From the NCBI GenBank assembly GCA_964532485.1, contig CAZHKE010000011.1:18647-82646 (forward strand): a stretch of DNA of 64,000 nucleotides, in the 5' to 3' direction. The notes under the pieces are model-generated. The model was not told where the DNA came from. It saw only the letters and a program-made list of their open reading frames with translations, and did no database searches. A program made the translations under genes and the position numbers. This DNA is from an uncultured Bifidobacteriaceae bacterium. Its GTDB lineage: Bacteria; Actinomycetota; Acidimicrobiia; IMCC26256; PALSA-555. The first letter of the stretch is position 1; every line of letters starts with the position of its first letter. This document shows positions 1 to 64,000 of the stretch, one piece after another.

Positions 1-597
1 GATGAGGCGACGCCGCAGCTCCTTGGGGCTCGCCTGGAGGTTCAGGATCACCGCCTGGTTGGACTTCACGCGGTCGCCGACCTCCTGGGCGTCGTTGAAG
101 CCCCGCGGCTCGACGACGTGCACCTTGCCGGCCGTGGTCGGCACCGCCCGCACCACCGCCGGTCGACTGACCGAGACACCACTGGGCTGGTCGTCTCTCG
201 GCAGGGGCCGAACGGTCGGCTCGCCCATCCCGACCCCGGTGGCGGCCCCGGGCGCCGAGCCGGGTGCGGTCGGGTGGCCAGGTGGCTCCCGCACCGCGAC
301 CGTGCGGGCGTCGGGCCGCATGTCGCCGACCGGCCGGACATCGCCACCACGCTGGTCGGGGTAGGCCCGCTGCCGAGCCCCATAGCCGTCGTCGTAGCCA
401 CCGTGATCGTCGTAGCCGGCCTGCGGGTCCTCGTGGCCCGGCGGGCCGTACCTCTCGTATCCCTGCGGGTCGTAGCCCGGCTGGCCATAGGCATGGTCGT
501 CGTAGGCCCCCTGGCCGGCGCCGTAGCCGTCGTAGCCGTACTCGTCGTCCTCCTGGAGACCCAGGTAGACCATCGCTCGGCGCCACAGTGAAGCCAC
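1..597 (-). CDS. sepF: Cell division protein SepF, 3' end truncated by the left window edge (absent from the ORF track because no stop lies in the window)
   Basis: My own translation of the minus-strand frame ending at nt 1 gives (V)ASLWRRAMVYLGLQEDDEY, an amphipathic N-terminus like the SepF membrane-binding helix. A Tyr/Asp/Gly/Pro-rich linker follows, then KVHVVEPRGFNDAQEVGDRVKSNQAVILNLQASPKELRRRLI, the SepF core. Start is GTG 597, or ATG 573. It lies downstream of ftsZ-pgeF-yggS, as expected. Confidence 0.85.
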   Translation of the reverse strand, partial: MASLWRRAMVYLGLQEDDEYGYDGYGAGQGAYDDHAYGQPGYDPQGYERYGPPGHEDPQAGYDDHGGYDDGYGARQRAYPDQRGGDVRPVGDMRPDARTVAVREPPGHPTAPGSAPGAATGVGMGEPTVRPLPRDDQPSGVSVSRPAVVRAVPTTAGKVHVVEPRGFNDAQEVGDRVKSNQAVILNLQASPKELRRRLI

Positions 598-680
598 GAG
601 ACCAGACGCGTGCCAAGGGGTGCTGGGGGTGCAAGGGGAGCGGCACGCCCTCCACCGACCAGACTACCGGGCGACCTCGC

Positions 681-702
681 CGCCCCGAGGGCACTCGGGG
701 CG
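681..702 (-). terminator. GC-rich hairpin between yggS and sepF (9-bp stem, 4-nt loop); possible attenuator or mRNA-stabilising hairpin
   Basis: cgccccgag-ggca-ctcggggcg is a perfect inverted repeat about 43 nt downstream of the yggS stop. No U-tract follows it. Confidence 0.3.
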
Positions 703-744
703 TGACCCCCGACGAGCCCCTCGGACCCCACCGGCCACGCGACG

Positions 745-1422
745 TCAGGGTGCGCCCGCGGGTGCGCGGCGCGCCCCGAAGATCGCGCGGCCGACGCGGA
801 CGATGGTCGCGCCCTCGGCGATCGCGGCCTCGAAGTCGTCGGTCATCCCCATCGAGAGCTCAGCGACGTCGAGGCGCTCCCCCATCTCCCGCAGCCGCGC
901 GAACCAGGGGCGCGGGTCGTCGCCGCGGGGGGGCACCGTCATGAGCCCGACGACGTCGAGCCCCAGGGCACGCAGCTCGTCGACGAGCGCCGGCGCGTCG
1001 GGGGGCTCGCATCCCGGCTTCTGCGGCTCTCCCCCGAGGTTCACCTCGACGAGCACCCGCGCCTCCGGCGCGTGCTGGGCGATCGACGCACCGAGCGCGA
1101 TGCGGTCGACCGATTGCCAGCACACGACCCATGGGGCCAGCGCTCGCACCTTGTTGCGCTGCAGCGCACCGAGGAAGTGCCAGTGCGGCGGATTCACGCG
1201 GTCGCGAAGGATCGGGCCCTTCGCGAGCAGCTCTTGGGCCCGGTTCTCCCCCACGTCCACGAGCCCGGCATCCAACGCCGCCCCGATGCGGTCGGCAGCG
1301 ACGGTCTTCGTCGCGCCGACGATCGTGACCGCGCCCTCGACACGTCCGGCACGCGACGCGGCGTCCTCGACCCGGCCACGCACCGAGGCGACGTTCGCGG
1401 CGACGTCGCCGACGTCACTCAC
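745..1422 (-). CDS. yggS: YggS/YlmE family pyridoxal-phosphate homeostasis protein
   Basis: The 225-aa ORF has the family pattern (VTIVGATKTV...HFLGALQRNKV...LSMGMTDDFEAAIAEGATIVRVG). Its GTG start overlaps the pgeF stop (GTGA). Position in the dcw cluster is conserved. Confidence 0.9.
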   Translation of the reverse strand: MSDVGDVAANVASVRGRVEDAASRAGRVEGAVTIVGATKTVAADRIGAALDAGLVDVGENRAQELLAKGPILRDRVNPPHWHFLGALQRNKVRALAPWVVCWQSVDRIALGASIAQHAPEARVLVEVNLGGEPQKPGCEPPDAPALVDELRALGLDVVGLMTVPPRGDDPRPWFARLREMGERLDVAELSMGMTDDFEAAIAEGATIVRVGRAIFGARRAPAGAP

Positions 1423-2072
1423 TCGTCGATCACCGCGACGAGAGCCTGGCGCCCGGTCCGCCCGTCACGGCGGTACGAGAAGTGGTCGCGAGACGTGACG
1501 GTGCAGACGTCGATGTCGTCGACGTCGACCACACCGGCGCGGGCCAGCGCCACGCGCGCCGCGACCGGGATGTCCAGTGCGAGCGCACCGTCGGACGTCC
1601 GCGCCTCGACCGACCTGTCGAGCGCGGCGATGACGAGATCGAGGTCGTCGCGGCCGAACTCGTAGCAGCACGCGTGCACACACGGGCCCACGACGGCGCG
1701 GACCGCACCGCTCCCGACGGCACGCAGGTGTGCGACGGCCCCCGGGATCACGCCGGCGACGAGCCCGGGCCAACCGGCGTGCACGACCGCGATGGCGTCG
1801 TCGGTCGCGAGCGCGATCGGCGCGCAGTCGGCCGTCTGCACGACCAGGGGGATCCCCGGACGATCGGTGACGGCCGCATCGGCCTCGGGCACGTCGCTGG
1901 TGTGTCGCTCGCCCGCGACGACGGTCGCGCCGTGCACCTGGTGGAGCCACACCCACCCCGAGGCGGGGAGCCCGAGCCGGTCCGCGAGCAGCCGGCGGTT
2001 CTCGGCGACGGCGTCGGGGGCGTCACCCACGCTCCGGCTCAGGTTGGCCTCGTCGAACGGTGACTGCGACAC
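1419..2072 (-). CDS. pgeF: Peptidoglycan editing factor PgeF / YfiH (YlmD) laccase-domain protein
   Basis: The 217-aa ORF shows LHQVHG...TADCAPI...VHAGW...GPC...CCYE, the YfiH His/Cys motif set. It sits immediately downstream of ftsZ. Confidence 0.88.
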   Translation of the reverse strand: MSQSPFDEANLSRSVGDAPDAVAENRRLLADRLGLPASGWVWLHQVHGATVVAGERHTSDVPEADAAVTDRPGIPLVVQTADCAPIALATDDAIAVVHAGWPGLVAGVIPGAVAHLRAVGSGAVRAVVGPCVHACCYEFGRDDLDLVIAALDRSVEARTSDGALALDIPVAARVALARAGVVDVDDIDVCTVTSRDHFSYRRDGRTGRQALVAVIDE

Positions 2073-2142
2073 CCCGCTCCACCGGTCGGTCCAGACGACG
2101 CGCGCCGGACCGAGCCGCGTCTCGATCAGGGCCGGCTCTCGA

Positions 2143-3243
2143 TCAGCGCAGGAACTCGGGGACGTCGAACTCGTCGTCCTCGTCGCCGCCCGAGTAGCTC
2201 GTGCGATCCTCGCCGAACGCGCTGTCGGCCGCGGACTTGTCGTGCAGGCCGAGCGACGTCCGCTCCCGACGGGAGGACGAGGAGCGCTCCCCCTCGAAGC
2301 GATCGAAGCCCGCCGCGATCACCGTGATGCGGACCTCGTCGCCGAGCGCATCGTCGATCGTGGCCCCGAAGATGATGTTGGCGTCGGGGTGTGCGGTCTC
2401 CTTCACGACCTCGGCCGCCTCGTTCACCTCGAAGAGCCCAAGATCAGACGGTCCGGCCACGTTGAGGAGCAGCCCCCGCGCGCCCTCGATGCTCGCCTCG
2501 AGGAGCGCGCTCGAGATGGCAGCGCGCGACGCATTCAGCGCGCGGCCCTCGCCACCGGCCTGCCCGACGCCCATGAGCGCGGTCCCGGCGTCTTGCATGA
2601 TCATGCGCACGTCGGCGAAGTCGGTGTTGATGAGACCCGGCGTCGTGATGAGGTCGGCGATTCCCTGCACACCCTGGAGCAGGATGTCGTCGGCCATCTT
2701 GAACGCCGAGAGCAGCGACGACTTCTCGTCCGCGACGTCGAGGAGCCGATCGTTGGGGATCACGATGAGCGTGTCGACCTTGTCGCGCAGCTTGCCGATG
2801 CCGGCGTCGGCCTGCACCGAGCGCCGGCGGCCCTCGAAGCTGAACGGCCGAGTGACGATTGCGATCGTGAGCGCGCCGAGCCCGCGCGCGACCTCGGCGA
2901 CCACGGGTGAGCCGCCGGTACCGGTGCCACCGCCTTCACCGGCGGTGATGAACACCATGTCAGCGCCCTTGAGGACCTCCTCGATCTCGTCGCGGTGATC
3001 CTCGGCGGCCTGCTGGCCGACCTCGGCGTCGGACCCGGCGCCGAGTCCGCGGGTGAGCTGGCGGCCGATGTCGAGCTTGACGTCGGCGTCGCTGATGAGC
3101 AGCGACTGAGCGTCGGTGTTGACCGCGACGAACTCGACGCCCTTGAGGCCGGCGTCGATCATCCGGTTGACCGCGTTGCCACCACCGCCGCCGACACCGA
3201 CGACCTTGATGACCGCCAGGTAGTTCTGCGGGTCGCCGAGCAT
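2143..3243 (-). CDS. ftsZ: Cell division GTPase FtsZ (canonical 366-aa form; the ORF stays open in frame up to GTG 3675)
   Basis: [28 protein letters not shown]... contains the tubulin signature GGGTGTG ([13 protein letters not shown]). The C-terminal peptide [11 protein letters not shown] is present. ATG 3243 is preceded by GGAGG plus 10 nt. See the finding on the upstream 144 in-frame codons. Confidence 0.9.
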
Positions 3244-3543
3244 CTGGGTGGTGCCTCCCCTCGCGGGCGAGTCCAGCTCGCCGGGATGCAGGTCGTCGTG
3301 TGGATCGCGGTCGGTGTCGATCGCCTGGTCGGGTCGGCCGTCGGCCGGGTGGTCGGGTCGATCGTTGAGCCCGGGGTCCTCGGCCCTGGGGTCTCCTGGT
3401 CCATTCTCGCCGGTCGCGGAGGTGCTCTGGGGGATCGAATGGTCCGGCTCACGCTCGGTTGGCGGCTCGGGATCGGGCTCCGGAGCCGGCTCCCACTCGG
3501 TCTCCGGGACCGGTTGAGCGTCGCGCTCGTCCTCCCACGAGTA

Positions 3544-3579
3544 GTCGTCGCCCGGCATGTCGTCGCCCGGCATGTCGTC
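3544..3579 (-). repeat. 15-nt tandem repeat, about 2.4 copies (gtcgtcgcccggcat), encoding (DDMPG)n in the ftsZ-upstream frame
   Basis: Two perfect copies lie at 3544-3558 and 3559-3573, with a partial third at 3574-3579. Confidence 0.8.
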
Positions 3580-3688
3580 CCCGGCCCGGTCGCGGCGGGC
3601 CTGGTCGTCATCTGGCGCAACGATCCAGTCGCCGCCGCCGCGATCGCCACCGGGCAGATGGGGCGTCACCGCCACCAGGATAGGAGCG

Positions 3689-4597
3689 TCATCCCGTCAC
3701 CGGGGCGCCCGGCACGCGGACGTCGACATAGGTGACCGGGGCACCCGCGAGGCTCGTGAGCAGCGCGTCGGCGGCGCGCATCTTCTCGGGCAGTCCGTCG
3801 AGGCCGCCGAGGCGGATCTCGGGGCCTCCCGCCATCAGCAACGCCGCCTGCCCGTGCTCCACCATCACCCGCGCGACGCGCCCCACCAGGGGGCCCAGCC
3901 GGGCCGCGACCCGTGCGCTGGCCACCGGCGCGATGCGCTCGCCCGGTGCCGGGTCCGGCGTGTCGCTCACCAGCGCGGTGAGACCCTCGGGGGGCGCGGC
4001 CGCGACCGAGACGACCGTCCCGGTGGGGTCGACGACGGCGAACGTCCCGTCCGTGCGCGCCACGGTGGCGACGGGAGCCCGGCTCGTGACCTCGATCCTC
4101 AGCGTCCCCGGCAGCTCGCGCGTCACCTCGGCGTGCGCGACCCAGGCGAGCGACTGGATGCGCTCGGCGACGGCCCCCGTGTCGACGAGCAGGAGCGCGT
4201 CGCCGCGCTTGGTCGCAGCGGCGGACCGCACCTCCTGCACGCGTGGACCCGCGCCGCTGACGCTCACCTGGTCGACGTCGAGGAGCGGTGACAGGACGAG
4301 CCCACCCGCGCCGAACATCGCGGCGACGAGTCCCACGCCGATCAGGAGTCGCCGCAGCCGTCGACGGCCGGCCGTGCGCGCGACCTCGACGCGACGCGCG
4401 CGGAACCTCGGGTGCGGCGCGTTCGCGGGCTCGGCCCGCCGCGTCGCCGGGGTGCCACCGGGCGCCGCCCTGCGCCCCGACGTCCGCGACGCGGGCGGCC
4501 GACGGGGAGGTGCTCGACGCGCGCTCGGTCGACGCCCCGGGGGTCTGGTCGCCCCGGAACGAGGCGCGGCGCGGCGGCGACGAGGGGGCGCGCTCAT
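3689..4597 (-). CDS. ftsQ: Cell division protein FtsQ/DivIB (POTRA domain, single TM, Arg/Pro-rich cytoplasmic tail)
   Basis: It has a TM segment ([19 protein letters not shown]) followed by a POTRA-like region ([10 protein letters not shown]...). It sits between murB and ftsZ. I chose ATG 4597 because it forms an ATGA overlap with the murB stop; the ORF track start at 4633 is also possible. Confidence 0.85.
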
Positions 4598-5511
4598 TCG
4601 AAGCCCACCATGTGGAGCTCGGGTCGGAGACACACACCCGAGTGCTCGTGGACTCGGCGTTGCACCTCGAGCACGAGCGCGTGCACGTCGCTCGCCGTCG
4701 CGCCGTCGTCGGCCTGGAAGAAGTTCGCGTGCTTGTCGGACACGCGGGCCCCGCCGACGCGCAGACCCTTCAGCCCGGCCGCGTCGATGAGGCGCCCCGC
4801 CGAGTCACCGCTGGGGTTCCGGAACACCGAGCCCGCGTTGGCGCCCCCGGGCTGGTGCTCACGACGCCAGCGCACGACCTCGTCGATGCGGCGCGCACAC
4901 GCGTCGGGCTCGTCCGCGACGCCCGCCAGCACGGCGCGCGTCACGACCTGCGAAGCGGTCACGCTCGAGTGCCGATACCCGAAGTCGAGGTCGGCCGACG
5001 AACGCTCGACCGGCGCGGCGCTGCCACGGAGGTCGGTCACCCACGCGCGCTCGAGCACCTCACACGTCTCCCGCCCGTGACCGCCGGCGTTCATGCGCAC
5101 CGCGCCGCCGACAGATCCCGGGATGCCCACGAAGAACTCGAGCCCGCCGAGCCCGGCGGCCGCCGCCCTGCGCGCGAGCACGGGCAGCGTCACCGAGCCA
5201 CCGGCTGACGCGCGCCCAGCATCGACGTCGATCTTCAGCTCCTCGAAGTCGCCGGTGAGCACCACCCCGACCCCGGCGAAGCCGGCATCCGCGACCAGGA
5301 GGTTGGAGCCCCGCCCGATGACGAGCAGCGGCGCATCGTGCTCCGCGACCACGTGCGCGAGCGCGGCGAGCTCGGCGTCGTCAGCCACCCGGACCACGAC
5401 CGCGACCGGGCCCCCGAGGCGGTAGGTCGACAGCGCGGCGACCGGCTCGTCCCGCGCCACCCGACCCGGCAGCCGGGACTCGAGCTCGGCCGCGAGCGCA
5501 TCGACGCTCAT
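4594..5511 (-). CDS. murB: UDP-N-acetylenolpyruvoylglucosamine reductase MurB
   Basis: FAD-binding and MurB motifs are present (STYRLGGP, VIGRGSNLL, GIPGSVGGAVRMNAGG, GSVFRNP, SDKHANF). ATG 5511 overlaps the murC stop (ATGA). Confidence 0.92.
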   Translation of the reverse strand: MSVDALAAELESRLPGRVARDEPVAALSTYRLGGPVAVVVRVADDAELAALAHVVAEHDAPLLVIGRGSNLLVADAGFAGVGVVLTGDFEELKIDVDAGRASAGGSVTLPVLARRAAAAGLGGLEFFVGIPGSVGGAVRMNAGGHGRETCEVLERAWVTDLRGSAAPVERSSADLDFGYRHSSVTASQVVTRAVLAGVADEPDACARRIDEVVRWRREHQPGGANAGSVFRNPSGDSAGRLIDAAGLKGLRVGGARVSDKHANFFQADDGATASDVHALVLEVQRRVHEHSGVCLRPELHMVGFE

Positions 5512-6905
5512 GGCGTCCCTCCGGCGTGATCGACGGCGGCGAGCCACTCGTCAGGCACGGTCGTGAGATCACCCGCGCCGAGGGTGAGGACGAGATCGCC
5601 AGGCCGAGCGAGCCGCAGCGCGTGCGCCACGACGTCGGCGCGCCGGGGCAGGTACGTCACCGGCGTCGCCGGGTGCGAGTCGAGGACCGCCTGGAGCACG
5701 AGGCGGCCCGAGACGCCGGGCTGAGGCGCCTCGCCGGCGGCGTACACGTCCGTGACCACCAGGGCATCCGCGTCGACGAAGGCATCGGCGAAGTCGCGCC
5801 ACAAGCGTGCGGTCCGCGTGTAGCGATGCGGCTGGAAGACGGCGACCACACGGTCCCAGTCACCCTCGCGCGCTGCGCCGATGGCCGCCGCGACCTCGGT
5901 CGGCAGGTGCGCGTAGTCGTCCACCAGCGTGACACCGCCGATCTCGCCGCGGAACTGGAATCGGCGCGCGACGCCGCCGAACCCCCGCAGCGCCTGCGCG
6001 ACCGCGTCGAACGGCGCACCGAGCTCGACCGCGATCGCGGTGGCGCCCGCCGCGTTCAACGCGTTGTGCCGCCCGGGCACCGGGAGCTCGACCGTCCCGA
6101 GCAGCGCATCAGCGCGGTGGAGCTCGAAGCGGCTGCCGCTGCGCGACCCCTCGTAGGCCATGACGCGGTAGTCCGCGCCCTCGTGCCATCCGTACGTGCG
6201 CACCTCGGGGACGGATCCGGCGAGGCGCGCGGCGATCTCGTCGTCGGCGCAGACCACCCGGACGCCCGGGACCTGGTCGAGGAAGCGTGCAAACGCGGCC
6301 ACGAGGGCCTCGAAGCCGCCGTAGTGGTCGAGGTGGTCCGGCTCGACGTTGGTGACGATCGCCGCGTCGGGCTCGAGCTCGAGGAACGTGCCGTCGCTCT
6401 CGTCGGCCTCGACCACGAGCCACTCGCCGTCGTCGTACGCGGCGTTCGTGCCGACCTCGTTGACGTCACCACCGATCACGAAGCTCGGCCGCCAACCAGC
6501 CGCACGCAGCGCGAGGGCCAGCATCGACGACACGGTCGTCTTGCCGTGACTCCCGGCCACGGCGATCGCGCGGCGCGTCGCGACGAGCGCACGCAGGGCC
6601 TCCGCACGTCGGAGCACGGGAACGCCCCGCGCGGTCGCTGCCTCGACTTCGGGGTTCGACTGCGGGATCGCGGTCGACACGATCACCGCGTCGACGTCGT
6701 CGGGCAGGTGATCGGCTCGGTGGCCGACGCTCGCGCCGACGCCGAGCAGCGCGAGGCGCTGGATCGTCGGCGAGTCCTTGAGGTCGGTGCCCGTCACGTG
6801 ATGGCCCATGCGCTCGAGCACGGTCGCGATCGCGCTCATCCCCGCACCACCGATGCCGACGATGTGGATCGCGCGCGGCGTCGAGAGATCGAGCTCGTCG
6901 GTCAT
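5508..6905 (-). CDS. murC: UDP-N-acetylmuramate--L-alanine ligase MurC
   Basis: The 465-aa ORF has IHIVGIGGAGMSAIA and AVAGSHGKTTVSSM (Mur ligase P-loop). It has an ATGA overlap with murG. Confidence 0.93.
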   Translation of the reverse strand: MTDELDLSTPRAIHIVGIGGAGMSAIATVLERMGHHVTGTDLKDSPTIQRLALLGVGASVGHRADHLPDDVDAVIVSTAIPQSNPEVEAATARGVPVLRRAEALRALVATRRAIAVAGSHGKTTVSSMLALALRAAGWRPSFVIGGDVNEVGTNAAYDDGEWLVVEADESDGTFLELEPDAAIVTNVEPDHLDHYGGFEALVAAFARFLDQVPGVRVVCADDEIAARLAGSVPEVRTYGWHEGADYRVMAYEGSRSGSRFELHRADALLGTVELPVPGRHNALNAAGATAIAVELGAPFDAVAQALRGFGGVARRFQFRGEIGGVTLVDDYAHLPTEVAAAIGAAREGDWDRVVAVFQPHRYTRTARLWRDFADAFVDADALVVTDVYAAGEAPQPGVSGRLVLQAVLDSHPATPVTYLPRRADVVAHALRLARPGDLVLTLGAGDLTTVPDEWLAAVDHAGGTP

Positions 6906-8029
6906 GGCGTTCCGCCTGAACGCACCGGCTCCGGCTTCGCGGCCTCTTCGACGAGGTCGGCGACGCGATCGGCCGCGTCCGGACGGCCGAGCGCTCGGCT
7001 TGCGTCCCCCATCTCGCGGAGCCGCGGGGGATCCGCGAGCAGAGCGTCCAGCTCGTGGGCGAGCCGCGCTCCGTCGAGCTCGGCATCGGGCACGAGCACG
7101 GCCGCGCCCGCCGACGCGAGCGCGTCAGCGTTGCGAGTCTGGTGATCGGCAGGCGCCCCGGGCAGCGGCACGAGGACGGCCGGCGTTCCCGTCGCCGTGA
7201 GCTCGGCGCACGTCACCGCGCCGGCCCGGCAGAGGAGCACGCTCGCGTGGGCGTACGCCTCGGGCATGTCGTCTTCGTACGCACGAAGGTCGTACACGAG
7301 CGAGTCGGTCGTGCGGCGGAGCGCGTCGAGGCGCCTTGCGACCTCGGCGTGGTTCCGTCGACCCGCCACGTGGCGCACGTCGACGTCGCGTCGGTCGCGC
7401 CACCGGTCGTAGAGCCCGAGGGCAGCGTCGTTCAGCGAGCTCGCGCCCAGGCTCCCCCCGACGATCACGACGAGTCGACGCCGCTCGTCGGGCTCCCGGA
7501 CCACGCGAGCGATCGCCGATCGTACGGGGCTGCCGGTCAGCACGGCATCCGGCAGCGGCGTGCCCGGGAGCGACACGGCGGCGCGGGCACCGAGCCGCAC
7601 CGCGACGCGGTTGACGAGACCAGGGACCGCGTTCTGCTCGTGGACGACGGCAGGCACCCGCCGGAGGCGTGCGGCCATCACGCACGCAGCCGACGCGTAC
7701 CCGCCGACACCGAGCACGACTCGCGGCGTGCGCTGCCCGACGATCCGGAACGCCCGAACGAACGCTCCGCACCAGCCGAGCAGCGCCCCCACGTTGTCGA
7801 GGAGCGCGCGCGGCGACATGCTGCGGCGAACGCCTCGGCCGCCCAGGAGGTCGATCTCGTACCCGGCGTCGGGAACTGCGGACGCCTCGAGCCCGCGACG
7901 CGCGCCGACGAAGCGAACGGTCTCGCGACCGTGCCCGCGACGCACGAGCTCGTCGGCGACGGCGAGTGCCGGGTAGACGTGGCCACCGGTCCCACCGCCG
8001 GTCACGAGCGCGAACACTGCATCACTCAC
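6902..8029 (-). CDS. murG: Lipid II synthase MurG (UDP-GlcNAc:lipid I GlcNAc transferase)
   Basis: VFALVTGGGTGGHVYPALAVADEL is the MurG N-terminus. GTG 8029 overlaps the ftsW stop (GTGA). The longer track ORF (to 8185) would overlap ftsW by 160 nt. Confidence 0.9.
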   Translation of the reverse strand: MSDAVFALVTGGGTGGHVYPALAVADELVRRGHGRETVRFVGARRGLEASAVPDAGYEIDLLGGRGVRRSMSPRALLDNVGALLGWCGAFVRAFRIVGQRTPRVVLGVGGYASAACVMAARLRRVPAVVHEQNAVPGLVNRVAVRLGARAAVSLPGTPLPDAVLTGSPVRSAIARVVREPDERRRLVVIVGGSLGASSLNDAALGLYDRWRDRRDVDVRHVAGRRNHAEVARRLDALRRTTDSLVYDLRAYEDDMPEAYAHASVLLCRAGAVTCAELTATGTPAVLVPLPGAPADHQTRNADALASAGAAVLVPDAELDGARLAHELDALLADPPRLREMGDASRALGRPDAADRVADLVEEAAKPEPVRSGGTP

Positions 8030-9165
8030 CGCGACTGCCGCGCGACGTTCGCGAGGATCCCCGCGCCGACCATCGTGAACAGCAGCGACGAGCCACCGAA
8101 TGAGACGAACGGCAGTGGGATCCCCGACACGGGCAGCAGGCCGATCACGCCACCGATGTTCACGGCTGCCTGCGCGACGACCCACACGGTGACGCCGGTG
8201 GCGAGCAGCATGCCGAAGCGATCGGGGGCTCGCAGGGCGGTGCGGATGCCGAGCACCGCGAACGACACGAACAGCCCCAGCACCGTCAGAGTGCCGATCA
8301 GCCCGAGCTCCTCACCGATCACGGCGAAGATGAAGTCCGTGTGCGCATTCGGAAGGAACAGCCACTTCGCGCGCCCGGCGCCGAGACCGACGCCGTCGAT
8401 GCCTCCGCTCCCGGTCGCGATCAGCGACTGGAGCATCTGGTACCCGGTGTTCGACGAGTCGGCCGTCGGGTCGAGGAAGGTCAGGACGCGCGCGCGACGG
8501 TACGGCGCCGCGATCGCCAGGATCACCGCGAGCGACACCCCGCTGCCCGCCACGAGGGCGAGGTGCCGGAAGCGCAGGCCTCCGGCGACCATGATCGTGC
8601 CCACCAGCACCGCCATGATCACGGCGGAGTCGAGGTCGGGCTCGAGGCACACCAGGGCGCCGAAGCCGACGACCACCAGCAGCAGCGGCCGCAGGACGCG
8701 CCGTGGATCGTCGATCTCGCGGGCGCGGCGCGCGAGCAGCTCGGCGGCGAAGAGGAGGAGCGCGAGCTTCGCCAGCTCGCTCGGCTGGAACCGCCACGCG
8801 CCGATGCCGAGCCAGCGCCGCGATCCCCCGACGTAGATGCCGATCTTGGGGACGAGCACGATCGCCAGGAGCGCGCCGCTGGCGACCATCAGCGGCATCA
8901 CCGCCTTCGACCAGCGGTGATAGTCGAACCGAACGACGAGCACGAAGGCCACCACGCCGACCGCGGTCCAGATCAGCTGCCGAGCGAAGAAGTGCCAGGC
9001 GTTGCCGTACTCGGTGAGCGACACCACCGAGGACGCGGAGAGCACCATCACCACTCCGATGACGACGAGAACACCGATCGTGGCGACCAGGAGCAGGTAG
9101 TGCGAGGGCATACTCGACCTGCTGGCCTCCGCCGGCCTCGCGTCGGTGCGCGTCGCGGGGCTCAC
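8026..9165 (-). CDS. ftsW: SEDS-family peptidoglycan glycosyltransferase / lipid II flippase FtsW
   Basis: The 379-aa polytopic protein has RFQPSELAKLALLL, HTDFIFAVIGEELG and PLPFVSFGGSSL motifs. Confidence 0.92.
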   Translation of the reverse strand: MSPATRTDARPAEASRSSMPSHYLLLVATIGVLVVIGVVMVLSASSVVSLTEYGNAWHFFARQLIWTAVGVVAFVLVVRFDYHRWSKAVMPLMVASGALLAIVLVPKIGIYVGGSRRWLGIGAWRFQPSELAKLALLLFAAELLARRAREIDDPRRVLRPLLLVVVGFGALVCLEPDLDSAVIMAVLVGTIMVAGGLRFRHLALVAGSGVSLAVILAIAAPYRRARVLTFLDPTADSSNTGYQMLQSLIATGSGGIDGVGLGAGRAKWLFLPNAHTDFIFAVIGEELGLIGTLTVLGLFVSFAVLGIRTALRAPDRFGMLLATGVTVWVVAQAAVNIGGVIGLLPVSGIPLPFVSFGGSSLLFTMVGAGILANVARQSR

Positions 9166-10523
9166 TGCTGCACCTCCATCAGCGCATGCACCTCGGCGGC
9201 GAAGTCGTCGCCCCGCGCCGCGTAGGACGGGTACCAGTCGAAGGAGGCACAGCCCGGGCTCAGCAGCACCGTGTCGCCCGTGTGCGCGAGCTCGGAGGCG
9301 CTGGCCACGGCCGCGTGCATGGAGCCCGCGCGCACGACGGTGACCAGGCCGGCGAACGCGTCCTCGATCTCGCCGGCGGCATCCCCGATCGCGACGACCC
9401 CGCGCAGCTGCGGCGCCAGCACCTGGAGCTCACCGAGGTCGATGCCCTTGTTGCGGCCGCCGGCGAGGAGCACGACCCCCTCGAGGCCCCGCGCCGCGGC
9501 GATCGTCGCGTGGACGTTCGTCGCCTTCGAGTCGTCGATCCAGCGCACCCCGTGGTCGTCGGCGACCACCTCCATGCGGTGTCGGAGACCGTCGAACGCG
9601 ACGAGCGTGCGACGCGCCGCGTCGCGGTCGGCGCCGACCTCCAGGGCGAGCGCGGCCGAGGCGAGCGCGTTGGCGAGGTCGACAGGGCGCCGACGCGCCA
9701 ACGCGTCCACGGCGACGAGCTCCTCGTCGTCGGGCGCGACGAGAACGGGCCCGGCCACCGTCTCGACGATGCGGGCACCACGCGCGGCGCCGTCGACGAT
9801 CGAGAACGGGATCCGCCGCCCGGGCGCCTCGGCCGCGAGGCCTGCCACGACCGGGTCGTCGGCGTTGAACACCAGCACGTCATCGGCGCCCTGCCCGAGG
9901 AACACACCCGCCTTCGCCCGCGCGTAGGCGTCGAACGTGCGATGCCAGTCGAGGTGGTCGGCGCCGAGGTTGAGCAGCGCCGCGGCGCGCGGGGCAAACC
10001 GCTGCGTGAACGCGAGCTGGAACGACGACACCTCCGCCACCACGACGTCGACATCGTCGCCCACCGCGTCGAGGAGCGGCCGCCCGATGTTGCCAGCCGC
10101 GGCGACCGACGCCCCGGCGGCCTCGAGGATCTCCGTCGTGAGCGTCGTCACGGTGGTCTTCCCGTTCGTGCCGGTGACCGCGACGATCGCGGGACGACCG
10201 ACCCGCGCGGCGATCTCGCCGGCGAGGTCGATCTCCGACCGGATCGGAATGCCCTGCCGGCGCGCGGCCGCGATGCTCGGGTGCCGCTCGGGCACACCCG
10301 GGCTCGGCACGACGAGATCGGCGCGAGCCGCCAGTGCGGCCGCGTGGGCAGCATCGGGCGCACCGACGACCTCGGCGCCGAGCGCCCGCGCGTCTGCAGC
10401 GCGCGTCGCCCACTCGTCGGCGTCCGGCTGGTCGTCGAGCACCACGACGTCATCGCCGATCGCCCGGCGGTGGCGAACCACCGCGGCGCCGGTCACGGCG
10501 AGCCCGACCACGAGAACCCTCAT
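9162..10523 (-). CDS. murD: UDP-N-acetylmuramoylalanine--D-glutamate ligase MurD
   Basis: MRVLVVGLAVTG, VAVTGTNGKTTVT, Mur ligase middle and C-terminal domains, and its position all fit MurD. Confidence 0.92.
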   Translation of the reverse strand: MRVLVVGLAVTGAAVVRHRRAIGDDVVVLDDQPDADEWATRAADARALGAEVVGAPDAAHAAALAARADLVVPSPGVPERHPSIAAARRQGIPIRSEIDLAGEIAARVGRPAIVAVTGTNGKTTVTTLTTEILEAAGASVAAAGNIGRPLLDAVGDDVDVVVAEVSSFQLAFTQRFAPRAAALLNLGADHLDWHRTFDAYARAKAGVFLGQGADDVLVFNADDPVVAGLAAEAPGRRIPFSIVDGAARGARIVETVAGPVLVAPDDEELVAVDALARRRPVDLANALASAALALEVGADRDAARRTLVAFDGLRHRMEVVADDHGVRWIDDSKATNVHATIAAARGLEGVVLLAGGRNKGIDLGELQVLAPQLRGVVAIGDAAGEIEDAFAGLVTVVRAGSMHAAVASASELAHTGDTVLLSPGCASFDWYPSYAARGDDFAAEVHALMEVQQ

Positions 10524-10542
10524 GAATCCACCCCGCTCGCCA

Positions 10543-11589
10543 TCAGTCCAGTGCTCCCGGGATGTTGATGAAGTCGGCGTAGAAGAGACCGATCCCGAGG
10601 GCGACGCACGCCCCGGCGAAGATCCAGAACCTCACGATCACCGTGAACTCCGGCCAGCCGACCACCTCGAAGTGATGGTGGATCGGCGCCATCCGCAGCA
10701 CCCGCCGCCCGAAGCCTCGGAAGGAGATGACCTGCGCGATGACGCTGACGGTCTCGATCACGTAGAGGCCCCCGAGCACCGGCAGCAGGAGGATCGTGTT
10801 CGACAGCAGCGCGAGCCCGGCCATGGCGCCACCGATCGCGAGCGAGCCCGTGTCGCCCATGAAGATGCGCGCGGGGGCAGCGTTCCACCACAGGAAGCCA
10901 CCGCACGCACCGGCGAGCGCGCCGGCGACGACCGCGAGATCGTTGGCGGACGCCGCCTCGACTCCGTACTCGATCGGGTGACGAAACTGCCAGAAGCAGA
11001 TGACCGTGAACGCCGCGAAGACGAAGGTCGCCGAGCCGGCCGCGAGCCCGTCCATCCCGTCCGTGATGTTGACCGCGTTGGACGAGCCGTAGACGACGAT
11101 CACCGCGAGCGCGAACCACAGCCACGTGCCGAGGTCCAGGTCGATGACCCTGGTGAACGAGAGCGATGTCGACGTGTCGACCCACCGCAGCGCGAGCAGC
11201 GCGAACCCGGATGCGACGACGAGCTGCCCTCCGGTCTTGCCGCGCTTTCGCAACCCCATGTTCCGCCCTCGGCGAACCGCGAGATAGTCGTCGATGAACC
11301 CGACGGTCGCGAGCCCGATCACGAGGAACATCAAGGTGACACCCGTGCGCGCGAACTTGAGCTGCTCGGTGCGGACGTGAGCGACCATGTACCCGAGCAC
11401 GACACCGACGACGATCGCGATGCCGCCCATGGTCGGCGTACCGGCCTTGCCGGCGTGCGGATGCGTGAAGGGCCCGTCGTCACGGATCAGCTGCCCGACG
11501 CCGCGCGCTCGGAGCGCGCGGATCAGCAGCGGCGTCCCGAGCACTGTCACGGCGAACGCGACGGCTCCGGCGATCAGGAGTGCGATCAC
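10543..11589 (-). CDS. mraY: Phospho-N-acetylmuramoyl-pentapeptide transferase MraY
   Basis: KAGTPTMGGI, NAVNITDGMDGLA and FMGDTGSLAIGG motifs are present. It has a GTGA overlap with murF. Confidence 0.94.
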   Translation of the reverse strand: MIALLIAGAVAFAVTVLGTPLLIRALRARGVGQLIRDDGPFTHPHAGKAGTPTMGGIAIVVGVVLGYMVAHVRTEQLKFARTGVTLMFLVIGLATVGFIDDYLAVRRGRNMGLRKRGKTGGQLVVASGFALLALRWVDTSTSLSFTRVIDLDLGTWLWFALAVIVVYGSSNAVNITDGMDGLAAGSATFVFAAFTVICFWQFRHPIEYGVEAASANDLAVVAGALAGACGGFLWWNAAPARIFMGDTGSLAIGGAMAGLALLSNTILLLPVLGGLYVIETVSVIAQVISFRGFGRRVLRMAPIHHHFEVVGWPEFTVIVRFWIFAGACVALGIGLFYADFINIPGALD

Positions 11590-12956
11590 CGCAAGCGCTC
11601 CACGAGCAGCTCGTCGGCGACCCGGTCGAGACCGACCGCGCGGCTGGCCTTGACGAGCACCGCATCACCGGGGCGCAAGAGCTCGCGCAGGAGGGCGGTG
11701 GCGTCGTCGACCCCACCGACATGACGGAGCTCCGGGACCGATCCGCGCGCGCCCTCGGCCAGCGCCGGGGCCTGCACGACGATCACGACGTCGATGCCGA
11801 ACTCGCCCGTGAGCTCGCCGATCGCGCGGTGCTCTGCGGCCGCGTGCTCACCGAGCTCGAGCATCTCGCCGAGCACCGCGACGCGACGGCCCCGGACCTG
11901 CAGCCGTGCGAGCGACCGCACCGCGGCCGCGGCCGACGTCGGGCTGGAGTTGTAGGCGTCGTTGATCACGACGACCCCGTCGGTGGTGCGCACGAGCTCC
12001 ATGCGCCACGCCGCGGTGGTCGCACCGGCCAGTCCGGCCGCAACGGCGTCGAACGGGGCCCCGAGCGAGAGCGCGACCGTCCCGGCCATCGCCGCGTTCT
12101 CCACCTGATGCTCACCCCGCAGCCCGACACCGACCGATCCGGAACCCCACGGCGTGGTGAGCCGGCACCTCGGGAAGAGGTCGTCGTCGAGCACGACGTC
12201 GGTGATGACGACGTCGGCGGCGGTGCTCCTCCCCACCGTCACGACGCGGGCTCTGGTGCGCTTCGCGAGCGCCTGCGACGCTGCACAGTCGTCGTTGAGC
12301 ACCGCCAGCCCGTCGGCCGGGAGCGCGTCGAGCAGCTCGCCCTTGACGCGAGCCACCCCCTCACGTCCCCCGAGGTGCTCGGCGTGGGCCATGCCGACGT
12401 GCGTCACGACCCCGATACGGGGCTTCGCGAGGTCGGACAGCTGCGTGACGTTGCCGGCGAACCGCGCACCCATCTCGGTGACGAGCACCTCGGTGCCCTC
12501 GGGTGCGCCGAGCAACGTCAGTGGCAACCCCGCCTCGTTGTTGAACGACGCCGGGCTCGCGTGCACGCGGTGGGTGGCCGCGAGTGCGGCCGCGGTCAGG
12601 TCCTTGGTCGCCGTCTTGCCGGCCGAGCCCGTGATGCCGACGACCGTGGCGTCCCCGAGCCGGCTCCGCGCGAGCCGAGCGCAGTCCGCGAGGGCCACCA
12701 TGGGGTCGTCGACCTCGACGAGGGGCCGGGCCGCGACCGCCGTGGGCCCACGGTGGTCGACGACGGCCATCGAGGCACCGCGTGCGAACGCGTCGGCGAC
12801 GAAGTCGAGCCCGTCGCGTTCGGCCCGGAGCGCGAAGAAGCACGCGCCCGGCTCGAGGGTCCGAGAGTCGATCGCGAACGCGGACGCCTCGGCGTGGGAG
12901 CTGCCGTGGACGACCCCGCTCGAAGCGCCGGCGACCTCCGCTGCGGTCAGCCGCAC
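11586..12956 (-). CDS. murF: UDP-MurNAc-tripeptide--D-Ala-D-Ala ligase MurF
   Basis: GITGSAGKTATKDL P-loop, Mur ligase domains, and position between murE and mraY. Confidence 0.92.
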   Translation of the reverse strand: MRLTAAEVAGASSGVVHGSSHAEASAFAIDSRTLEPGACFFALRAERDGLDFVADAFARGASMAVVDHRGPTAVAARPLVEVDDPMVALADCARLARSRLGDATVVGITGSAGKTATKDLTAAALAATHRVHASPASFNNEAGLPLTLLGAPEGTEVLVTEMGARFAGNVTQLSDLAKPRIGVVTHVGMAHAEHLGGREGVARVKGELLDALPADGLAVLNDDCAASQALAKRTRARVVTVGRSTAADVVITDVVLDDDLFPRCRLTTPWGSGSVGVGLRGEHQVENAAMAGTVALSLGAPFDAVAAGLAGATTAAWRMELVRTTDGVVVINDAYNSSPTSAAAAVRSLARLQVRGRRVAVLGEMLELGEHAAAEHRAIGELTGEFGIDVVIVVQAPALAEGARGSVPELRHVGGVDDATALLRELLRPGDAVLVKASRAVGLDRVADELLVERLR

Positions 12957-14419
12957 GACGATGCCTCGAGCTCTTCACGTGCGACGACGCGGTCGTCGAA
13001 CGGGACGGACGCGCCGCCCGTGGTCTGCCCGGTCTCGTGGCCCTTGCCGGCGATCAGCACGACGTCGCCACCGGTGGCGCCGTCGATCGCGGTGCGAATG
13101 GCGGCGCGGCGGTCGAGCTCGACCGTCACGTCGGCTCCGGGCAGGACACCGGCGAGCACCTCGTCGGCGATGTCCGCGGCGAGCTCCGAGCGGGGGTTGT
13201 CGGACGTGATGACCGAGACGTCGGCCGAGCCGCTCGCCACCTCGGCCATCCGCGGCCGCTTCGCCCGGTCGCGATCGCCACCGCACCCGAACACCACGAG
13301 CACGCGACCCGAGCCCGCGACGGCTCGCGCGGCCGCGATCGCGTGCATCAGCGCGTCGGGTGTGTGTGCGTAGTCGACGAACACCGAGAAGTCCTGACCA
13401 GCCTCGATCGCCTCGAAGCGACCCGGCACACGCACCACCCGCCCGAGGCCGCCCGCCACCGCCTCGAACGGGACCGCGGCCGCCCGCGCCGTCGCCGCGG
13501 CCGCGAGCGCGTTGGCAACGTTGTGGAGGCCGACGATCCGGGTGCGGACGACGGCCTGGGCACCGGCTCGACGATCGACGAGCGTGAACCGGGCGCCGTC
13601 GCGGAGGAGCTCGAGGTCGCGCGCGTGCACAGCTGCACGCTCGCGGCTCAACGAGTACTCGATCACGTCGAGGCCGCCGGCACCGGCGCGGCTCGCGATC
13701 GTGCGACCGTGCTCGTCGTCGACGTTGACCGCCGCGACCCGTGTGAACGCGTCGGTGAAGAGGCGGAGCTTCGCTTCGAGGTAGGCGGCCTCGTCGCCGT
13801 GGTAGTCGAGGTGGTCGTGCGAGAGATTGGTGAAGCAGGCGGCGGCGAAGCGCGTCGCGTCGACCCGATGCTGCGCCAGCGCGTGCGAGGAGACCTCCAT
13901 CGCGACCGTGGTGACACCCTCGCTCCGCATGCGCGCGAGGAGCGCCTGGAGCTCGGTCGCCTCGGGCGTCGTGTGGCCGAGGGGCACGTCGCGATCACCG
14001 ATGGTGGCTCCTGTCGTGCCGATCGAGCCAGCCCGCTCACCGGCTTCGCCGGCGATCGCCGTGAGCAGGTGGCAGACCGTCGTCTTGCCGTTCGTGCCCG
14101 TGACCGCGAGGCACTGCATCGCGGCCGACGGGAAATCGTGGAAGCGCGCCGCCAGGGGCCCGATCGCCGCACGCGTGCTCGCCACGCGCGCCTCGCTGAC
14201 GCCGAGGTGGAGCGGTCGCTCCACGAGCAGGGCCACCGCACCCGCGTCGACCGCGGCGGCGGCGTGCTCGTGGCCGTCGGTGTGCTCACCGGGGATGCAC
14301 GCGAACAGCGACCCGGGCGTCACGCGTCGGCTGTCGGCCGTGAGCGAAGTCACGTCGACCGCGGGATCGCCGTCGACCCGCTCCTCGTCGATGTCGGCAA
14401 GCAGCGCCTGCAGCAGCAC
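12947..14419 (-). CDS. murE: UDP-MurNAc-L-Ala-D-Glu--2,6-diaminopimelate ligase MurE
   Basis: AVTGTNGKTTVCHL and the meso-DAP-type DNPR motif (ITSDNPRSE) are present. The GTG start is preceded by GGAGGA. Confidence 0.92.
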   Translation of the reverse strand: MLLQALLADIDEERVDGDPAVDVTSLTADSRRVTPGSLFACIPGEHTDGHEHAAAAVDAGAVALLVERPLHLGVSEARVASTRAAIGPLAARFHDFPSAAMQCLAVTGTNGKTTVCHLLTAIAGEAGERAGSIGTTGATIGDRDVPLGHTTPEATELQALLARMRSEGVTTVAMEVSSHALAQHRVDATRFAAACFTNLSHDHLDYHGDEAAYLEAKLRLFTDAFTRVAAVNVDDEHGRTIASRAGAGGLDVIEYSLSRERAAVHARDLELLRDGARFTLVDRRAGAQAVVRTRIVGLHNVANALAAAATARAAAVPFEAVAGGLGRVVRVPGRFEAIEAGQDFSVFVDYAHTPDALMHAIAAARAVAGSGRVLVVFGCGGDRDRAKRPRMAEVASGSADVSVITSDNPRSELAADIADEVLAGVLPGADVTVELDRRAAIRTAIDGATGGDVVLIAGKGHETGQTTGGASVPFDDRVVAREELEASSCG

Positions 14420-14554
14420 GCGCGCGATCCTCCCCGATCCGCAGCGGAACCAGTAACGGTAGCGGTGGGCGCGAGTCGCTCTCGCTTCGCCGCTCGCCCC
14501 ACAACGGTCGTGGCGACCCCGGTGCCGAACCTCTGTCCCATCCGCTCCGGCCCC

Positions 14555-16519
14555 CTACGACGTCGCCGGGACGCGGTCGACGGCCAGGGCGTACTGCATG
14601 ATCCGGGCGAACGTGGGGGCCGCGGCCCGCCCACCGGTGGCGTTCACCTGGGGCTCGTCGAGCACGACGATCGCGGCGAGGCGCGGCGAGTCGGCCGGCG
14701 CGAACCCGGCGAACGACGTCACGTACTGGTACGGGGGGTGCTCGTACGGGGGCTTGCGGGCGGTTCCGGTCTTGCCGGCGACGCGATAGCCCGTGATCTG
14801 CGCGTTCGTGCCCGTGCCGTCGGCGACGACTCCCTCGAGGAGGCCCTGCATCGTGCGCGCGGTCTGCGCCGAGACGACCCGTCGCGTCGCGCCGAGGGGC
14901 TGCTCGCGGCGGTTGCCGTCGGCGTCGATCGTCGCCTCGAGCAGCCGCGGCGTGCGGGCGACGCCGTCATTGGCGATCGTGAGGTAGACGTCGAGCATCT
15001 GCATGGCCGTCACGGCGATGCCGCTGCCGATCGGCATCGACGCCATGCTCGTGTCGTTGTACTGGTCGAGCGGCAGCAGGATCCCCGGCGCCTCACCCGG
15101 GTAGTCGAGACCCGTCGCGCTCCCGAAGCCGAAGTCGCGCAGGGCCTGGTCGAAGCGCGCCCGGCCCAGCATCCGCGCGATCTGGATCGTGCCGACGTTC
15201 GACGAGTACGTCACGATGTCGGCGACCGACAGGTCCGTCGGGTGGGAGTGCACGTCTTCGTACCGCTGATCGTCGACGACGATCGCACCGGGCACCTGGA
15301 GCACGGTGCTCGGGTTCACCAGCCCGGCTTCGAGGGCGGCCGCGATCGTGACGACCTTGTTGGTGGAGCCGGGTTCGAAGACGTCGGTGAGCGGGCGGTT
15401 GGGCGTCGACGACGGGGCCGGATGCGCCGGGACCTCGGCGGTTGCTCCGTCGACGCTGGCCATCGCGAGCACGTCGCCCGTCTGCACGTCGGCGAGGACG
15501 ACCGTGCCGCCCCTCGCCCTCGTGCTCGTGACCTCTTCCGCGAGCACACGCTCGACCTCGTACTGGAGCGACTGGTCGATCGTCAGGATGAGATCCGATC
15601 CACGCTGGGGCGCACGCACCCGCTGCACCCCCTCAGGGAGCTCACGGCCTTGGGGATCGCGCTCGACCTTCATCTCGCCGGGCTTGCCGGCGAGCGTGGA
15701 GTCGAAGCCGACCTCGATGCCGCCGAGGCCGTTGTTGTCGACACCCACGAACCCGAGCAGCGGGGCGGCGAGGGATCCCGACGGGTAGTAGCGCTTCGGC
15801 TCGGCGACGAAGCCGATCGAGTCGAGGCCCAGCTTGCGCACCTTCGCCGCGACGTCGCGCTCGACCTGGCGCGCGACGTAGACGAACGAGCGGTCCTTCT
15901 GACCGAGCGTCCCCGCGAGGGCCACCGGGTCGGCACCGATGAGCGGCGCGAGCGCGGCGGCGTACGCGTCGGGATCGTCGATGCCGCGCGGGTCGGCCCA
16001 CACGCTCGAGCGCGAGACCGACACCGCGAGGTCATTGCCGTTGCGGTCGAAGATGCCACCACGCTCCGCCGGCAGGGCGACGAGCTGGACCCGCTGGTCG
16101 AGACCCAGCTGCTCGTACCGCTGCTGCTCCCCCGCCTGGAGCTCGACCAGGCGCATCCCCAGGAGGCCGTAGACGCACCCGATCACGACCAGGATCGCGA
16201 GCAGGCGGCCCCGGGGCGTGCGCAGGACCCGATGCCGAGCCGCCTCGAGCCGTCGCGCGGGCCCGGTGCGACGCGACTCGCGGTGCGGGCGCCGGGTCTG
16301 CGGCGCGGGCGTCAGCTCGCCCGACGGGTCCTCGTCGAAGCCGCGACGAGCTCGGCGTCGGGCCTTTCGCAGGGCCGGTGACGCAACCCGACGCACACCG
16401 GGGGCGCGAGATGCCGGACGCCCGGGGTCGTGGCGCGACGCGGGTCGAGACGCCGAGCGCGAGGCGCGGCGCGTCCGGGGCCGCTGCGGCGCGGCGTGCC
16501 GATCACGGGGCAGCGTCAA
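14555..16519 (-). CDS. ftsI: Class B penicillin-binding protein (FtsI/PBP3-like transpeptidase); start codon unresolved
   Basis: There is a TM segment (RLLAILVVIGCVYGLLG), a dimerisation domain, then SxxK (GSTNK), SxN (SSN) and KTG (KTGT). The ORF is open to 16648. GC3 in the overlap favours the ftsL frame, so I use TTG 16519; GTG 16396 is also possible. Confidence 0.85.
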   Translation of the reverse strand: MTLPRDRHAAPQRPRTRRASRSASRPASRHDPGRPASRAPGVRRVASPALRKARRRARRGFDEDPSGELTPAPQTRRPHRESRRTGPARRLEAARHRVLRTPRGRLLAILVVIGCVYGLLGMRLVELQAGEQQRYEQLGLDQRVQLVALPAERGGIFDRNGNDLAVSVSRSSVWADPRGIDDPDAYAAALAPLIGADPVALAGTLGQKDRSFVYVARQVERDVAAKVRKLGLDSIGFVAEPKRYYPSGSLAAPLLGFVGVDNNGLGGIEVGFDSTLAGKPGEMKVERDPQGRELPEGVQRVRAPQRGSDLILTIDQSLQYEVERVLAEEVTSTRARGGTVVLADVQTGDVLAMASVDGATAEVPAHPAPSSTPNRPLTDVFEPGSTNKVVTIAAALEAGLVNPSTVLQVPGAIVVDDQRYEDVHSHPTDLSVADIVTYSSNVGTIQIARMLGRARFDQALRDFGFGSATGLDYPGEAPGILLPLDQYNDTSMASMPIGSGIAVTAMQMLDVYLTIANDGVARTPRLLEATIDADGNRREQPLGATRRVVSAQTARTMQGLLEGVVADGTGTNAQITGYRVAGKTGTARKPPYEHPPYQYVTSFAGFAPADSPRLAAIVVLDEPQVNATGGRAAAPTFARIMQYALAVDRVPATS

Positions 16520-16979
16520 AGGTCGGCTTGACCTCGGTCCAGCCGTGCAGGGTCGTTGCCGTGCCCTCGGGAGGCAGCGGCGCCTCGCCGGCGACCGGGA
16601 TCGCCGTCGGTGGACCGGCTGGCGGGACGAGGCCGAGCTCCTGCGCACGGGCGACGACCCGCTCGGGTGACGCGAGCGTCGCGTGCTCGTAGCGCGCCTG
16701 CTCGTACTTCTGCTCTGCCTCGGTCATCTGCTGCTCGATGCGATCGATCGCGACCTGGCTCTGGGCGAGCAGCGCGCGGAACGCCACGATCGTGAACACG
16801 GCGAGCACGACGACCGACCCGACGATCGCGACCTGGCGCCGACGGTGTCGCGCGCGACGCGACGGCTCGACGACGACGAGGTGCCGCGCATGAGGCCTCT
16901 CGCGCCTTGGCGCGCGCAGCCGGCTGGCGTCGCGGGGAACACGTGCCGGGCGCGGCGCGGGGATGGTGACGGCGGTCAT
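16503..16979 (-). CDS. ftsL: Septum formation initiator FtsL-like protein (TM plus coiled coil)
   Basis: It has an Arg-rich tail, a TM segment (VAIVGSVVVLAVFTIVAF) and a coiled coil (IDRIEQQMTEAEQKYEQARYE). It sits between rsmH and ftsI, with an ATGA overlap with rsmH. The call rests on architecture and position only. Confidence 0.75.
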   Translation of the reverse strand: MTAVTIPAPRPARVPRDASRLRAPRRERPHARHLVVVEPSRRARHRRRQVAIVGSVVVLAVFTIVAFRALLAQSQVAIDRIEQQMTEAEQKYEQARYEHATLASPERVVARAQELGLVPPAGPPTAIPVAGEAPLPPEGTATTLHGWTEVKPTFDAAP

Positions 16980-17977
16980 GACCCGGCCGGCGTCGGGAGC
17001 TTCTCGACGGCGCGCAGGCGCGCGCTCCGGGCCCGCGGGTTCGCGCTCACCTCCGCGTCACGCGGGCGCATCGCGCGACGCGTGATGCGCCGGACCAGGC
17101 CCTGGCGCTCGGGCTCCACGGGAAAGCCGGGCAGGTGCTGGTCGCGCGAGCCGGCCCAGGCCGCGAACCGCTCCTTGACCAGCCGGTCCTCGAGCGAGTG
17201 GTACGCGAGCACGAGGATTCGTCCACCGGGAGCGAGCAGATGCACCGACTCGTCGAGCCCCTCGGCCAGGTTCGGCAGCTCGCGGTTGACTTCCATGCGG
17301 ATCGCCTGGAAGGTGCGCCGCGCCGGGTGACCGCCGCGACGACGTGAGCGCGCCGGGATCGCCTGCTTCACCGCGTCGACGAGGTCGGCGGTCGTGTGCA
17401 GGGGGCGGCGCGCCACGATGCGGGCGGCGATCTGGCGCGCGAAGCGCTCCTCGCCGTTCTCGGCGATGACCTCCGCGAGCCGACCCTCCGAGTACTCGTT
17501 GACGACCTCTTCGGCCGTGAGCTCCTGCGCGGCATCCATGCGCATGTCGAGCGGCGCCTCGCCCCAGTACGAGAAGCCTCGGTCCGGTCGGTCGAGCTGC
17601 GGGCTGCTGGTGCCCAGATCGAACAGGATTGCCATGATCTTCCCCTCGCTCTCGTGACCACTCAGCACCGCAGCGCCGGAGCGGACGATCTCGGCGACGT
17701 CTTCGAAGCCGCCGTGCACGACGTGGGCCCGATCCCCGAAGGGGGCAAGTCGCTCCCGGGCCGCGACCACGGCGTCGGCATCGCGATCGATGCCGAGCAC
17801 GGTCACGGTCGGACGGGACTCCAGAAGCAGCCGGGCATGCCCGCCGCCCCCGACCGTCGCGTCGACGACGGTGCCTCCCGGTACCGGTGCGAGGAGCTCG
17901 AGCACCTCCCGGGCCATCACCGGGTCGTGCTCGAAGCTTGGTGGTGCTGGCTGGCCCATCGGTCCCCTCGCGGCCAC
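16976..17977 (-). CDS. rsmH: 16S rRNA (cytosine1402-N4)-methyltransferase RsmH (MraW)
   Basis: HDPVMAREV..., GGGGHA, FDLGTSSPQLD and LAYHSLEDRLVK motifs are present. GTG 17977 is preceded by GAGG; ATG 17959 is an alternative start. Confidence 0.92.
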   Translation of the reverse strand: MAARGPMGQPAPPSFEHDPVMAREVLELLAPVPGGTVVDATVGGGGHARLLLESRPTVTVLGIDRDADAVVAARERLAPFGDRAHVVHGGFEDVAEIVRSGAAVLSGHESEGKIMAILFDLGTSSPQLDRPDRGFSYWGEAPLDMRMDAAQELTAEEVVNEYSEGRLAEVIAENGEERFARQIAARIVARRPLHTTADLVDAVKQAIPARSRRRGGHPARRTFQAIRMEVNRELPNLAEGLDESVHLLAPGGRILVLAYHSLEDRLVKERFAAWAGSRDQHLPGFPVEPERQGLVRRITRRAMRPRDAEVSANPRARSARLRAVEKLPTPAGS

Positions 17978-17993
17978 CGGCGCCTCGGCCGGG

Positions 17994-18107
17994 CCTGCTG
18001 CGAGCCCCCCGGACGGACGAGTGCCGTTCGGTTGTCTCTCCGAATCGACTCGGTGGAAGCGGGCGGAGTAGGGGCTTCACCGCGCCGACCGGGGGGCTCG
18101 CAGCAGG
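17994..18107 (-). promoter_or_regulatory. Structured 5'-UTR/intercistronic RNA element upstream of rsmH, probably the actinobacterial mraW RNA motif
   Basis: A perfect 19-nt inverted repeat (17994-18012 cctgctgcgagccccccgg / 18089-18107 ccggggggctcgcagcagg) encloses 76 nt containing smaller helices. It lies in the 202-nt mraZ-rsmH spacer and ends 17 nt from the rsmH start. A conserved mraW motif is described at this location in Actinobacteria. I did not run a covariance model. Confidence 0.55.
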
Positions 18108-18179
18108 TCAGGCTGAGGCTGTCTGGTCGTCAGGCCTTCGTCGCGAGTTGCTCCTCTCTCCTCGTCGTCTCGTTGCGAG

Positions 18180-18614
18180 CTAGATGCCGAACCCGGGCAA
18201 GGACGCCGCGGCCGACAGCACCGACTGGCCGTCGCCCTTGCGCTCGTTCCAGCGCTCGGCAGCCCAGATCTCGATCCGGCTGAAGACGCCGGCGACCACG
18301 ACCTCGCGGTCGAGTCCCGCGTACGCGCGCTGGTCGGCGGCGATGGGCACGCGACCCTGGGTGTCGGGCTTCACGTCGCGGGCGCCGGCGAAGAAGGCGC
18401 GCGCCGCGTCGAGCTGCGCGTCACCCTGCTTCGACAGGTCCCGGATCTCCTCGGCCACCCTCGTCCACTCCTCCGGCGTGTACACGACCAGGCAGTTGTG
18501 CTGCCCGATCCCGATCACCGCTCCGTCGGCGAGGGGGCCACGGAAGTCCATCGGAAGGATCAACCGACCCTTCGCGTCCAGGGAGTGTCGGTACTCCCCC
18601 AGAAAGTCCCTCAT
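18180..18614 (-). CDS. mraZ: Transcriptional regulator MraZ
   Basis: FLGEYRHSLDAKGRLILP and the duplicated DxxxR-type SpoVT/AbrB halves (DTQGRVPI) are present. It is the first gene of the dcw cluster. Confidence 0.93.
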   Translation of the reverse strand: MRDFLGEYRHSLDAKGRLILPMDFRGPLADGAVIGIGQHNCLVVYTPEEWTRVAEEIRDLSKQGDAQLDAARAFFAGARDVKPDTQGRVPIAADQRAYAGLDREVVVAGVFSRIEIWAAERWNERKGDGQSVLSAAASLPGFGI

Positions 18615-18670
18615 GTCCCCTCGCTGGGAAGGCTCCCCACCCCTCCCGCGAAGGATGGTGGGTGACTCCC

Positions 18671-18770
18671 CTCATCACCACTTCGCACCACCCTAAGCCC
18701 CCACACACCACCCGTCAACCCCCCTCAGCCCCACGACACCCCCTCGGCCACACGCTCATCACCACTTCGC
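18671..18770 (-). repeat. Two perfect 16-nt direct repeats (ctcatcaccacttcgc) flanking P_mraZ, 84 nt apart
   Basis: The copies lie at 18671-18686 and 18755-18770. On the transcribed strand they read GCGAAGTGGTGATGAG. One lies upstream of the -35 box, the other just downstream of the -10 box. Confidence 0.7.
18690..18718 (-). promoter_or_regulatory. Candidate housekeeping-sigma promoter of the dcw cluster (P_mraZ)
   Basis: On the minus strand: TTGACG (18718-18713), a 17-nt spacer, then TAGGGT (18695-18690), which matches TANNNT. The -10 box is about 75 nt upstream of the mraZ ATG. The spacer and downstream region are full of GTGG(T/G) boxes. Confidence 0.45.
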
Positions 18771-19030
18771 GCCCGTGAGCGCCCGCACCGGGGCGCCGCT
18801 CCGCCCCCGGTAGCTCACGGAAGCTGCGAACCGCGCCGCAGAACCAACCAGCCGCGAGCGGGCGCGACAGAGGCTCACGGATGAGCTGGTCGTGCCCTGC
18901 CCCCGGGGTCGGACGAGGGCAAGTTCGGCGAGGGCGGGCGCAGCCGGAGGCGGCGGCGGCCGAGACGATGTTCGAAGCTTCCGGGCGGCCCCGGGGGCAG
19001 GGCTACATCGGGTGGGCGCGAGCGGTGCGG

Positions 19031-19540
19031 CTAGGCGGGGACGGCTTCGAGGCCGGGGAGGTACTGGCTCCAGGCGGGGTCGACGCTGCCGGCGGTGGCG
19101 ACGAGCCAGAGGTCGGCGTGGGGCGTCGCGGGGGCTCGACGCAGGCGGAGACCGGCTTCGGGGGGGCTGCGGTCCTCCTTGCGGGCGTTGCAGGCGCGGC
19201 ACGACGCGACGACGTTCTCCCAGGAGTGCGCGCCGCCACGCGAGCGGGGCACGACGTGGTCGAGGTTCTCGGCGCTGCGTCCGCAGTACTGGCAACGGTG
19301 ATGGTCACGCGCGAAGACGGCGCGCCGCGACAGCGGGACGCGGGTCCGGTACGGGACTCGCACGAAGTGCACCAGGCGCACGACCGACGGGACCGGCACG
19401 GCTTGGCGCTCGGAGCGGAACGCCGCGCCGTTGTGCTCGACGATCTCGGCCTTCTCCTTGAGCACGAGCACCACGGCCCGGCGGGCAGGCACGACGCAGA
19501 GCGGCTCGAAGGTGGCGTTGAGCAGCAGCGCTCTCCCCAA
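19031..19540 (-). CDS. HNH endonuclease family protein
   Basis: RCQYCG...LDHVVPRSRGG..SWENVVASCRACNARK is an HNH/Zn-ribbon motif. The TTG start is preceded by GGAGG plus 6 nt. Confidence 0.85.
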   Translation of the reverse strand: MGRALLLNATFEPLCVVPARRAVVLVLKEKAEIVEHNGAAFRSERQAVPVPSVVRLVHFVRVPYRTRVPLSRRAVFARDHHRCQYCGRSAENLDHVVPRSRGGAHSWENVVASCRACNARKEDRSPPEAGLRLRRAPATPHADLWLVATAGSVDPAWSQYLPGLEAVPA

Positions 19541-19649
19541 GCCTCGCCTCCAGTCTCGGCCGTGTGCGTCGCGGGCCTCGAGATTCGGGAGCGAGTCTAC
19601 CGATGGACGCCCGAAGGCCGGGCGACAACCGCGTCGGCCCCGTCGATCC

Positions 19650-19919
19650 TCAGCGCCGCGCGAGCCGGTCCTGATCGCGGCACCACGCCAGGTACGAGAC
19701 GACGTCGGACGTGACCGGCGACGCGGTCGCGCCGTACTGGGTCTCCATGCGGAAGCGCAGGTACTGCCGGTCGGGCACGGGCACGAACGGCGGGCGGCGC
19801 CACCACGCCGCTCGTGCGGTGCGCGAGGCCGTGCGCGCCGCGATGGCCCAGAGACCTGGTCGACACGCGATCGCCACGAAGCACGCGAGCCATCCGCGGT
19901 GCCGTACGGAGCCGGGCAT
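19650..19919 (-). CDS. Hypothetical small protein (89 aa) with a hydrophobic N-terminal segment
   Basis: From ATG 19919: MPGSVRHRGWLACFVAIACRPGLWAIAA...WWRRPPFVPVPDRQYLRFRMETQYG...VVSYLAWCRDQDRLARR. By my hand count GC3 is about 88% in this frame. It is incompatible with the longest moxR ORF start. Confidence 0.55.
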   Translation of the reverse strand: MPGSVRHRGWLACFVAIACRPGLWAIAARTASRTARAAWWRRPPFVPVPDRQYLRFRMETQYGATASPVTSDVVSYLAWCRDQDRLARR

Positions 19920-19963
19920 CGGCGTCACGGTACTGCGCGAGGCCGCTGCTACCGTCCCCCGTC

Positions 19964-20935
19964 GTGGCACAAGCCGTGCCGGCCCGCCGGATCGACGTCG
20001 CCGCGCTCTTCGACGCCCTGCTGCGCAACGTGGAGCGCGTCATCCAGGGCAAGCGCGACCAGATCAGCCTCGCGCTGGTGTGCCTGCTCGCCGAGGGCCA
20101 TCTCCTCGTGGAGGACGTCCCCGGCGTCGGCAAGACCACGCTCGCCAAGGCCGTCGCCCGGTCGATCGCGGCCACGGCGCACCGGATCCAGTTCACGCCC
20201 GACCTGCTGCCATCCGACGTGCTCGGCGTCTCGGTGTGGAACCGCGCGTCCAACGAGTTCGAGTTCCGCGCTGGTGGCGTCTTCGCGCACGTCCTGCTCG
20301 CCGACGAGATCAACCGCGCGTCGCCGAAGACGCAGTCGGCGCTGCTCGAGGCGATGGAGGAGCGCCAGGTCACGGTCGACGCCCGGACGTACGCGCTCCC
20401 GCGCCCGTTCCTGGTCATCGCGACACAGAACCCGATCGAGCTCGAGGGCACGTACCCGCTCCCCGAGGCGCAGCTCGACCGCTTCCTCATGCGACTCCCC
20501 ATGGGCTACCCGAGCCGCGAGGCGGAGCTCGCGATCCTCGAGACGCACGGGACGGGATACGTGCACGTCGACTCGCTCGAGCCGGTGGCCTCCGCCGCTG
20601 ACATCGCGAACGCAGCCGACGCGGTGCAGAGCATCCACGTGGCCCCGGCGATCCAGCGCTACATCGTCGACGTCGTCGACGCGACCCGCGGTCACCCGGA
20701 TCTGACCTTGGGTGCGAGCCCGCGGGGCGCGCTCGCGCTCCAGCGGGCCTCCCGCGCCCTCGGCGCGGCACAGGGGCGCGACTATGTGATCCCAGATGAC
20801 GTCAAGCTCCTTGCCCCGACGGTCCTCGAGCACCGCGTGATCGTGACGCCCGAGGCAGGTCTGCGCGGCGTCACCGGCGTCGACGCGATCGACACCGTGC
20901 TGGGCCAGGTGCCCGTCCCCGGCGCTTCGGGGTGA
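19964..20935 (+). CDS. MoxR-family AAA+ ATPase
   Basis: Walker A (DVPGVGKTTLAK), Walker B (LLADEINRA), QNPIELEGTYPLPEAQLDRF. I prefer GTG 19964 (323 aa, a typical MoxR length). It is preceded by TACCGT, a -10-like box, 8 nt upstream. The track ORF starts at 19814. Confidence 0.88.
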   Translation: MAQAVPARRIDVAALFDALLRNVERVIQGKRDQISLALVCLLAEGHLLVEDVPGVGKTTLAKAVARSIAATAHRIQFTPDLLPSDVLGVSVWNRASNEFEFRAGGVFAHVLLADEINRASPKTQSALLEAMEERQVTVDARTYALPRPFLVIATQNPIELEGTYPLPEAQLDRFLMRLPMGYPSREAELAILETHGTGYVHVDSLEPVASAADIANAADAVQSIHVAPAIQRYIVDVVDATRGHPDLTLGASPRGALALQRASRALGAAQGRDYVIPDDVKLLAPTVLEHRVIVTPEAGLRGVTGVDAIDTVLGQVPVPGASG

Positions 20936-22128
20936 GCGCGGGCCCGACCCCGCTCGGCCGTCCCACTCCCACGCGGCGGGGCTGGGCGCTCGCCGGTGGG
21001 GCCGGTGGAGTGACGGTCGGGGCGATCATCCTGCAGAACGGCGCCCTCGCGGGCCTCGGCGTCACCGGCCTGCTGCTGCTCGCGTTCGCTCACCTCACCG
21101 TCATGCGCGCGCGACCGGCGCTCACCGTGCGGCGCACCGCGCACCCGCCGCGCGTCCACGTCGGTGCCGAGTGCAGCGTGGCGATCGAAGGCCGCACGCT
21201 CGCCCGCACCCCCCTGCTCATGCTCACCGAGCTCGTCGACGACGGTGTCCGCGTCGCCCGGTTCGCACTGCCCGCGGGTCCCGCCGACACGCCGGTGCGC
21301 GCCACGTACCGCGTCCCCACGACACGGCGTGGCCGACACGAGCTGGGGCCGCTCCTGGCGTTCGTCATCGACCCGTTCGGGCTCGCCCGGCGGGCATGGG
21401 AGGTGGCGACCCCCAACGACCTGATCGTGCGACCGCGCCTGCACACCGTGCTGTCGCCCCGCCGGGGTCCAGGTGGTGAACCCGACGTCCACGCCCAGGG
21501 CAAGCGCCTGCCGACGCACCAGACCGCGGCGGAGTTCCTCGCCCTGCGCGAGTACGAGCCCGGCGACGATCCCCGGCAGGTCAGCTGGCGCGCGACGGCT
21601 CGTCGCGGCGAGCTCATGGTTCGTCAGGACGAGGCGGCCGCCCCGGGCCGAGTCGTCGTCGTCCTCGACGTGCGCCCGGAGGTCCACGACGCGATGTCGT
21701 TCGAGGTGGCCGTCGAGGCGATCGCCTCCATCGCGGTCCAGGCCGCCAGGGACCAGATCCCGCTCGAGGCCGTGACGACCACCGGCGCGGTGCTGGGGCG
21801 CCCGACGCCCGGTGCTCTCGAGCTCGTGCTCGACCACCTCGCCGTGATCGAGCCCGAACGCCCCGATCACCTGGCTGCCCTGTGCGCGCAGCTCGCGACG
21901 CGACTCGGCGTCGGCGGGGTCGTCGTCGTCACCGGTGCGATCGACGCTGCGTCGACGCGCGCCGTCGCCCCGCTGTACGGCCGATGCGTCGTCTCCGTCG
22001 TCACGACGAAGCAGCCGAACGTCGCGCCGTCGATCCCCGGGCTCGTCGACGCGTGGTCGCAGCCGTTCGCGCCGTCGTGGAACCGTGCGGTCGCACTCGG
22101 CCGCCGCCGGATGCGGCGGAGCGCCTGA
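20932..22128 (+). CDS. DUF58 domain protein (MoxR-associated, vWA-like)
   Basis: The LALREYEPGDDPRQVSWRATARRGELMVRQ motif is present. It has two N-terminal TM segments and a GTGA overlap with the moxR stop. Confidence 0.85.
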   Translation: MSAGPTPLGRPTPTRRGWALAGGAGGVTVGAIILQNGALAGLGVTGLLLLAFAHLTVMRARPALTVRRTAHPPRVHVGAECSVAIEGRTLARTPLLMLTELVDDGVRVARFALPAGPADTPVRATYRVPTTRRGRHELGPLLAFVIDPFGLARRAWEVATPNDLIVRPRLHTVLSPRRGPGGEPDVHAQGKRLPTHQTAAEFLALREYEPGDDPRQVSWRATARRGELMVRQDEAAAPGRVVVVLDVRPEVHDAMSFEVAVEAIASIAVQAARDQIPLEAVTTTGAVLGRPTPGALELVLDHLAVIEPERPDHLAALCAQLATRLGVGGVVVVTGAIDAASTRAVAPLYGRCVVSVVTTKQPNVAPSIPGLVDAWSQPFAPSWNRAVALGRRRMRRSA

Positions 22129-22138
22129 GGCGAGACCG

Positions 22139-24439
22139 ATGGACTCCCGTGACCTCGCCGTCTCCGTCGCGCTCGCCGCGCTCAGCACCACGATCGCCGC
22201 CGCGTTCGGGCTGGTGCTGCAGGGTGACCGCTGGATCCTGCCGCTCATGGCCACGGCGCTGCTGCCGCACGTGGTGAGCGTGCTCGCACGCGCCCTGCGG
22301 CACGGCTCGCCGGTCATCGAGATCGGCGTCTCGCTCGTCCTCCTGCTCGTCGGCGTCACACTGCTCACCGGCCCGTCACCGGGCTCGGTGGTCGACGCGG
22401 TGCGGTCCGGGTTCGACGTGCTGAGCCGGACGCCGCCGATCCCCGCGACCGACGGGGTGATCGTCATCGCCGCCGGCGTCGTCTGGGGCGCGGCGACGAT
22501 CGCCGATCAGGTCGTGTTCCACCACGAAGGCTCGGTCGGGGCGATCGCGCCCGGCGTCGTCGTGATGATCGGCTTCGCGTCGACGGACACGAGCTCGGAC
22601 CTCTGGATCCCGATCTGCGCGTTCGGCGTCGCTGCGATCGTGTTCCTCATCCTCGAGCACCGTCGGCTGCTCGAGCGCCAGCGAACCTGGATCGGCGCAC
22701 GTCCGACCACCCGCGACGCCGTGTGGCTCGCGGGCGGGGGACTCCTCGTCGGCCTCGTCGCAGTGGGTCTCAGCGTCGGCGGTGCCGTGGCCGTCATCGA
22801 CTCCGATCGACCGCTCGTCGACTTCGGCGAGCTGCTCGCGCGAGGCGATGCGCCGACGAGCTACAACACGAACGTCGCACCACTGCTCAACGTCGGTGAC
22901 GAGCTGCGCCAACCCGAGATCGCGACGCTGTTCACGGTTCGTGCCGACGCACCGGCCTACTGGCGCATCGTCGCGCTCGACCAGTACTCCTCGCGCGACG
23001 GTGGCCAATGGACCCTGGAGGCGAGCCAGGACGAGGTCGACGACGCGCTCGACGACGCGGTCCCCGACGACGCGCTCTTCCAGCGCTACGAGATCACACC
23101 GGCGCTGTCGGAGCGCTGGATCCCCGCGGCCTACCGGGCTGTTGACGTCTCGGGCGCGAGCCTCGGGCTCGTGGTCCCGTCGTCCTCGACCCTGGTGACC
23201 GACGACCCCACGATCGCGGGCGCGCGCTACACGGTCCGCTCCGCGCTGCCCCCGAACGCGTCGGCGATCAACCGGGCTGCGGCCACGGCGGCTGTCCCCG
23301 ATGACGTACGACAGTTCACCGAGCTCCCCGACGACGTGCCGCCCGTCATCGCCGAAACCGCGCAAGCCGTCGCCGGGAACCTCCCCGATCCGGTCGCGAA
23401 GGCCGAGGCGCTGCGCGACTTCTTCCGCGATCCGTCGTTCGTCTACGACCCCGACGTCGTGCTCGGCGACGACGCGGCCGCGATCGACACGTTCATGCGG
23501 GACCGCCGCGGATTCTGCGTGCAGTTCGCGACGGCGTACGCCCTCATGGCGCGTTCGCTCGACATCCCGGCCCGCATCGGTGTGGGCTTCGTCCCGGGCA
23601 CGCTCGACCAGGCATCGGATGCGTACGTCGTGACGAACCAGGACGCTCACGCCTGGCCCGAGCTGTACTTCACCGGCGCCGGCTGGGCGACGCCATTCGA
23701 CCCCACGCCGCCCGGCAACGGCACGCTCCCCGGCGGCAGCGCGCTGCCGGGTGAGCTGCAGCCCGAGACCACGACCGAGACCACCCCCGGGACGGCAGCC
23801 CCTCCGCCCACCGTCCCTCAGGCGTCACCGACCCCGACCGCCGGGCCCGGCGACAGCACGCCCGCCACCGCGCCGTCGGACGGCGGCGGCGTGCAGATCC
23901 GGCCCGACCGGTCGACGCAGGACCCCGAGCCGCTGCTGCCGGCGTTCGTCCTCATCGCGCTGGTCCTGCTGCTGCTGCTCTCGCCGTTCGTCGTCGTGCT
24001 GGCGATGAAACGGCGTCGGCGGCGGCAGCGGCGCAACGATCCCGATCCGGTGGCTGCGATCGCCGGCGCTTGGCAAGAGGCGCTCGACACCCTCGCCGAC
24101 CACCGTCTCACGTCGTCGGAGTCCGACACCCCGTTTGAGACGGCGACGCGCGTCGCCCAGGGGACGAGCGACGCAACGCTGCCAGCGATGTCGTCCCTCG
24201 CGACGAGCTACACGGAAGCTCGCTACGCCGACCGCGCGCCGAGCCCGGCGCGCGTCGAGGGGGCGTGGCACGACGTCGATGGGCTGCGGGACGCGCTCGA
24301 CAGCTCGCTCGGTCCGTTCGCGAAGGCGCGCACACGCCTGTCGCTGCGGAGCCTGCGTCGAGACCGATCACGCGGACGCGACGACGATCGTGACCGCGAT
24401 CGCGAGCAGCCGACCGAACGCATCCCGGAGCGGGTGTAG
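22139..24439 (+). CDS. Transglutaminase-domain membrane protein (TgpA-like, with DUF4129-like C-terminus)
   Basis: It has a polytopic N-terminus, a transglutaminase core (RRGFCVQFATAYALMARSL...DAHAWPELYF), a Pro/Thr-rich linker, a TM segment and a C-terminal domain. The start is ATG 22139, just after the DUF58 stop. Confidence 0.88.
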   Translation: MDSRDLAVSVALAALSTTIAAAFGLVLQGDRWILPLMATALLPHVVSVLARALRHGSPVIEIGVSLVLLLVGVTLLTGPSPGSVVDAVRSGFDVLSRTPPIPATDGVIVIAAGVVWGAATIADQVVFHHEGSVGAIAPGVVVMIGFASTDTSSDLWIPICAFGVAAIVFLILEHRRLLERQRTWIGARPTTRDAVWLAGGGLLVGLVAVGLSVGGAVAVIDSDRPLVDFGELLARGDAPTSYNTNVAPLLNVGDELRQPEIATLFTVRADAPAYWRIVALDQYSSRDGGQWTLEASQDEVDDALDDAVPDDALFQRYEITPALSERWIPAAYRAVDVSGASLGLVVPSSSTLVTDDPTIAGARYTVRSALPPNASAINRAAATAAVPDDVRQFTELPDDVPPVIAETAQAVAGNLPDPVAKAEALRDFFRDPSFVYDPDVVLGDDAAAIDTFMRDRRGFCVQFATAYALMARSLDIPARIGVGFVPGTLDQASDAYVVTNQDAHAWPELYFTGAGWATPFDPTPPGNGTLPGGSALPGELQPETTTETTPGTAAPPPTVPQASPTPTAGPGDSTPATAPSDGGGVQIRPDRSTQDPEPLLPAFVLIALVLLLLLSPFVVVLAMKRRRRRQRRNDPDPVAAIAGAWQEALDTLADHRLTSSESDTPFETATRVAQGTSDATLPAMSSLATSYTEARYADRAPSPARVEGAWHDVDGLRDALDSSLGPFAKARTRLSLRSLRRDRSRGRDDDRDRDREQPTERIPERV

Positions 24440-24445
24440 GCCGGA

Positions 24446-24892
24446 TCAGCCTGACCCGGCCGGGTGGTCGCCGCGTCGGAGGTCGTCGACGAACGACTGC
24501 CGCTCCCGGGTGAACTCGCGGACGTCGGCTTCGACATCTGCGGCGAGACGGTCGACCGACACGAAGAGCGCGAGCTGGCCGTGTCGGAGCGCGTCGAGGA
24601 TCTGACCGTCGTCTCGACAGGCCCACACGCGGTCACCGTCGGTCACGAGTCGCAGCCCGGCGAGCTCGTCGCCGCCTCGCGCCACCTCGGCGAGCGCCCG
24701 ACGAACACGAGCGAGCGAGAGCCCGGCGTCGAGCAGCGACCGCACCATCCTCAGCGCGATGAGGTCACGGAACGCGTACGGCCCGTCGTCGTCGTCCGCG
24801 CGAGACACGACCAACCCCGCGCTCGCCCACGACTCGAGCTGCGTCGTCGTGCACCCCACGAGGCGGGCGGCTTGCTCCGCCGTGAATCCCAT
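24446..24892 (-). CDS. MerR-like helix-turn-helix transcriptional regulator
   Basis: It has an N-terminal HTH (FTAEQAARLVGCTTTQLESWASAGLV) and a MerR-like wing (YAFRDLIALRMVRSLLDAGLSLARVR). Confidence 0.75.
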   Translation of the reverse strand: MGFTAEQAARLVGCTTTQLESWASAGLVVSRADDDDGPYAFRDLIALRMVRSLLDAGLSLARVRRALAEVARGGDELAGLRLVTDGDRVWACRDDGQILDALRHGQLALFVSVDRLAADVEADVREFTRERQSFVDDLRRGDHPAGSG

Positions 24893-24951
24893 CCGGCGCG
24901 AGGTCTAGCGCGCTCGAGGCCTCTCTGGGCGCCCGGCCCGTGGTGCAGCCG

Positions 24952-25335
24952 TCAGGGGGTGTCGTCGTCCCGTTGCCAGCGCTCCCGCCACCGCTGGCCC
25001 GCGCTGCCGAACATGCCCTTGAGGGCGCCGCCCCGGATGTTGCCGGTGAGGCTCTCGAGCCCGGCCCGTCCGATCTTCCGAGCGTTGCGCTCGATCACGA
25101 GCAGGCAGAACAACATGATGAGGAAGCCGACCACGCCGAGTGCCAGGACGCTCGTGAACGTCAAGAGCATGAGGACGAGGCCGGCCACGAAGCCGAGAAC
25201 CGCCCACTTGATCATCCGCGAGGAGTGCCGGTACAGCGTGGTGTCGGACACCTGCTGCACCAGCTTCGGATCGGTGGCCGAGAGGTTGGCCTCGATCTCC
25301 CGGAGGATCCGCTGCTCGTCCTCAGATAGCGGCAT
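24952..25335 (-). CDS. DUF3040-family small membrane protein
   Basis: MPLSEDEQRILREIEANLSATDPKLV is followed by two TM segments. The start is ATG 25335; the longer track ORF is Arg/Gly-rich junk. Confidence 0.8.
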   Translation of the reverse strand: MPLSEDEQRILREIEANLSATDPKLVQQVSDTTLYRHSSRMIKWAVLGFVAGLVLMLLTFTSVLALGVVGFLIMLFCLLVIERNARKIGRAGLESLTGNIRGGALKGMFGSAGQRWRERWQRDDDTP

Positions 25336-25370
25336 GCTGGGCGTCAGTCTCGCGCAGGCGTGCTGCGTCC

Positions 25371-26447
25371 TCAACGCGGCGTCCGCCGAGGCATCCGCTG
25401 ATGCGCGAGGTCGACGGGCACGCCACCGCCCGCCGACGACCGGTACGCCGCCTCCACGATCCGGTGAGCGGCGAGCGCCACCTCGGCCCCGGGGCTCGGG
25501 GGCACGCCGGCGGCCAGCGCGTCGACGAACGCCTTCGCCGGCGTCGCGTACTGCGACAGCGGCTGCGCCACGTCGGTCGACAGCTCGAGGCGAGCCAGCC
25601 ACTCCGGCAGCGCCGGACGGATCTCGTGGTCGGCGTCGGCGGTCTCGACGTGGAGCGGGCCGAGGTTGTCGTCGTCGGCCCAGAGCAGCGCGTCCTCGCA
25701 GAAGATCTCGAGCCGGCGAGTCGATGCTCGCCGCAGGATCCGGTGCCAGACGCTCACGAGCGTCGCGACGCCGCCGTCGGCGAGACCGAACGTGACGTCC
25801 GCGACGTCGTCGATGCCGGCGTGGCCGAAGCGGCTCTCGATCCGTGCCGTCACGCGCACCGGATCACCGAGGATCCAGCGGAGCAGGTCGACGTCGTGGA
25901 TCGAGTGCTCCAGCAGCGTGCCCCCGCCGGCCTTGCCCACGTCGGCGCGCCACTCCGACGCGTACATCCCCTGGATCGGGAAGTACTGGTCGTCGCGGAG
26001 GATGGCCGCGAGGAGGCGACCGTGCGTGCCCGACGCGACCTCCGCAGCCGCCGCCTCGAACACGGGAGCGTGCCGGAGCACGAGGCCCACCTGGTGGGGC
26101 ACGCGCTCGAGCAGCCTCGCGATCTCCTCGCACTCCTCGATCGTCGGCGCCAAGGGCTTCTCGCAATAGACCGCGAGCCCGCGCTCCACCGCGGCGCGCA
26201 CGACGGGCAGGTGCGACGCGGTCCACGCGCAGACCCACACCGCATCGACCGCGTCGAGCAGCTCGTCGAGGTCACCCGCGACGCGTGCACCGTAGGAGTC
26301 GCCGAGGCGCTCCGCTCGCTCGCGCTCGGGATCGAACGTGGCGACGATGTCGGCATCGATCAGCCCGGCCCTCCGCAGCTCGCACAGCGCGAACGCGTGC
26401 ACCTGGGCGATGAACCCGCAGCCGGCGAACCCGATGCGAAGGCTCAC
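25371..26447 (-). CDS. Gfo/Idh/MocA family NAD(P)-dependent oxidoreductase
   Basis: It has a Rossmann N-terminus (RIGFAGCGFIAQVH) and an EKP motif (YCEKPLA). GTG 26447 overlaps the dinB stop (GTGA); GTG 26465 is an alternative. Confidence 0.85.
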   Translation of the reverse strand: MSLRIGFAGCGFIAQVHAFALCELRRAGLIDADIVATFDPERERAERLGDSYGARVAGDLDELLDAVDAVWVCAWTASHLPVVRAAVERGLAVYCEKPLAPTIEECEEIARLLERVPHQVGLVLRHAPVFEAAAAEVASGTHGRLLAAILRDDQYFPIQGMYASEWRADVGKAGGGTLLEHSIHDVDLLRWILGDPVRVTARIESRFGHAGIDDVADVTFGLADGGVATLVSVWHRILRRASTRRLEIFCEDALLWADDDNLGPLHVETADADHEIRPALPEWLARLELSTDVAQPLSQYATPAKAFVDALAAGVPPSPGAEVALAAHRIVEAAYRSSAGGGVPVDLAHQRMPRRTPR

Positions 26448-27700
26448 TGCGGGGGCTCGGGCCACTGCTCGCGTCGGGCGTCGCTCCCCGACGCCGCGAA
26501 GCGCGCCGGGACGACTGCGCCGTCGCCATAGCGCTCACGCACCTTGTCGACCGTCCGCTCGAGTCGGCTGCGCTGCTCGTGGTCGGCGGCGTCGATGCCT
26601 GACTCGTCGGTGGGATCGAGCGCCAGCGCGGTCTGCACGGCTTCCGCCGACTGGAGCTGCTGCGCCGAGAGCCCGAGCAGCCGGATGCCCTCTCCCAGCT
26701 CGACGCTCGAGAGCAGCCCGATCGCGACGCGTGCGAGGTCGGCGGCGAGATCGACCGGCTCGGCAAGGGTCTTCGCGCGCGTGATCGTGCGAAAGTCGTG
26801 GTAGCGGAGCTTGAGCTGCACGGTCCGAGCGACGCTCGACGCCGCGCGCAACCTCGACGCGACCTTGTCGGAGAGTCGAGAGATCTCGTGCTCGAGCGTC
26901 GAGCGATCGACGATGTCCCGCGGGAACGTCTCCTCGTGCCCGATCGACTTCGCCACGCGGTCGGGCTCGACCGCGCGCTCGTCGACGTTCCAGGCGAGGG
27001 CGTGCAGGTGGATGCCCTGTGCCCGCCCGAGTGCGCTCACGAGCGTGTCCTCGGGCAACGCGGCGAGGTCGCCGACGGTCTCGACCCCGTAACGATCGAG
27101 CCGGCGCCGCGTCGCCGGCCCGACGCCCCAGAGCCGGTCGACCGAGAGCGGATGGAGCATCTCGAGCTCGGTGCCGGGCTCGATGACGAGCAAGCCGTCG
27201 GGCTTCGCGAGGTCGCTGCCGATCTTCGCCATCATCTTCGTGGTCGCGACGCCCACCGATGCGACCAGCCCGGCCTCGCCCTTGATGCGCATGCGCAGGT
27301 CCCGCCCGATCGTCGGACCGTCGCCCAGGAGCCGGCGCGCGCCACGCACGTCGAGGAACGCTTCGTCGAGCGAGACCGGCTCGACGACCGGCGTGACCGA
27401 GCGCAGGATCCCCATGACGGTCCGGCTCGCGGCTGCGTACGCGTCGAAGCGAGGCGAGAGGAACACCCCGCGTGGGCAGGCGCGTCTCGCCCGCGCCATC
27501 GGCATCGCCGAGAAGACGCCGAACTCGCGAGCTTCGTAGCTGGCCGCGGCGACGACACCCCGTGGGCCGAGACCGCCCACCACGACGGGTCGACCGCGCA
27601 AGCCCGGATCAGCGAGCTGCTCGACGGACGCGTAGAAGGCGTCGAGGTCGACGTGGAGGATCCCCGACGCCGACGGGGCCGACGTACGCTCCGTCGTCAC
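26444..27700 (-). CDS. dinB: DNA polymerase IV (DinB, Y-family)
   Basis: ILHVDLDAFYASVEQ, SLDEAFLDV, and little-finger and thumb regions are present. GTG 27700 overlaps the NUDIX stop (GTGA). The 582-aa track ORF is an artefactual 5' extension across the NUDIX gene. Confidence 0.9.
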   Translation of the reverse strand: MTTERTSAPSASGILHVDLDAFYASVEQLADPGLRGRPVVVGGLGPRGVVAAASYEAREFGVFSAMPMARARRACPRGVFLSPRFDAYAAASRTVMGILRSVTPVVEPVSLDEAFLDVRGARRLLGDGPTIGRDLRMRIKGEAGLVASVGVATTKMMAKIGSDLAKPDGLLVIEPGTELEMLHPLSVDRLWGVGPATRRRLDRYGVETVGDLAALPEDTLVSALGRAQGIHLHALAWNVDERAVEPDRVAKSIGHEETFPRDIVDRSTLEHEISRLSDKVASRLRAASSVARTVQLKLRYHDFRTITRAKTLAEPVDLAADLARVAIGLLSSVELGEGIRLLGLSAQQLQSAEAVQTALALDPTDESGIDAADHEQRSRLERTVDKVRERYGDGAVVPARFAASGSDARREQWPEPPQ

Positions 27701-28200
27701 GGGTCGGATCGCCGGACCTCGAGAGCTTCGCGCCGCGTCCCGCGCACGTCGTAGTCGTAGCCCCGAGCGCCGTCGGGCCCCCAACGCTCGGCCAGCCACT
27801 CCGACAAGGGCTCGTGCACCCACACCGCGCCTTGCGCCGCGCAGCGCTGCGCGCACTCGGCCGGGGGGAGGAACTCCGCCTCCACGACGATCCCGTCCGG
27901 ATCGTCGACGTACAGCTCGCCCTCGTACTCGACGGCGCGATGGATCTCGGCGCGCAGCGTCCACCCCAGATCGACCGCTACCGCGCGCACCTCGTAGATC
28001 GGGCCCTCCCAGCGCGTCACACGCAGGCCCGTCTCCTCCTCCACCTCGCGGGTCAGGCCGGCGAGGAGGTCGGCGTCGTCGTCGTCGATGACGCCTCCCG
28101 GAGTGCTCCAGTCGGTCCAACCCCCACGCCGCTGGTTGCGAACGAGGAGCACACCGTCTTGCGCCTCGACGAGCGCTCCGGCAACGAGCCACTCACGCAC
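27697..28200 (-). CDS. NUDIX hydrolase
   Basis: It has a Nudix box variant, GGVIDDDDADLLAGLTREVEEETGL. Confidence 0.85.
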   Translation of the reverse strand: MREWLVAGALVEAQDGVLLVRNQRRGGWTDWSTPGGVIDDDDADLLAGLTREVEEETGLRVTRWEGPIYEVRAVAVDLGWTLRAEIHRAVEYEGELYVDDPDGIVVEAEFLPPAECAQRCAAQGAVWVHEPLSEWLAERWGPDGARGYDYDVRGTRREALEVRRSDP

Positions 28201-28241
28201 TGCGGCGAGCCTACCGGTGCCCCTGACCGTACGATCAGGAC

Positions 28242-28523
28242 GTGCCCGACACCCCCGATGACCATGACGACATCTCGCGCGAGACGCCGTACCAGATGCC
28301 GTCGCGCACGGCGTTCCTGCTCGCGTTCTCGAGCGTCGTGGTCGCGGGCCTGTTCGGCGGCATCATCGGCTACGGGCTCGCCGATGTGGGGTGCACGGGC
28401 GACTGTGAGGGCTCGAAGCTCCTCGGCACGCTCATCGGATCGACGCTCGCGGCGGCGGGCGTCGGAATCGTCTCCGTGCTCGTGCTGCGCGCCATGGCCG
28501 AATGGAAGCGCAAGCCGCGCTGA
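28242..28523 (+). CDS. Hypothetical small membrane protein (2 TM, CxxxC between them)
   Basis: GC3 is high. TM segments are AFLLAFSSVVVAGLFGGIIGYGL and LIGSTLAAAGVGIVSVLVL. TACGAT (28230-28235) lies 6 nt upstream of GTG 28242, which suggests a leaderless mRNA. Confidence 0.6.
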   Translation: MPDTPDDHDDISRETPYQMPSRTAFLLAFSSVVVAGLFGGIIGYGLADVGCTGDCEGSKLLGTLIGSTLAAAGVGIVSVLVLRAMAEWKRKPR

Positions 28524-28538
28524 CACCGGCGCCCACGC

Positions 28539-29258
28539 TCACCCGAGCGTGAGGCGACGGAAGCCCTCCGCGTAGCGGACGCCCGCGGCACGCCCGGCCT
28601 CCTCGGCACTCTGACGCAGGAACTCGCGGAACCAGTCCCCCGTCTCGGTGAGCTGGCTGGCGTGCTGGAAGAGCGCGTCGATCTTGCGCTCCATCGTCGC
28701 GGTGACGTCGACCCAGCAGTTCGGCTCGAGGGTTCCCGAGAGGTACACCGTCGGAACGTGATGGACGGCGAGCCCTTCGGCGATGTGCTCGGCGAAGTAG
28801 TGCGGGTTGCCGGCTGCGGGTGCAACGGCGTCGAGCGTCGCCCAGCCCGTGACGCGGTGATCACGGTGGTTGACGTACGACTCACCGAAGAAGACGGCGG
28901 TGGGATCGGGGCAGAGCACGACGTCGGGGCGGAGCTCGCGCACGTGCCGCACGATCTGGCCGCGTATCCGCTCGTCGTCGACGAGCTCGCCGTCGTCGTA
29001 GTCGAGGTGGCGGTGCCCGGCGAGGCCGAGCTCGGCGCTCGACGCCGCGGTCTCCTCCACCCGCAGCCGCGCGAGCGCATCGAGGTCGACGTCGGGATCG
29101 TTGGTGCCCTTGTCACCGCGAGTGGTGATGAGGACCCACACCTCGGCGCCCGCGTCGGACCATCGGGCGAGCGTGCCGCCCGCGGAGATCTCCGGGTCGT
29201 CGGGATGGGCGTAGACGGCGAGGGCGCGCGTCGGCGCGGCGTCGACGAGCCCACTCAT
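28539..29258 (-). CDS. PIG-L / LmbE family N-acetylglucosaminyl deacetylase
   Basis: It has an AHPDDPE metal-binding motif and the HRDH motif. Confidence 0.85.
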   Translation of the reverse strand: MSGLVDAAPTRALAVYAHPDDPEISAGGTLARWSDAGAEVWVLITTRGDKGTNDPDVDLDALARLRVEETAASSAELGLAGHRHLDYDDGELVDDERIRGQIVRHVRELRPDVVLCPDPTAVFFGESYVNHRDHRVTGWATLDAVAPAAGNPHYFAEHIAEGLAVHHVPTVYLSGTLEPNCWVDVTATMERKIDALFQHASQLTETGDWFREFLRQSAEEAGRAAGVRYAEGFRRLTLG

Positions 29259-29268
29259 CGGGTTCGGA

Positions 29269-30063
29269 TCACCACGTCAGGCCGAGCGTCTGGCGCATCG
29301 CGGCTTCGAACTCCTCGTCGGTGCTCGTCGCCCGCACGGCCAGCACCATCTCGGCGTCGGCGCCCACGGGCCAGCGGAGCCGCGGCTCGTCACTCTCGAT
29401 CGCGTCGGCGATGACCGCCGCCACCGGTTCGGGCCCCGGCGGCTCCGAACCCCCGGTGAGCGCGCCGCGCGCTCTCTCCCATTCGCGCTCGAGCTCCTCG
29501 TATGGAGGGCTGACCTCGAAGCCGTACTCCTTGCTCTGGAACGCGGTGGCGAAGACACCGGGCTCGACGAGCCGCACCCGGATGCCGAAGTGGCCCACTT
29601 CGTAGTGCAGCGCCTCGGACAGGCCCTCCAGCGCGAACTTCGATGCCGAGTAGAAGCCGCCGAGCGGCGGGGCGATGCGGCCGGCGAGCGAGGTGACGTT
29701 CACGATCGTGCCCCTCCCCCGGTCGCGCATCTGCGGCAGCACCGCCTGGACCATGCGGACCGCACCGAAGAAGTTCGTCTCCATGATGCTGCGGGCACGC
29801 TCGACCGTGATCTGCTCGACCGGGCCCGACACGCCGAAGCCGGCGTTGTTGACGAGGACGTCGATCGCGCCGGCGGCGCCGACCGCGTCGCGGACGGACA
29901 CCTCGTCGTCGACGTCGAGCCGTAGCTTCGCCGCGACGTGGAGATCATCGAGCGTGTCGGGACGGCGAGCGGTCGCGACGACGTCATGGCCGCGGGTCGT
30001 CAGCTCGACGGCGGCTGCGTGACCGATCCCTGTCGAGCACCCCGTGATCAGGACCCTGCTCAA
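29269..30063 (-). CDS. Short-chain dehydrogenase/reductase (SDR)
   Basis: VLITGCSTGIGH (TGxxxGxG), NNAG and YSASKFAL (YxxxK) are present. TTG 30063 is preceded by GGGGGAG. The longer track ORF overlaps the ltaE 3' end. Confidence 0.85.
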   Translation of the reverse strand: MSRVLITGCSTGIGHAAAVELTTRGHDVVATARRPDTLDDLHVAAKLRLDVDDEVSVRDAVGAAGAIDVLVNNAGFGVSGPVEQITVERARSIMETNFFGAVRMVQAVLPQMRDRGRGTIVNVTSLAGRIAPPLGGFYSASKFALEGLSEALHYEVGHFGIRVRLVEPGVFATAFQSKEYGFEVSPPYEELEREWERARGALTGGSEPPGPEPVAAVIADAIESDEPRLRWPVGADAEMVLAVRATSTDEEFEAAMRQTLGLTW

Positions 30064-30098
30064 GTGGCTTCGTCTCCCCCGCTCTCTGCGGCTTCGCC

Positions 30099-31133
30099 TC
30101 AGGCCCGGGCGATCTCGCGCAGTGCGTCGATCGCGGCCTCGAGATCCTCGTCGTCGACGTCCTTGTGCGTGACGAAGCGTACGGTGCGCGCGTCGATCAT
30201 GCCCGAGCGCACGCCCCGCGCCTCGAGCTGCTCGATCACCCCGGCGGGGAGCGAAGTGACCGGTGCGCACACGATGTTCGTGCGCACCATGCTCGGATCG
30301 ACGCTGCCCGGGAAGAGCTCGGCGAGCACCTCGGCCAGCCGACGAGCGCGGGCGTGGTCGTCAGCCAGGCGCTCCACCATCGTCTCGAGCGCCACGATCC
30401 CCGCGGCAGCCACGACGCCGCCCTGGCGCAGGAGTCCACCGAGTCGGTTCCGCTGCTCGCGCCCGGCCGCGATCAGGTCCGTCGGCCCGCACAGCACCGA
30501 CCCCATCGGAGCCCCGAGCCCCTTCGAGAGGCAGAACATGAGGGTGTCAGCCGGCTCGGCGAGCTCCGCGGGCTCGACGCGCAGCGCCACCGCCGCGTTG
30601 CAGATGCGAGCGCCGTCGACGTGCACGGGGACTCCCGCCGGTCGGACGACCGACGTGATCGCCTCGACCTCGGCGCGGGCCAGTGGTCGCCCACAGGCGG
30701 GCATGTGCGTGTTCTCGATGACCAACGCCGCGATGTCGGGCCGCCCGTGCGGGATGTCGGCAATCGCGTCCGCGACCTCCTGCGGGTCGAGCTCCCCGCC
30801 GGCGTCGTCGAGCGGGTGCAGCTGGAGTCCCGCATGCATCGCCGCAGCCGCGTCCTCGTACCGATGCACGTGCGAGCGCGCGGGGCACAGCACCTCCGTG
30901 CCCGGACGTGCGAGCACGTGCAGCGCGACCTGGTTCGCCATGCGGCCCGACGCCGTGAACAACGCGGCCTCCTTGCCCATGAGTGCGGCCGCCAGCGCCT
31001 CGAGCCGCACCAGGGTCGGGTCCTCGCCGTAGGCGTCGTCACCGACCTCGGCGGCGGCCATCGCCGCGCGCATCTCCGGCGTCGGGTGGGTGACGGTGTC
31101 GGACCGCAGGTCGACGAGGCGCGGTGACGTCAT
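30099..31133 (-). CDS. ltaE: Low-specificity L-threonine aldolase (PLP-dependent)
   Basis: VDLRSDTVTHPTPEMRAAM...GDDAYGEDPT and the SKGLGAP lysine motif are present. Confidence 0.88.
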   Translation of the reverse strand: MTSPRLVDLRSDTVTHPTPEMRAAMAAAEVGDDAYGEDPTLVRLEALAAALMGKEAALFTASGRMANQVALHVLARPGTEVLCPARSHVHRYEDAAAAMHAGLQLHPLDDAGGELDPQEVADAIADIPHGRPDIAALVIENTHMPACGRPLARAEVEAITSVVRPAGVPVHVDGARICNAAVALRVEPAELAEPADTLMFCLSKGLGAPMGSVLCGPTDLIAAGREQRNRLGGLLRQGGVVAAAGIVALETMVERLADDHARARRLAEVLAELFPGSVDPSMVRTNIVCAPVTSLPAGVIEQLEARGVRSGMIDARTVRFVTHKDVDDEDLEAAIDALREIARA

Positions 31134-32035
31134 CAGCTCGGGGCGTCACCGTCGCCGCTGGGCCCGACCGGGCGGATGAGACCCTCCTGCATCACGGTGA
31201 CGGCGAGCGCGCCGTCGTCACGGAACACGTGCCCGAGCGCGAGGCCGCGTGCGTTCGACGCCGATGGGCTCATCTGGTGGTAGAGGAGCCAGTCGTCGGC
31301 TCGGAAGGGCCGGTGGAACCACATCGCGTGGTCGAGGCTGGCCATCTGGAAGTTGCCGTTGTACTCGATCGCGTGCGGCAGCGTCGCGGTGTCGAGCAAC
31401 GAGAGGTCGGACGCGTACGCGACGACGCATGCGTGGAGCAGCGGTTCGTCGGGCAACGTGCCGTTGGTGCGGATCCACACGTCCTGCGTCGGCTCGCGTG
31501 GTCCGGGTGCGAGCCACTTCGGGTCGTCCACGGGACGCGAGTCGATCGGTCGCTCGCGCCCCAGCCAGTCGATGAAGTCCTGACTGAAGCGGCCCAGGTG
31601 CGGTTCGATGCGCTCTCGGAAGCTCGGGAGCTCGTCCGGGGCTGGCACCACCGGCATGGGCATCGCATGGTCCGGGCCCGGTTCGACGATCTGGAACGAT
31701 GCCGCGAGGTTGAAGATGGCCCTGCCGTGCTGGATCCCGACGACGCGGCGTGTCGCGAACGACCGACCGTCGCGGATGCGATCGACTTCGTAGACGATCG
31801 GGACATTCGGGTCACCGGGCCGGAGGAAGTAGGAGTGCAGCGAGTGGACCGGCCGGTGGGGGTCGACCGTCCGGCCCGCGGCGACCAGCGCCTGCGCGGC
31901 GACCTGACCACCGAAGACACGCTGCTGGTCCTCGTCCGGGCTCCGGCCACGGAAGAGGTTGACCTCGAGCGGCTCGAGCTCGAGCAGGACCAGGAGCTCC
32001 GCGAGCGGTCCGGTCGTCGCGACCTCGTCGGTCAT
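31133..32035 (-). CDS. tesB: Acyl-CoA thioesterase II
   Basis: LELEPLEVNLFRGRSP...RVFGGQVAAQAL and a double hotdog architecture are present. The stop shares 1 nt with the ltaE ATG. Confidence 0.88.
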   Translation of the reverse strand: MTDEVATTGPLAELLVLLELEPLEVNLFRGRSPDEDQQRVFGGQVAAQALVAAGRTVDPHRPVHSLHSYFLRPGDPNVPIVYEVDRIRDGRSFATRRVVGIQHGRAIFNLAASFQIVEPGPDHAMPMPVVPAPDELPSFRERIEPHLGRFSQDFIDWLGRERPIDSRPVDDPKWLAPGPREPTQDVWIRTNGTLPDEPLLHACVVAYASDLSLLDTATLPHAIEYNGNFQMASLDHAMWFHRPFRADDWLLYHQMSPSASNARGLALGHVFRDDGALAVTVMQEGLIRPVGPSGDGDAPS

Positions 32036-33060
32036 CCGAAGAACACCTCGGCCTCGGCGAGGCGCTCCGGTGGCACGGTCTTGAGCTGGCCGACAGCATC
32101 GGCGATCGGGACGCGGACGATCTCGGTGCCTCGCAGCGCGACCATGATGTCGAAGTCACCGTCGTCGACGGCATCGACGGCAGCAAGCCCGAAGCGCGTC
32201 GCGAGGATGCGGTCGTAGGCGGTGGGTGTGCCCCCGCGCAGCAGGTGACCGAGCACGACGACCCGGGTCTCGAAGCCGGTGCGCTGCTCGAGCTCGGGCG
32301 CGAGCCGGGCCGCGATGCCGCCGAGGCGCACGTGACCGAAGTCGTCGACCCCGGCTTCCTGAGTCTCCATCGTGCCCTCGAGCGGCACTGCGCCCTCGGC
32401 AACGACGACGATCGAGTAACCCGCACCCCGAGTGTGACGGTGGCGGAGGCGCTCGGCGAGCTCGTCGACGTCGAACGGCAGCTCGGGGACCAGGATCGCG
32501 TCCGCACCGCCCGCCAGCCCGGAGTGCAGCGCGATCCACCCGGCGTGGCGCCCCATGACCTCGACGACGAGGACGCGATCGTGGCTCTCGGCCGTCGTGT
32601 GCAGCCGGTCGAGCGCCTCGGCGGCGATCTGCACCGCGGTGTCGAAGCCGAAGGTGTAGTCGGTGGCCGACAGGTCGTTGTCGATGGTCTTCGGGACGCC
32701 CACGCAGCGCACACCTTCCCCGGCCAGCCGATGCGCGACGCCGAGCGTGTCCTCGCCGCCGATCGCGATCAGCGCATCGACGTGCTCGCGAGCGAGCGTC
32801 CCCTGCAGGGACTCGATGCTGCCCGCCTCCTTGTACGGGTTCGTGCGCGACGTCCGGAGGATCGTGCCGCCGCGGCGCAGCAGACCCCGTGTCGCCTCGG
32901 TCGTGAGCTCGGTGACCTCGCCGTCGATGACGCCGCGCCAGCCGCGGTGGAACCCGAGGATCTGGTGCCCGCGGATTCCCTCGCCCTTGCGCACGACCGC
33001 CCGGATGACCGCGTTGAGACCGGGGCAGTCGCCGCCACCGGTGAGGATCCCGATTCGCAT
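32032..33060 (-). CDS. pfkA: 6-phosphofructokinase (actinobacterial PfkA type; residues suggest possible PPi dependence)
   Basis: MRIGILTGGGDCPGLNAVIRAVV, IGGEDT, PKTIDNDL and MGRHAGWIA are present. The start is ATG 33060; the track ORF extends spuriously to 33450. Confidence 0.9.
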   Translation of the reverse strand: MRIGILTGGGDCPGLNAVIRAVVRKGEGIRGHQILGFHRGWRGVIDGEVTELTTEATRGLLRRGGTILRTSRTNPYKEAGSIESLQGTLAREHVDALIAIGGEDTLGVAHRLAGEGVRCVGVPKTIDNDLSATDYTFGFDTAVQIAAEALDRLHTTAESHDRVLVVEVMGRHAGWIALHSGLAGGADAILVPELPFDVDELAERLRHRHTRGAGYSIVVVAEGAVPLEGTMETQEAGVDDFGHVRLGGIAARLAPELEQRTGFETRVVVLGHLLRGGTPTAYDRILATRFGLAAVDAVDDGDFDIMVALRGTEIVRVPIADAVGQLKTVPPERLAEAEVFFG

Positions 33061-33077
33061 TGCCAGCAATCCTGGCA
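33061..33077. promoter_or_regulatory. Perfect palindrome TGCCAG-caatc-CTGGCA in the 40-bp divergent pfk / hypothetical-gene spacer (operator candidate)
   Basis: Read directly. It abuts the pfk ATG. Confidence 0.3.
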
Positions 33078-33100
33078 GGCCGATCGCTACCCTCGTCGCC

Positions 33101-33556
33101 GTGCGCACGAGCACCCAGCGGATCACGGCGGCCGCCGAGGCGACGCTCGCACCCGGTGAGCGCGTGACGACGACGGGTACCGGCTGGGCCGCTGCACGGC
33201 GCGACAAGGTCCCGCTGCTGTTCCAGGCGCGACGCCAGTACTGGTTCGCGCTCACCGATCGGCGGCTGCTCGTCTTCGAGCGCCGCCGCCGTGGGCCGAC
33301 CGCCGACGACCTCGTGCTCGGGAAGCGCTTCGACTTCTTCACCCTCGAGGCCGTCAAGCGCGCCCGTCCGCTGCTCCAGGTGCGCATCAAGGGCGCGAAC
33401 GGGCGCCGCCAGGTGCTGGAGTTCCGGCCTGGCCAGCGAAGCATCGGCACCGAGCTCGTCGACCGTGTGCAGGGCCAGCCGGCACGGGCTCACGCACGCG
33501 CCGCGGGGGACGCGGCCGCCGACGCGACGACGGCGGCGTTCTGGGGTGAGCGCTAG
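33101..33556 (+). CDS. Hypothetical protein (151 aa; possibly a bacterial PH-like fold)
   Basis: GC3 is high by eye. The sequence ...YWFALTDRRLLVFERRRRGPTADDLVLGKRFDFFTLEAVKRARPLLQVRIKG... resembles a PH-like beta-sandwich pattern. TACCCT lies 7 nt upstream of GTG 33101, a leaderless-type arrangement. Confidence 0.55.
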   Translation: MRTSTQRITAAAEATLAPGERVTTTGTGWAAARRDKVPLLFQARRQYWFALTDRRLLVFERRRRGPTADDLVLGKRFDFFTLEAVKRARPLLQVRIKGANGRRQVLEFRPGQRSIGTELVDRVQGQPARAHARAAGDAAADATTAAFWGER

Positions 33557-33566
33557 GCCGTCGGTG

Positions 33567-35066
<1,500 letters not shown>

Positions 35067-35154
35067 TCCGACTCGTCGCCCGCCACGCACGGAGGTTCAC
35101 ACCCTGCGGGCGCGAGCGTCGCATGCCGGGACGAGGTGGTGGGGGCGCGCCTCG

Positions 35155-35862
35155 TCAGGCCGCGGTCGCAGCGGTGAGCGTCGGGACCTGTGCCACCTCG
35201 ACCGGGACGTCTTCGGCCTTCTTGGTCGCATAGGTGTTCCGGTACTCGTAGCGTCCGCACAGCTGCACGATCTCGAACATCACCTCGTCGGTCAGCTGGC
35301 GCAGCGCGAGCCGCTCGTCGGCGCTCGCGCGGTGCTCGGCTGCGATCGGGCTTCCGAAGCACACGTGCACGGTGCGGAAGAGGCGCGGCACCTTCTTCTC
35401 GGTGGGCTGGCACTCGTCGGTGCCGACGAGCCCGACCGGCACGACCGGGGCGCCGGTGCGCATCGCGAGCCGCGCCACGCCCGTGTGCCCGCGGTGTGTG
35501 TAGCCGTCGCGGCTGCGTGTGCCCTCCGGATAGATGCCGAAGACGCCGCCGCGCTGGAGCACCTCGGTCGCGGCGCCCAGCGCGCTCTCGCTCGCGGTGC
35601 CGCCATCGCGACGGATCGGGATCTGCCCGACGGAGCGGAAGAACCAGGCGGTCTTGACGTCGTCGAAGTACTCGGCCTTGGCAACGTAGGTGACCCGTCG
35701 CCGGATCACGAGCGGCAGGAAGATCGAGTCCAGGAACGACCGGTGGTTCGCCGCCAGGATCACCGGGCCCCGCGTCGGCAGGTGCTCTCGACCCTCGACC
35801 TTCACGCGGTAGACGACCCGCAAGATCGGCGTGAGCACGACCTTCATCAGCCAGTACGCCAT
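35155..35862 (-). CDS. plsC: 1-acyl-sn-glycerol-3-phosphate acyltransferase (PlsC family)
   Basis: The HxxxxD motif (ANHRSFLDS) and IYPEGTRS are present. The start is ATG 35862; the track ORF to 36627 is a shadow over the aminotransferase gene. Confidence 0.88.
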   Translation of the reverse strand: MAYWLMKVVLTPILRVVYRVKVEGREHLPTRGPVILAANHRSFLDSIFLPLVIRRRVTYVAKAEYFDDVKTAWFFRSVGQIPIRRDGGTASESALGAATEVLQRGGVFGIYPEGTRSRDGYTHRGHTGVARLAMRTGAPVVPVGLVGTDECQPTEKKVPRLFRTVHVCFGSPIAAEHRASADERLALRQLTDEVMFEIVQLCGRYEYRNTYATKKAEDVPVEVAQVPTLTAATAA

Positions 35863-35921
35863 CTGCGCGCTCAGACTAGAGCCAGATCGGCGACGGGACG
35901 AGGGCCTCGGCCGGAGATGCG

Positions 35922-37103
35922 CTAGCCGAGCTTGGTCAGCGCGCGCCGGATGTTGCGCACCGCCTGGGTGATCCGCTGCTCGTTCTCGACCAGCGCGAAG
36001 CGCACGAACCCCTCGCCGCCAGGCCCGAACCCCACGCCCGGAGACACCGCGACCTTTGCATCGCGCACGAGCAGCTTCGCGAACTCGATGCTGCCGAGCT
36101 CCTCGTAGGGCTCCGGGATCGGCGCCCAGGCGAACATCGTGCCTCGGGGTCGCTCGATCCCCCATCCCGCGCGTGCGAGCCCGTCCACCAACACGTTGCG
36201 GCGGCCGCGGTAGATCGCGTTCACCTCGCGAGGGAAGTCGGGAGCCTCGTTCATCGCGACGGTCGCCGCGATCTGGACGGGTTGGAACGTCCCGTAGTCG
36301 AGATAGCTCTTCAGCTTCGCGAGGGCGGCGACGACCTCGGCATTGCCGAGCACGAAGCCCATCCGCCAACCGGCCATCGAGAACGACTTCGTGAGCGTGT
36401 ACAGCTCGACCGCGACGTCCGTCGCGCCCGGCACCTGGAGGATCGACGGCGGGTCGTAGCCGTCGAACCCGAGGTCGGAGTACGCGAAGTCGTGGACGAG
36501 CAAGATCTCGTGCTCCCGCGCGAAGTCGACCATGCGCTGCATGAACGCGAGATCGACGCACGCGGTCGTCGGGTTGTGGGGGAAGGACAGCACGATCACC
36601 CGAGGCCGCGGCCAGGACTCCTCCCACGCCTCCAGAAGGTTCTCGAAGAAGTCGTGCTCCCCACCGAGGCGCACGTGACGAATCTCGGCACCCGCGAAGA
36701 GCGGACCCCAGATGTGGATCGGGTAGGAGGGGCTCGGCACCATCGCCGCGTCACCAGGGCCGAGCAGCACCCACATCAGGTGCGAGAACCCCTCTTTCGC
36801 GCCGATCGTGGAGCAGGCCTGGGTCTCGGGGTCGAGCTCCACGCCGAACTTGCGGCGATAGAGGTCGGTCACGGCGAGCCGGAGCTTGGGGATCCCGCGG
36901 CTCATCGAGTAGCGGTGGTTCCGCGGGTTCTGGATCGCCTCGCACACCTTCTCGAGCGCGACCGGCGGGGGCGTCAGGTCGGGGTTGCCGAAGCCGAGGT
37001 CGATCACGTCCTCCCCCGCGCGCCGGGCCTCGATCTTCAGTGAGTCGATGGTGGCGAAGACGTACGGTGGCAACGCGTTGATGCGCCGGAACTCGAGCGG
37101 CAT
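35922..37103 (-). CDS. Class I PLP-dependent aminotransferase (AlaA/AspC-like)
   Basis: RINALPPYVF...DVIDLGFGNPD, SPSYPIH and the TKSFSMAGWR lysine motif are present. Confidence 0.88.
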   Translation of the reverse strand: MPLEFRRINALPPYVFATIDSLKIEARRAGEDVIDLGFGNPDLTPPPVALEKVCEAIQNPRNHRYSMSRGIPKLRLAVTDLYRRKFGVELDPETQACSTIGAKEGFSHLMWVLLGPGDAAMVPSPSYPIHIWGPLFAGAEIRHVRLGGEHDFFENLLEAWEESWPRPRVIVLSFPHNPTTACVDLAFMQRMVDFAREHEILLVHDFAYSDLGFDGYDPPSILQVPGATDVAVELYTLTKSFSMAGWRMGFVLGNAEVVAALAKLKSYLDYGTFQPVQIAATVAMNEAPDFPREVNAIYRGRRNVLVDGLARAGWGIERPRGTMFAWAPIPEPYEELGSIEFAKLLVRDAKVAVSPGVGFGPGGEGFVRFALVENEQRITQAVRNIRRALTKLG

Positions 37104-37171
37104 GACCTCACGGTACCGCGACCTCCTCGCGCACCGGCATCCATTGCCCGTCCCGGTACCCTCGATCGGTC

Positions 37172-37885
37172 ATGGACGAGCTGACCGACGTCGACGCCGT
37201 ACTGATCGACGTCGGCGGAGTCCTCGTGCTGCCCGCCGATGAGCGCGTGCACGGCGCGCTCGAGCGACTCGACGTCGAGACCGATTCGCTCGACCTCCAT
37301 CGCGCGCACTACGAGGGCATCGGAGCGCTCGGTGGTGGACCCGTCGGTCATCATGCCGACGGGCTCACGATCTGGCACGCGTACAACCGTGCCTACGCAC
37401 GCGTCTGCGGGATCGACGACGACAGGCTCGACGAGGCGACGACGGTGCTGCTCGAAGAGTTCGGCCGGGGCGACATCTGGCGCCAGGTCATCCCCGGCGC
37501 CCGCGCCGCGCTCGCGGGTCTCGCGGCGCGTGGCCTGCACCTCGCGATCGTCTCGAACGCCGACGGCACGGTCGAGGCAGACCTCCGTGCGTACGAGATC
37601 TGCCAGGTCGGCCCCGGCTCGGGCGTGACGGTCGGGGCGATCCTCGACTCGACCGTGGCCGGCGTCGCCAAGCCGGACCCCGAGATCTTTCGGCGCGCAC
37701 TCGACGCGCTCGGCGTCTCGCCCGAGCGGGCGATCCACGTCGGCGATACGCCGGCTGCGGACGTCGCGGGAGCGAGGGCCGCCGGCGTCCGCCCCGTGCT
37801 CATCGACCCGTACGACCTCCACGCCGACGTCGACTGCCTGCGCGCACCGTCCCTCGCGGCCGTGCTCGCGATGCTCCCCGCCTAA
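37172..37885 (+). CDS. HAD-superfamily hydrolase
   Basis: Motif I is a variant (LIDVGGVL). SNADG and VGDTPAADVAGARAAG are also present. Confidence 0.8.
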   Translation: MDELTDVDAVLIDVGGVLVLPADERVHGALERLDVETDSLDLHRAHYEGIGALGGGPVGHHADGLTIWHAYNRAYARVCGIDDDRLDEATTVLLEEFGRGDIWRQVIPGARAALAGLAARGLHLAIVSNADGTVEADLRAYEICQVGPGSGVTVGAILDSTVAGVAKPDPEIFRRALDALGVSPERAIHVGDTPAADVAGARAAGVRPVLIDPYDLHADVDCLRAPSLAAVLAMLPA

Positions 37886-37929
37886 CATCACCGCTCCTCG
37901 ATGACCGCACGACGACGGAGGAGGACCGA

Positions 37930-38748
37930 ATGAGCGAGTCCCTCGAGCGGCTCGACATCTCGAACGACGACTGCATCGTCGAACGCGACGGGCCGGTCGT
38001 GATCATCACCATGAACCGGCCCGAGAAGAAGAACTCGCTCAGCGCCACGATGCTCGTCGGATTGGCCGACGCGTACACCTACGTCGACGACACGGACGAG
38101 GTGCGCGCCGCGATCCTCACCGGCGCGGGCGGGACGTTCTCGTCGGGGATGGACCTCGTCTCGATGAACGCGCCGCGCAGCGAGTACGTGGAGCAGCGCA
38201 TGAGCGAAGAGCCGAACCTCCACTGGAAGGGTCTGCTGCGCGACTACCGCTGCTCGAAGCCGATGATCGCTGCCGTCGAGGGCCACGCGGTCGCCGGCGG
38301 CACCGAGATGCTCCAGGGCACCGACATCCGCATTGCCGGCGAGGGCGCGATCTTCGGCGTGTGGGAGGGCAAGCGCGGCCTCTTCCCGCTCGGCGGCTCG
38401 GCCTGCCGGTTGCCCCGCCAGATCCCCTACACCATCGCCATGGACATCCTGCTGTCGTCGCGACCGGTGACCGCGATCGAGGCGAAGGAGATCGGGCTCG
38501 TCGGGCGTGTCGTGCCCGACGGTCAGGCCTTGTCCGCGGCGCGCGCGGTGGCCGCGCAGGTCGCCGCGTGTGGTCCGCTGTCGACACGAGCGATCCTGCG
38601 CGCGTGGCGCGAGACCGAGCACATGTCCGATGCAGAGGCGATGCAGCACCAGGATCCGATCGGCTGGGAGGTCTTCGCCAGCGAGGACGCCAAGGAGGGC
38701 CCGAAGGCGTTCGCCGAGAAGCGCGAGCCGGTCTTCCGGGGTCGGTGA
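37930..38748 (+). CDS. Enoyl-CoA hydratase/isomerase (crotonase) family protein
   Basis: ITMNRPEKKNSL, LTGAGGTFSSGMDL and AAVEGHAVAGGTEM are present. A strong SD (GGAGGAGGA) precedes the start. Confidence 0.88.
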   Translation: MSESLERLDISNDDCIVERDGPVVIITMNRPEKKNSLSATMLVGLADAYTYVDDTDEVRAAILTGAGGTFSSGMDLVSMNAPRSEYVEQRMSEEPNLHWKGLLRDYRCSKPMIAAVEGHAVAGGTEMLQGTDIRIAGEGAIFGVWEGKRGLFPLGGSACRLPRQIPYTIAMDILLSSRPVTAIEAKEIGLVGRVVPDGQALSAARAVAAQVAACGPLSTRAILRAWRETEHMSDAEAMQHQDPIGWEVFASEDAKEGPKAFAEKREPVFRGR

Positions 38749-38752
38749 CGAC

Positions 38753-39559
38753 CTAGCCGAGCAGGGGTCGCACTCGCTCCCCGAGCCGCTGGGCGTTCTC
38801 GGGGTCCTGCGAGTCGACCGGCCCGACGATCGCCCACGCCGCGCCGGCCTTCGCGAACGCGTCGAGCTGGCGCGCCGCACCCTCGGGACCGCCGACGATC
38901 GTGCCAGGCGGCGCCCCGAGGCGCGCCGCCTTCTGGGCTGCGAGGTCCTCGCTGTCGTCGAGGACCAGCAGACCGCCCCAGGTGCACTCGAACTCGGGGC
39001 GCTCCGACCGACGGCTCGTATCAGCGGCCTCGGTCCCGAACGCAGCCGCATCACCGCCCCATCCGTTCCATCCGTCCGCGTCGCGTGCCGCGACGGCGCG
39101 AATCGCGGGATGGTGTCCGCCGACCCAGACCCGCGCGCCGCGATCTCTCGAGGCCTGCACCGCGGCCTCCAGCGCGCCGATCCGCTCCGCAACCGTCCGG
39201 AACCCGAGGCCGAACGACTCGTTCTCCTCACGGCTCTGCGAGTCGCCGGAGCCGATCGCGGCCACGACCCGGCCCGGCGCGATTCGGGCGATGGTCCGGA
39301 CGCTCGCCGCGAGCGTCGCTGCCGGGCGCAGCCAGGCGCGGAACACGAGGGCGCCCACGGCGATCCGAGACGTCACGGCACCGACGGCGCCGAGCAGCGA
39401 GACGCCCTCGATCGCGGGGCGGCGCGTCTCCCCGCCATCGCGGAACAGGTGGTCGTACACGAAGACACCGTCGAGCCCGGCTTCCTCCGCGGCGCGAGCG
39501 ACCGAGAGCGGGATCGCCGGATCCTCGACGAACGACGGCAGGGTGAGGCCGAGCTTCAC
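38753..39559 (-). CDS. LLM-class (luciferase-like) flavin/F420-dependent oxidoreductase
   Basis: MKLGLTLPSF...AEEAGLDGVFVYDHL... fits the TIM-barrel LLM pattern. It has a GTGA overlap with glk. Confidence 0.8.
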   Translation of the reverse strand: MKLGLTLPSFVEDPAIPLSVARAAEEAGLDGVFVYDHLFRDGGETRRPAIEGVSLLGAVGAVTSRIAVGALVFRAWLRPAATLAASVRTIARIAPGRVVAAIGSGDSQSREENESFGLGFRTVAERIGALEAAVQASRDRGARVWVGGHHPAIRAVAARDADGWNGWGGDAAAFGTEAADTSRRSERPEFECTWGGLLVLDDSEDLAAQKAARLGAPPGTIVGGPEGAARQLDAFAKAGAAWAIVGPVDSQDPENAQRLGERVRPLLG

Positions 39560-40515
39560 CGGCGCCCGATGAGCTCGCGTGCGAGCGCCGCCGCGCCCAC
39601 CATCCCGGCGGCATCACCGAGCTCGCCTGCGACGATCGGCACCTCGGGTCGCTGCGCCGAGCCCTCGAGGTGACCGGCGAACGACTCGCGAAGCGGCTCG
39701 AGCAGCGCGTCGCCGAGCTCGACGAGGCCACCCGACACGACCACGATCTCGGGGTCGAGGATGTTGCTCAGGCCGGCGAGCCCGAGGGCGACGAGTCGCG
39801 CGTACTCCTCGAGGATGGCGACGCCGTCGGCTTCACCGGCCTGGGCGCTGTCGCCGACGAGCACGCCGCTGACGGCGCTCGCGTCGCCCCCGGCGCGCGC
39901 CAGCACGCGCGGCGCCGTGCCTGCCGCGGCGCGTGAACGACCGAGCTGCCCGAGCGCCGTGCCCGAGGCCATCGCCTCCCAATGGCCGATCTCGCCGCAT
40001 GCACACGTGGGACCGGCCGGGTCGAGCTGCCAGTGACCGATCTCGGCGGCGAAGCCGTGCGCGCCGCGAAGCAGGCGACCGCCGGCGATGATCCCTCCAC
40101 CGATCCCCGTGCCGAGGGTGACGAGGAGTCCGTTCGGGTGCCCGCGCAGCGCGCCGTGGCACGCCTCGCCCCAGGCCGCGACGTTTGCGTCGTTGTCGAC
40201 GACCACCGGCAGCTGCACGACGTCCTCCACGAGAGACCGGAGTGGCACGTGCACGAACATCGGGAGGTTCGGCGCGTAGTGCACGACGCCGTCGGCATCG
40301 ATCATCCCGGCCGCGCCGATCCCCACGGCCGCCGGCTCCGCGGCCGACACCTCGTCGAACGCGTGGGCGACCGTCTCGGCGAGGTCGTCGAGCGCCTTCG
40401 GCGCGGGCACGCGGCACTCGTCCACGACGCGTCCGGCCGCATCGACGACCCCGACGCGAAGGTTCGTCCCGCCGAGGTCGATCCCGACCGTCGGCGCCGG
40501 ATCCGGCTCGCTCAC
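39556..40515 (-). CDS. glk: ROK-family glucokinase
   Basis: VGIDLGGTNLRVG, the ROK signature and the zinc motif CACGEIGHWEAMASG are present. Confidence 0.88.
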   Translation of the reverse strand: MSEPDPAPTVGIDLGGTNLRVGVVDAAGRVVDECRVPAPKALDDLAETVAHAFDEVSAAEPAAVGIGAAGMIDADGVVHYAPNLPMFVHVPLRSLVEDVVQLPVVVDNDANVAAWGEACHGALRGHPNGLLVTLGTGIGGGIIAGGRLLRGAHGFAAEIGHWQLDPAGPTCACGEIGHWEAMASGTALGQLGRSRAAAGTAPRVLARAGGDASAVSGVLVGDSAQAGEADGVAILEEYARLVALGLAGLSNILDPEIVVVSGGLVELGDALLEPLRESFAGHLEGSAQRPEVPIVAGELGDAAGMVGAAALARELIGRR

Positions 40516-40841
40516 TCGGCGAGATCGAGGGGCCGCACCGCGTCGTCCCGGTCCGCGGAGGCAGCCGTCGGCTCCGCCGGCGCGCGTGCGGTACGCACCG
40601 TCTGCTGCTCCTGCACCGCGCGGTCAGCCGCGTCGACGACGACCTGCACCGCGAGCACGAGCTCCTGGGCGGCCTTCACCACGTGCTCTGCGACGTCGGG
40701 ACCCGCCTCCAGCAGCGCGCCGATGAGCGATTCCATCGCCGTCGGCGGCCCCAGCCCGGACCCTGATGCGCTCGCGTCGGACGTTGCCGACGTCGTGGCG
40801 TCGTCGGACGCGCGCGCGTCCTCACGCAAGGGCTCGCTCAT
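40512..40841 (-). CDS. Hypothetical small acidic protein translationally coupled to glk
   Basis: ATG 40841 is preceded by AAGGAG plus 8 nt. The stop overlaps the glk GTG (GTGA). The protein is 109 aa, Ser/Asp/Ala-rich with a helical middle. Confidence 0.65.
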   Translation of the reverse strand: MSEPLREDARASDDATTSATSDASASGSGLGPPTAMESLIGALLEAGPDVAEHVVKAAQELVLAVQVVVDAADRAVQEQQTVRTARAPAEPTAASADRDDAVRPLDLAE

Positions 40842-40857
40842 GTCACCCGCTCCTTGC

Positions 40858-41337
40858 TCATCGCTCCGCCTCCTTCTTGAGCTCCCGCAGTGCGGTGCCC
40901 ATGATCATGCTCGCCGCCCGGCGCTTGACCAGTCCGGGGAGCGGCGCCGAGACGTCGACGACGAGGTCGTACGTCACCCGCGTGCCGTCGCCGTCCGCCT
41001 CGAAGCCGTACCGACCGTCGAGCTGACGCAACCAGTCACCCTCGACGAAGTGCCAGGAGAACGCGCCCGGAGCTTCGGCGTAGTCGTACTCGAGCACGTA
41101 GCGGATGCTCTTGCCGAGCCCCGCCACGCGATATTCCACGCGATTCCCACGGCCCTCGGCGTCGCGCTCGAGGATCTCGACCTGCTTCACATCGCGGGCC
41201 CACTCGGGATAGCGCTCGTAGTCGGTGGCGATCTCGAAGAGCCGCGCCGGAGCGGCGGCGACGGCGATGCGCTCATGAGCCTCGTCGGCCATCCGCCCAT
41301 CGAACCAAGCCGCCGCGAGCAGCGCAACCCGCGACAC
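40858..41337 (-). CDS. SRPBCC (cyclase/dehydrase, START-like) family protein
   Basis: ...FEIATDYERYPEWARDVKQVEILERD... fits the SRPBCC pattern. ATG 41292 is an alternative start. Confidence 0.8.
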   Translation of the reverse strand: MSRVALLAAAWFDGRMADEAHERIAVAAAPARLFEIATDYERYPEWARDVKQVEILERDAEGRGNRVEYRVAGLGKSIRYVLEYDYAEAPGAFSWHFVEGDWLRQLDGRYGFEADGDGTRVTYDLVVDVSAPLPGLVKRRAASMIMGTALRELKKEAER

Positions 41338-41361
41338 GTGCCCGCGTGCGCCGAGCGTGCG

Positions 41362-41784
41362 TCACGCTCGACGCGGTCCGGACGTCGCGCGCGGCGGAAA
41401 CGTGCCGTGGCGGGCCGCCCAGAGGCCGACGAACCCGAGCGGGAGCATCGGGACGAGCACGCCGAACGGGTTGGCAGCAGCGGTCGCGATGGTGATCAGG
41501 ACGCAGAGCCCGAGCGCCCCGAACAGATGGGCACGCACCGACCGGGGCGCACCACCGATCGTCCCGAACAGGTTCGCCACCACGACGTCGTCGCCCTGCG
41601 CGCTGCGCGCGATCGCGACGGCGAATGCCCACGCCCAGACCGCGAGCGAGACGAAGAACAGCACGAGCGTGACGGCGATCGCGACGCCGTCGAACGCGTC
41701 GACGCCGAGCGCCGCCGGGACCGCCGGGACCAGGAAGACGACGTCACCGAGCCACGACGCGACGATGATCGCTCGGCCCGGCAC
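41362..41784 (-). CDS. Hypothetical integral membrane protein (about 140 aa, 4 TM)
   Basis: This is the C-terminal part of track ORF 41362..42705. It has very high GC3 and four hydrophobic segments. I propose GTG 41784, which lies 28 nt after the GT4 stop. Confidence 0.6.
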   Translation of the reverse strand: MPGRAIIVASWLGDVVFLVPAVPAALGVDAFDGVAIAVTLVLFFVSLAVWAWAFAVAIARSAQGDDVVVANLFGTIGGAPRSVRAHLFGALGLCVLITIATAAANPFGVLVPMLPLGFVGLWAARHGTFPPRATSGPRRA

Positions 41785-41812
41785 CGGGTCAGCGTACGCG
41801 TGGCCGTCGCGC

Positions 41813-42949
41813 TCACCCGAACACCGACAGGTCCCCGGCTGCCAGCGGCGCGAGCCGCGCCGCGAGCGAGTCGTAGGAGAGCTCGGCGACGACTCGTGCT
41901 CGACCGGCGGCGCCCATTCGGTCGCGGAGCCCGGCATCCCCGAGCAGCCGCTCGAGCGCGGTACGAACGGACACGACGTCGCGCGGATCGACGACGAGCC
42001 CCGTCGTGCCGTCGACGACAGCCTCGTGCGCACCACCGCTGCGTCCCGCGATCGACGGCACGCCACAAGCCGCGGCCTCCAGGAAGACGATGCCGTACCC
42101 CTCGGCCTCGAGCCCACCCCACCGCTCGCGGCACACCATCCCGAAGACGTCCGCCGCGCCGTAGAGAGCGGGGAGATCACGGTCGGCGACGCGACCGAGC
42201 AGGTGGGCACGCGCCCCGAGTCGACGTGCTCGTCGCCGCAGACGCGCGTCGTCGCGGCCGGCGCCCGCGAGCACGACGTGCACACCGTCGAGCGCGGCGA
42301 CGGCTTCGAGCAGCACGTCGAAGCCCTTGCGCGGGACCAGCCGGCTGACACCGAGGACCACCGGAGCATCGAGCGGGAGGCCGAAGCGGGCGCGGACGGC
42401 GCTCGCCTCATCGGCGATGAGGGGTCGGAACCGGTCCGGGTCGACGCCGGGCGGGATCCGAAGCGTCGGCACCTCGCGCCCGGCGACGCGGCGGACCTCG
42501 GTCGCGGCGTAGTCACCGGCCGCGACGACGCCCGCGGCGCCCCGCAGCACGCGCCGGGCAAGCGTGCGCGAGCCTGGAAGGCGGCCGTAGACGCTGATCT
42601 CGGCCCCGTGCGCCACGACGACGTACGGGACGGCATCGAGGCCCGCGCCGACGATGCCCGGCCCGACGAGACCGAGCGGCAGCATCGGATCGACGAACAC
42701 GACACCGGCGCCGACCTCGCGCGCGACCGCGTCGACCCGGCGCCGCATCGCCCGCGTCGGGAGCAGAAAGCCCTGATGCGCGCGCACGACGCGGAACGAC
42801 TGGCGCGCGTCCCACTCGGCGGCTCCGTCGTAGGAGGTCGTCAGCACGGTCGCGTCGTCGGGCGGCAGCCGGCGCCAGAGCTCGTACAGGTAGCTCTGGA
42901 TCCCGCCGAGCTTGGGCGGGAAGTCGTTCGTCGCCAGCAACGAGCTCAT
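41813..42949 (-). CDS. Glycosyltransferase family 4 (PimB/MgtA-like)
   Basis: The N-terminus is FPPKLGGIQSY. The C-terminal GT-B region includes EGYGIVFLEAAACGVP (EX7E region). Confidence 0.87.
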   Translation of the reverse strand: MSSLLATNDFPPKLGGIQSYLYELWRRLPPDDATVLTTSYDGAAEWDARQSFRVVRAHQGFLLPTRAMRRRVDAVAREVGAGVVFVDPMLPLGLVGPGIVGAGLDAVPYVVVAHGAEISVYGRLPGSRTLARRVLRGAAGVVAAGDYAATEVRRVAGREVPTLRIPPGVDPDRFRPLIADEASAVRARFGLPLDAPVVLGVSRLVPRKGFDVLLEAVAALDGVHVVLAGAGRDDARLRRRARRLGARAHLLGRVADRDLPALYGAADVFGMVCRERWGGLEAEGYGIVFLEAAACGVPSIAGRSGGAHEAVVDGTTGLVVDPRDVVSVRTALERLLGDAGLRDRMGAAGRARVVAELSYDSLAARLAPLAAGDLSVFG

Positions 42950-42958
42950 CGCACGAGC

Positions 42959-44173
42959 TCAGGGGCCGGGATGCTCGGCGGCGAGCGCACCGGCCTCGTC
43001 GACGCGCGCTCGCCTGCGCACACGCGTGGCGTGGAACCACAGGCCGGCGAACCCGATGAGCGCGAACACGCTTCCCGCCGCGAACGCACCCTGGAAGCTC
43101 GTGAGAGCTGCGACCGAGCCGACGATCAAGCTGCCGAGCCCCTGCGAGAGGTCGAAGAAGCTGCTGAACGTCCCGACCACGGATGCCCGCTCGGTCTCGG
43201 GTGCCGCGCCGAGCGCGAGGAGGAGGAGCGCGGGGTACAGCAGCGATGCTCCTGCCGCGAAGAGCACCGTGCCGAGCAGCAGCCCCGGAATGGTCGGCCA
43301 CGCCGCCATGATCGCCATCCCGGTCGCGGTGCACACGAGCGCACTGGCGCCCGCCACGCGTCCGCCCAGGGTGTCCGGGATCCGCGCTCCGAAGATCCGC
43401 ACCACGAGCACGAAGCAGCCGTAGAGGAGGAAGACGATGTCGGGGCTGTCGAGCCCGACGTCGTCGGCATAGAGAGGGACGAACGCGCTGAATGCTGCGA
43501 GGGCGACGAGGCCCGAGAAGAGCACCGCACCGGGCCCGATCGCAGCGCGGTTGACGATCGGCTCCTTCCCGACCACCTCGCCGGAGGTCGGACGCTCGAC
43601 CTCGCGGGTGAAGCAGCTCAGCACCGTGGCAAGGGCGGCGAGCAGAGCTGCGGTGACCCACACCGTGCCATAGCTCGCGTCGAGCGCGGCCTCCCCGATC
43701 ACCGGGCCGAACGCCAGGCCGCCGTACACCGCGACCGACCAGTAGCTGATCGCCTCGCCGCGCCGGCTCTCGGGCGCGAGGTCAGTGATCATCGTCGCGG
43801 CCCCGACGAAGAAGGCAGCCTCACCGACGCCGGTGAGGGCCCGCGCGCCGACGAGGAACGGCAACGACTCGACCGCGCCGTAGAGGAGCACCGACACGGC
43901 GACGACGGCGGCGCCGCCGACGATCAGGAGGCGACGGCCGGTGCGATCGCCGAGTCGACCGACGTAGGGCCGCAGCAGCACGGCCCCGACGAACAGTGCC
44001 CCGACTGCGATGCCGATCTCGAGGCTCCCGCCGCCCAGCTCCCCCTCGACGTACTGCGGCACCACGGGGAGCACGACGCCGAGGGCCAAGAAGTATGCGA
44101 GGCCGGCGGCGACGACGAGCAGAAAGCGACCGGTGACAAGACGATCGTCTCGGTTCGGCGGCGCGCTGGTCAC
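42959..44173 (-). CDS. MFS transporter
   Basis: It has 12 predicted TM segments and the MFS loop motif GRLGDRTGRR. GTG 44173 overlaps the crotonase stop (GTGA). Confidence 0.85.
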   Translation of the reverse strand: MTSAPPNRDDRLVTGRFLLVVAAGLAYFLALGVVLPVVPQYVEGELGGGSLEIGIAVGALFVGAVLLRPYVGRLGDRTGRRLLIVGGAAVVAVSVLLYGAVESLPFLVGARALTGVGEAAFFVGAATMITDLAPESRRGEAISYWSVAVYGGLAFGPVIGEAALDASYGTVWVTAALLAALATVLSCFTREVERPTSGEVVGKEPIVNRAAIGPGAVLFSGLVALAAFSAFVPLYADDVGLDSPDIVFLLYGCFVLVVRIFGARIPDTLGGRVAGASALVCTATGMAIMAAWPTIPGLLLGTVLFAAGASLLYPALLLLALGAAPETERASVVGTFSSFFDLSQGLGSLIVGSVAALTSFQGAFAAGSVFALIGFAGLWFHATRVRRRARVDEAGALAAEHPGP

Positions 44174-44838
44174 AAGTCGAGCGTGCCACCCAGGACGACC
44201 CGGGCCCGGTCCCGGACCTTCGTCGTCATCTGCACGAGGAGCTCGCGCGGGGCCTCGGCGATCGTCGACGCGACGGCACGAGCCGCGGTCACGACCTCCG
44301 CGCATGGCACGACCTCGTTCGCGATCCCCAGCCGGTGGGCCTCGGCCGCGTCGATCGTGCGACCGGTCAGCGCGAGATCGCGGGCGGCGCCACCGACGAG
44401 GTCGTGGAGCGGCCCGTACACGACCTGCGCGAACGAGTGCTCCGGGTGACCGAACCGCGCCGTGTCGGCTACGACTCGCAGCGTGCACATGACCGCGAGA
44501 TCGAAGCCTCCGCCGAACGCGCCGCCGTTCACCGCCGCGACCGTCGGGAGCGGGAACCCCAGGATCGTGTGGTGCCACCGATCGCTCGATGCCCACAGCT
44601 CGTCGGCGCGCTCGGGCTGCGAGAACTCCTTCAGATCGAAGCCGGCGGAGAACACGTCCCCCGCGCCGGTGACCACGAGGACCCGAAGTCGCTCATCGGC
44701 CGCGAGCGCGTCGAGTGCGTCACTCATCTCCTCGCGCAGCGCGATCGACAAGGCGTTCTTCTTCTCGGCGCGATCGAGGGTGAGGGTCGCGACGCCGTCG
44801 TCGTCGGGCCCTTCGACGGCGACGAGATCATCGCTCAT
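44170..44838 (-). CDS. Enoyl-CoA hydratase/isomerase family protein
   Basis: LTLDRAEKKNAL, VTGAGDVFSAGFDL and AAVNGGAFGGGFDL are present. ATG 44838 overlaps the upstream stop (ATGA). Confidence 0.88.
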   Translation of the reverse strand: MSDDLVAVEGPDDDGVATLTLDRAEKKNALSIALREEMSDALDALAADERLRVLVVTGAGDVFSAGFDLKEFSQPERADELWASSDRWHHTILGFPLPTVAAVNGGAFGGGFDLAVMCTLRVVADTARFGHPEHSFAQVVYGPLHDLVGGAARDLALTGRTIDAAEAHRLGIANEVVPCAEVVTAARAVASTIAEAPRELLVQMTTKVRDRARVVLGGTLDL

Positions 44839-46052
44839 GACGAGCGCGCGAGCTCGAGGGCGTCGCCCCAAGCCGCGCCCTCCGCGATCATGCGCCGATA
44901 CTGCATCACGACTCGAGGTCGGCTGAAGCCGATCGCCCCCACGAGCCGGTCGCCACGCCCCACGGCGGCCACGAAGCGCAGCTCGTCGGTCGACCCGTCG
45001 ACGACGGCGATCTCGTCGTCGCCCCGCACGTGACCCACGACCTGGATCTTGGTCTCGTACTGGTCGGACCACACGAACGGCACGGGCCCGTACGGCTCGG
45101 GGCTGCTCGCGAGCAGTCGAGCGCCCGCCGCGACACCTTGCTCGGCGGCGTTCGTCCAGTGCTCGAGGCGCATCGACTCGCCGCCGAACGTCCGGTTCGG
45201 CCAGCGACACACATCGCCCGCGGCGACGATCCCCGGCGCTGCGAGCAGCGTCTCGTCGCACACGACGCCGTCGTCGATCAGCAAGCCGGAGCCGGCGAGC
45301 CACTCCGTCGCGGGAGCCACCCCGACGCCGACGACCACGACGTCAGCGTCGAGAATCGAGCCGTCGGCGAGCCGGATGCGCTCGACGCGATCGTGGCCCT
45401 CGAACCCGTCGACCCCGGTGCTCGTGCGCAGGTCGACCCCGTGGTCTCGGTGCATGCCGGCGAGCACATCGCCCATCACCGGCCCGAGGCCGCGCACCAT
45501 GGGGCTCGGCAACGCTTCGAGGACGGTCACGGCGAGGTGGCGGGCCCGGCACGTCGCCGCGACCTCCGCGCCGATGAAGCCCGCGCCGACGACCGCGACC
45601 CGGTGCGGCGCACGGTCGAGATCGTCGCGGATGGCCAGGCAGTCGTCGAGCGTGCGCAGCACGTGGATGCCCGGGAGATCGGGCATGGCCGCGAGCCTGC
45701 GTGGTGCCGCGCCGGTCGCGAGCACGACCCCGCGCGCACCGGCGACGACACGACCGTCGTCGAGGGTGACCGAGCGGTCGGCGACGTCGAGCGCGACCGC
45801 CCGGCGACCGAGCTCCCACTCGGCGTCGAGGTCCTCGATCGGCTGGCGTCGCAACGCGAGGTCGTCGACGACCGCATCGCCGGCGAGCAGTCCCTTCGAG
45901 AGGGGCGGCCGGTCGTACGGGCGGTGGGTCTCGGCGCCGATGACGACCAGCTGACCGTCGTAGCCGAGCCGGCGGAGCTCTTCGACCGCGCGCAGCCCGG
46001 CGAGGGACGCACCGACCACGACCACTCGATCCGCACCTGCAGGTGGCGACAC
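44835..46052 (-). CDS. FAD/NAD(P)-dependent oxidoreductase (ferredoxin-reductase / pyridine nucleotide-disulfide oxidoreductase type)
   Basis: VVVVGASLAGLRAVEEL, YDRPPLSK and VAVVGAGFIGAEVA are present. I prefer GTG 46052 because, by my hand count, GC3 falls to about 73% upstream of it. ATG 46139 is the alternative. Confidence 0.85.
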   Translation of the reverse strand: MSPPAGADRVVVVGASLAGLRAVEELRRLGYDGQLVVIGAETHRPYDRPPLSKGLLAGDAVVDDLALRRQPIEDLDAEWELGRRAVALDVADRSVTLDDGRVVAGARGVVLATGAAPRRLAAMPDLPGIHVLRTLDDCLAIRDDLDRAPHRVAVVGAGFIGAEVAATCRARHLAVTVLEALPSPMVRGLGPVMGDVLAGMHRDHGVDLRTSTGVDGFEGHDRVERIRLADGSILDADVVVVGVGVAPATEWLAGSGLLIDDGVVCDETLLAAPGIVAAGDVCRWPNRTFGGESMRLEHWTNAAEQGVAAGARLLASSPEPYGPVPFVWSDQYETKIQVVGHVRGDDEIAVVDGSTDELRFVAAVGRGDRLVGAIGFSRPRVVMQYRRMIAEGAAWGDALELARSS

Positions 46053-46124
46053 GGCAGCGACGGTACCCCGCTCGGTCGGATCGGCTGCCGTCCGTGCCCG
46101 GCTCGAGCTGAGTCGCCTCGCGCC

Positions 46125-46138
46125 TGACACCCGTGTCA
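46125..46138. promoter_or_regulatory. Palindrome TGACAC-cc-GTGTCA in a divergent promoter region (operator candidate)
   Basis: Read directly. A further GACACCC half-site lies at 46161-46167. Confidence 0.3.
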
Positions 46139-46177
46139 TCCTCTCGACGGATGGAGGGTCGACACCCGGAGTGCGAC

Positions 46178-48346
46178 GTGACCGGACGGCCGCTCGCGCT
46201 CCGTGAGCTCGATCTCGACACGTTCCTGCACCCCCGCAGCGTCGTCGTGATCGGCGCGTCCGAGGCCCCGGGCAAGCCCAACGCGGCGATGACACGTCGG
46301 CTCAAGCGATGGGCCGACGACCACGGTGCGACGTTCCACCCGGTGCACCCGGTGCGCGACGAGGTGCTCGGCGTGCGGTGTGCGAGAAGCATCGACGACG
46401 TGCCCGGCGAGATCGATCTCGCGGTGATCCTCACGGCGAACGCCGTCGACGCGTACGCCGACGTCGTCGCCCGCAAGGCGCGCTTCGCCGTCGCCTTCGC
46501 GGCCGGGTTCTCGGAGGCGGGCGCCGCGGGCGCCATCCAAGAGGAGCGGCTCGGGAAGCTCGCAGCATCGGGCGAGACGCGGCTCCTCGGGCCCAACACC
46601 AACCTCAACGCCTTCGAGACCTTCCGCACCGATCTCGCGGGCCCGGCCATCGCGCTCGCCACCCAGAGCGGACACCAGGGGCGGCCGGTGTTCCAGGGCC
46701 AGGAGCTCGGGATCCGCCTCTCGCACTGGGCGCCGACCGGCAACGAGGTCGACCTCGAGGTCGCCGACTTCGTCGCCTACTTCGCCGATCAGCCCGAGGT
46801 CGGCGTGATCGCCGCCTACGTGGAGGGTTTCAAGGACGGCCGCAGCCTGATGCTCGCCGCCGACCATGCCGCACGGCTCCACAAGCCGCTCGTGGTCGTG
46901 AAGGTCGGGCGCACCGACGAGGGCGCGTCGATGGCCAGGGCGCACACCGGTCACCTGACGGGTCGCGACGCGGTGGTGTCGGCGGTGTTCCGCCAGCTCG
47001 GCGTCACGCGCGTCGACGGGCTCGACGAGCTGCTCGAGACCTCGGCAGCGCTCGCGCGCACGCGGCCCTCCGAGCCGCCGCGCTGGAGTGCGCGCGGCCC
47101 CGGCGTCTGCGTGTACGCGATCTCGGGTGGCACGGGTGCCCACATGGCCGACCTCGTCGCGGCCGCCGGCCTGCGCCTGCCGCCCCTCTCGGCGTCGACA
47201 CGGGCCGCGCTGCACGACGGCCTGATCCCCGAGTACCTGCGGGTCTCGAATCCGGTCGATTGCGGCGGTCCGCCGGTCGCCGACGAGCGGGGCCCCGCGA
47301 TCCTCCAGCTGATCCTCGCCGACCCCGCGATCGACGTGCTCGTCGTCCCGATCACCGGCGCGGTCGACATCTTCAGCGACCCGTTCACTCGTGATCTCGT
47401 GGCGGCCGCCCAGACCACGAAGAAGCCGATCTTCGTGGTCTGGGGCTCGCCGTCGCCTGCGGACGACGGCTACTACCGCCGCCTGCTCGACGGCGGGCTG
47501 CCGGTGTTCCGCACGTTCTCGAACTGCGTCGGCGCGATTCGCGCCTACGTCGACTACTGGCAGTTCGCGAGTCGCTACAAGTCGGCCTTCCCGAAGGCGC
47601 CGCGACGGCCGTCGTCCGTCGCCCAGAGGACCCGCCGGATCCTCGGCCGCGCAGAGCCGGGCGCGGCCCTCGCCGAGCACGACGCCAAGGAGCTGCTGCG
47701 CGCGTACGGCATCTCGACCACGCGCGACGTCCTCTGCACCAGCGCGGCCGACGCAGCGCGCGCCGCCCGCAACCTCGGCGGCGCGAAGGAGCGGCCCGTG
47801 GTGATGAAGGCCTCGTCACCCGATCTCCTGCACAAGAGCGACCTCGGCCTCGTGCGCCTCGGGGTCAGCGGTGCGAGCGCGGTGCGCGCCACGTTCACCG
47901 AGCTCGAGCGGAGGGCGGCACGCGCCGCGGAGCGCGCCGGCCGCGTCGACGGTGTGCTCGTCTGCGAGCAGGTCGACGACGGCGTCGAGATGGTGCTCGG
48001 GGTGTCCCAGGACGAGCTCTTCGGCCCGGTCGTGATGGTCGGTACCGGTGGCGTGCTGGTCGAGGTGATGGGCGACGTGACGTTCCGAGTCCCGCCGTTC
48101 GACCGGCGTGAGGCCGAGCGCATGGTGCAGGAGCTCGTGGGGCGGCGCCTGCTCGAGGGGGTGCGAGGCGCACCCGCGGTCGACACGCGCGCACTCGTCG
48201 ACATGATCATGAAGGTGCAACAGCTGGCGACGGATCTCGCCTGCCCGTCGTTCCCCGAGCAGCTCGGCGAGCTCGATGTCAACCCGTTGGTCGTGCGGTC
48301 GCGTGGCGCGGTCGCCCTGGATGCCTTGATCGTGAGGAAGCAGTGA
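46178..48346 (+). CDS. ADP-forming acyl-CoA synthetase (acetate--CoA ligase family, fused CoA-binding/ligase and ATP-grasp domains)
   Basis: FLHPRSVVVIGASEAPGKP, the phosphohistidine-loop region RAHTGHLTG and a C-terminal ATP-grasp domain are present. GTG 46178 is preceded by GGAG plus 6 nt. ATG 46151 and GTG 46133 are alternatives. Confidence 0.87.
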   Translation: MTGRPLALRELDLDTFLHPRSVVVIGASEAPGKPNAAMTRRLKRWADDHGATFHPVHPVRDEVLGVRCARSIDDVPGEIDLAVILTANAVDAYADVVARKARFAVAFAAGFSEAGAAGAIQEERLGKLAASGETRLLGPNTNLNAFETFRTDLAGPAIALATQSGHQGRPVFQGQELGIRLSHWAPTGNEVDLEVADFVAYFADQPEVGVIAAYVEGFKDGRSLMLAADHAARLHKPLVVVKVGRTDEGASMARAHTGHLTGRDAVVSAVFRQLGVTRVDGLDELLETSAALARTRPSEPPRWSARGPGVCVYAISGGTGAHMADLVAAAGLRLPPLSASTRAALHDGLIPEYLRVSNPVDCGGPPVADERGPAILQLILADPAIDVLVVPITGAVDIFSDPFTRDLVAAAQTTKKPIFVVWGSPSPADDGYYRRLLDGGLPVFRTFSNCVGAIRAYVDYWQFASRYKSAFPKAPRRPSSVAQRTRRILGRAEPGAALAEHDAKELLRAYGISTTRDVLCTSAADAARAARNLGGAKERPVVMKASSPDLLHKSDLGLVRLGVSGASAVRATFTELERRAARAAERAGRVDGVLVCEQVDDGVEMVLGVSQDELFGPVVMVGTGGVLVEVMGDVTFRVPPFDRREAERMVQELVGRRLLEGVRGAPAVDTRALVDMIMKVQQLATDLACPSFPEQLGELDVNPLVVRSRGAVALDALIVRKQ

Positions 48347-49182
48347 CCGAACAGTCCGAACCCGACGTCGATCAGGAGCTGCTCGCAGAGGTCCGCGAGC
48401 AGGTGCTCTGGCTGACGCTGAACCGCCCCGATGCGGGCAACGCCATCACGCCGGCCGTACGCAACCGAATGATCGAGCACCTGGGCGAAGCGAGCTCCTC
48501 GTTCGACGTGCGCGCGATCGTGCTGACCGCCGCCGGTGAGAAGCACTTCTGCACCGGCGCCGATCTGCGCTCGGGGCGCGCCGCGCCACCACCGAAGCCC
48601 GAGGACGCACCCGAGCGCGTGTCGGGCGAAGCGGCGCGCATGATCCGCACGGGCATCCAGCGGCTGATCGGCGCCATGCTCGACTGTGAGAAGCCGATCG
48701 TCTGCGCGCTCAACGGCACTGCGGCCGGTGGCGGCGCGGCGATGGTGCTGGCGTCCGACCTCGTGGTCGCGGCCGACAACGCTCGCATCATCCAGGTGTT
48801 CGTTCGTCGTGGCCTGATCCCCGATGGCGGACCCACCTATCTGCTCCCCCGCCTCGTCGGGCTGCAGAAGGCGAAGGAGCTCGTCTTCTTCGGTGACGAC
48901 CTCGGTGCGCACGACGCGGAGCGCCTCGGGCTCGTGAACACCGTTGTGCCCGGCACCCAGCTGCAGGCGGCAGCGGCCGAGTGGGCCGGGCGGCTCGCGC
49001 AGGGACCGACGAAGACCATCGGGTTCGCCAAGCGCTTGCTCAACCGCTCGCTCGACGTCGATCGGGCGACGCTGTTCGAGGAGGAGGCGCTGCTCGTCGA
49101 GATGGTCGCGGCGACGGAGGACTCGAAGGAAGGCGTCGCCAGCTTCCTCGAGCGCCGCCCCACGGACTTCAAGGGGTACTGA
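48343..49182 (+). CDS. Enoyl-CoA hydratase/isomerase family protein
   Basis: LTLNRPDAGNAI, CALNGTAAGGGAAM and a GTGA overlap with the synthetase stop. Confidence 0.88.
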   Translation: MTEQSEPDVDQELLAEVREQVLWLTLNRPDAGNAITPAVRNRMIEHLGEASSSFDVRAIVLTAAGEKHFCTGADLRSGRAAPPPKPEDAPERVSGEAARMIRTGIQRLIGAMLDCEKPIVCALNGTAAGGGAAMVLASDLVVAADNARIIQVFVRRGLIPDGGPTYLLPRLVGLQKAKELVFFGDDLGAHDAERLGLVNTVVPGTQLQAAAAEWAGRLAQGPTKTIGFAKRLLNRSLDVDRATLFEEEALLVEMVAATEDSKEGVASFLERRPTDFKGY

Positions 49183-49203
49183 CCATGGCGAGCGACACCA
49201 TGT

Positions 49204-49244
49204 TGCCCGGAGCGAGCGACCGATCGCTGCCCGGAGCGAGCGAC
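49204..49244 (+). repeat. Two perfect 17-nt direct repeats (tgcccggagcgagcgac), period 24 nt, in the crotonase-thiolase spacer
   Basis: The copies lie at 49204-49220 and 49228-49244. Each carries a GGAG. The second provides the thiolase SD. Confidence 0.8.
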
Positions 49245-49246
49245 AG

Positions 49247-50395
49247 ATGCTGAAGGACAGGGTCGCGATCGTCGGGATCGGCCAGACCGCGTTCGGGAAG
49301 GGCCTCGAGCACACCGAGCTGTCGTTGGCATGCCAGGCGATCTCAGCCGCGCTCGACGACGCCCAGATCGCGCCCTCCGAGGTCGACGGCCTCGCGTCCT
49401 TCACGATGGAGCCGGGCCGCGAGGTCGACGTCGCGCGCAACGTCGGGCTCGGTGACATCACGTTCTTCACGCAGGTCGGGTACGGCGGCGGCGCGGGCTG
49501 CGGGGTCGTGCTCCAGGCCGCAATGGCGCTCGCGACCGGCCAGTGCCGGGTCGCGGTGGCATGGCGGGCGCGCAAGCGAGCCGCGAAGTCGAGCCGCCCC
49601 TGGTCCCAGGTGCCCCAGCGCCTGCGGGACCACTGGCAGTGGAGCCGGCCTTGGGGGCTGCTCCGCCCGGTCGACGAGGTCGCGATGCTCACGCGCCGCT
49701 ACATGCACGAGTACCACGCAACGCGCGATCACCTCGCGAACGTCGCGATCGCGTTCCGCAAGCATGCCAACCGCAACCCCGAGGCGACCATGTACGAGAA
49801 GACGCTCACCCGTGAGCAGTACATGGAGGCGCGCTGGATCTCCGAGCCGCTGTGCCTGTTCGACAACTGCCTCGAGACCGACGGCGCGCTCGCGATCGTG
49901 ATGGTGCCCGCTGAGCGCGCGCCCGACCTGCCGCAGCCGCCGGTCTACCTCCACTCCGGCGCGCAGGGCCTGCCCGCCCAGCATCAGACGATGATCAACT
50001 ACTTCAACGACGACCCGCTCGAGGGACCGTCGTGGGCCGCGGCGGCCCAGCTGTGGCGCACCGCCGACTTCGGACCCGGCGACGTGCAGGTCGCGCAGAT
50101 CTACGACGCTTTCAGCCCACTGATCCCGCTGTCACTGGAGGGCTACGGGTTCTGCGAACGGGGCGCGGGTGGCGACTTCACGAACGACGGCGCGCTCGAG
50201 TGGCCTGCCGGTCGCCTGCCGACGAACACGAGCGGCGGCGGCATGTCGGAGGCGTACGTCCACGGCTTCAACCTCGTGCTCGAAGGTGTGCGGCAGATGC
50301 GCGGCACGTCGACGGCACAGGTCGACGGCGCGAGCACCTGTCTCGTGACGAGCGGCGAGGGCGTGCCGACGAGCGCGCTCTTGCTGCGCCGATAG
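49247..50395 (+). CDS. SCP-x / Ltp-type thiolase-fold protein
   Basis: VAIVGIGQTAFGK and NTSGGGMSEAYVHGFN are present. There is no classical CxGGG C-terminal motif, which fits the lipid-transfer-protein thiolase subgroup. ATG 49247 has a good SD. Confidence 0.85.
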   Translation: MLKDRVAIVGIGQTAFGKGLEHTELSLACQAISAALDDAQIAPSEVDGLASFTMEPGREVDVARNVGLGDITFFTQVGYGGGAGCGVVLQAAMALATGQCRVAVAWRARKRAAKSSRPWSQVPQRLRDHWQWSRPWGLLRPVDEVAMLTRRYMHEYHATRDHLANVAIAFRKHANRNPEATMYEKTLTREQYMEARWISEPLCLFDNCLETDGALAIVMVPAERAPDLPQPPVYLHSGAQGLPAQHQTMINYFNDDPLEGPSWAAAAQLWRTADFGPGDVQVAQIYDAFSPLIPLSLEGYGFCERGAGGDFTNDGALEWPAGRLPTNTSGGGMSEAYVHGFNLVLEGVRQMRGTSTAQVDGASTCLVTSGEGVPTSALLLRR

Positions 50396-50418
50396 CAGGT
50401 GATCGAGGAGGCAATCAC

Positions 50419-50856
50419 ATGACCGCGACCGGCTTCCTGCTCCCCGACCTCGAGAGCGAAGACGCGGCCGAGTTCTGGGCCGGGTGCGCTCGCGGCGAGC
50501 TGCTCGTCCAGCGCTGCGGCGCATGCGGCGCGCCGCGCGTCCCACCGCGCCCCATGTGCCCGCGTTGCCGCTCGATCGACGTCGTGTGGGAGCGGGCATC
50601 CGGACGCGGCACGATCTGGTCGTACGTCGTGCCGCACCCGCCCCTCCTGCCCGCGTACGCGCAGCTCGCGCCGTACAACGTCATCGTCGTCGCGCTCGAG
50701 GAAGATCCGACGCTGCGCATGGTCGGCAACCTCCTCGCGTCGCCCGAAGGGGGGATCGACGAGATCGACCCCGCCACGATCGAGATCGGCGCCCCGGTGC
50801 GGGTCGTGTACCAGCAGGTCGAGGACGTCACGCTCCCGCGTTGGGTCCGGGCCTAG
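50419..50856 (+). CDS. DUF35 protein (Zn-ribbon plus OB-fold), thiolase partner
   Basis: It has a zinc ribbon (CGACGAPRVPPRPMCPRC) followed by an OB-fold region. GAGGAGG lies 7 nt upstream of the ATG. Confidence 0.87.
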   Translation: MTATGFLLPDLESEDAAEFWAGCARGELLVQRCGACGAPRVPPRPMCPRCRSIDVVWERASGRGTIWSYVVPHPPLLPAYAQLAPYNVIVVALEEDPTLRMVGNLLASPEGGIDEIDPATIEIGAPVRVVYQQVEDVTLPRWVRA

Positions 50857-50893
50857 CGAAGGACCACGCCCGCGAGGTGGGCTCCCGAACGCG

Positions 50894-50924
50894 ACGAAGC
50901 CCGGTCGGCGGGACCGGGCTTCGT
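50894..50924. terminator. Perfect 13-bp stem / 5-nt loop hairpin; candidate bidirectional intrinsic terminator
   Basis: The sequence is acgaagcccggtc-ggcgg-gaccgggcttcgt. It lies 38 nt after the DUF35 stop and about 80 nt after the stop of the candidate minus-strand small ORF. The U-tract is weak. Confidence 0.55.
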
Positions 50925-51005
50925 GCTGGAACCGACGCCGGCAGCGATGAGACGGGGGGAGACCCACCGCCGCCGGGCGTCAGATCGCGATCGGAGATGA
51001 GCGGG

Positions 51006-51134
51006 TCAGGCGGCCTTGCGCTCGACGTCGCGGTCGCGCCCCGCCCGCAGGTCTGCGAGGGTGCGCTCCCAGCGAAGCCGCTTCGCGATCCAGGCCATCG
51101 CTCGCTCACGCTCGATGCTCGTGGTCGTCGCCAT
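51006..51134 (-). CDS. Candidate small ORF (42 aa, highly charged and helical), divergent from the MerR gene
   Basis: My own translation is MATTTSIERERAMAWIAKRLRWERTLADLRAGRDRDVERKAA. ATG 51134 is preceded by GGAG plus 7 nt. By my count 37 of 42 codons end in G or C. It is below the ORF-track size cutoff. Confidence 0.35.
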   Translation of the reverse strand: MATTTSIERERAMAWIAKRLRWERTLADLRAGRDRDVERKAA

Positions 51135-51210
51135 GGTGCGGCTCCTGCTCTTCGGACTCGGATCCCGTGGCGTCGGCTCGTTGTGATCCAGCGCACAAGA
51201 TCATGCTGTA

Positions 51211-51239
51211 TTGACTCTGAGAGTATCTCCTCTTAGAGT
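51211..51239 (+). promoter_or_regulatory. Candidate promoter with an embedded dyad upstream of the MerR gene
   Basis: TTGACT (51211-51216), a 17-nt spacer, then TAGAGT (51234-51239). The dyad ACTCTGAGAG / CTCTTAGAGT (51214-51223 / 51230-51239) matches at 9 of 10 positions and spans the spacer. This is locally the most AT-rich stretch I noticed in the window. Confidence 0.5.
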
Positions 51240-51263
51240 AGACGCTGTCAAGGACGGTGACGG

Positions 51264-51992
51264 ATGTCACAGACCGACACATCCCAGGACGAGCAGGCGC
51301 CGGCATGGCGCATCGACGACCTCGCCCAGCGCGCCGGCGTCACCGTCGACACGATCCGCTACTACCAGCGCGAGGGGCTCCTCCCCCCGGCCGAGCGCGC
51401 CGGCCGCGCGAACGTCTACGGCCCCGCGCACCTCGAGCGGCTCGAGCGCATCAAGGAGCTGCAGGCGCGGCGCTTCTCGCTCGCGGCGATCAAGGCGCTG
51501 CTGGCGGACGAGCGCGAGGGGATCGTCGAGGGGATCTTCGGTGGTGGCGGTGACCGCACCTACACCCTCGAGGACCTGCTGGCGCGCTCGGGCATCGACG
51601 CCGAGCTGTGCGAAGCCCTGCGTTCGTCAGGGTTGCTGCGCGACCCGGCCGAGTTCGGTCGCGATGCGTACGACGGCGACGACCTCGACTTCCTCCGCAC
51701 GCTGGCGGCGCTCCACGACCTCGGGATACCGGCGCCCGCCGTCGTCGAGGTCGCACGGATCTACGCCGACGGCATCGAGGCGACGCAGTCGCGGATCATC
51801 GAGCTCTTCACGACCGGCGGGTCGCTTGCCTGGGCAGGCGGAGGGCTGACGGAGTTCCAGGACGTGACCGCGAGGAACGCGACGAGCATCCTCCCGCTCG
51901 CGCACCGGCTCGTCGACTACACGCACCAGCGAACGATCCAGCGCCTCACGCTCGGGGCGATCGAGCAGAGCACGCAGGAGCAGCGCGACTGA
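51264..51992 (+). CDS. MerR-family transcriptional regulator
   Basis: WRIDDLAQRAGVTVDTIRYYQREGLLPP...LERLERIKELQARRFSLAAIKALL. Confidence 0.88.
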   Translation: MSQTDTSQDEQAPAWRIDDLAQRAGVTVDTIRYYQREGLLPPAERAGRANVYGPAHLERLERIKELQARRFSLAAIKALLADEREGIVEGIFGGGGDRTYTLEDLLARSGIDAELCEALRSSGLLRDPAEFGRDAYDGDDLDFLRTLAALHDLGIPAPAVVEVARIYADGIEATQSRIIELFTTGGSLAWAGGGLTEFQDVTARNATSILPLAHRLVDYTHQRTIQRLTLGAIEQSTQEQRD

Positions 51993-52024
51993 CGCCGCCG
52001 CGTGGCGATCCGGCGCGCGACGAC

Positions 52025-53173
52025 TCAGAGGTGCCAGATGCGGGCGGCGTTGTGTCCGACGATGCGGTCGCGCTCGTCGCTCGGCAGGTGGCCCATCGTC
52101 TCCGCGATCACCTTGCGCGAGTACGGCCAGTCGTTGCCGTGGTGCGGGTAGTCGCTCGACCACATCATGTTGTCGACCCCCACCGAGTGGCGCAGGGCGA
52201 TGCCTGAGCGGTCGGTGATGAACGATGCCGCGTTGTTGCGATGCCAGTAGAACGACGGCGGCTCGGTGATCTCGAGCTCGCCCCACGAGCGGTTGCGCCA
52301 GTAGCGGTCGTCGATCGACTCGAGGAGGTGCGGGAGCCAGCCGACGCCGGTCTCGATCCAGCACATCTTCAGCTCGGGGAAGCGGTCGAACACGCCGCTG
52401 AAGAGCATCTGCGTGATCGCGCCCGCGGTCATCGAGAACACGTGGCTCATCGAACCGATTGCCTTGGCGCGTGCCGCGGCGCTGCTCATGTCGTACCTGA
52501 CGCTGCGCGACGCGGCCGCGGCCTTGCGCGCTGCGCTGCGCTGCGCACGGCTGACGATGTTGATGTGCACCGATACGGGCAATCCCTCGTCGACGGCCGC
52601 GGACCAGAACGCGTCGTCGTCGGCGGACAGGCCCTCCCCGCCCGATGGCCAGTTCGAGAGGATGACGCCCTTCGCGCCACGCGCGACCGCCTGGCGGAGC
52701 GAGTCGACCGCGACGTCGATGCCGAGTGACGGGACCTGCGCGAGCCCGATCAGCCGATTCGGGTCGGGCGCGCAGAACTCCTCGAACAAGAAGCTGTTGT
52801 ACGCCTCCACGCCGGCGAGCACGAAGTCGTCGTCGTCGTCGCCGAGGAAGTGGCTCATGGTGCGCTGTGGTGGGAACAGGATCTCTGCCGCCACTCCGTC
52901 ACGATCCATGTCCTCGAGGCGCGCGTCGCCGTTGTAGCAGCCCTTGCGTGCGTCCTCGTAGGTGACGCCGAACCAATGGAACTCGTCGTACGCCATGCCG
53001 GGCGTCGCGACGAGCCCGATCGGGTCGGGATCGCCACCGACCGCGGTGAGCCACGCGTCGCCGCCGCGCGGATCCTTCACGAGCTTGGGGGCCTTGTCCT
53101 GGTGTCGCTCCGGAAGCCAGTTCGTCCAGATGTCAGGCGGTTCGAGGATGTGGCAGTCGGCGTCGACGATCAT
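52025..53173 (-). CDS. Amidohydrolase-2 (ACMSD/LigW-like metal-dependent hydrolase/decarboxylase) family protein
   Basis: The N-terminus is MIVDADCHILEP and the C-terminus has SDYPHH...HNAARIW. The start is ATG 53173. The rest of the 764-aa track ORF is a shadow over the CoA-transferase gene. Confidence 0.85.
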   Translation of the reverse strand: MIVDADCHILEPPDIWTNWLPERHQDKAPKLVKDPRGGDAWLTAVGGDPDPIGLVATPGMAYDEFHWFGVTYEDARKGCYNGDARLEDMDRDGVAAEILFPPQRTMSHFLGDDDDDFVLAGVEAYNSFLFEEFCAPDPNRLIGLAQVPSLGIDVAVDSLRQAVARGAKGVILSNWPSGGEGLSADDDAFWSAAVDEGLPVSVHINIVSRAQRSAARKAAAASRSVRYDMSSAAARAKAIGSMSHVFSMTAGAITQMLFSGVFDRFPELKMCWIETGVGWLPHLLESIDDRYWRNRSWGELEITEPPSFYWHRNNAASFITDRSGIALRHSVGVDNMMWSSDYPHHGNDWPYSRKVIAETMGHLPSDERDRIVGHNAARIWHL

Positions 53174-53184
53174 GGGCACGACGC

Positions 53185-53211
53185 TAGGGTGCCACGAGCG
53201 TCCGGGACGCT
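53185..53211 (+). promoter_or_regulatory. Candidate -10 box (TAGGGT, 53185-53190) followed by the perfect palindrome AGCGTCC-g-GGACGCT (53197-53211)
   Basis: Read directly in the 111-bp divergent amidohydrolase / CoA-transferase spacer. The palindrome sits about where transcription would start. Confidence 0.3.
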
Positions 53212-53260
53212 GCCGAAGGTCACATCCTCCACCGGACGCAGACCCCGCAAGGTCGGTTCG

Positions 53261-53290
53261 GTCGAGGTCGAGGTCGAGGTTGAGGTGAGG
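53261..53290 (+). repeat. Hexanucleotide tandem repeat (GTCGAG)x3 plus two degenerate units (GTTGAG, GTGAGG)
   Basis: Read directly. It lies immediately at or before the CoA-transferase start, and each unit contains GAGG. Confidence 0.8.
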
Positions 53291-55657
53291 ACGGGATCGG
53301 GCGTGGAATCGCTGCTGGAGGGGCTGCGCGTCCTGGATCTGGCCGCTGAGCCGGCGGCGATGGCCGGCCGGGTGCTCGCCGACCTCGGTGCCGAGGTCGT
53401 CGTCGTCGAGCCGCCGGGAGGTCACCCTCTCCGAGCGCAGCGCTACCGCTGGCAGGCCTGGGCCGCGGGCAAGAGGGCCGTCTCGGTCGACGGTCCCGAC
53501 GACGCCCGTCTCGCCACCCTGCTCACCGAGGCCGACGTCGTGATCGAAACGCCGGGGCATCCGGGCACGCTCGCCGTCGATCCGGCACGCGCGCCCGATG
53601 CCGTGTGGGTCAGCGTGACGCCGTTCGGACTGACCGGGCCCCGCGCCGACTGGCGCTCGTCCGACCTCGGGGTGCTCGCAGCCAGCGGCAACATGTACCC
53701 GACGGGCGACCCCGACCGCGCGCCGGTGCGGTGCACGGAGCCGTCGGGCTACGGCCACACCGGCGGTGAGGTCGCGTTCGCCGTGCTGACTGCGCTGTGG
53801 ACGGGCACGGGTCATCGCGTCGACCTCTCGATGCAGGAGTGCGTCGATGTCGCGAACATGGCTGCGCCCGCTCGCTTCGACCAGTCGCACTTCCGAGGCA
53901 GGCGGCTGGGTGCGCACATCGGGCGCACGCGCGAGATCTGGCCGACCCTCGATGGTTGGGTGTCGTTCGGCCTGCGTGGCGGCAAGGCTCGAATTCCGTC
54001 GCTCCAGATCATCACCAAGGCGGTCGCGGACGACGGCGTCGACGCGACTGCCCTGGAGACGCAGGAGTGGGCCGAATGGTCCCCCAACCACGCCCCCGAG
54101 GAGGTGCTGCGCGCGGTCGAGAAGCCGATCGGCGAGTACTTCGCCCGCCACACGATGCAGGAGCTCTACGACCTCGCCTGCGAGACGAACCTCATGCTCG
54201 CCCCCGCCAACTCGCCGCGGGAGATCCTCGCCAGCAAGCAGCTCGCGGCACGTGGGTTCTTCGCCCCCGTCGGCGACGTGCAGCAGTTCCCTGCCACGTT
54301 CGTGCAGGTGCGATCGCACGACGCCCGGGTCGCGAGCGTGGCGCCGAGCGCGCCGGCTCCCGTGAGCGCCGAGCAGCTCACGGGCTTCTCCGCTCCGGGT
54401 GTGCGCGCGACGACCGAGTGGAAGCCGGGGCAGCCGTCATGGGACGGCCTCAAGCTCATCGAGCTGGGATCGGGTGCCGCAGGCCCGATCGCGACGCGCT
54501 ACTTCGTGGAGCACGGAGCGACCGTGCTGCGGATCGAGTCCAAGTCACGACCCGACTTCCTGCGCGTCTACGCGCTCGGGCCCGACAACCCGCACGGGCT
54601 CGAAGGTGCCACGATGTACGACGGGCTCAACGTCGGCAAGCGCAACGTCACGCTCAACCTCAAGAAGGCCGAATCGGTCGAGCTCGTGAAGCGGCTCGTC
54701 GTCGAGTGGGCCGATGCAGTCGCCGAGAACTACGCGCCCCGCGCGATGAAGGCGTTCGGGCTCGACTACGACGCTCTCGTCGAGGTCAAGCCCGACCTCG
54801 TGATGATCAGTGCGTGCCTCAACGGCCAGTTCGGGCCCCACAAGGACTACCCCGGCTTCGGCGGCCAGGGCGCGGCGCTGTCCGGCTACAACTGGCTGAC
54901 CGGATGGCCCGATCTCGAGCCGGTCGGTCCCTACGCGACGATCACCGACTCGCTCGCGCCGCGCTACGTCGCCGCAGCGCTCGCGGCGGGATTGCACTAC
55001 CGCCGGCGCACCGGACGCGGCGCGTACCTCGACCTCTCGCAGGTCGAGGCGGGCACGTGGACGCTCGCACCGTGGCTGCTCGAGTACGCCGACGAGGGCG
55101 TGATCGGCACCCGCGACGGCAACCGCTCCGCGCGAGCGGTGCCCCACGGCGCGTTCCCGTGCGCCGACGAGACGCACCCGGCCCTGGGCACCGTCGGCGA
55201 CCGGTGGGTCGCGATCGCGTGCTGGACCGACGACGAGTGGGCTCGGCTGGCGAAGCTGATCGGGAACGACGACGGCGACCTCGCGACGCTCAACGGCCGA
55301 CGCGCGCGCATCGCTGACGTGGAGGCGATCGTCGGCGAGTGGACCGCGACCCGCAGCCGCACCGAGGTCGCCGAGATGCTGCAACGGGAGGGCGTCGAGG
55401 CGGTGCCCGTCCAGGACTTCGGTGACGTGCACGGCGACCCGCAGCTCGCGGCACGCGACCACTTCGTGGCGCTCGAGCACGCGTTCATGGGTCCGGGGCT
55501 CTACGAGCGCAATGGCTTTCGCGTCTCCGACGCGCCGAGCGGCTACGACCAGGCCGGCCCGACCCTCGGTCAGGACAACGACTGGGTGCTCGGCGAGCTC
55601 CTCGGCCTGAGCGCCGGAGAGCAGCAGCGCCTCCGTGACGAGGGCGCCGTCGAGTAG
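53285..55657 (+). CDS. Tandem-fused family III (CaiB/BaiF) CoA-transferase, two complete domains in one about 790-aa chain
   Basis: Domain 1 begins LEGLRVLDLAAEPAAMAGRVLADLGAEVVVVEPPGG. Domain 2 begins WDGLKLIELGSGAAGPIATRYFVEHGATVLRIESK. The start is GTG 53285 or GTG 53303. Confidence 0.85.
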   Translation: MRTGSGVESLLEGLRVLDLAAEPAAMAGRVLADLGAEVVVVEPPGGHPLRAQRYRWQAWAAGKRAVSVDGPDDARLATLLTEADVVIETPGHPGTLAVDPARAPDAVWVSVTPFGLTGPRADWRSSDLGVLAASGNMYPTGDPDRAPVRCTEPSGYGHTGGEVAFAVLTALWTGTGHRVDLSMQECVDVANMAAPARFDQSHFRGRRLGAHIGRTREIWPTLDGWVSFGLRGGKARIPSLQIITKAVADDGVDATALETQEWAEWSPNHAPEEVLRAVEKPIGEYFARHTMQELYDLACETNLMLAPANSPREILASKQLAARGFFAPVGDVQQFPATFVQVRSHDARVASVAPSAPAPVSAEQLTGFSAPGVRATTEWKPGQPSWDGLKLIELGSGAAGPIATRYFVEHGATVLRIESKSRPDFLRVYALGPDNPHGLEGATMYDGLNVGKRNVTLNLKKAESVELVKRLVVEWADAVAENYAPRAMKAFGLDYDALVEVKPDLVMISACLNGQFGPHKDYPGFGGQGAALSGYNWLTGWPDLEPVGPYATITDSLAPRYVAAALAAGLHYRRRTGRGAYLDLSQVEAGTWTLAPWLLEYADEGVIGTRDGNRSARAVPHGAFPCADETHPALGTVGDRWVAIACWTDDEWARLAKLIGNDDGDLATLNGRRARIADVEAIVGEWTATRSRTEVAEMLQREGVEAVPVQDFGDVHGDPQLAARDHFVALEHAFMGPGLYERNGFRVSDAPSGYDQAGPTLGQDNDWVLGELLGLSAGEQQRLRDEGAVE

Positions 55658-55664
55658 GCCCGCG

Positions 55665-56441
55665 CTACGCGGGCATCGCGAGGCCGCCGTCGACGACGAG
55701 TGTCTGACCAGTGCAGAGCTTGGCGTCGTCGCTGGCGAAGAACACCGCCGCGCCGGTGAGGTCCTCGGGCTCGAGCGTCTGCTTCATCGCCGTCATCGCG
55801 GTCATCCCGCCGATGAACATCTCGGGCACGACCCTCCTGGTCGCCTCTGTCATCGTCACCCCCGGGGCGATGCAGTTGACCGTGATGCCGTACTGCCCGA
55901 GCTGTGCGGCCATGAACTTCGTGAGCCCGACGATCCCCCACTTCGTGATCGAGTAGCTGAAGTTGCCGAGCCCGAGGAACTCGTCCATGGGCGGGAACAT
56001 GTACGAGTAGGCCGCGCCCGACGACTGGTTGATGATGCGACCGCGGCCCTGCTCGACCATCGCCGGTGCGACGGCGCGAGCCATGAGCCACGCGCCGTGC
56101 TGGTTCACGCTCATGATCTCGAGCAGGTAGTCGTAGTCGGCGTTGGCGTTGTCGATGTCGTGGTAGATCGCCGCGTTGTTGACGAGGATGTCGATCTGGC
56201 CGAACTCGTCCTTGGCGGCCCGGGCGCACGCGTCGGCCGACTCCGGGTCGGAGATGTCGGTCTCGACGAGGACGGCTTCGCCCTTGCCGGCGAGCGCGTC
56301 CATGCCAGCCCTCGCACGCTCTGGGTTCACCTCGGCGACGACGACCCTCGCGCCCTCGTCGAGGAACGCCTTCGCGTAGGCGAGTCCGATCCCCTGGCCC
56401 GCGCCCGTGATGATCGCGACGCGCCCGTCGAGTCGTGCCAA
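55665..56441 (-). CDS. SDR family oxidoreductase (FabG-like)
   Basis: AIITGAGQGIG, NNAA and YSITKWG are present. The TTG start is preceded by GGAGGAG. Confidence 0.87.
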   Translation of the reverse strand: MARLDGRVAIITGAGQGIGLAYAKAFLDEGARVVVAEVNPERARAGMDALAGKGEAVLVETDISDPESADACARAAKDEFGQIDILVNNAAIYHDIDNANADYDYLLEIMSVNQHGAWLMARAVAPAMVEQGRGRIINQSSGAAYSYMFPPMDEFLGLGNFSYSITKWGIVGLTKFMAAQLGQYGITVNCIAPGVTMTEATRRVVPEMFIGGMTAMTAMKQTLEPEDLTGAAVFFASDDAKLCTGQTLVVDGGLAMPA

Positions 56442-56453
56442 GGGACTCCTCCC

Positions 56454-56954
56454 CTACTTCTTCGTGCGGCCGATGAGGTTGAACCTCTCGGTCACGACCG
56501 GATCACCGGTGGCGTCGTCGCTCCAGACGGTCTCGATCACGATGAACGTCATCGTGGCGCTGTCGGTCTCCTTCTCGTAGAGATCGACGATCTTCCCCTC
56601 TCCCGAGAGCTCGTCCCCGACGACGGGCGGCCGGTGGTACTCGAACTCCTGCTCGCCGTGCAGGATGAGCGCGCCCTTCCCGTAGAGCTCGCCCATGACG
56701 ACGTGCATCGGGTTGTCCCCGCCGGTCGGGTCCGGCGGCTGGAGCTCCGCGAACGCGCCCATGTGCTGCATCGCGAACGTGAACGTCGGCGGGGCTGGGA
56801 TGCCGTCGAAGCCGGCGGCAGCCGCGGCCTTCGGGTCGCGGTACACGGGGTTGTCGTCGAGCACCGCTCTGGCGAAGTAGCCCACCGGGCCACGCTCGAT
56901 CCGCACCTTGTGCGCGCCGGTCGGCTTCCCGATCAGGCTCGTGTCGACGGTCAT
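56454..56954 (-). CDS. MaoC-like (R)-hydratase N-terminal-type hotdog protein
   Basis: FARAVLDDNPVYRDPKAAAAAGFDGIPAPPTF fits the FAS1/HadA-like dehydratase pattern. Confidence 0.82.
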   Translation of the reverse strand: MTVDTSLIGKPTGAHKVRIERGPVGYFARAVLDDNPVYRDPKAAAAAGFDGIPAPPTFTFAMQHMGAFAELQPPDPTGGDNPMHVVMGELYGKGALILHGEQEFEYHRPPVVGDELSGEGKIVDLYEKETDSATMTFIVIETVWSDDATGDPVVTERFNLIGRTKK

Positions 56955-57021
56955 GTGCGCGTGCTCCCCGTTTGACGACTTCCGACGACGTCGGGCTACC
57001 GTGACGCCGACGTCAGGTTTC

Positions 57022-57034
57022 TCCCAGTCTGGGA
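57022..57034. promoter_or_regulatory. Palindrome TCCCAG-t-CTGGGA in a divergent promoter region (operator candidate)
   Basis: Read directly in the 101-bp spacer between the MaoC and SDR genes. Confidence 0.25.
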
Positions 57035-57055
57035 TCAGCTCGGAAGGACGCGCAA

Positions 57056-57994
57056 ATGGCGGGCATGCTCGACGGCAAGGTCGCGATCGTCACCGGGGCC
57101 GGCAACGGCGTCGGTCGCGGTGAGGCGATCCTCCTCGCCGACCACGGCGCCAAGGTCGTCGTGAACGACCTCGGGAGCTCGGTCACCGGCGAGGGTGCCG
57201 ACGCCAAGGTCGCCGACCAGGTGGTCGAGGCCATCGAGGGCCGCGGGGGCGAGGCGGTCGCCAACTACGACAGCGTCTCCGACTTCGACGGCGCCGCGAA
57301 CATGGTCAAGACCGCTCTCGACAGCTTCGGCAGGCTCGATGTGCTCGTGAACAACGCCGGCGTGCTGCGCGACCGGATGATGTTCTCGATGGAGCCGTCC
57401 GACTTCGACACCGTCGTCAAGGTCCACATGTACGGCGCGTTCAACACGATGCACCACGCCTCGGTGTACTGGCGCAACGAGTCGAAGGAAGGCCGTCAGC
57501 CGAGCGCGTCGATCATCAACACGGTGTCGAGCGCCGGTCTCCAGGGCCAGGCGAGCCAGATCAACTACGGGGCGGCGAAGGCCGGCATCGCGGCGATGAC
57601 GATCATCGCCGGCCTCGAGCTCGTCCGCTACGGCGTCCGCGCGAACTGCATCGGGCCGGGAGGCTTCACACGCATGGTGGGTCAGGCCCGCAGCGACATC
57701 GAGGTCAAGAACCCCGAGGAGTACACCGAGTTCAACGCGATGAACCCGGGCAACTCCGCGCCGGCCGTCGTCTGGCTCGCATCCGACGACTCGAAGCCCG
57801 TGTCGGGCCAGGTGCTGCGCATGGTGGGCAACTCGCTCTGCGTCTACAAGCCGTGGGAGATGGGCGAGGAGTTCTTCGCGACCGACGAGGAGGGGAACCC
57901 GGCACAGTGGGATCCCGCCCGGGTCGGGCACATCCTCAACCGCTACGCGTTCCACACGACGAACCCCGGCATCGACGCCCAACGGCGCGCCTGA
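57056..57994 (+). CDS. SDR of the MFE-2 / Hsd4A-like (3R)-hydroxyacyl-CoA dehydrogenase type
   Basis: VAIVTGAGNGVGRGEA...VVNDLG, NNAGVLRD and YGAAKAG are present. The extended C-terminus is typical of this subgroup. Confidence 0.82.
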   Translation: MAGMLDGKVAIVTGAGNGVGRGEAILLADHGAKVVVNDLGSSVTGEGADAKVADQVVEAIEGRGGEAVANYDSVSDFDGAANMVKTALDSFGRLDVLVNNAGVLRDRMMFSMEPSDFDTVVKVHMYGAFNTMHHASVYWRNESKEGRQPSASIINTVSSAGLQGQASQINYGAAKAGIAAMTIIAGLELVRYGVRANCIGPGGFTRMVGQARSDIEVKNPEEYTEFNAMNPGNSAPAVVWLASDDSKPVSGQVLRMVGNSLCVYKPWEMGEEFFATDEEGNPAQWDPARVGHILNRYAFHTTNPGIDAQRRA

Positions 57995-58092
57995 CCCGGG
58001 GCGCCTGGCCGGGGGCCGCCTGACCCGGGGTGCTGGTCATCCGGTGCGGCTCGCCGCGCCGGAGAACCCCGAGACCGGCAGGAGGCGATTCG

Positions 58093-58860
58093 ATGACAGT
58101 CGAGGTCGACGGGGCCGACCGTTCCCCCACCCGAGGCGTTCGACCCGCCCGCGGGGCCGGCCCGCCACGCTGGGTCGAGCTCGTCCCACCGGCGGTGCTG
58201 CTGGTTGCGTTCGCCGTCATGGCGCTCCTGCGCCCCAACGCCGTGCGCGACCTGTTCTCGGGGACGCAGGCGATCCTCGTCACCGCCGCGATCATCGCGG
58301 GCTGGTTGCTGCTCTCCCGACTGATCCTCCCGCGTCTCGTCCGCAACGCGTGGGTGCGTGTGGGCATCCTCAGCGCGCTGGCAGTGGCGCTCGTCCTCGT
58401 GCTGATCCTGCCCGCCGTGCGCGACAAGAAGGTCGTCGAGACCTTCCCGAGCGCGGCGCCGGCTGCGGCACCATCCGACTCGACCGACGGCTCCACACCG
58501 AGCACGGTCGCCGCCGAGGACACCGCCGCGCCGACCCGCCTCGGCGCGGGCGCACTCACGGGGATCGACCACGACGCGACCGGGACCGCGGTGCTCTACG
58601 AGCAGTCGGACGGCGCGTTCGTCGTCGGACTCGAGGACATCGACGTCGAGCCGGGTCCCGACTACTTCGTGTACCTCGTCCCGGGCAGCGACCGCACCGA
58701 GCCCGGCGACCAAGGCGTGGAGCTCGACGCGCTGCGCGGCAACCAGGGCACGCAGTTCTACGCGGTCCCCGACGGGACGACGCCGACGGCGGGTGGATGG
58801 ACGGTGCTCGTCTGGTGCCGGGCGTTCGCGGTCCCGATCGCGAACGCGACGCCCGTCTGA
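58093..58860 (+). CDS. Membrane protein with a C-terminal DM13-like domain
   Basis: It has three N-terminal TM segments. The C-terminus reads GIDHDATGTAVLYEQSDGAFVVGLEDIDVEPGPDYFVYLVPG...VLVWCRAFAVPIANA, a DM13 pattern as I recall it. GGAGG lies 7 nt upstream of ATG 58093. Confidence 0.65.
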   Translation: MTVEVDGADRSPTRGVRPARGAGPPRWVELVPPAVLLVAFAVMALLRPNAVRDLFSGTQAILVTAAIIAGWLLLSRLILPRLVRNAWVRVGILSALAVALVLVLILPAVRDKKVVETFPSAAPAAAPSDSTDGSTPSTVAAEDTAAPTRLGAGALTGIDHDATGTAVLYEQSDGAFVVGLEDIDVEPGPDYFVYLVPGSDRTEPGDQGVELDALRGNQGTQFYAVPDGTTPTAGGWTVLVWCRAFAVPIANATPV

Positions 58861-58871
58861 CGCTCACGGCC

Positions 58872-58888
58872 AGGGCGCGCGGCGCCCT
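58872..58888. terminator. Short GC hairpin (7-bp stem, 3-nt loop) between convergent genes
   Basis: The sequence is agggcgc-gcg-gcgccct, between the DM13-protein stop and the TetR stop. Confidence 0.3.
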
Positions 58889-59569
58889 CTAGCGCGGGGC
58901 GCCGAAGAAGCCGCGGTGGACGATGGTCGTCATGGTGTCGAGCAGGGCCTCGTCGTCCTCACTCACCCGACCCGACGCCACTCCGTAGCTGACGCGTTCG
59001 AGCATCGCCATCAGTGCCCCCACCGCGGCGCGCTCGTTGTCGGCGATCTCCACGCCCGCCTCGCGCATCCGCTGGCCGAGCCGGTCGCCGATCGCGGTGA
59101 AGGCCTTGACGCCGAGCCGGTCGACGTCTCGGTCACCGACCTGGTCCTCCATCCACGCCCGGATCACGGGCCCGTAGCGCCGGTAGGTTCCGAGGAAGCC
59201 GGCGATGAACGAACGGAGCTCCCGGCGCCCGGAGTCGTCGGTCGTGATCGGGCCGATCGTGTCGGCCAGCGCGGTGAGCTCGTGCGCGCAGTCGACCGCG
59301 AGGGCTCGCAGCAGGTCTTCCTTGTTCGTGAAGTACAGGTAGAACGTGCCGTGTGACGTGCGCGCCGCGCGGACGATGTCGTCGACCCGCGCTGCGTGGT
59401 ACCCGCGTCGTGCGAACACCCGCAACCCGGCGTCGAGGAGCCGCCGCATGGTGCGCTTCCCCTGCGCGCGCAGCTCGCGCCCCGCAGCCGGCGTGCCGGG
59501 CGTCGCCGCCCGTGCGCTACCGTCCGAGGGCGACCCGTGCGGGGTCGCCTTGTACGATGCCGCCGCCAT
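58889..59569 (-). CDS. TetR/AcrR-family transcriptional regulator
   Basis: The HTH region is RRLLDAGLRVFARRGYHAARVDDIVRAARTSHGTFYLYFTNKEDLL. I chose ATG 59569 because TAGGGT lies 10 nt upstream. GTG 59581 and ATG 59449 are alternatives. Confidence 0.82.
   Translation of the reverse strand: MAAASYKATPHGSPSDGSARAATPGTPAAGRELRAQGKRTMRRLLDAGLRVFARRGYHAARVDDIVRAARTSHGTFYLYFTNKEDLLRALAVDCAHELTALADTIGPITTDDSGRRELRSFIAGFLGTYRRYGPVIRAWMEDQVGDRDVDRLGVKAFTAIGDRLGQRMREAGVEIADNERAAVGALMAMLERVSYGVASGRVSEDDEALLDTMTTIVHRGFFGAPR
59529..59549. promoter_or_regulatory. Palindrome GGCGACCC-gtgcg-GGGTCGCC next to the fadD-like -10 box (TetR operator candidate)
   Basis: The arms are perfect 8-nt matches. TACGAT (59553-59558) follows, 9 nt before ATG 59568. 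Confidence 0.4.
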
Positions 59570-61088
59570 GCTCGGCGCCACCCTACGCGAGGCAGCGGTC
59601 CGCTTCGACGACGTTCCGGCATACGTGTCGGAGCGTGGTTGGCCCTTGTCGTACTCGTTCCTCGATCGCGCCTCCGACGAGCTCGCGGTCGGGCTCGCGC
59701 GCCGCGGGGTCGCCGAGGGCTCGGTGGTCGCGCTCGTGCTCCCGCCCGGACCCGAGTACCTGGTCGGCTACCTCGCCGCCGCCAAGCTCGGCGCCGTCAC
59801 CGCGGGCGTCAACGACCGGCTGACATCCGGTGAGCGTGCGGTCGTGCTCGAGCGCGCGACCCCTGACCTGGTCATCGCATCGCCGACGACCGCCCCGGCC
59901 GACCACGACGGGGTCGTGGTCGAGGCGGCGGCGACCGCCGACGAGCTCTACCACGAGGATCGCGTTCCCGATGCCGCGCCTCCCCCGCTGGCGGCCGACC
60001 CCGACCGGGCCGTCGCCATCGTGTTCACGTCGGGCACCACGGGCGTCCCGAAGGGCGCGCTCTACTGCAACCGACAGCTCTCGTTCATCACCCGAACCGA
60101 TGTCGGCGACACCTGGGGCGCGGGCGGCCGCGGGATGACCGGCACGTCGTTCGCGCATCTCGGCTTCATGACCAAGCTGCCCGGGAACCTCCAGCGCGGT
60201 GGCACGCAGCTCATCATGAGCCGCTGGAGCGCGCGCGGCGCGCTCGAGCTCTTGGCGCGCGAGCGGCTGACGACGGTCGGGGGCGTTCCGACCCAGCTCG
60301 CGCTCATGCTCCGTCAGCCCGACTTCGACGACTTCGACCTGAGCAGCGTCGCGCTGATCGTCGCCGGCGGCGGTCCCATCACTCCGGGCCTCGCGCAGGA
60401 GGCGCGCGAGCGCTTCGGCGCCAAGCTCGCGACGCGCTACTCGTGCACGGAGGCCGGCATCGGGCTCGGCACCGGGTACGACGATCCCGACGAGGACGCC
60501 GTCGTGAGCGTGGGCCGTCCGCTGCCCGGAGTCGAGCTCGCCGTGCTCGACGACGACGACCGACCAGTACCGAGCGGCGACGTCGGCACCGTGTGCATCC
60601 GGTCCCCGGCTGTGATGTCGGGCTACTGGCTCGACCCCGACGCGACGGCGGCCGCGTTCACCGCCGACGGCCACGTCCGCACCGGGGACCTCGGGTGGGT
60701 CGACGAGCACGGACGGCTCCGCCTCGTCGGCCGCTCGAAGGAGATGTACGTGCGCGGCGGCTACAACGTGTACCCGGTCGAGGTGGAGGCCGTGCTGTCG
60801 CAGCACCCGGCGATCGCGTCGGTCGCGGTCGTGCCTCGTGCCGACCCGGTGATGGGCGAGGTCGGCGTGGCGGTCGTCGTGCCCGCCGAGGGCGCAGGAG
60901 CGCCACCGCTCGCGGAACTGCGCGCGTTCGCCCGGGACGATCTCGCCGCGTACAAGCTGCCCGAGGACCTGCACGTGGTCGAAGCGCTGCCCCTCACCGC
61001 CGGCGACAAGGTCGATCGCCGCGTCCTCACCGAGTCGATCCAGCAGACCAGCGCGCCGCGGCACCCAGAGACGACAGGACCCCGGTAG
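59568..61088 (+). CDS. AMP-dependent acyl-CoA synthetase/ligase (FadD-like)
   Basis: The AMP-binding motif FTSGTTGVPKG, TGDLGWVDEHGRLRLVGRSKE and a C-terminal K are present. Confidence 0.9.
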   Translation: MLGATLREAAVRFDDVPAYVSERGWPLSYSFLDRASDELAVGLARRGVAEGSVVALVLPPGPEYLVGYLAAAKLGAVTAGVNDRLTSGERAVVLERATPDLVIASPTTAPADHDGVVVEAAATADELYHEDRVPDAAPPPLAADPDRAVAIVFTSGTTGVPKGALYCNRQLSFITRTDVGDTWGAGGRGMTGTSFAHLGFMTKLPGNLQRGGTQLIMSRWSARGALELLARERLTTVGGVPTQLALMLRQPDFDDFDLSSVALIVAGGGPITPGLAQEARERFGAKLATRYSCTEAGIGLGTGYDDPDEDAVVSVGRPLPGVELAVLDDDDRPVPSGDVGTVCIRSPAVMSGYWLDPDATAAAFTADGHVRTGDLGWVDEHGRLRLVGRSKEMYVRGGYNVYPVEVEAVLSQHPAIASVAVVPRADPVMGEVGVAVVVPAEGAGAPPLAELRAFARDDLAAYKLPEDLHVVEALPLTAGDKVDRRVLTESIQQTSAPRHPETTGPR

Positions 61089-61092
61089 CCGC

Positions 61093-62217
61093 ATGGAGCT
61101 CGAGTTCACACCCGATCAGGAAGAGCTGCGCGACACGGTGCGCTCGGTGCTCGCCCGAGAGTGCCCACCGAGCCTCGTGCGGGCGGTCATCGACGACTCG
61201 ACCAAGGCGCTGTCGTTGTGGTCACAGATGGTCGGGCTCGGGTGGCCCGCGCTGACGATCGCGGAGGACGCGGGCGGCATCGGCCTCGGACCGGTCGAGC
61301 TCGCGGTCGTCGTGGAGGAGCTCGGCCGCGTCATCGCGCCGGGGCCCTTCTTCGCCACCGTGACCCAGCTCGTGCCGGTGGTCAAGGCGCTCGGCGCGCC
61401 CGAACAGCAAGCACAGGTGCTGGGCGCGGTCGCCCAGGGGGCGGCGACGGGAACGCTGGCGCTCACCGAGCGCGGCGGCACGTCGTTCGATCCGGCGAGG
61501 GTGCAGACGCTCGCGACCCGCGTCGACGGCGGTTGGCGGCTCGATGGCCGGAAGGCCGGCGTCCTGTCGGGCAGCGAGGTCGACGAGCTCGTGGTGATCG
61601 CGCGCGTCGACGACACCGACGGGGTCGGCGCGTTCCGCGTGGCCCGTGACGACGCCGTGCTCGAACCGGCCGAGCCGATGGATCCCACTCGCTCGCTGGT
61701 CGACGTCGTGCTCGACGGCGTGCACGTCGACGACGAGTGCGTGCTCGGGGAGCCGGGGGCGGCGTCGCTCGAGCCCGCGCGCCGAGCGGTCGACGAAGCC
61801 GTGACGGCGCTCGCGCTCGAGACCGTCGGAGCATGCCAGTCGATCCTCGACATCACGCTCCAGTACGCCAAGGAGCGCGAGCAGTTCGGCGTGCCGATCG
61901 GGTCGTTCCAGGCGATCAAGCACAAGCTCGCCGACATGCTCGTCGCCGTCGAGCGCGCTCGAGCGACCGGGTACTTCGCCGCCGTCACGCTCGCCGAGGA
62001 CGATCCTCGCCGGTCGCTCGCCGCGTCGACCGCGAAGGTCGCCGCCGGTGACTGCCGACGGCTCCTCGCGAAGGAGGGCATCCAGATCCACGGCGGCATC
62101 GGCTACACGTGGGAGCACGACATGCACCTCTACGTGCGCCGGGCCACTGCGGACAGTCAGCTCCTCGGCACCGCGCGCGAGCACCGCGCGCGGATCGCCG
62201 ATCTCCTGGGCGTCTAG
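61093..62217 (+). CDS. Acyl-CoA dehydrogenase family protein
   Basis: The ACAD fold pattern is present (...QFGVPIGSFQAIKHKLADM...IHGGIGYTWEHDMHLY). Confidence 0.9.
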   Translation: MELEFTPDQEELRDTVRSVLARECPPSLVRAVIDDSTKALSLWSQMVGLGWPALTIAEDAGGIGLGPVELAVVVEELGRVIAPGPFFATVTQLVPVVKALGAPEQQAQVLGAVAQGAATGTLALTERGGTSFDPARVQTLATRVDGGWRLDGRKAGVLSGSEVDELVVIARVDDTDGVGAFRVARDDAVLEPAEPMDPTRSLVDVVLDGVHVDDECVLGEPGAASLEPARRAVDEAVTALALETVGACQSILDITLQYAKEREQFGVPIGSFQAIKHKLADMLVAVERARATGYFAAVTLAEDDPRRSLAASTAKVAAGDCRRLLAKEGIQIHGGIGYTWEHDMHLYVRRATADSQLLGTAREHRARIADLLGV

Positions 62218-62230
62218 CGCCGGCCGGGGA

Positions 62231-62992
62231 TCAGGTGAAGACGATCTCCCAGATCGCGTACCACACGACCACGAGCACCAGACCGGCCCCGATCGCACGG
62301 CGATGGTCGTCGAAGATCCAGTTCGTGACGTTCTGGCCCTTGCCGCCGATCAGCCCGAGGGCGCTGAGCTCGAGCACGGCCCAGATCACCGCGGTGATGA
62401 TCCAGTAGACGGCCCGGTTGTCCTCGGTCGTGAAGTTGCCCCCGACGCTCCAGAAGTGCGACGTGAACACCATGAACATCAGCATCGGGAACGAGAAGAT
62501 CGTGTTCATGCGGGACGCGAGCAGCGCGGTGCGGCCCGCATCGGCCGCGGCCGGGTCGGCCTGCCCCCCGCCGATGACGTTGCGGGCGTTGGCGATCACG
62601 ACCTTCTGCTTGGGCCAGATCACGAGCCACACGTTGAGGAACATCGTGATGCCCAACAGCATCCCGGTGGCGATGCTGACGCCCGGCACCGACTTGAAGT
62701 AGCCGTCGGTCAGGAACGCGCCGTCGCCACCGCCGGCGAGCGGGATGAAGCCGATCAGCAGGCCGAAGAGCAGGGTCGCCGCGGCCGCCCAGCGGAACCA
62801 CCACAGCGCTCGTGAGGCGATCTTGTCGGTCACCTCGTTGCGGGTGCCACCGTCGAGCTGCGCGAACGCGGGCACCTGCACGAAGTTGAAGTAGTAGAGC
62901 AGACCGATCCAGGTGATCCCCGAGAGGATGTGCGCCCACCGGGATGCGCTGTTGAGGCCGTAGTTGTCGAAGATGTCCAGTGCCAGCACCAT
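62231..62992 (-). CDS. Integral membrane protein resembling the N-terminal membrane domain of urate hydroxylase PuuD (function uncertain)
   Basis: It has 6-7 TM segments. RWAHILSGITWIGLLYYFNFVQ resembles that domain family as I recall it. AGGAGG lies upstream of the start. Confidence 0.6.
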   Translation of the reverse strand: MVLALDIFDNYGLNSASRWAHILSGITWIGLLYYFNFVQVPAFAQLDGGTRNEVTDKIASRALWWFRWAAAATLLFGLLIGFIPLAGGGDGAFLTDGYFKSVPGVSIATGMLLGITMFLNVWLVIWPKQKVVIANARNVIGGGQADPAAADAGRTALLASRMNTIFSFPMLMFMVFTSHFWSVGGNFTTEDNRAVYWIITAVIWAVLELSALGLIGGKGQNVTNWIFDDHRRAIGAGLVLVVVWYAIWEIVFT

Positions 62993-63082
62993 CGTGCGGC
63001 CCCCCTCCTGCGTCGTGGCGATCCGGGCGGCAACGTAGCACCGTCACGCCCGAGCGCGAAGGACCGGCTGCTGCGTCCGACC

Positions 63083-63577
63083 TCAGAGGTCGGGCGAGCG
63101 GGGGTCGGAGCCCGCCGCGGCCTCCATCGGCTCCCGCCGCGGGACGACCATCGACGAGAAGTCGGCGAACGCGATCACGTTGCCGGGCGGGTCGGTGACC
63201 CGGATCTCCACGACGATGAGCATCCGGCCTGCCCGCATCAGCCGCGCCTGCGCGGTGACGGTGTCACCCTTGGGGCGCCCGAGGTAGCGCACGTGGAGGT
63301 CGGCGGTCACGAGGCTCTGGGTGACCGGGTCGAAGCCCGACGCCCGCGCCGCGCACGACCCCGCGGCGACGTCGATCAGGGTGGCGATCGCGCCGCCGTG
63401 GAGGTTGCCCGAGGCGTTGAACGCCTCGTCGCGCACCGGCATCGAGACCCGCACCACGCCCGGCTCGTCGGTCTCGTGGAACCGGAAGCCGAGCAGCGAG
63501 TGCAGCGGCGTCTCGTGGAAGATCACCCGGAGGTGGTCGAGCAGCGCGTCGCCGCGCAGGTCTGCCGGCTCGGTCAC
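63083..63577 (-). CDS. PaaI/4HBT-type hotdog-fold thioesterase
   Basis: NASGNLHGGAIATLIDVAAG is present. GTG 63577 overlaps the upstream stop (GTGA). Confidence 0.85.
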   Translation of the reverse strand: MTEPADLRGDALLDHLRVIFHETPLHSLLGFRFHETDEPGVVRVSMPVRDEAFNASGNLHGGAIATLIDVAAGSCAARASGFDPVTQSLVTADLHVRYLGRPKGDTVTAQARLMRAGRMLIVVEIRVTDPPGNVIAFADFSSMVVPRREPMEAAAGSDPRSPDL

Positions 63578-64000
63578 AGTGGCGAATCTATCTGGGGCCC
63601 TGCGGTCGCGGGCCCTGCGATCGGGTCGTCGAACGAGACCGGCGTGAGCGCCCCGGCCGCGTCGACGTCGAGCTCGGTGACCGAGGCGTGCCCGGGCATG
63701 CAGCACACGAGCCGGTCGTCGCCGGTGGCGGCACCGACGGCGGTGTTGATGGCCACGTAGTGCGTGAAGACCACGGCGTCGGACTCGAACGCCGCGAGCC
63801 GGTCGAGGAGCTCAGCGCGCCAGCGGTGGAGGTCGGGCGCGACCTCGGTCCAGCGTGCTGCGAGCACGCCGCGGAGCCAGGTCCCTCGGGCATCGAGGTC
63901 GTCGACGGGTGAGGGCACCTCGCCGACCGCGGGGACCACGATCGCCGCGGTCCCCCACCGTCGCGCGAGCGGCGCCGCGGTCTCACGGGCCCGGCGCAGC
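63574..64000 (-). CDS. Histidine phosphatase (phosphoglycerate-mutase-like) family protein, 5' end beyond the right window edge
   Basis: The frame stays open to nt 64000. The upstream codons read ...LRRARETAAPLARRWGTAAIVVPAVGEV..., typical of this family. The C-terminal region includes VVFTHYVAIN. Confidence 0.7.
   Translation of the reverse strand, partial: LRRARETAAPLARRWGTAAIVVPAVGEVPSPVDDLDARGTWLRGVLAARWTEVAPDLHRWRAELLDRLAAFESDAVVFTHYVAINTAVGAATGDDRLVCCMPGHASVTELDVDAAGALTPVSFDDPIAGPATAGPQIDSPL

Follow-up and report, generated by a model that had tools for sequence, protein, structure and literature searches.

The ftsZ gene in the window, the whole 64-kb stretch of DNA analysed here, probably encodes a translated N-terminal extension of 142 residues that is acidic, Pro-rich and disordered, begins at a leaderless start and retains inside its reading frame the Shine-Dalgarno (SD) sequence and ATG of the canonical protein. 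FtsZ is the central organiser of bacterial division, and its disordered C-terminal linker matters. The proposed coding extension occupies 3244..3669 on the minus strand, which carries every ftsQ and ftsZ feature described below unless the plus strand is named, and comprises 142 codons (426 nt) counted from GTG 3669.

The open frame between ftsQ and ftsZ

Canonical FtsZ (366 aa, 38.0 kDa) is encoded at 2143..3243, stop codon included, from ATG 3243-3241 to the stop codon at 2145-2143. [quoted passage not shown] The preceding gene, ftsQ (3689..4597), ends with TGA at 3691-3689 and begins with an ATG at 4597 that shares ATGA with the murB stop. The gene order murC-murB-ftsQ-ftsZ was found in the window and at two related loci (L146 and L147), and the ftsQ orthologue of L147 has a POTRA_1 domain. 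A first-pass annotation of this DNA had reported that the ftsZ frame stays open for 144 codons upstream of ATG 3243 and its GGAGG SD, up to GTG 3675, 13 nt past the ftsQ stop, and that other genes of the cluster overlap by 4 nt. All of these coordinates were confirmed on the minus strand, and the overlaps are real (murB TGA/ftsQ ATG at 4594-4597 and an ORF pair at 6902-6905). The frame is open for 151 codons upstream of ATG 3243, to an in-frame TGA at 3699-3697; the GTG at 3673..3675, also used in public gene calls, is its first start codon and would add 144 codons to give a 510-aa ORF. Start calls for ftsZ are inconsistent in Acidimicrobiia: a 510-aa product is called for the window genome (NCBI and JGI sources) and a 368-aa FtsZ for the close relative L001 (PGAP). 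When near-identical orthologues were sought, the only cluster mate of the 510-aa protein was an identical sequence from a JGI contig.

Counted from GTG 3669, the predicted extension has a mass of 15.4 kDa, a pI of 4.05 and a net charge of -29, and its 40 D+E against 11 K+R residues, together with 24 Pro, bear out the earlier description of it as acidic and Pro-rich. The GC contents at codon positions 1, 2 and 3 are 0.82, 0.54 and 0.83 (chi2 p=3e-9), the third value being exactly that of an earlier estimate of ~83%. Pfam searches with the 510-aa ORF gave two matches, PF00091 (Tubulin, E=3.1e-45, residues 156-315) and PF12327 (FtsZ_C, E=8.1e-33, residues 364-458), both downstream of the extension, and no domain within the extension itself. 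AlphaFold2, run with a 25-sequence alignment, returned a model (mean pLDDT 42.5) too poor for firm statements on disorder, with coil only and no predicted secondary structure over residues 1-153. Rfam gave no match in the whole window at gathering thresholds, so no known RNA element was found in the interval. TRF detected an in-frame 15-nt tandem repeat at 3544..3585 (2.9 copies) that encodes (G)DDMP, and further tandem arrays at 3463-3493 (period 12) and 3326-3378 (period 24); the extension of one relative, L087, has arrays with periods of 63 and 6, and every one of the main repeat periods in the window and L087 is divisible by 3. A possible linear motif, of the Trp-acidic type (DYSWEDE and similar), was set aside; by our own estimate the TGG count is close to what composition predicts.

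Within the window extension, the ftsZ frame contains 0 stops and the other forward frames contain 2 and 1. The probability of an open frame given the composition of this spacer is ~0.12, and the antisense frame is likewise open; the antisense ORF (2995-3735, plus strand) was set aside as a shadow ORF, its frame not being kept open in relatives. The open frame alone is weak evidence, and its significance comes from the comparative and periodicity tests. Streptomyces and Mycobacterium have multi-promoter ftsQ-ftsZ intergenic regions, and the first-pass annotation had offered as an alternative that the interval is a long, Streptomyces-like spacer with an accidental open frame in high-GC DNA. On this reading the interval would be non-coding and T-poor as well as rich in GC, and only the 366-aa FtsZ would be made. 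The ~12% chance of an open frame, the open antisense frame and the short form annotated by PGAP in L001 all speak for that alternative. The interval resembles those of Streptomyces and Mycobacterium in being long and, in the clade of the window, in carrying two conserved -10-like islands; unlike them, it has in this clade codon periodicity and a conserved open frame joined to ftsZ. Because the interval is periodic and open, any promoters there would be embedded in coding sequence.

Relatives of the window and the probable coding character of the extension

Relatives of the window locus (WIN) were collected by a species-representative genome scan, which also placed the window in Acidimicrobiia, by a metagenome scan and by a protein search. 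Subgroup A (WIN, L001, L002, L004, L147 and L148) has extensions of 92-142 codons that end in ...GRGGTT[DEQ]-M. Subgroup B comprises L006, L087 and L135, with spacers of 320-576 nt, and the protein fragments P0002 and P0020, which were assigned to it by a common C-terminal motif; its extensions end in ...LAGGPTGRTTD-M, and an ATG or GTG lies at or just past the ftsQ stop (ATGA overlap in L135). A low-GC freshwater lineage (L005 and L146) has an acidic 38-codon extension (MENGSEEY...), and L003, whose FtsZ core is 90% identical, has no extension, the ftsZ frame being interrupted by stops in its 183-nt spacer. Close relatives differ in the length of the extension, which lies between 0 and about 190 aa, and more distant Acidimicrobiia have ordinary ftsQ-ftsZ spacers of 80-290 nt. 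The metagenome scan, whose query joined the extension to 30 core residues, brought in a few members of the clade, matched via the FtsZ N-terminus only, and no extension-specific peptide pattern recurred in it. A frameshift in the L148 extension was discounted, as the same long-read contig breaks the ftsZ core too. These organisms are uncultured MAG lineages.

The ftsZ frame contains 0 stops in 7/7 related long spacers, for which the product of the individual probabilities of being open given composition is ~2e-6; the other two forward frames of these seven spacers add up to 12 and 10 stops. In all ten extension-bearing loci (10/10), GC is lowest at codon position 2 of the ftsZ frame, with p<1e-3 in six of them; two, L004 and L135, are only weakly periodic, a point against the coding reading. 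By contrast, none of 17 control ftsQ-ftsZ spacers from related Acidimicrobiia in which the frame is not open was periodic at p<0.01 (0/17), their GC minima being scattered and their GC lower. Stops, periodicity, phase and repeats are four independent lines on which the region reads as coding, and the extension region is very probably translated. An accidental open frame in a non-coding spacer is disfavoured: seven of seven long spacers are open, the periodicity is in phase at 10/10 loci and lacking from the non-coding spacers of relatives, the repeats are in frame, and a conserved start motif, described below, always stands 3n nt from the canonical ATG. We regard this alternative as very unlikely; its promoter idea may be partly right, two conserved islands looking like -10 elements. 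The reading as an N-terminal extension, also put forward in the first-pass annotation, gains from the same frame, periodicity, 3n distances and in-frame repeats.

At the protein level, the extensions are all acidic (pI 4.05-4.95) and Pro-rich and are unalignable outside three short islands, which behave as nucleotide elements. Residue-level conservation of the extension was not found within the clade, where these islands alone align, and the unconserved amino acid sequence counts in favour of a non-coding spacer. Pairwise nucleotide identity of the extensions is 55-67% and saturated, and the pairwise extension alignments showed no third-position excess and no measurable purifying selection on amino acids; at this identity, and with unreliable gap placement, dN/dS and codon-position tests are informative only for L001/L002, in whose extension alignment all gaps are multiples of 3. 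The first-pass annotation had proposed looking in relatives for a conserved frame and acidic character and for dN/dS <1. The frame proved to be open in the 7/7 long spacers and the acidic character was kept, and a dN/dS <1 did not emerge from the saturated alignments. Because the extensions are unalignable, saturated and without third-position excess, selection appears to act on their frame and composition, that is on frame, charge and disorder, and not on residue identity. Selection on frame and composition without residue conservation is the pattern expected of a disordered region.

Probable start sites of the proposed long and short forms

The first-pass annotation had found no TANNNT-type promoter in the interval. 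Such a hexamer, TATCCT, is present at 3677..3682, 7 nt upstream of GTG 3669, and we designate it candidate promoter P1; the GTG (3667..3669) is the proposed leaderless start of a long FtsZ of 508 aa and 53.3 kDa. A sigma-70 and terminator consensus scan of 3100-4000 gave no match, and no -35 element is recognisable. The arrangement C(C)TATC[CA]T-N7-[AG]TG is conserved in WIN, L001, L002, L004, L147, L005 and L146, with TATCAT-N7-ATG in L005 and L146, and L148 has the variant hexamer GATCCT. At the seven loci with TATC[CA]T-N7-[AG]TG, the distance from the motif to the canonical ATG is 426, 378, 309, 276, 372, 114 and 114 nt, a multiple of 3 in 7/7, and the frame is open in all 7. The hexamer TATCCT includes the rare Pro codon CCT, which makes up 3.1% of Pro codons in window genes.

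Translation of leaderless mRNA is usual in Actinomycetota. Their leaderless mRNAs have a TANNNT -10 element 6-8 nt upstream of an ATG or GTG at which transcription and translation both begin, and lack an SD (Shell et al. 2015, PMC4633059). In mycobacteria, an ATG or GTG at the 5' end is both required and enough for translation, and a reporter that carries a further, SD-dependent start downstream can use that one too (PMC4633059). TATCCT-N7-GTG at 3682-3667 resembles the signature of such genes, and ~10 other window genes share it; it differs from the usual leaderless ORF in that the frame encloses another in-frame start, which depends on an SD and serves an essential protein, and in that the transcription start site here is a predicted one. 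TANNNT-N6-8-RTG occurs at only 12 sites on both strands of the window, and 10-11 of the 12 open ORFs of >=86 codons in the true coding frame with non-coding composition directly upstream; at control spacings, 8/24 open coding-frame ORFs. Among the other TANNNT-N6-8-RTG ORFs tested, Pfam domains begin at the proposed N-terminus in 6/10. These counts indicate that the window genome uses the leaderless TANNNT-N6-8-RTG arrangement, a signature that could serve to correct start calls in Acidimicrobiia.

As for the exact start of the long form, GTG 3675, taken as the start in the first-pass annotation, stands just 1 nt from TATCCT, and relatives do not keep a start codon there. Because it abuts the hexamer and is not conserved, the leaderless start is likely to be GTG 3669 instead, an assignment in which we have fair confidence. 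Subgroup B is without the TATCCT motif and would need another mode of initiation, from the ATG at or overlapping the ftsQ stop. In the window, an 8-codon mini-ORF (MTLLSWWR*, 3666..3692) overlaps the ftsQ stop with its ATG (ATGA) and GTG 3669 with its TGA (GTGA), and L147 has a similar GTGA / 4-codon / GTGA arrangement. Speculatively, the mini-ORF might serve read-through transcripts as a relay, with ribosomes terminating and then reinitiating. The ATG that overlaps the ftsQ stop (ATGA) shares the ftsZ frame in L001 and L135, where transcripts reading through from genes upstream may offer further routes to the long form.

A leaderless start could also be of no consequence, if the promoter starts on an RTG by chance, the cell tolerates a long product that has no function, and selection keeps it harmless (soluble, acidic and disordered). 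Any 5'-terminal RTG is translated in mycobacteria (PMC4633059), and the lack of residue-level conservation, the widely varying length and the loss of the ORF in L003 fit a by-product. However, a stop codon making a short uORF would be an easier harmless route and no RTG-bearing lineage has one, and the acidic, Pro-rich composition is kept in two subgroups with different start contexts. We judge a by-product to be improbable and favour a translated extension under selection.

The canonical start has been kept inside this extension. Its SD, GAGGGGAGG at 3254..3262, is embedded in the extension codons R-G-G, and its GGAGG core ends 10 nt upstream of ATG 3243. AGG GGA GG is conserved at the nucleotide level in all subgroup-A loci, with GGA AGG in subgroup B, so that a purine-rich AGG-GGA-G(G) stretch lies 9-10 nt upstream of the canonical ATG in both subgroups. 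The codons concerned are rare in window genes, where AGG accounts for 3% of the Arg and GGA for 6% of the Gly codons, and the canonical ATG is invariant in position in all relatives. In Gaiellaceae (Thermoleophilia), FtsZ likewise has an extension and is without an ATG at the canonical position. Because SD and ATG are kept with rare codons in the clade of the window, whereas Gaiellaceae have no canonical ATG, this pattern suggests that the internal start is under selection in the clade.

Alternatively, FtsZ of this clade could be a protein of 508-510 aa only, in which the internal ATG and purine stretch are inactive relics. The continuous ORF and the 510-aa form given by gene callers agree with this, and Gaiellaceae show that Actinomycetota can live with an FtsZ that is always extended. 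Yet the Gaiellaceae have lost the canonical ATG, which is invariant here, and the rare-codon AGG-GGA-G stands 9-10 nt upstream of it in all extension-bearing loci; the spread of extension lengths in close relatives, between 0 and about 190 aa, is moreover hard to square with an obligatory structural role. A long form alone thus seems rather unlikely to us, and for the production of both isoforms, long and short, another possibility raised in the first-pass annotation, we put the chances at about even.

A second candidate promoter, P2, would have as its -10 element GAGAAT at 3403..3408, within the island GG-N-GA(G/C/A)AAT-G. This island is conserved in WIN, L001, L002, L004, L148, L147, L006 and L003, takes the form ATGGAAAATGG in L005 and L146, and includes AAT, a rare codon that accounts for 4.4% of Asn codons. 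GAGAAT departs from TANNNT at the first base (G, not T), and its identification as a promoter is doubtful. A P2 transcript would have a leader of ~150 nt and encode only short FtsZ; RNA folding of the putative P2 5' UTR (3214-3396) gave z=0.21, with no special structure. Both islands look like -10 elements within coding sequence.

The locus without an extension bears on both islands. L003 keeps TATCCT, followed by GCC instead of a start codon and by no ORF, and it keeps the GAGAAT island out of frame with ftsZ. Because both islands persist there without the ORF, they behave as nucleotide elements, which is a further point for a non-coding spacer. Since L003 lacks the ORF yet keeps both islands, one lineage or more can apparently do without the extension, and the islands may have a regulatory role only.

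Proposed function and comparison with known systems

For the clade of the window we favour a translated extension with two usable starts; the transcription start site, actual translation, isoform ratio and function that we infer for it are as follows. Transcription from the TATCCT promoter (3682-3677) would begin with the G of GTG 3669, ~7 nt past the hexamer, and the 5'-terminal GTG would be read as a leaderless mRNA straight into FtsZ, giving the 508-aa, 53-kDa long isoform. The retained ancestral GAGGGGAGG and ATG 3243 would also allow a 366-aa, 38-kDa short isoform, made either when ribosomes initiate internally or from a shorter mRNA that has a leader and starts at the GAGAAT island (3408-3403). 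The extension would grow and shrink by in-frame repeats under selection on frame, charge and disorder.

In the protofilament, the N-terminus of the FtsZ core emerges on one side and the C-terminal membrane tether lies on the other. A disordered head with a charge of -29 would form a polyanionic brush toward the cytoplasm, away from the membrane, and could tune the lateral association or partner binding of filaments. By analogy with known FtsZ peptides, the simplest hypothesis is a role in spacing or partner selection that could be titrated through the mix of long and short subunits. Tentatively, one gene may supply two FtsZ isoforms through alternative transcription starts, with a long:short ratio set by the cell that tunes bundling, spacing or partner recruitment. 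If true, promoter choice would regulate the divisome, a mechanism not known to have been described for bacterial FtsZ. Our literature search found no paper on Acidimicrobiia FtsZ or on FtsZ isoforms from alternative starts. To our knowledge, the FtsZ N-terminal peptide is almost unstudied outside Anabaena.

Across taxa, the FtsZ N-terminal peptide ranges from a few to about 200 residues, and automatic annotation misses it in 20/97 cyanobacterial genomes (PMC6175996). In Anabaena sp. PCC 7120 the peptide influences how FtsZ polymerises, associates laterally and interacts with SepF (Corrales-Guerrero et al. 2018, PMC6175996), and its deletion increases lateral association and weakens the SepF interaction (PMC6175996). 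The extension described here is like the Anabaena and other cyanobacterial peptides in being an in-frame segment ahead of the conserved GTPase core, with an ORF that is conserved in the window's clade. The Anabaena peptide, however, is ~60 aa long and highly conserved in sequence in its clade, whereas the extensions of the window's clade are 38-190 aa, strongly acidic and Pro-rich, with essentially no residue conservation; they also have a leaderless-type RTG start and the canonical SD and ATG inside the ORF, and are known from sequence alone. An N-terminal peptide of FtsZ is itself known; what appears to be new is an unusually long, acidic, fast-evolving extension that has a start of the leaderless type and keeps the internal one. 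An acidic disordered FtsZ head of 40-190 residues, with fast length change and possible co-expression of long and short forms, would be a natural experiment and would inform on the tuning of filament spacing and partner binding by disordered appendages.

The extension of Gaiellaceae FtsZ, a protein entered in databases under the name FtsZ, is also Pro-rich and acidic (~130-170 aa) with coding-like GC periodicity. No sequence similarity between the extensions of the two groups was detectable. Unlike that of the window, the Gaiellaceae extension has a conserved N-terminal motif, MARRRASMREGPLAELFRATEAAQRQ ... TVEHVPxWEE; this MREGPLAELF... motif is absent from the window extension, which keeps the ATG and SD. 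Gaiellaceae ftsZ has its own start behind a strong SD (AAGGAGG) and encodes a conserved MARRRASMREGPLAELF... motif, and since an ATG is lacking at the start of the core, only the long form is expected there.

The proposed extension and its putative promoters in relatives

The acidic, Pro-rich N-terminal extension proposed for FtsZ (window 3244-3669, minus strand) was compared with the ftsQ-ftsZ intervals of related genomes. In the relative L003, the FtsZ core is 90% identical, and both nucleotide islands, the -10-like hexamer and the GA(G/C/A)AAT island, are kept (CCTATCCT and GGTGAAAATGG; L003:2835-3019). The ftsZ frame there contains stops, both islands lie in another frame, and no start codon follows the hexamer. 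This sequence comparison points to an extension that was lost or absent in L003 while the putative promoters were retained. A different version was found in a low-GC freshwater lineage (L005:2908-3036, isolate name Baikal-deep, and L146:2486-2614), where an acidic extension of 38 codons, MENGSEEY...ESPRGES(R/K)Q, starts with an ATG preceded by TATCAT at 7 nt, and the GAAAAT island immediately follows the start codon.

Frameshifts, probably caused by sequencing errors in homopolymers, break ftsZ itself into two called genes in L147 (2501-3958) and L148 (2501-3891), which lie on contigs of 252 kb and 338 kb with names of the form contig_N. Little weight can thus be given to the single-nucleotide frameshift within the extension of L148.

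Other reading frames and candidate starts at the proposed extension

An ORF of 246 aa runs antisense to the extension and the FtsZ N-terminus (window 2995-3735, plus strand), and its GC periodicity is the mirror image of theirs. Relatives do not keep this frame open, and we rejected it as a real gene; most probably it is a shadow ORF that reflects the high GC content. The DDMPG repeat contains two more in-frame ATGs (window 3556-3573, minus strand), with GGGGAC or GGCGAC directly before each; neither is conserved in the relatives, and they are therefore unlikely starts. Upstream, the 8-codon mini-ORF MTLLSWWR* (window 3666-3692, minus strand) overlaps the ftsQ stop by ATGA and GTG 3669, the proposed leaderless start of the long FtsZ, by GTGA. 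This mini-ORF could act as a termination-reinitiation relay, and a comparable bridge of 4 codons is found in L147.

Gaiellaceae FtsZ

A conserved Pro-rich N-terminal extension of 130-170 aa is also carried by FtsZ of a separate clade of Actinomycetota, which NCBI records list as Gaiellaceae (L089-L105, e.g. L100:1950-2480; L099, L093 and L104). It begins with MARRRASMREGPLAELFRATEAAQRQ, contains TVEHVPxWEE and is preceded by a strong SD, AAGGAGG, while the canonical core start has no ATG in these loci. At a cutoff of E<=1e-10, 595 proteins in the database are matches.

The leaderless signature elsewhere in the window

Besides ftsZ, about 10 more window genes carry the actinobacterial leaderless signature TANNNT-N6-8-RTG, with starts at 46052, 37103, 53173, 28200, 63577, 41784 and 19919 on the minus strand and at 19964, 33101 and 28242 on the plus strand. 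Two divergent pairs (19919/19964 and 28200/28242) are separated by very short intergenic regions, and in six of these roughly 10 genes a Pfam domain begins at the proposed N-terminus.
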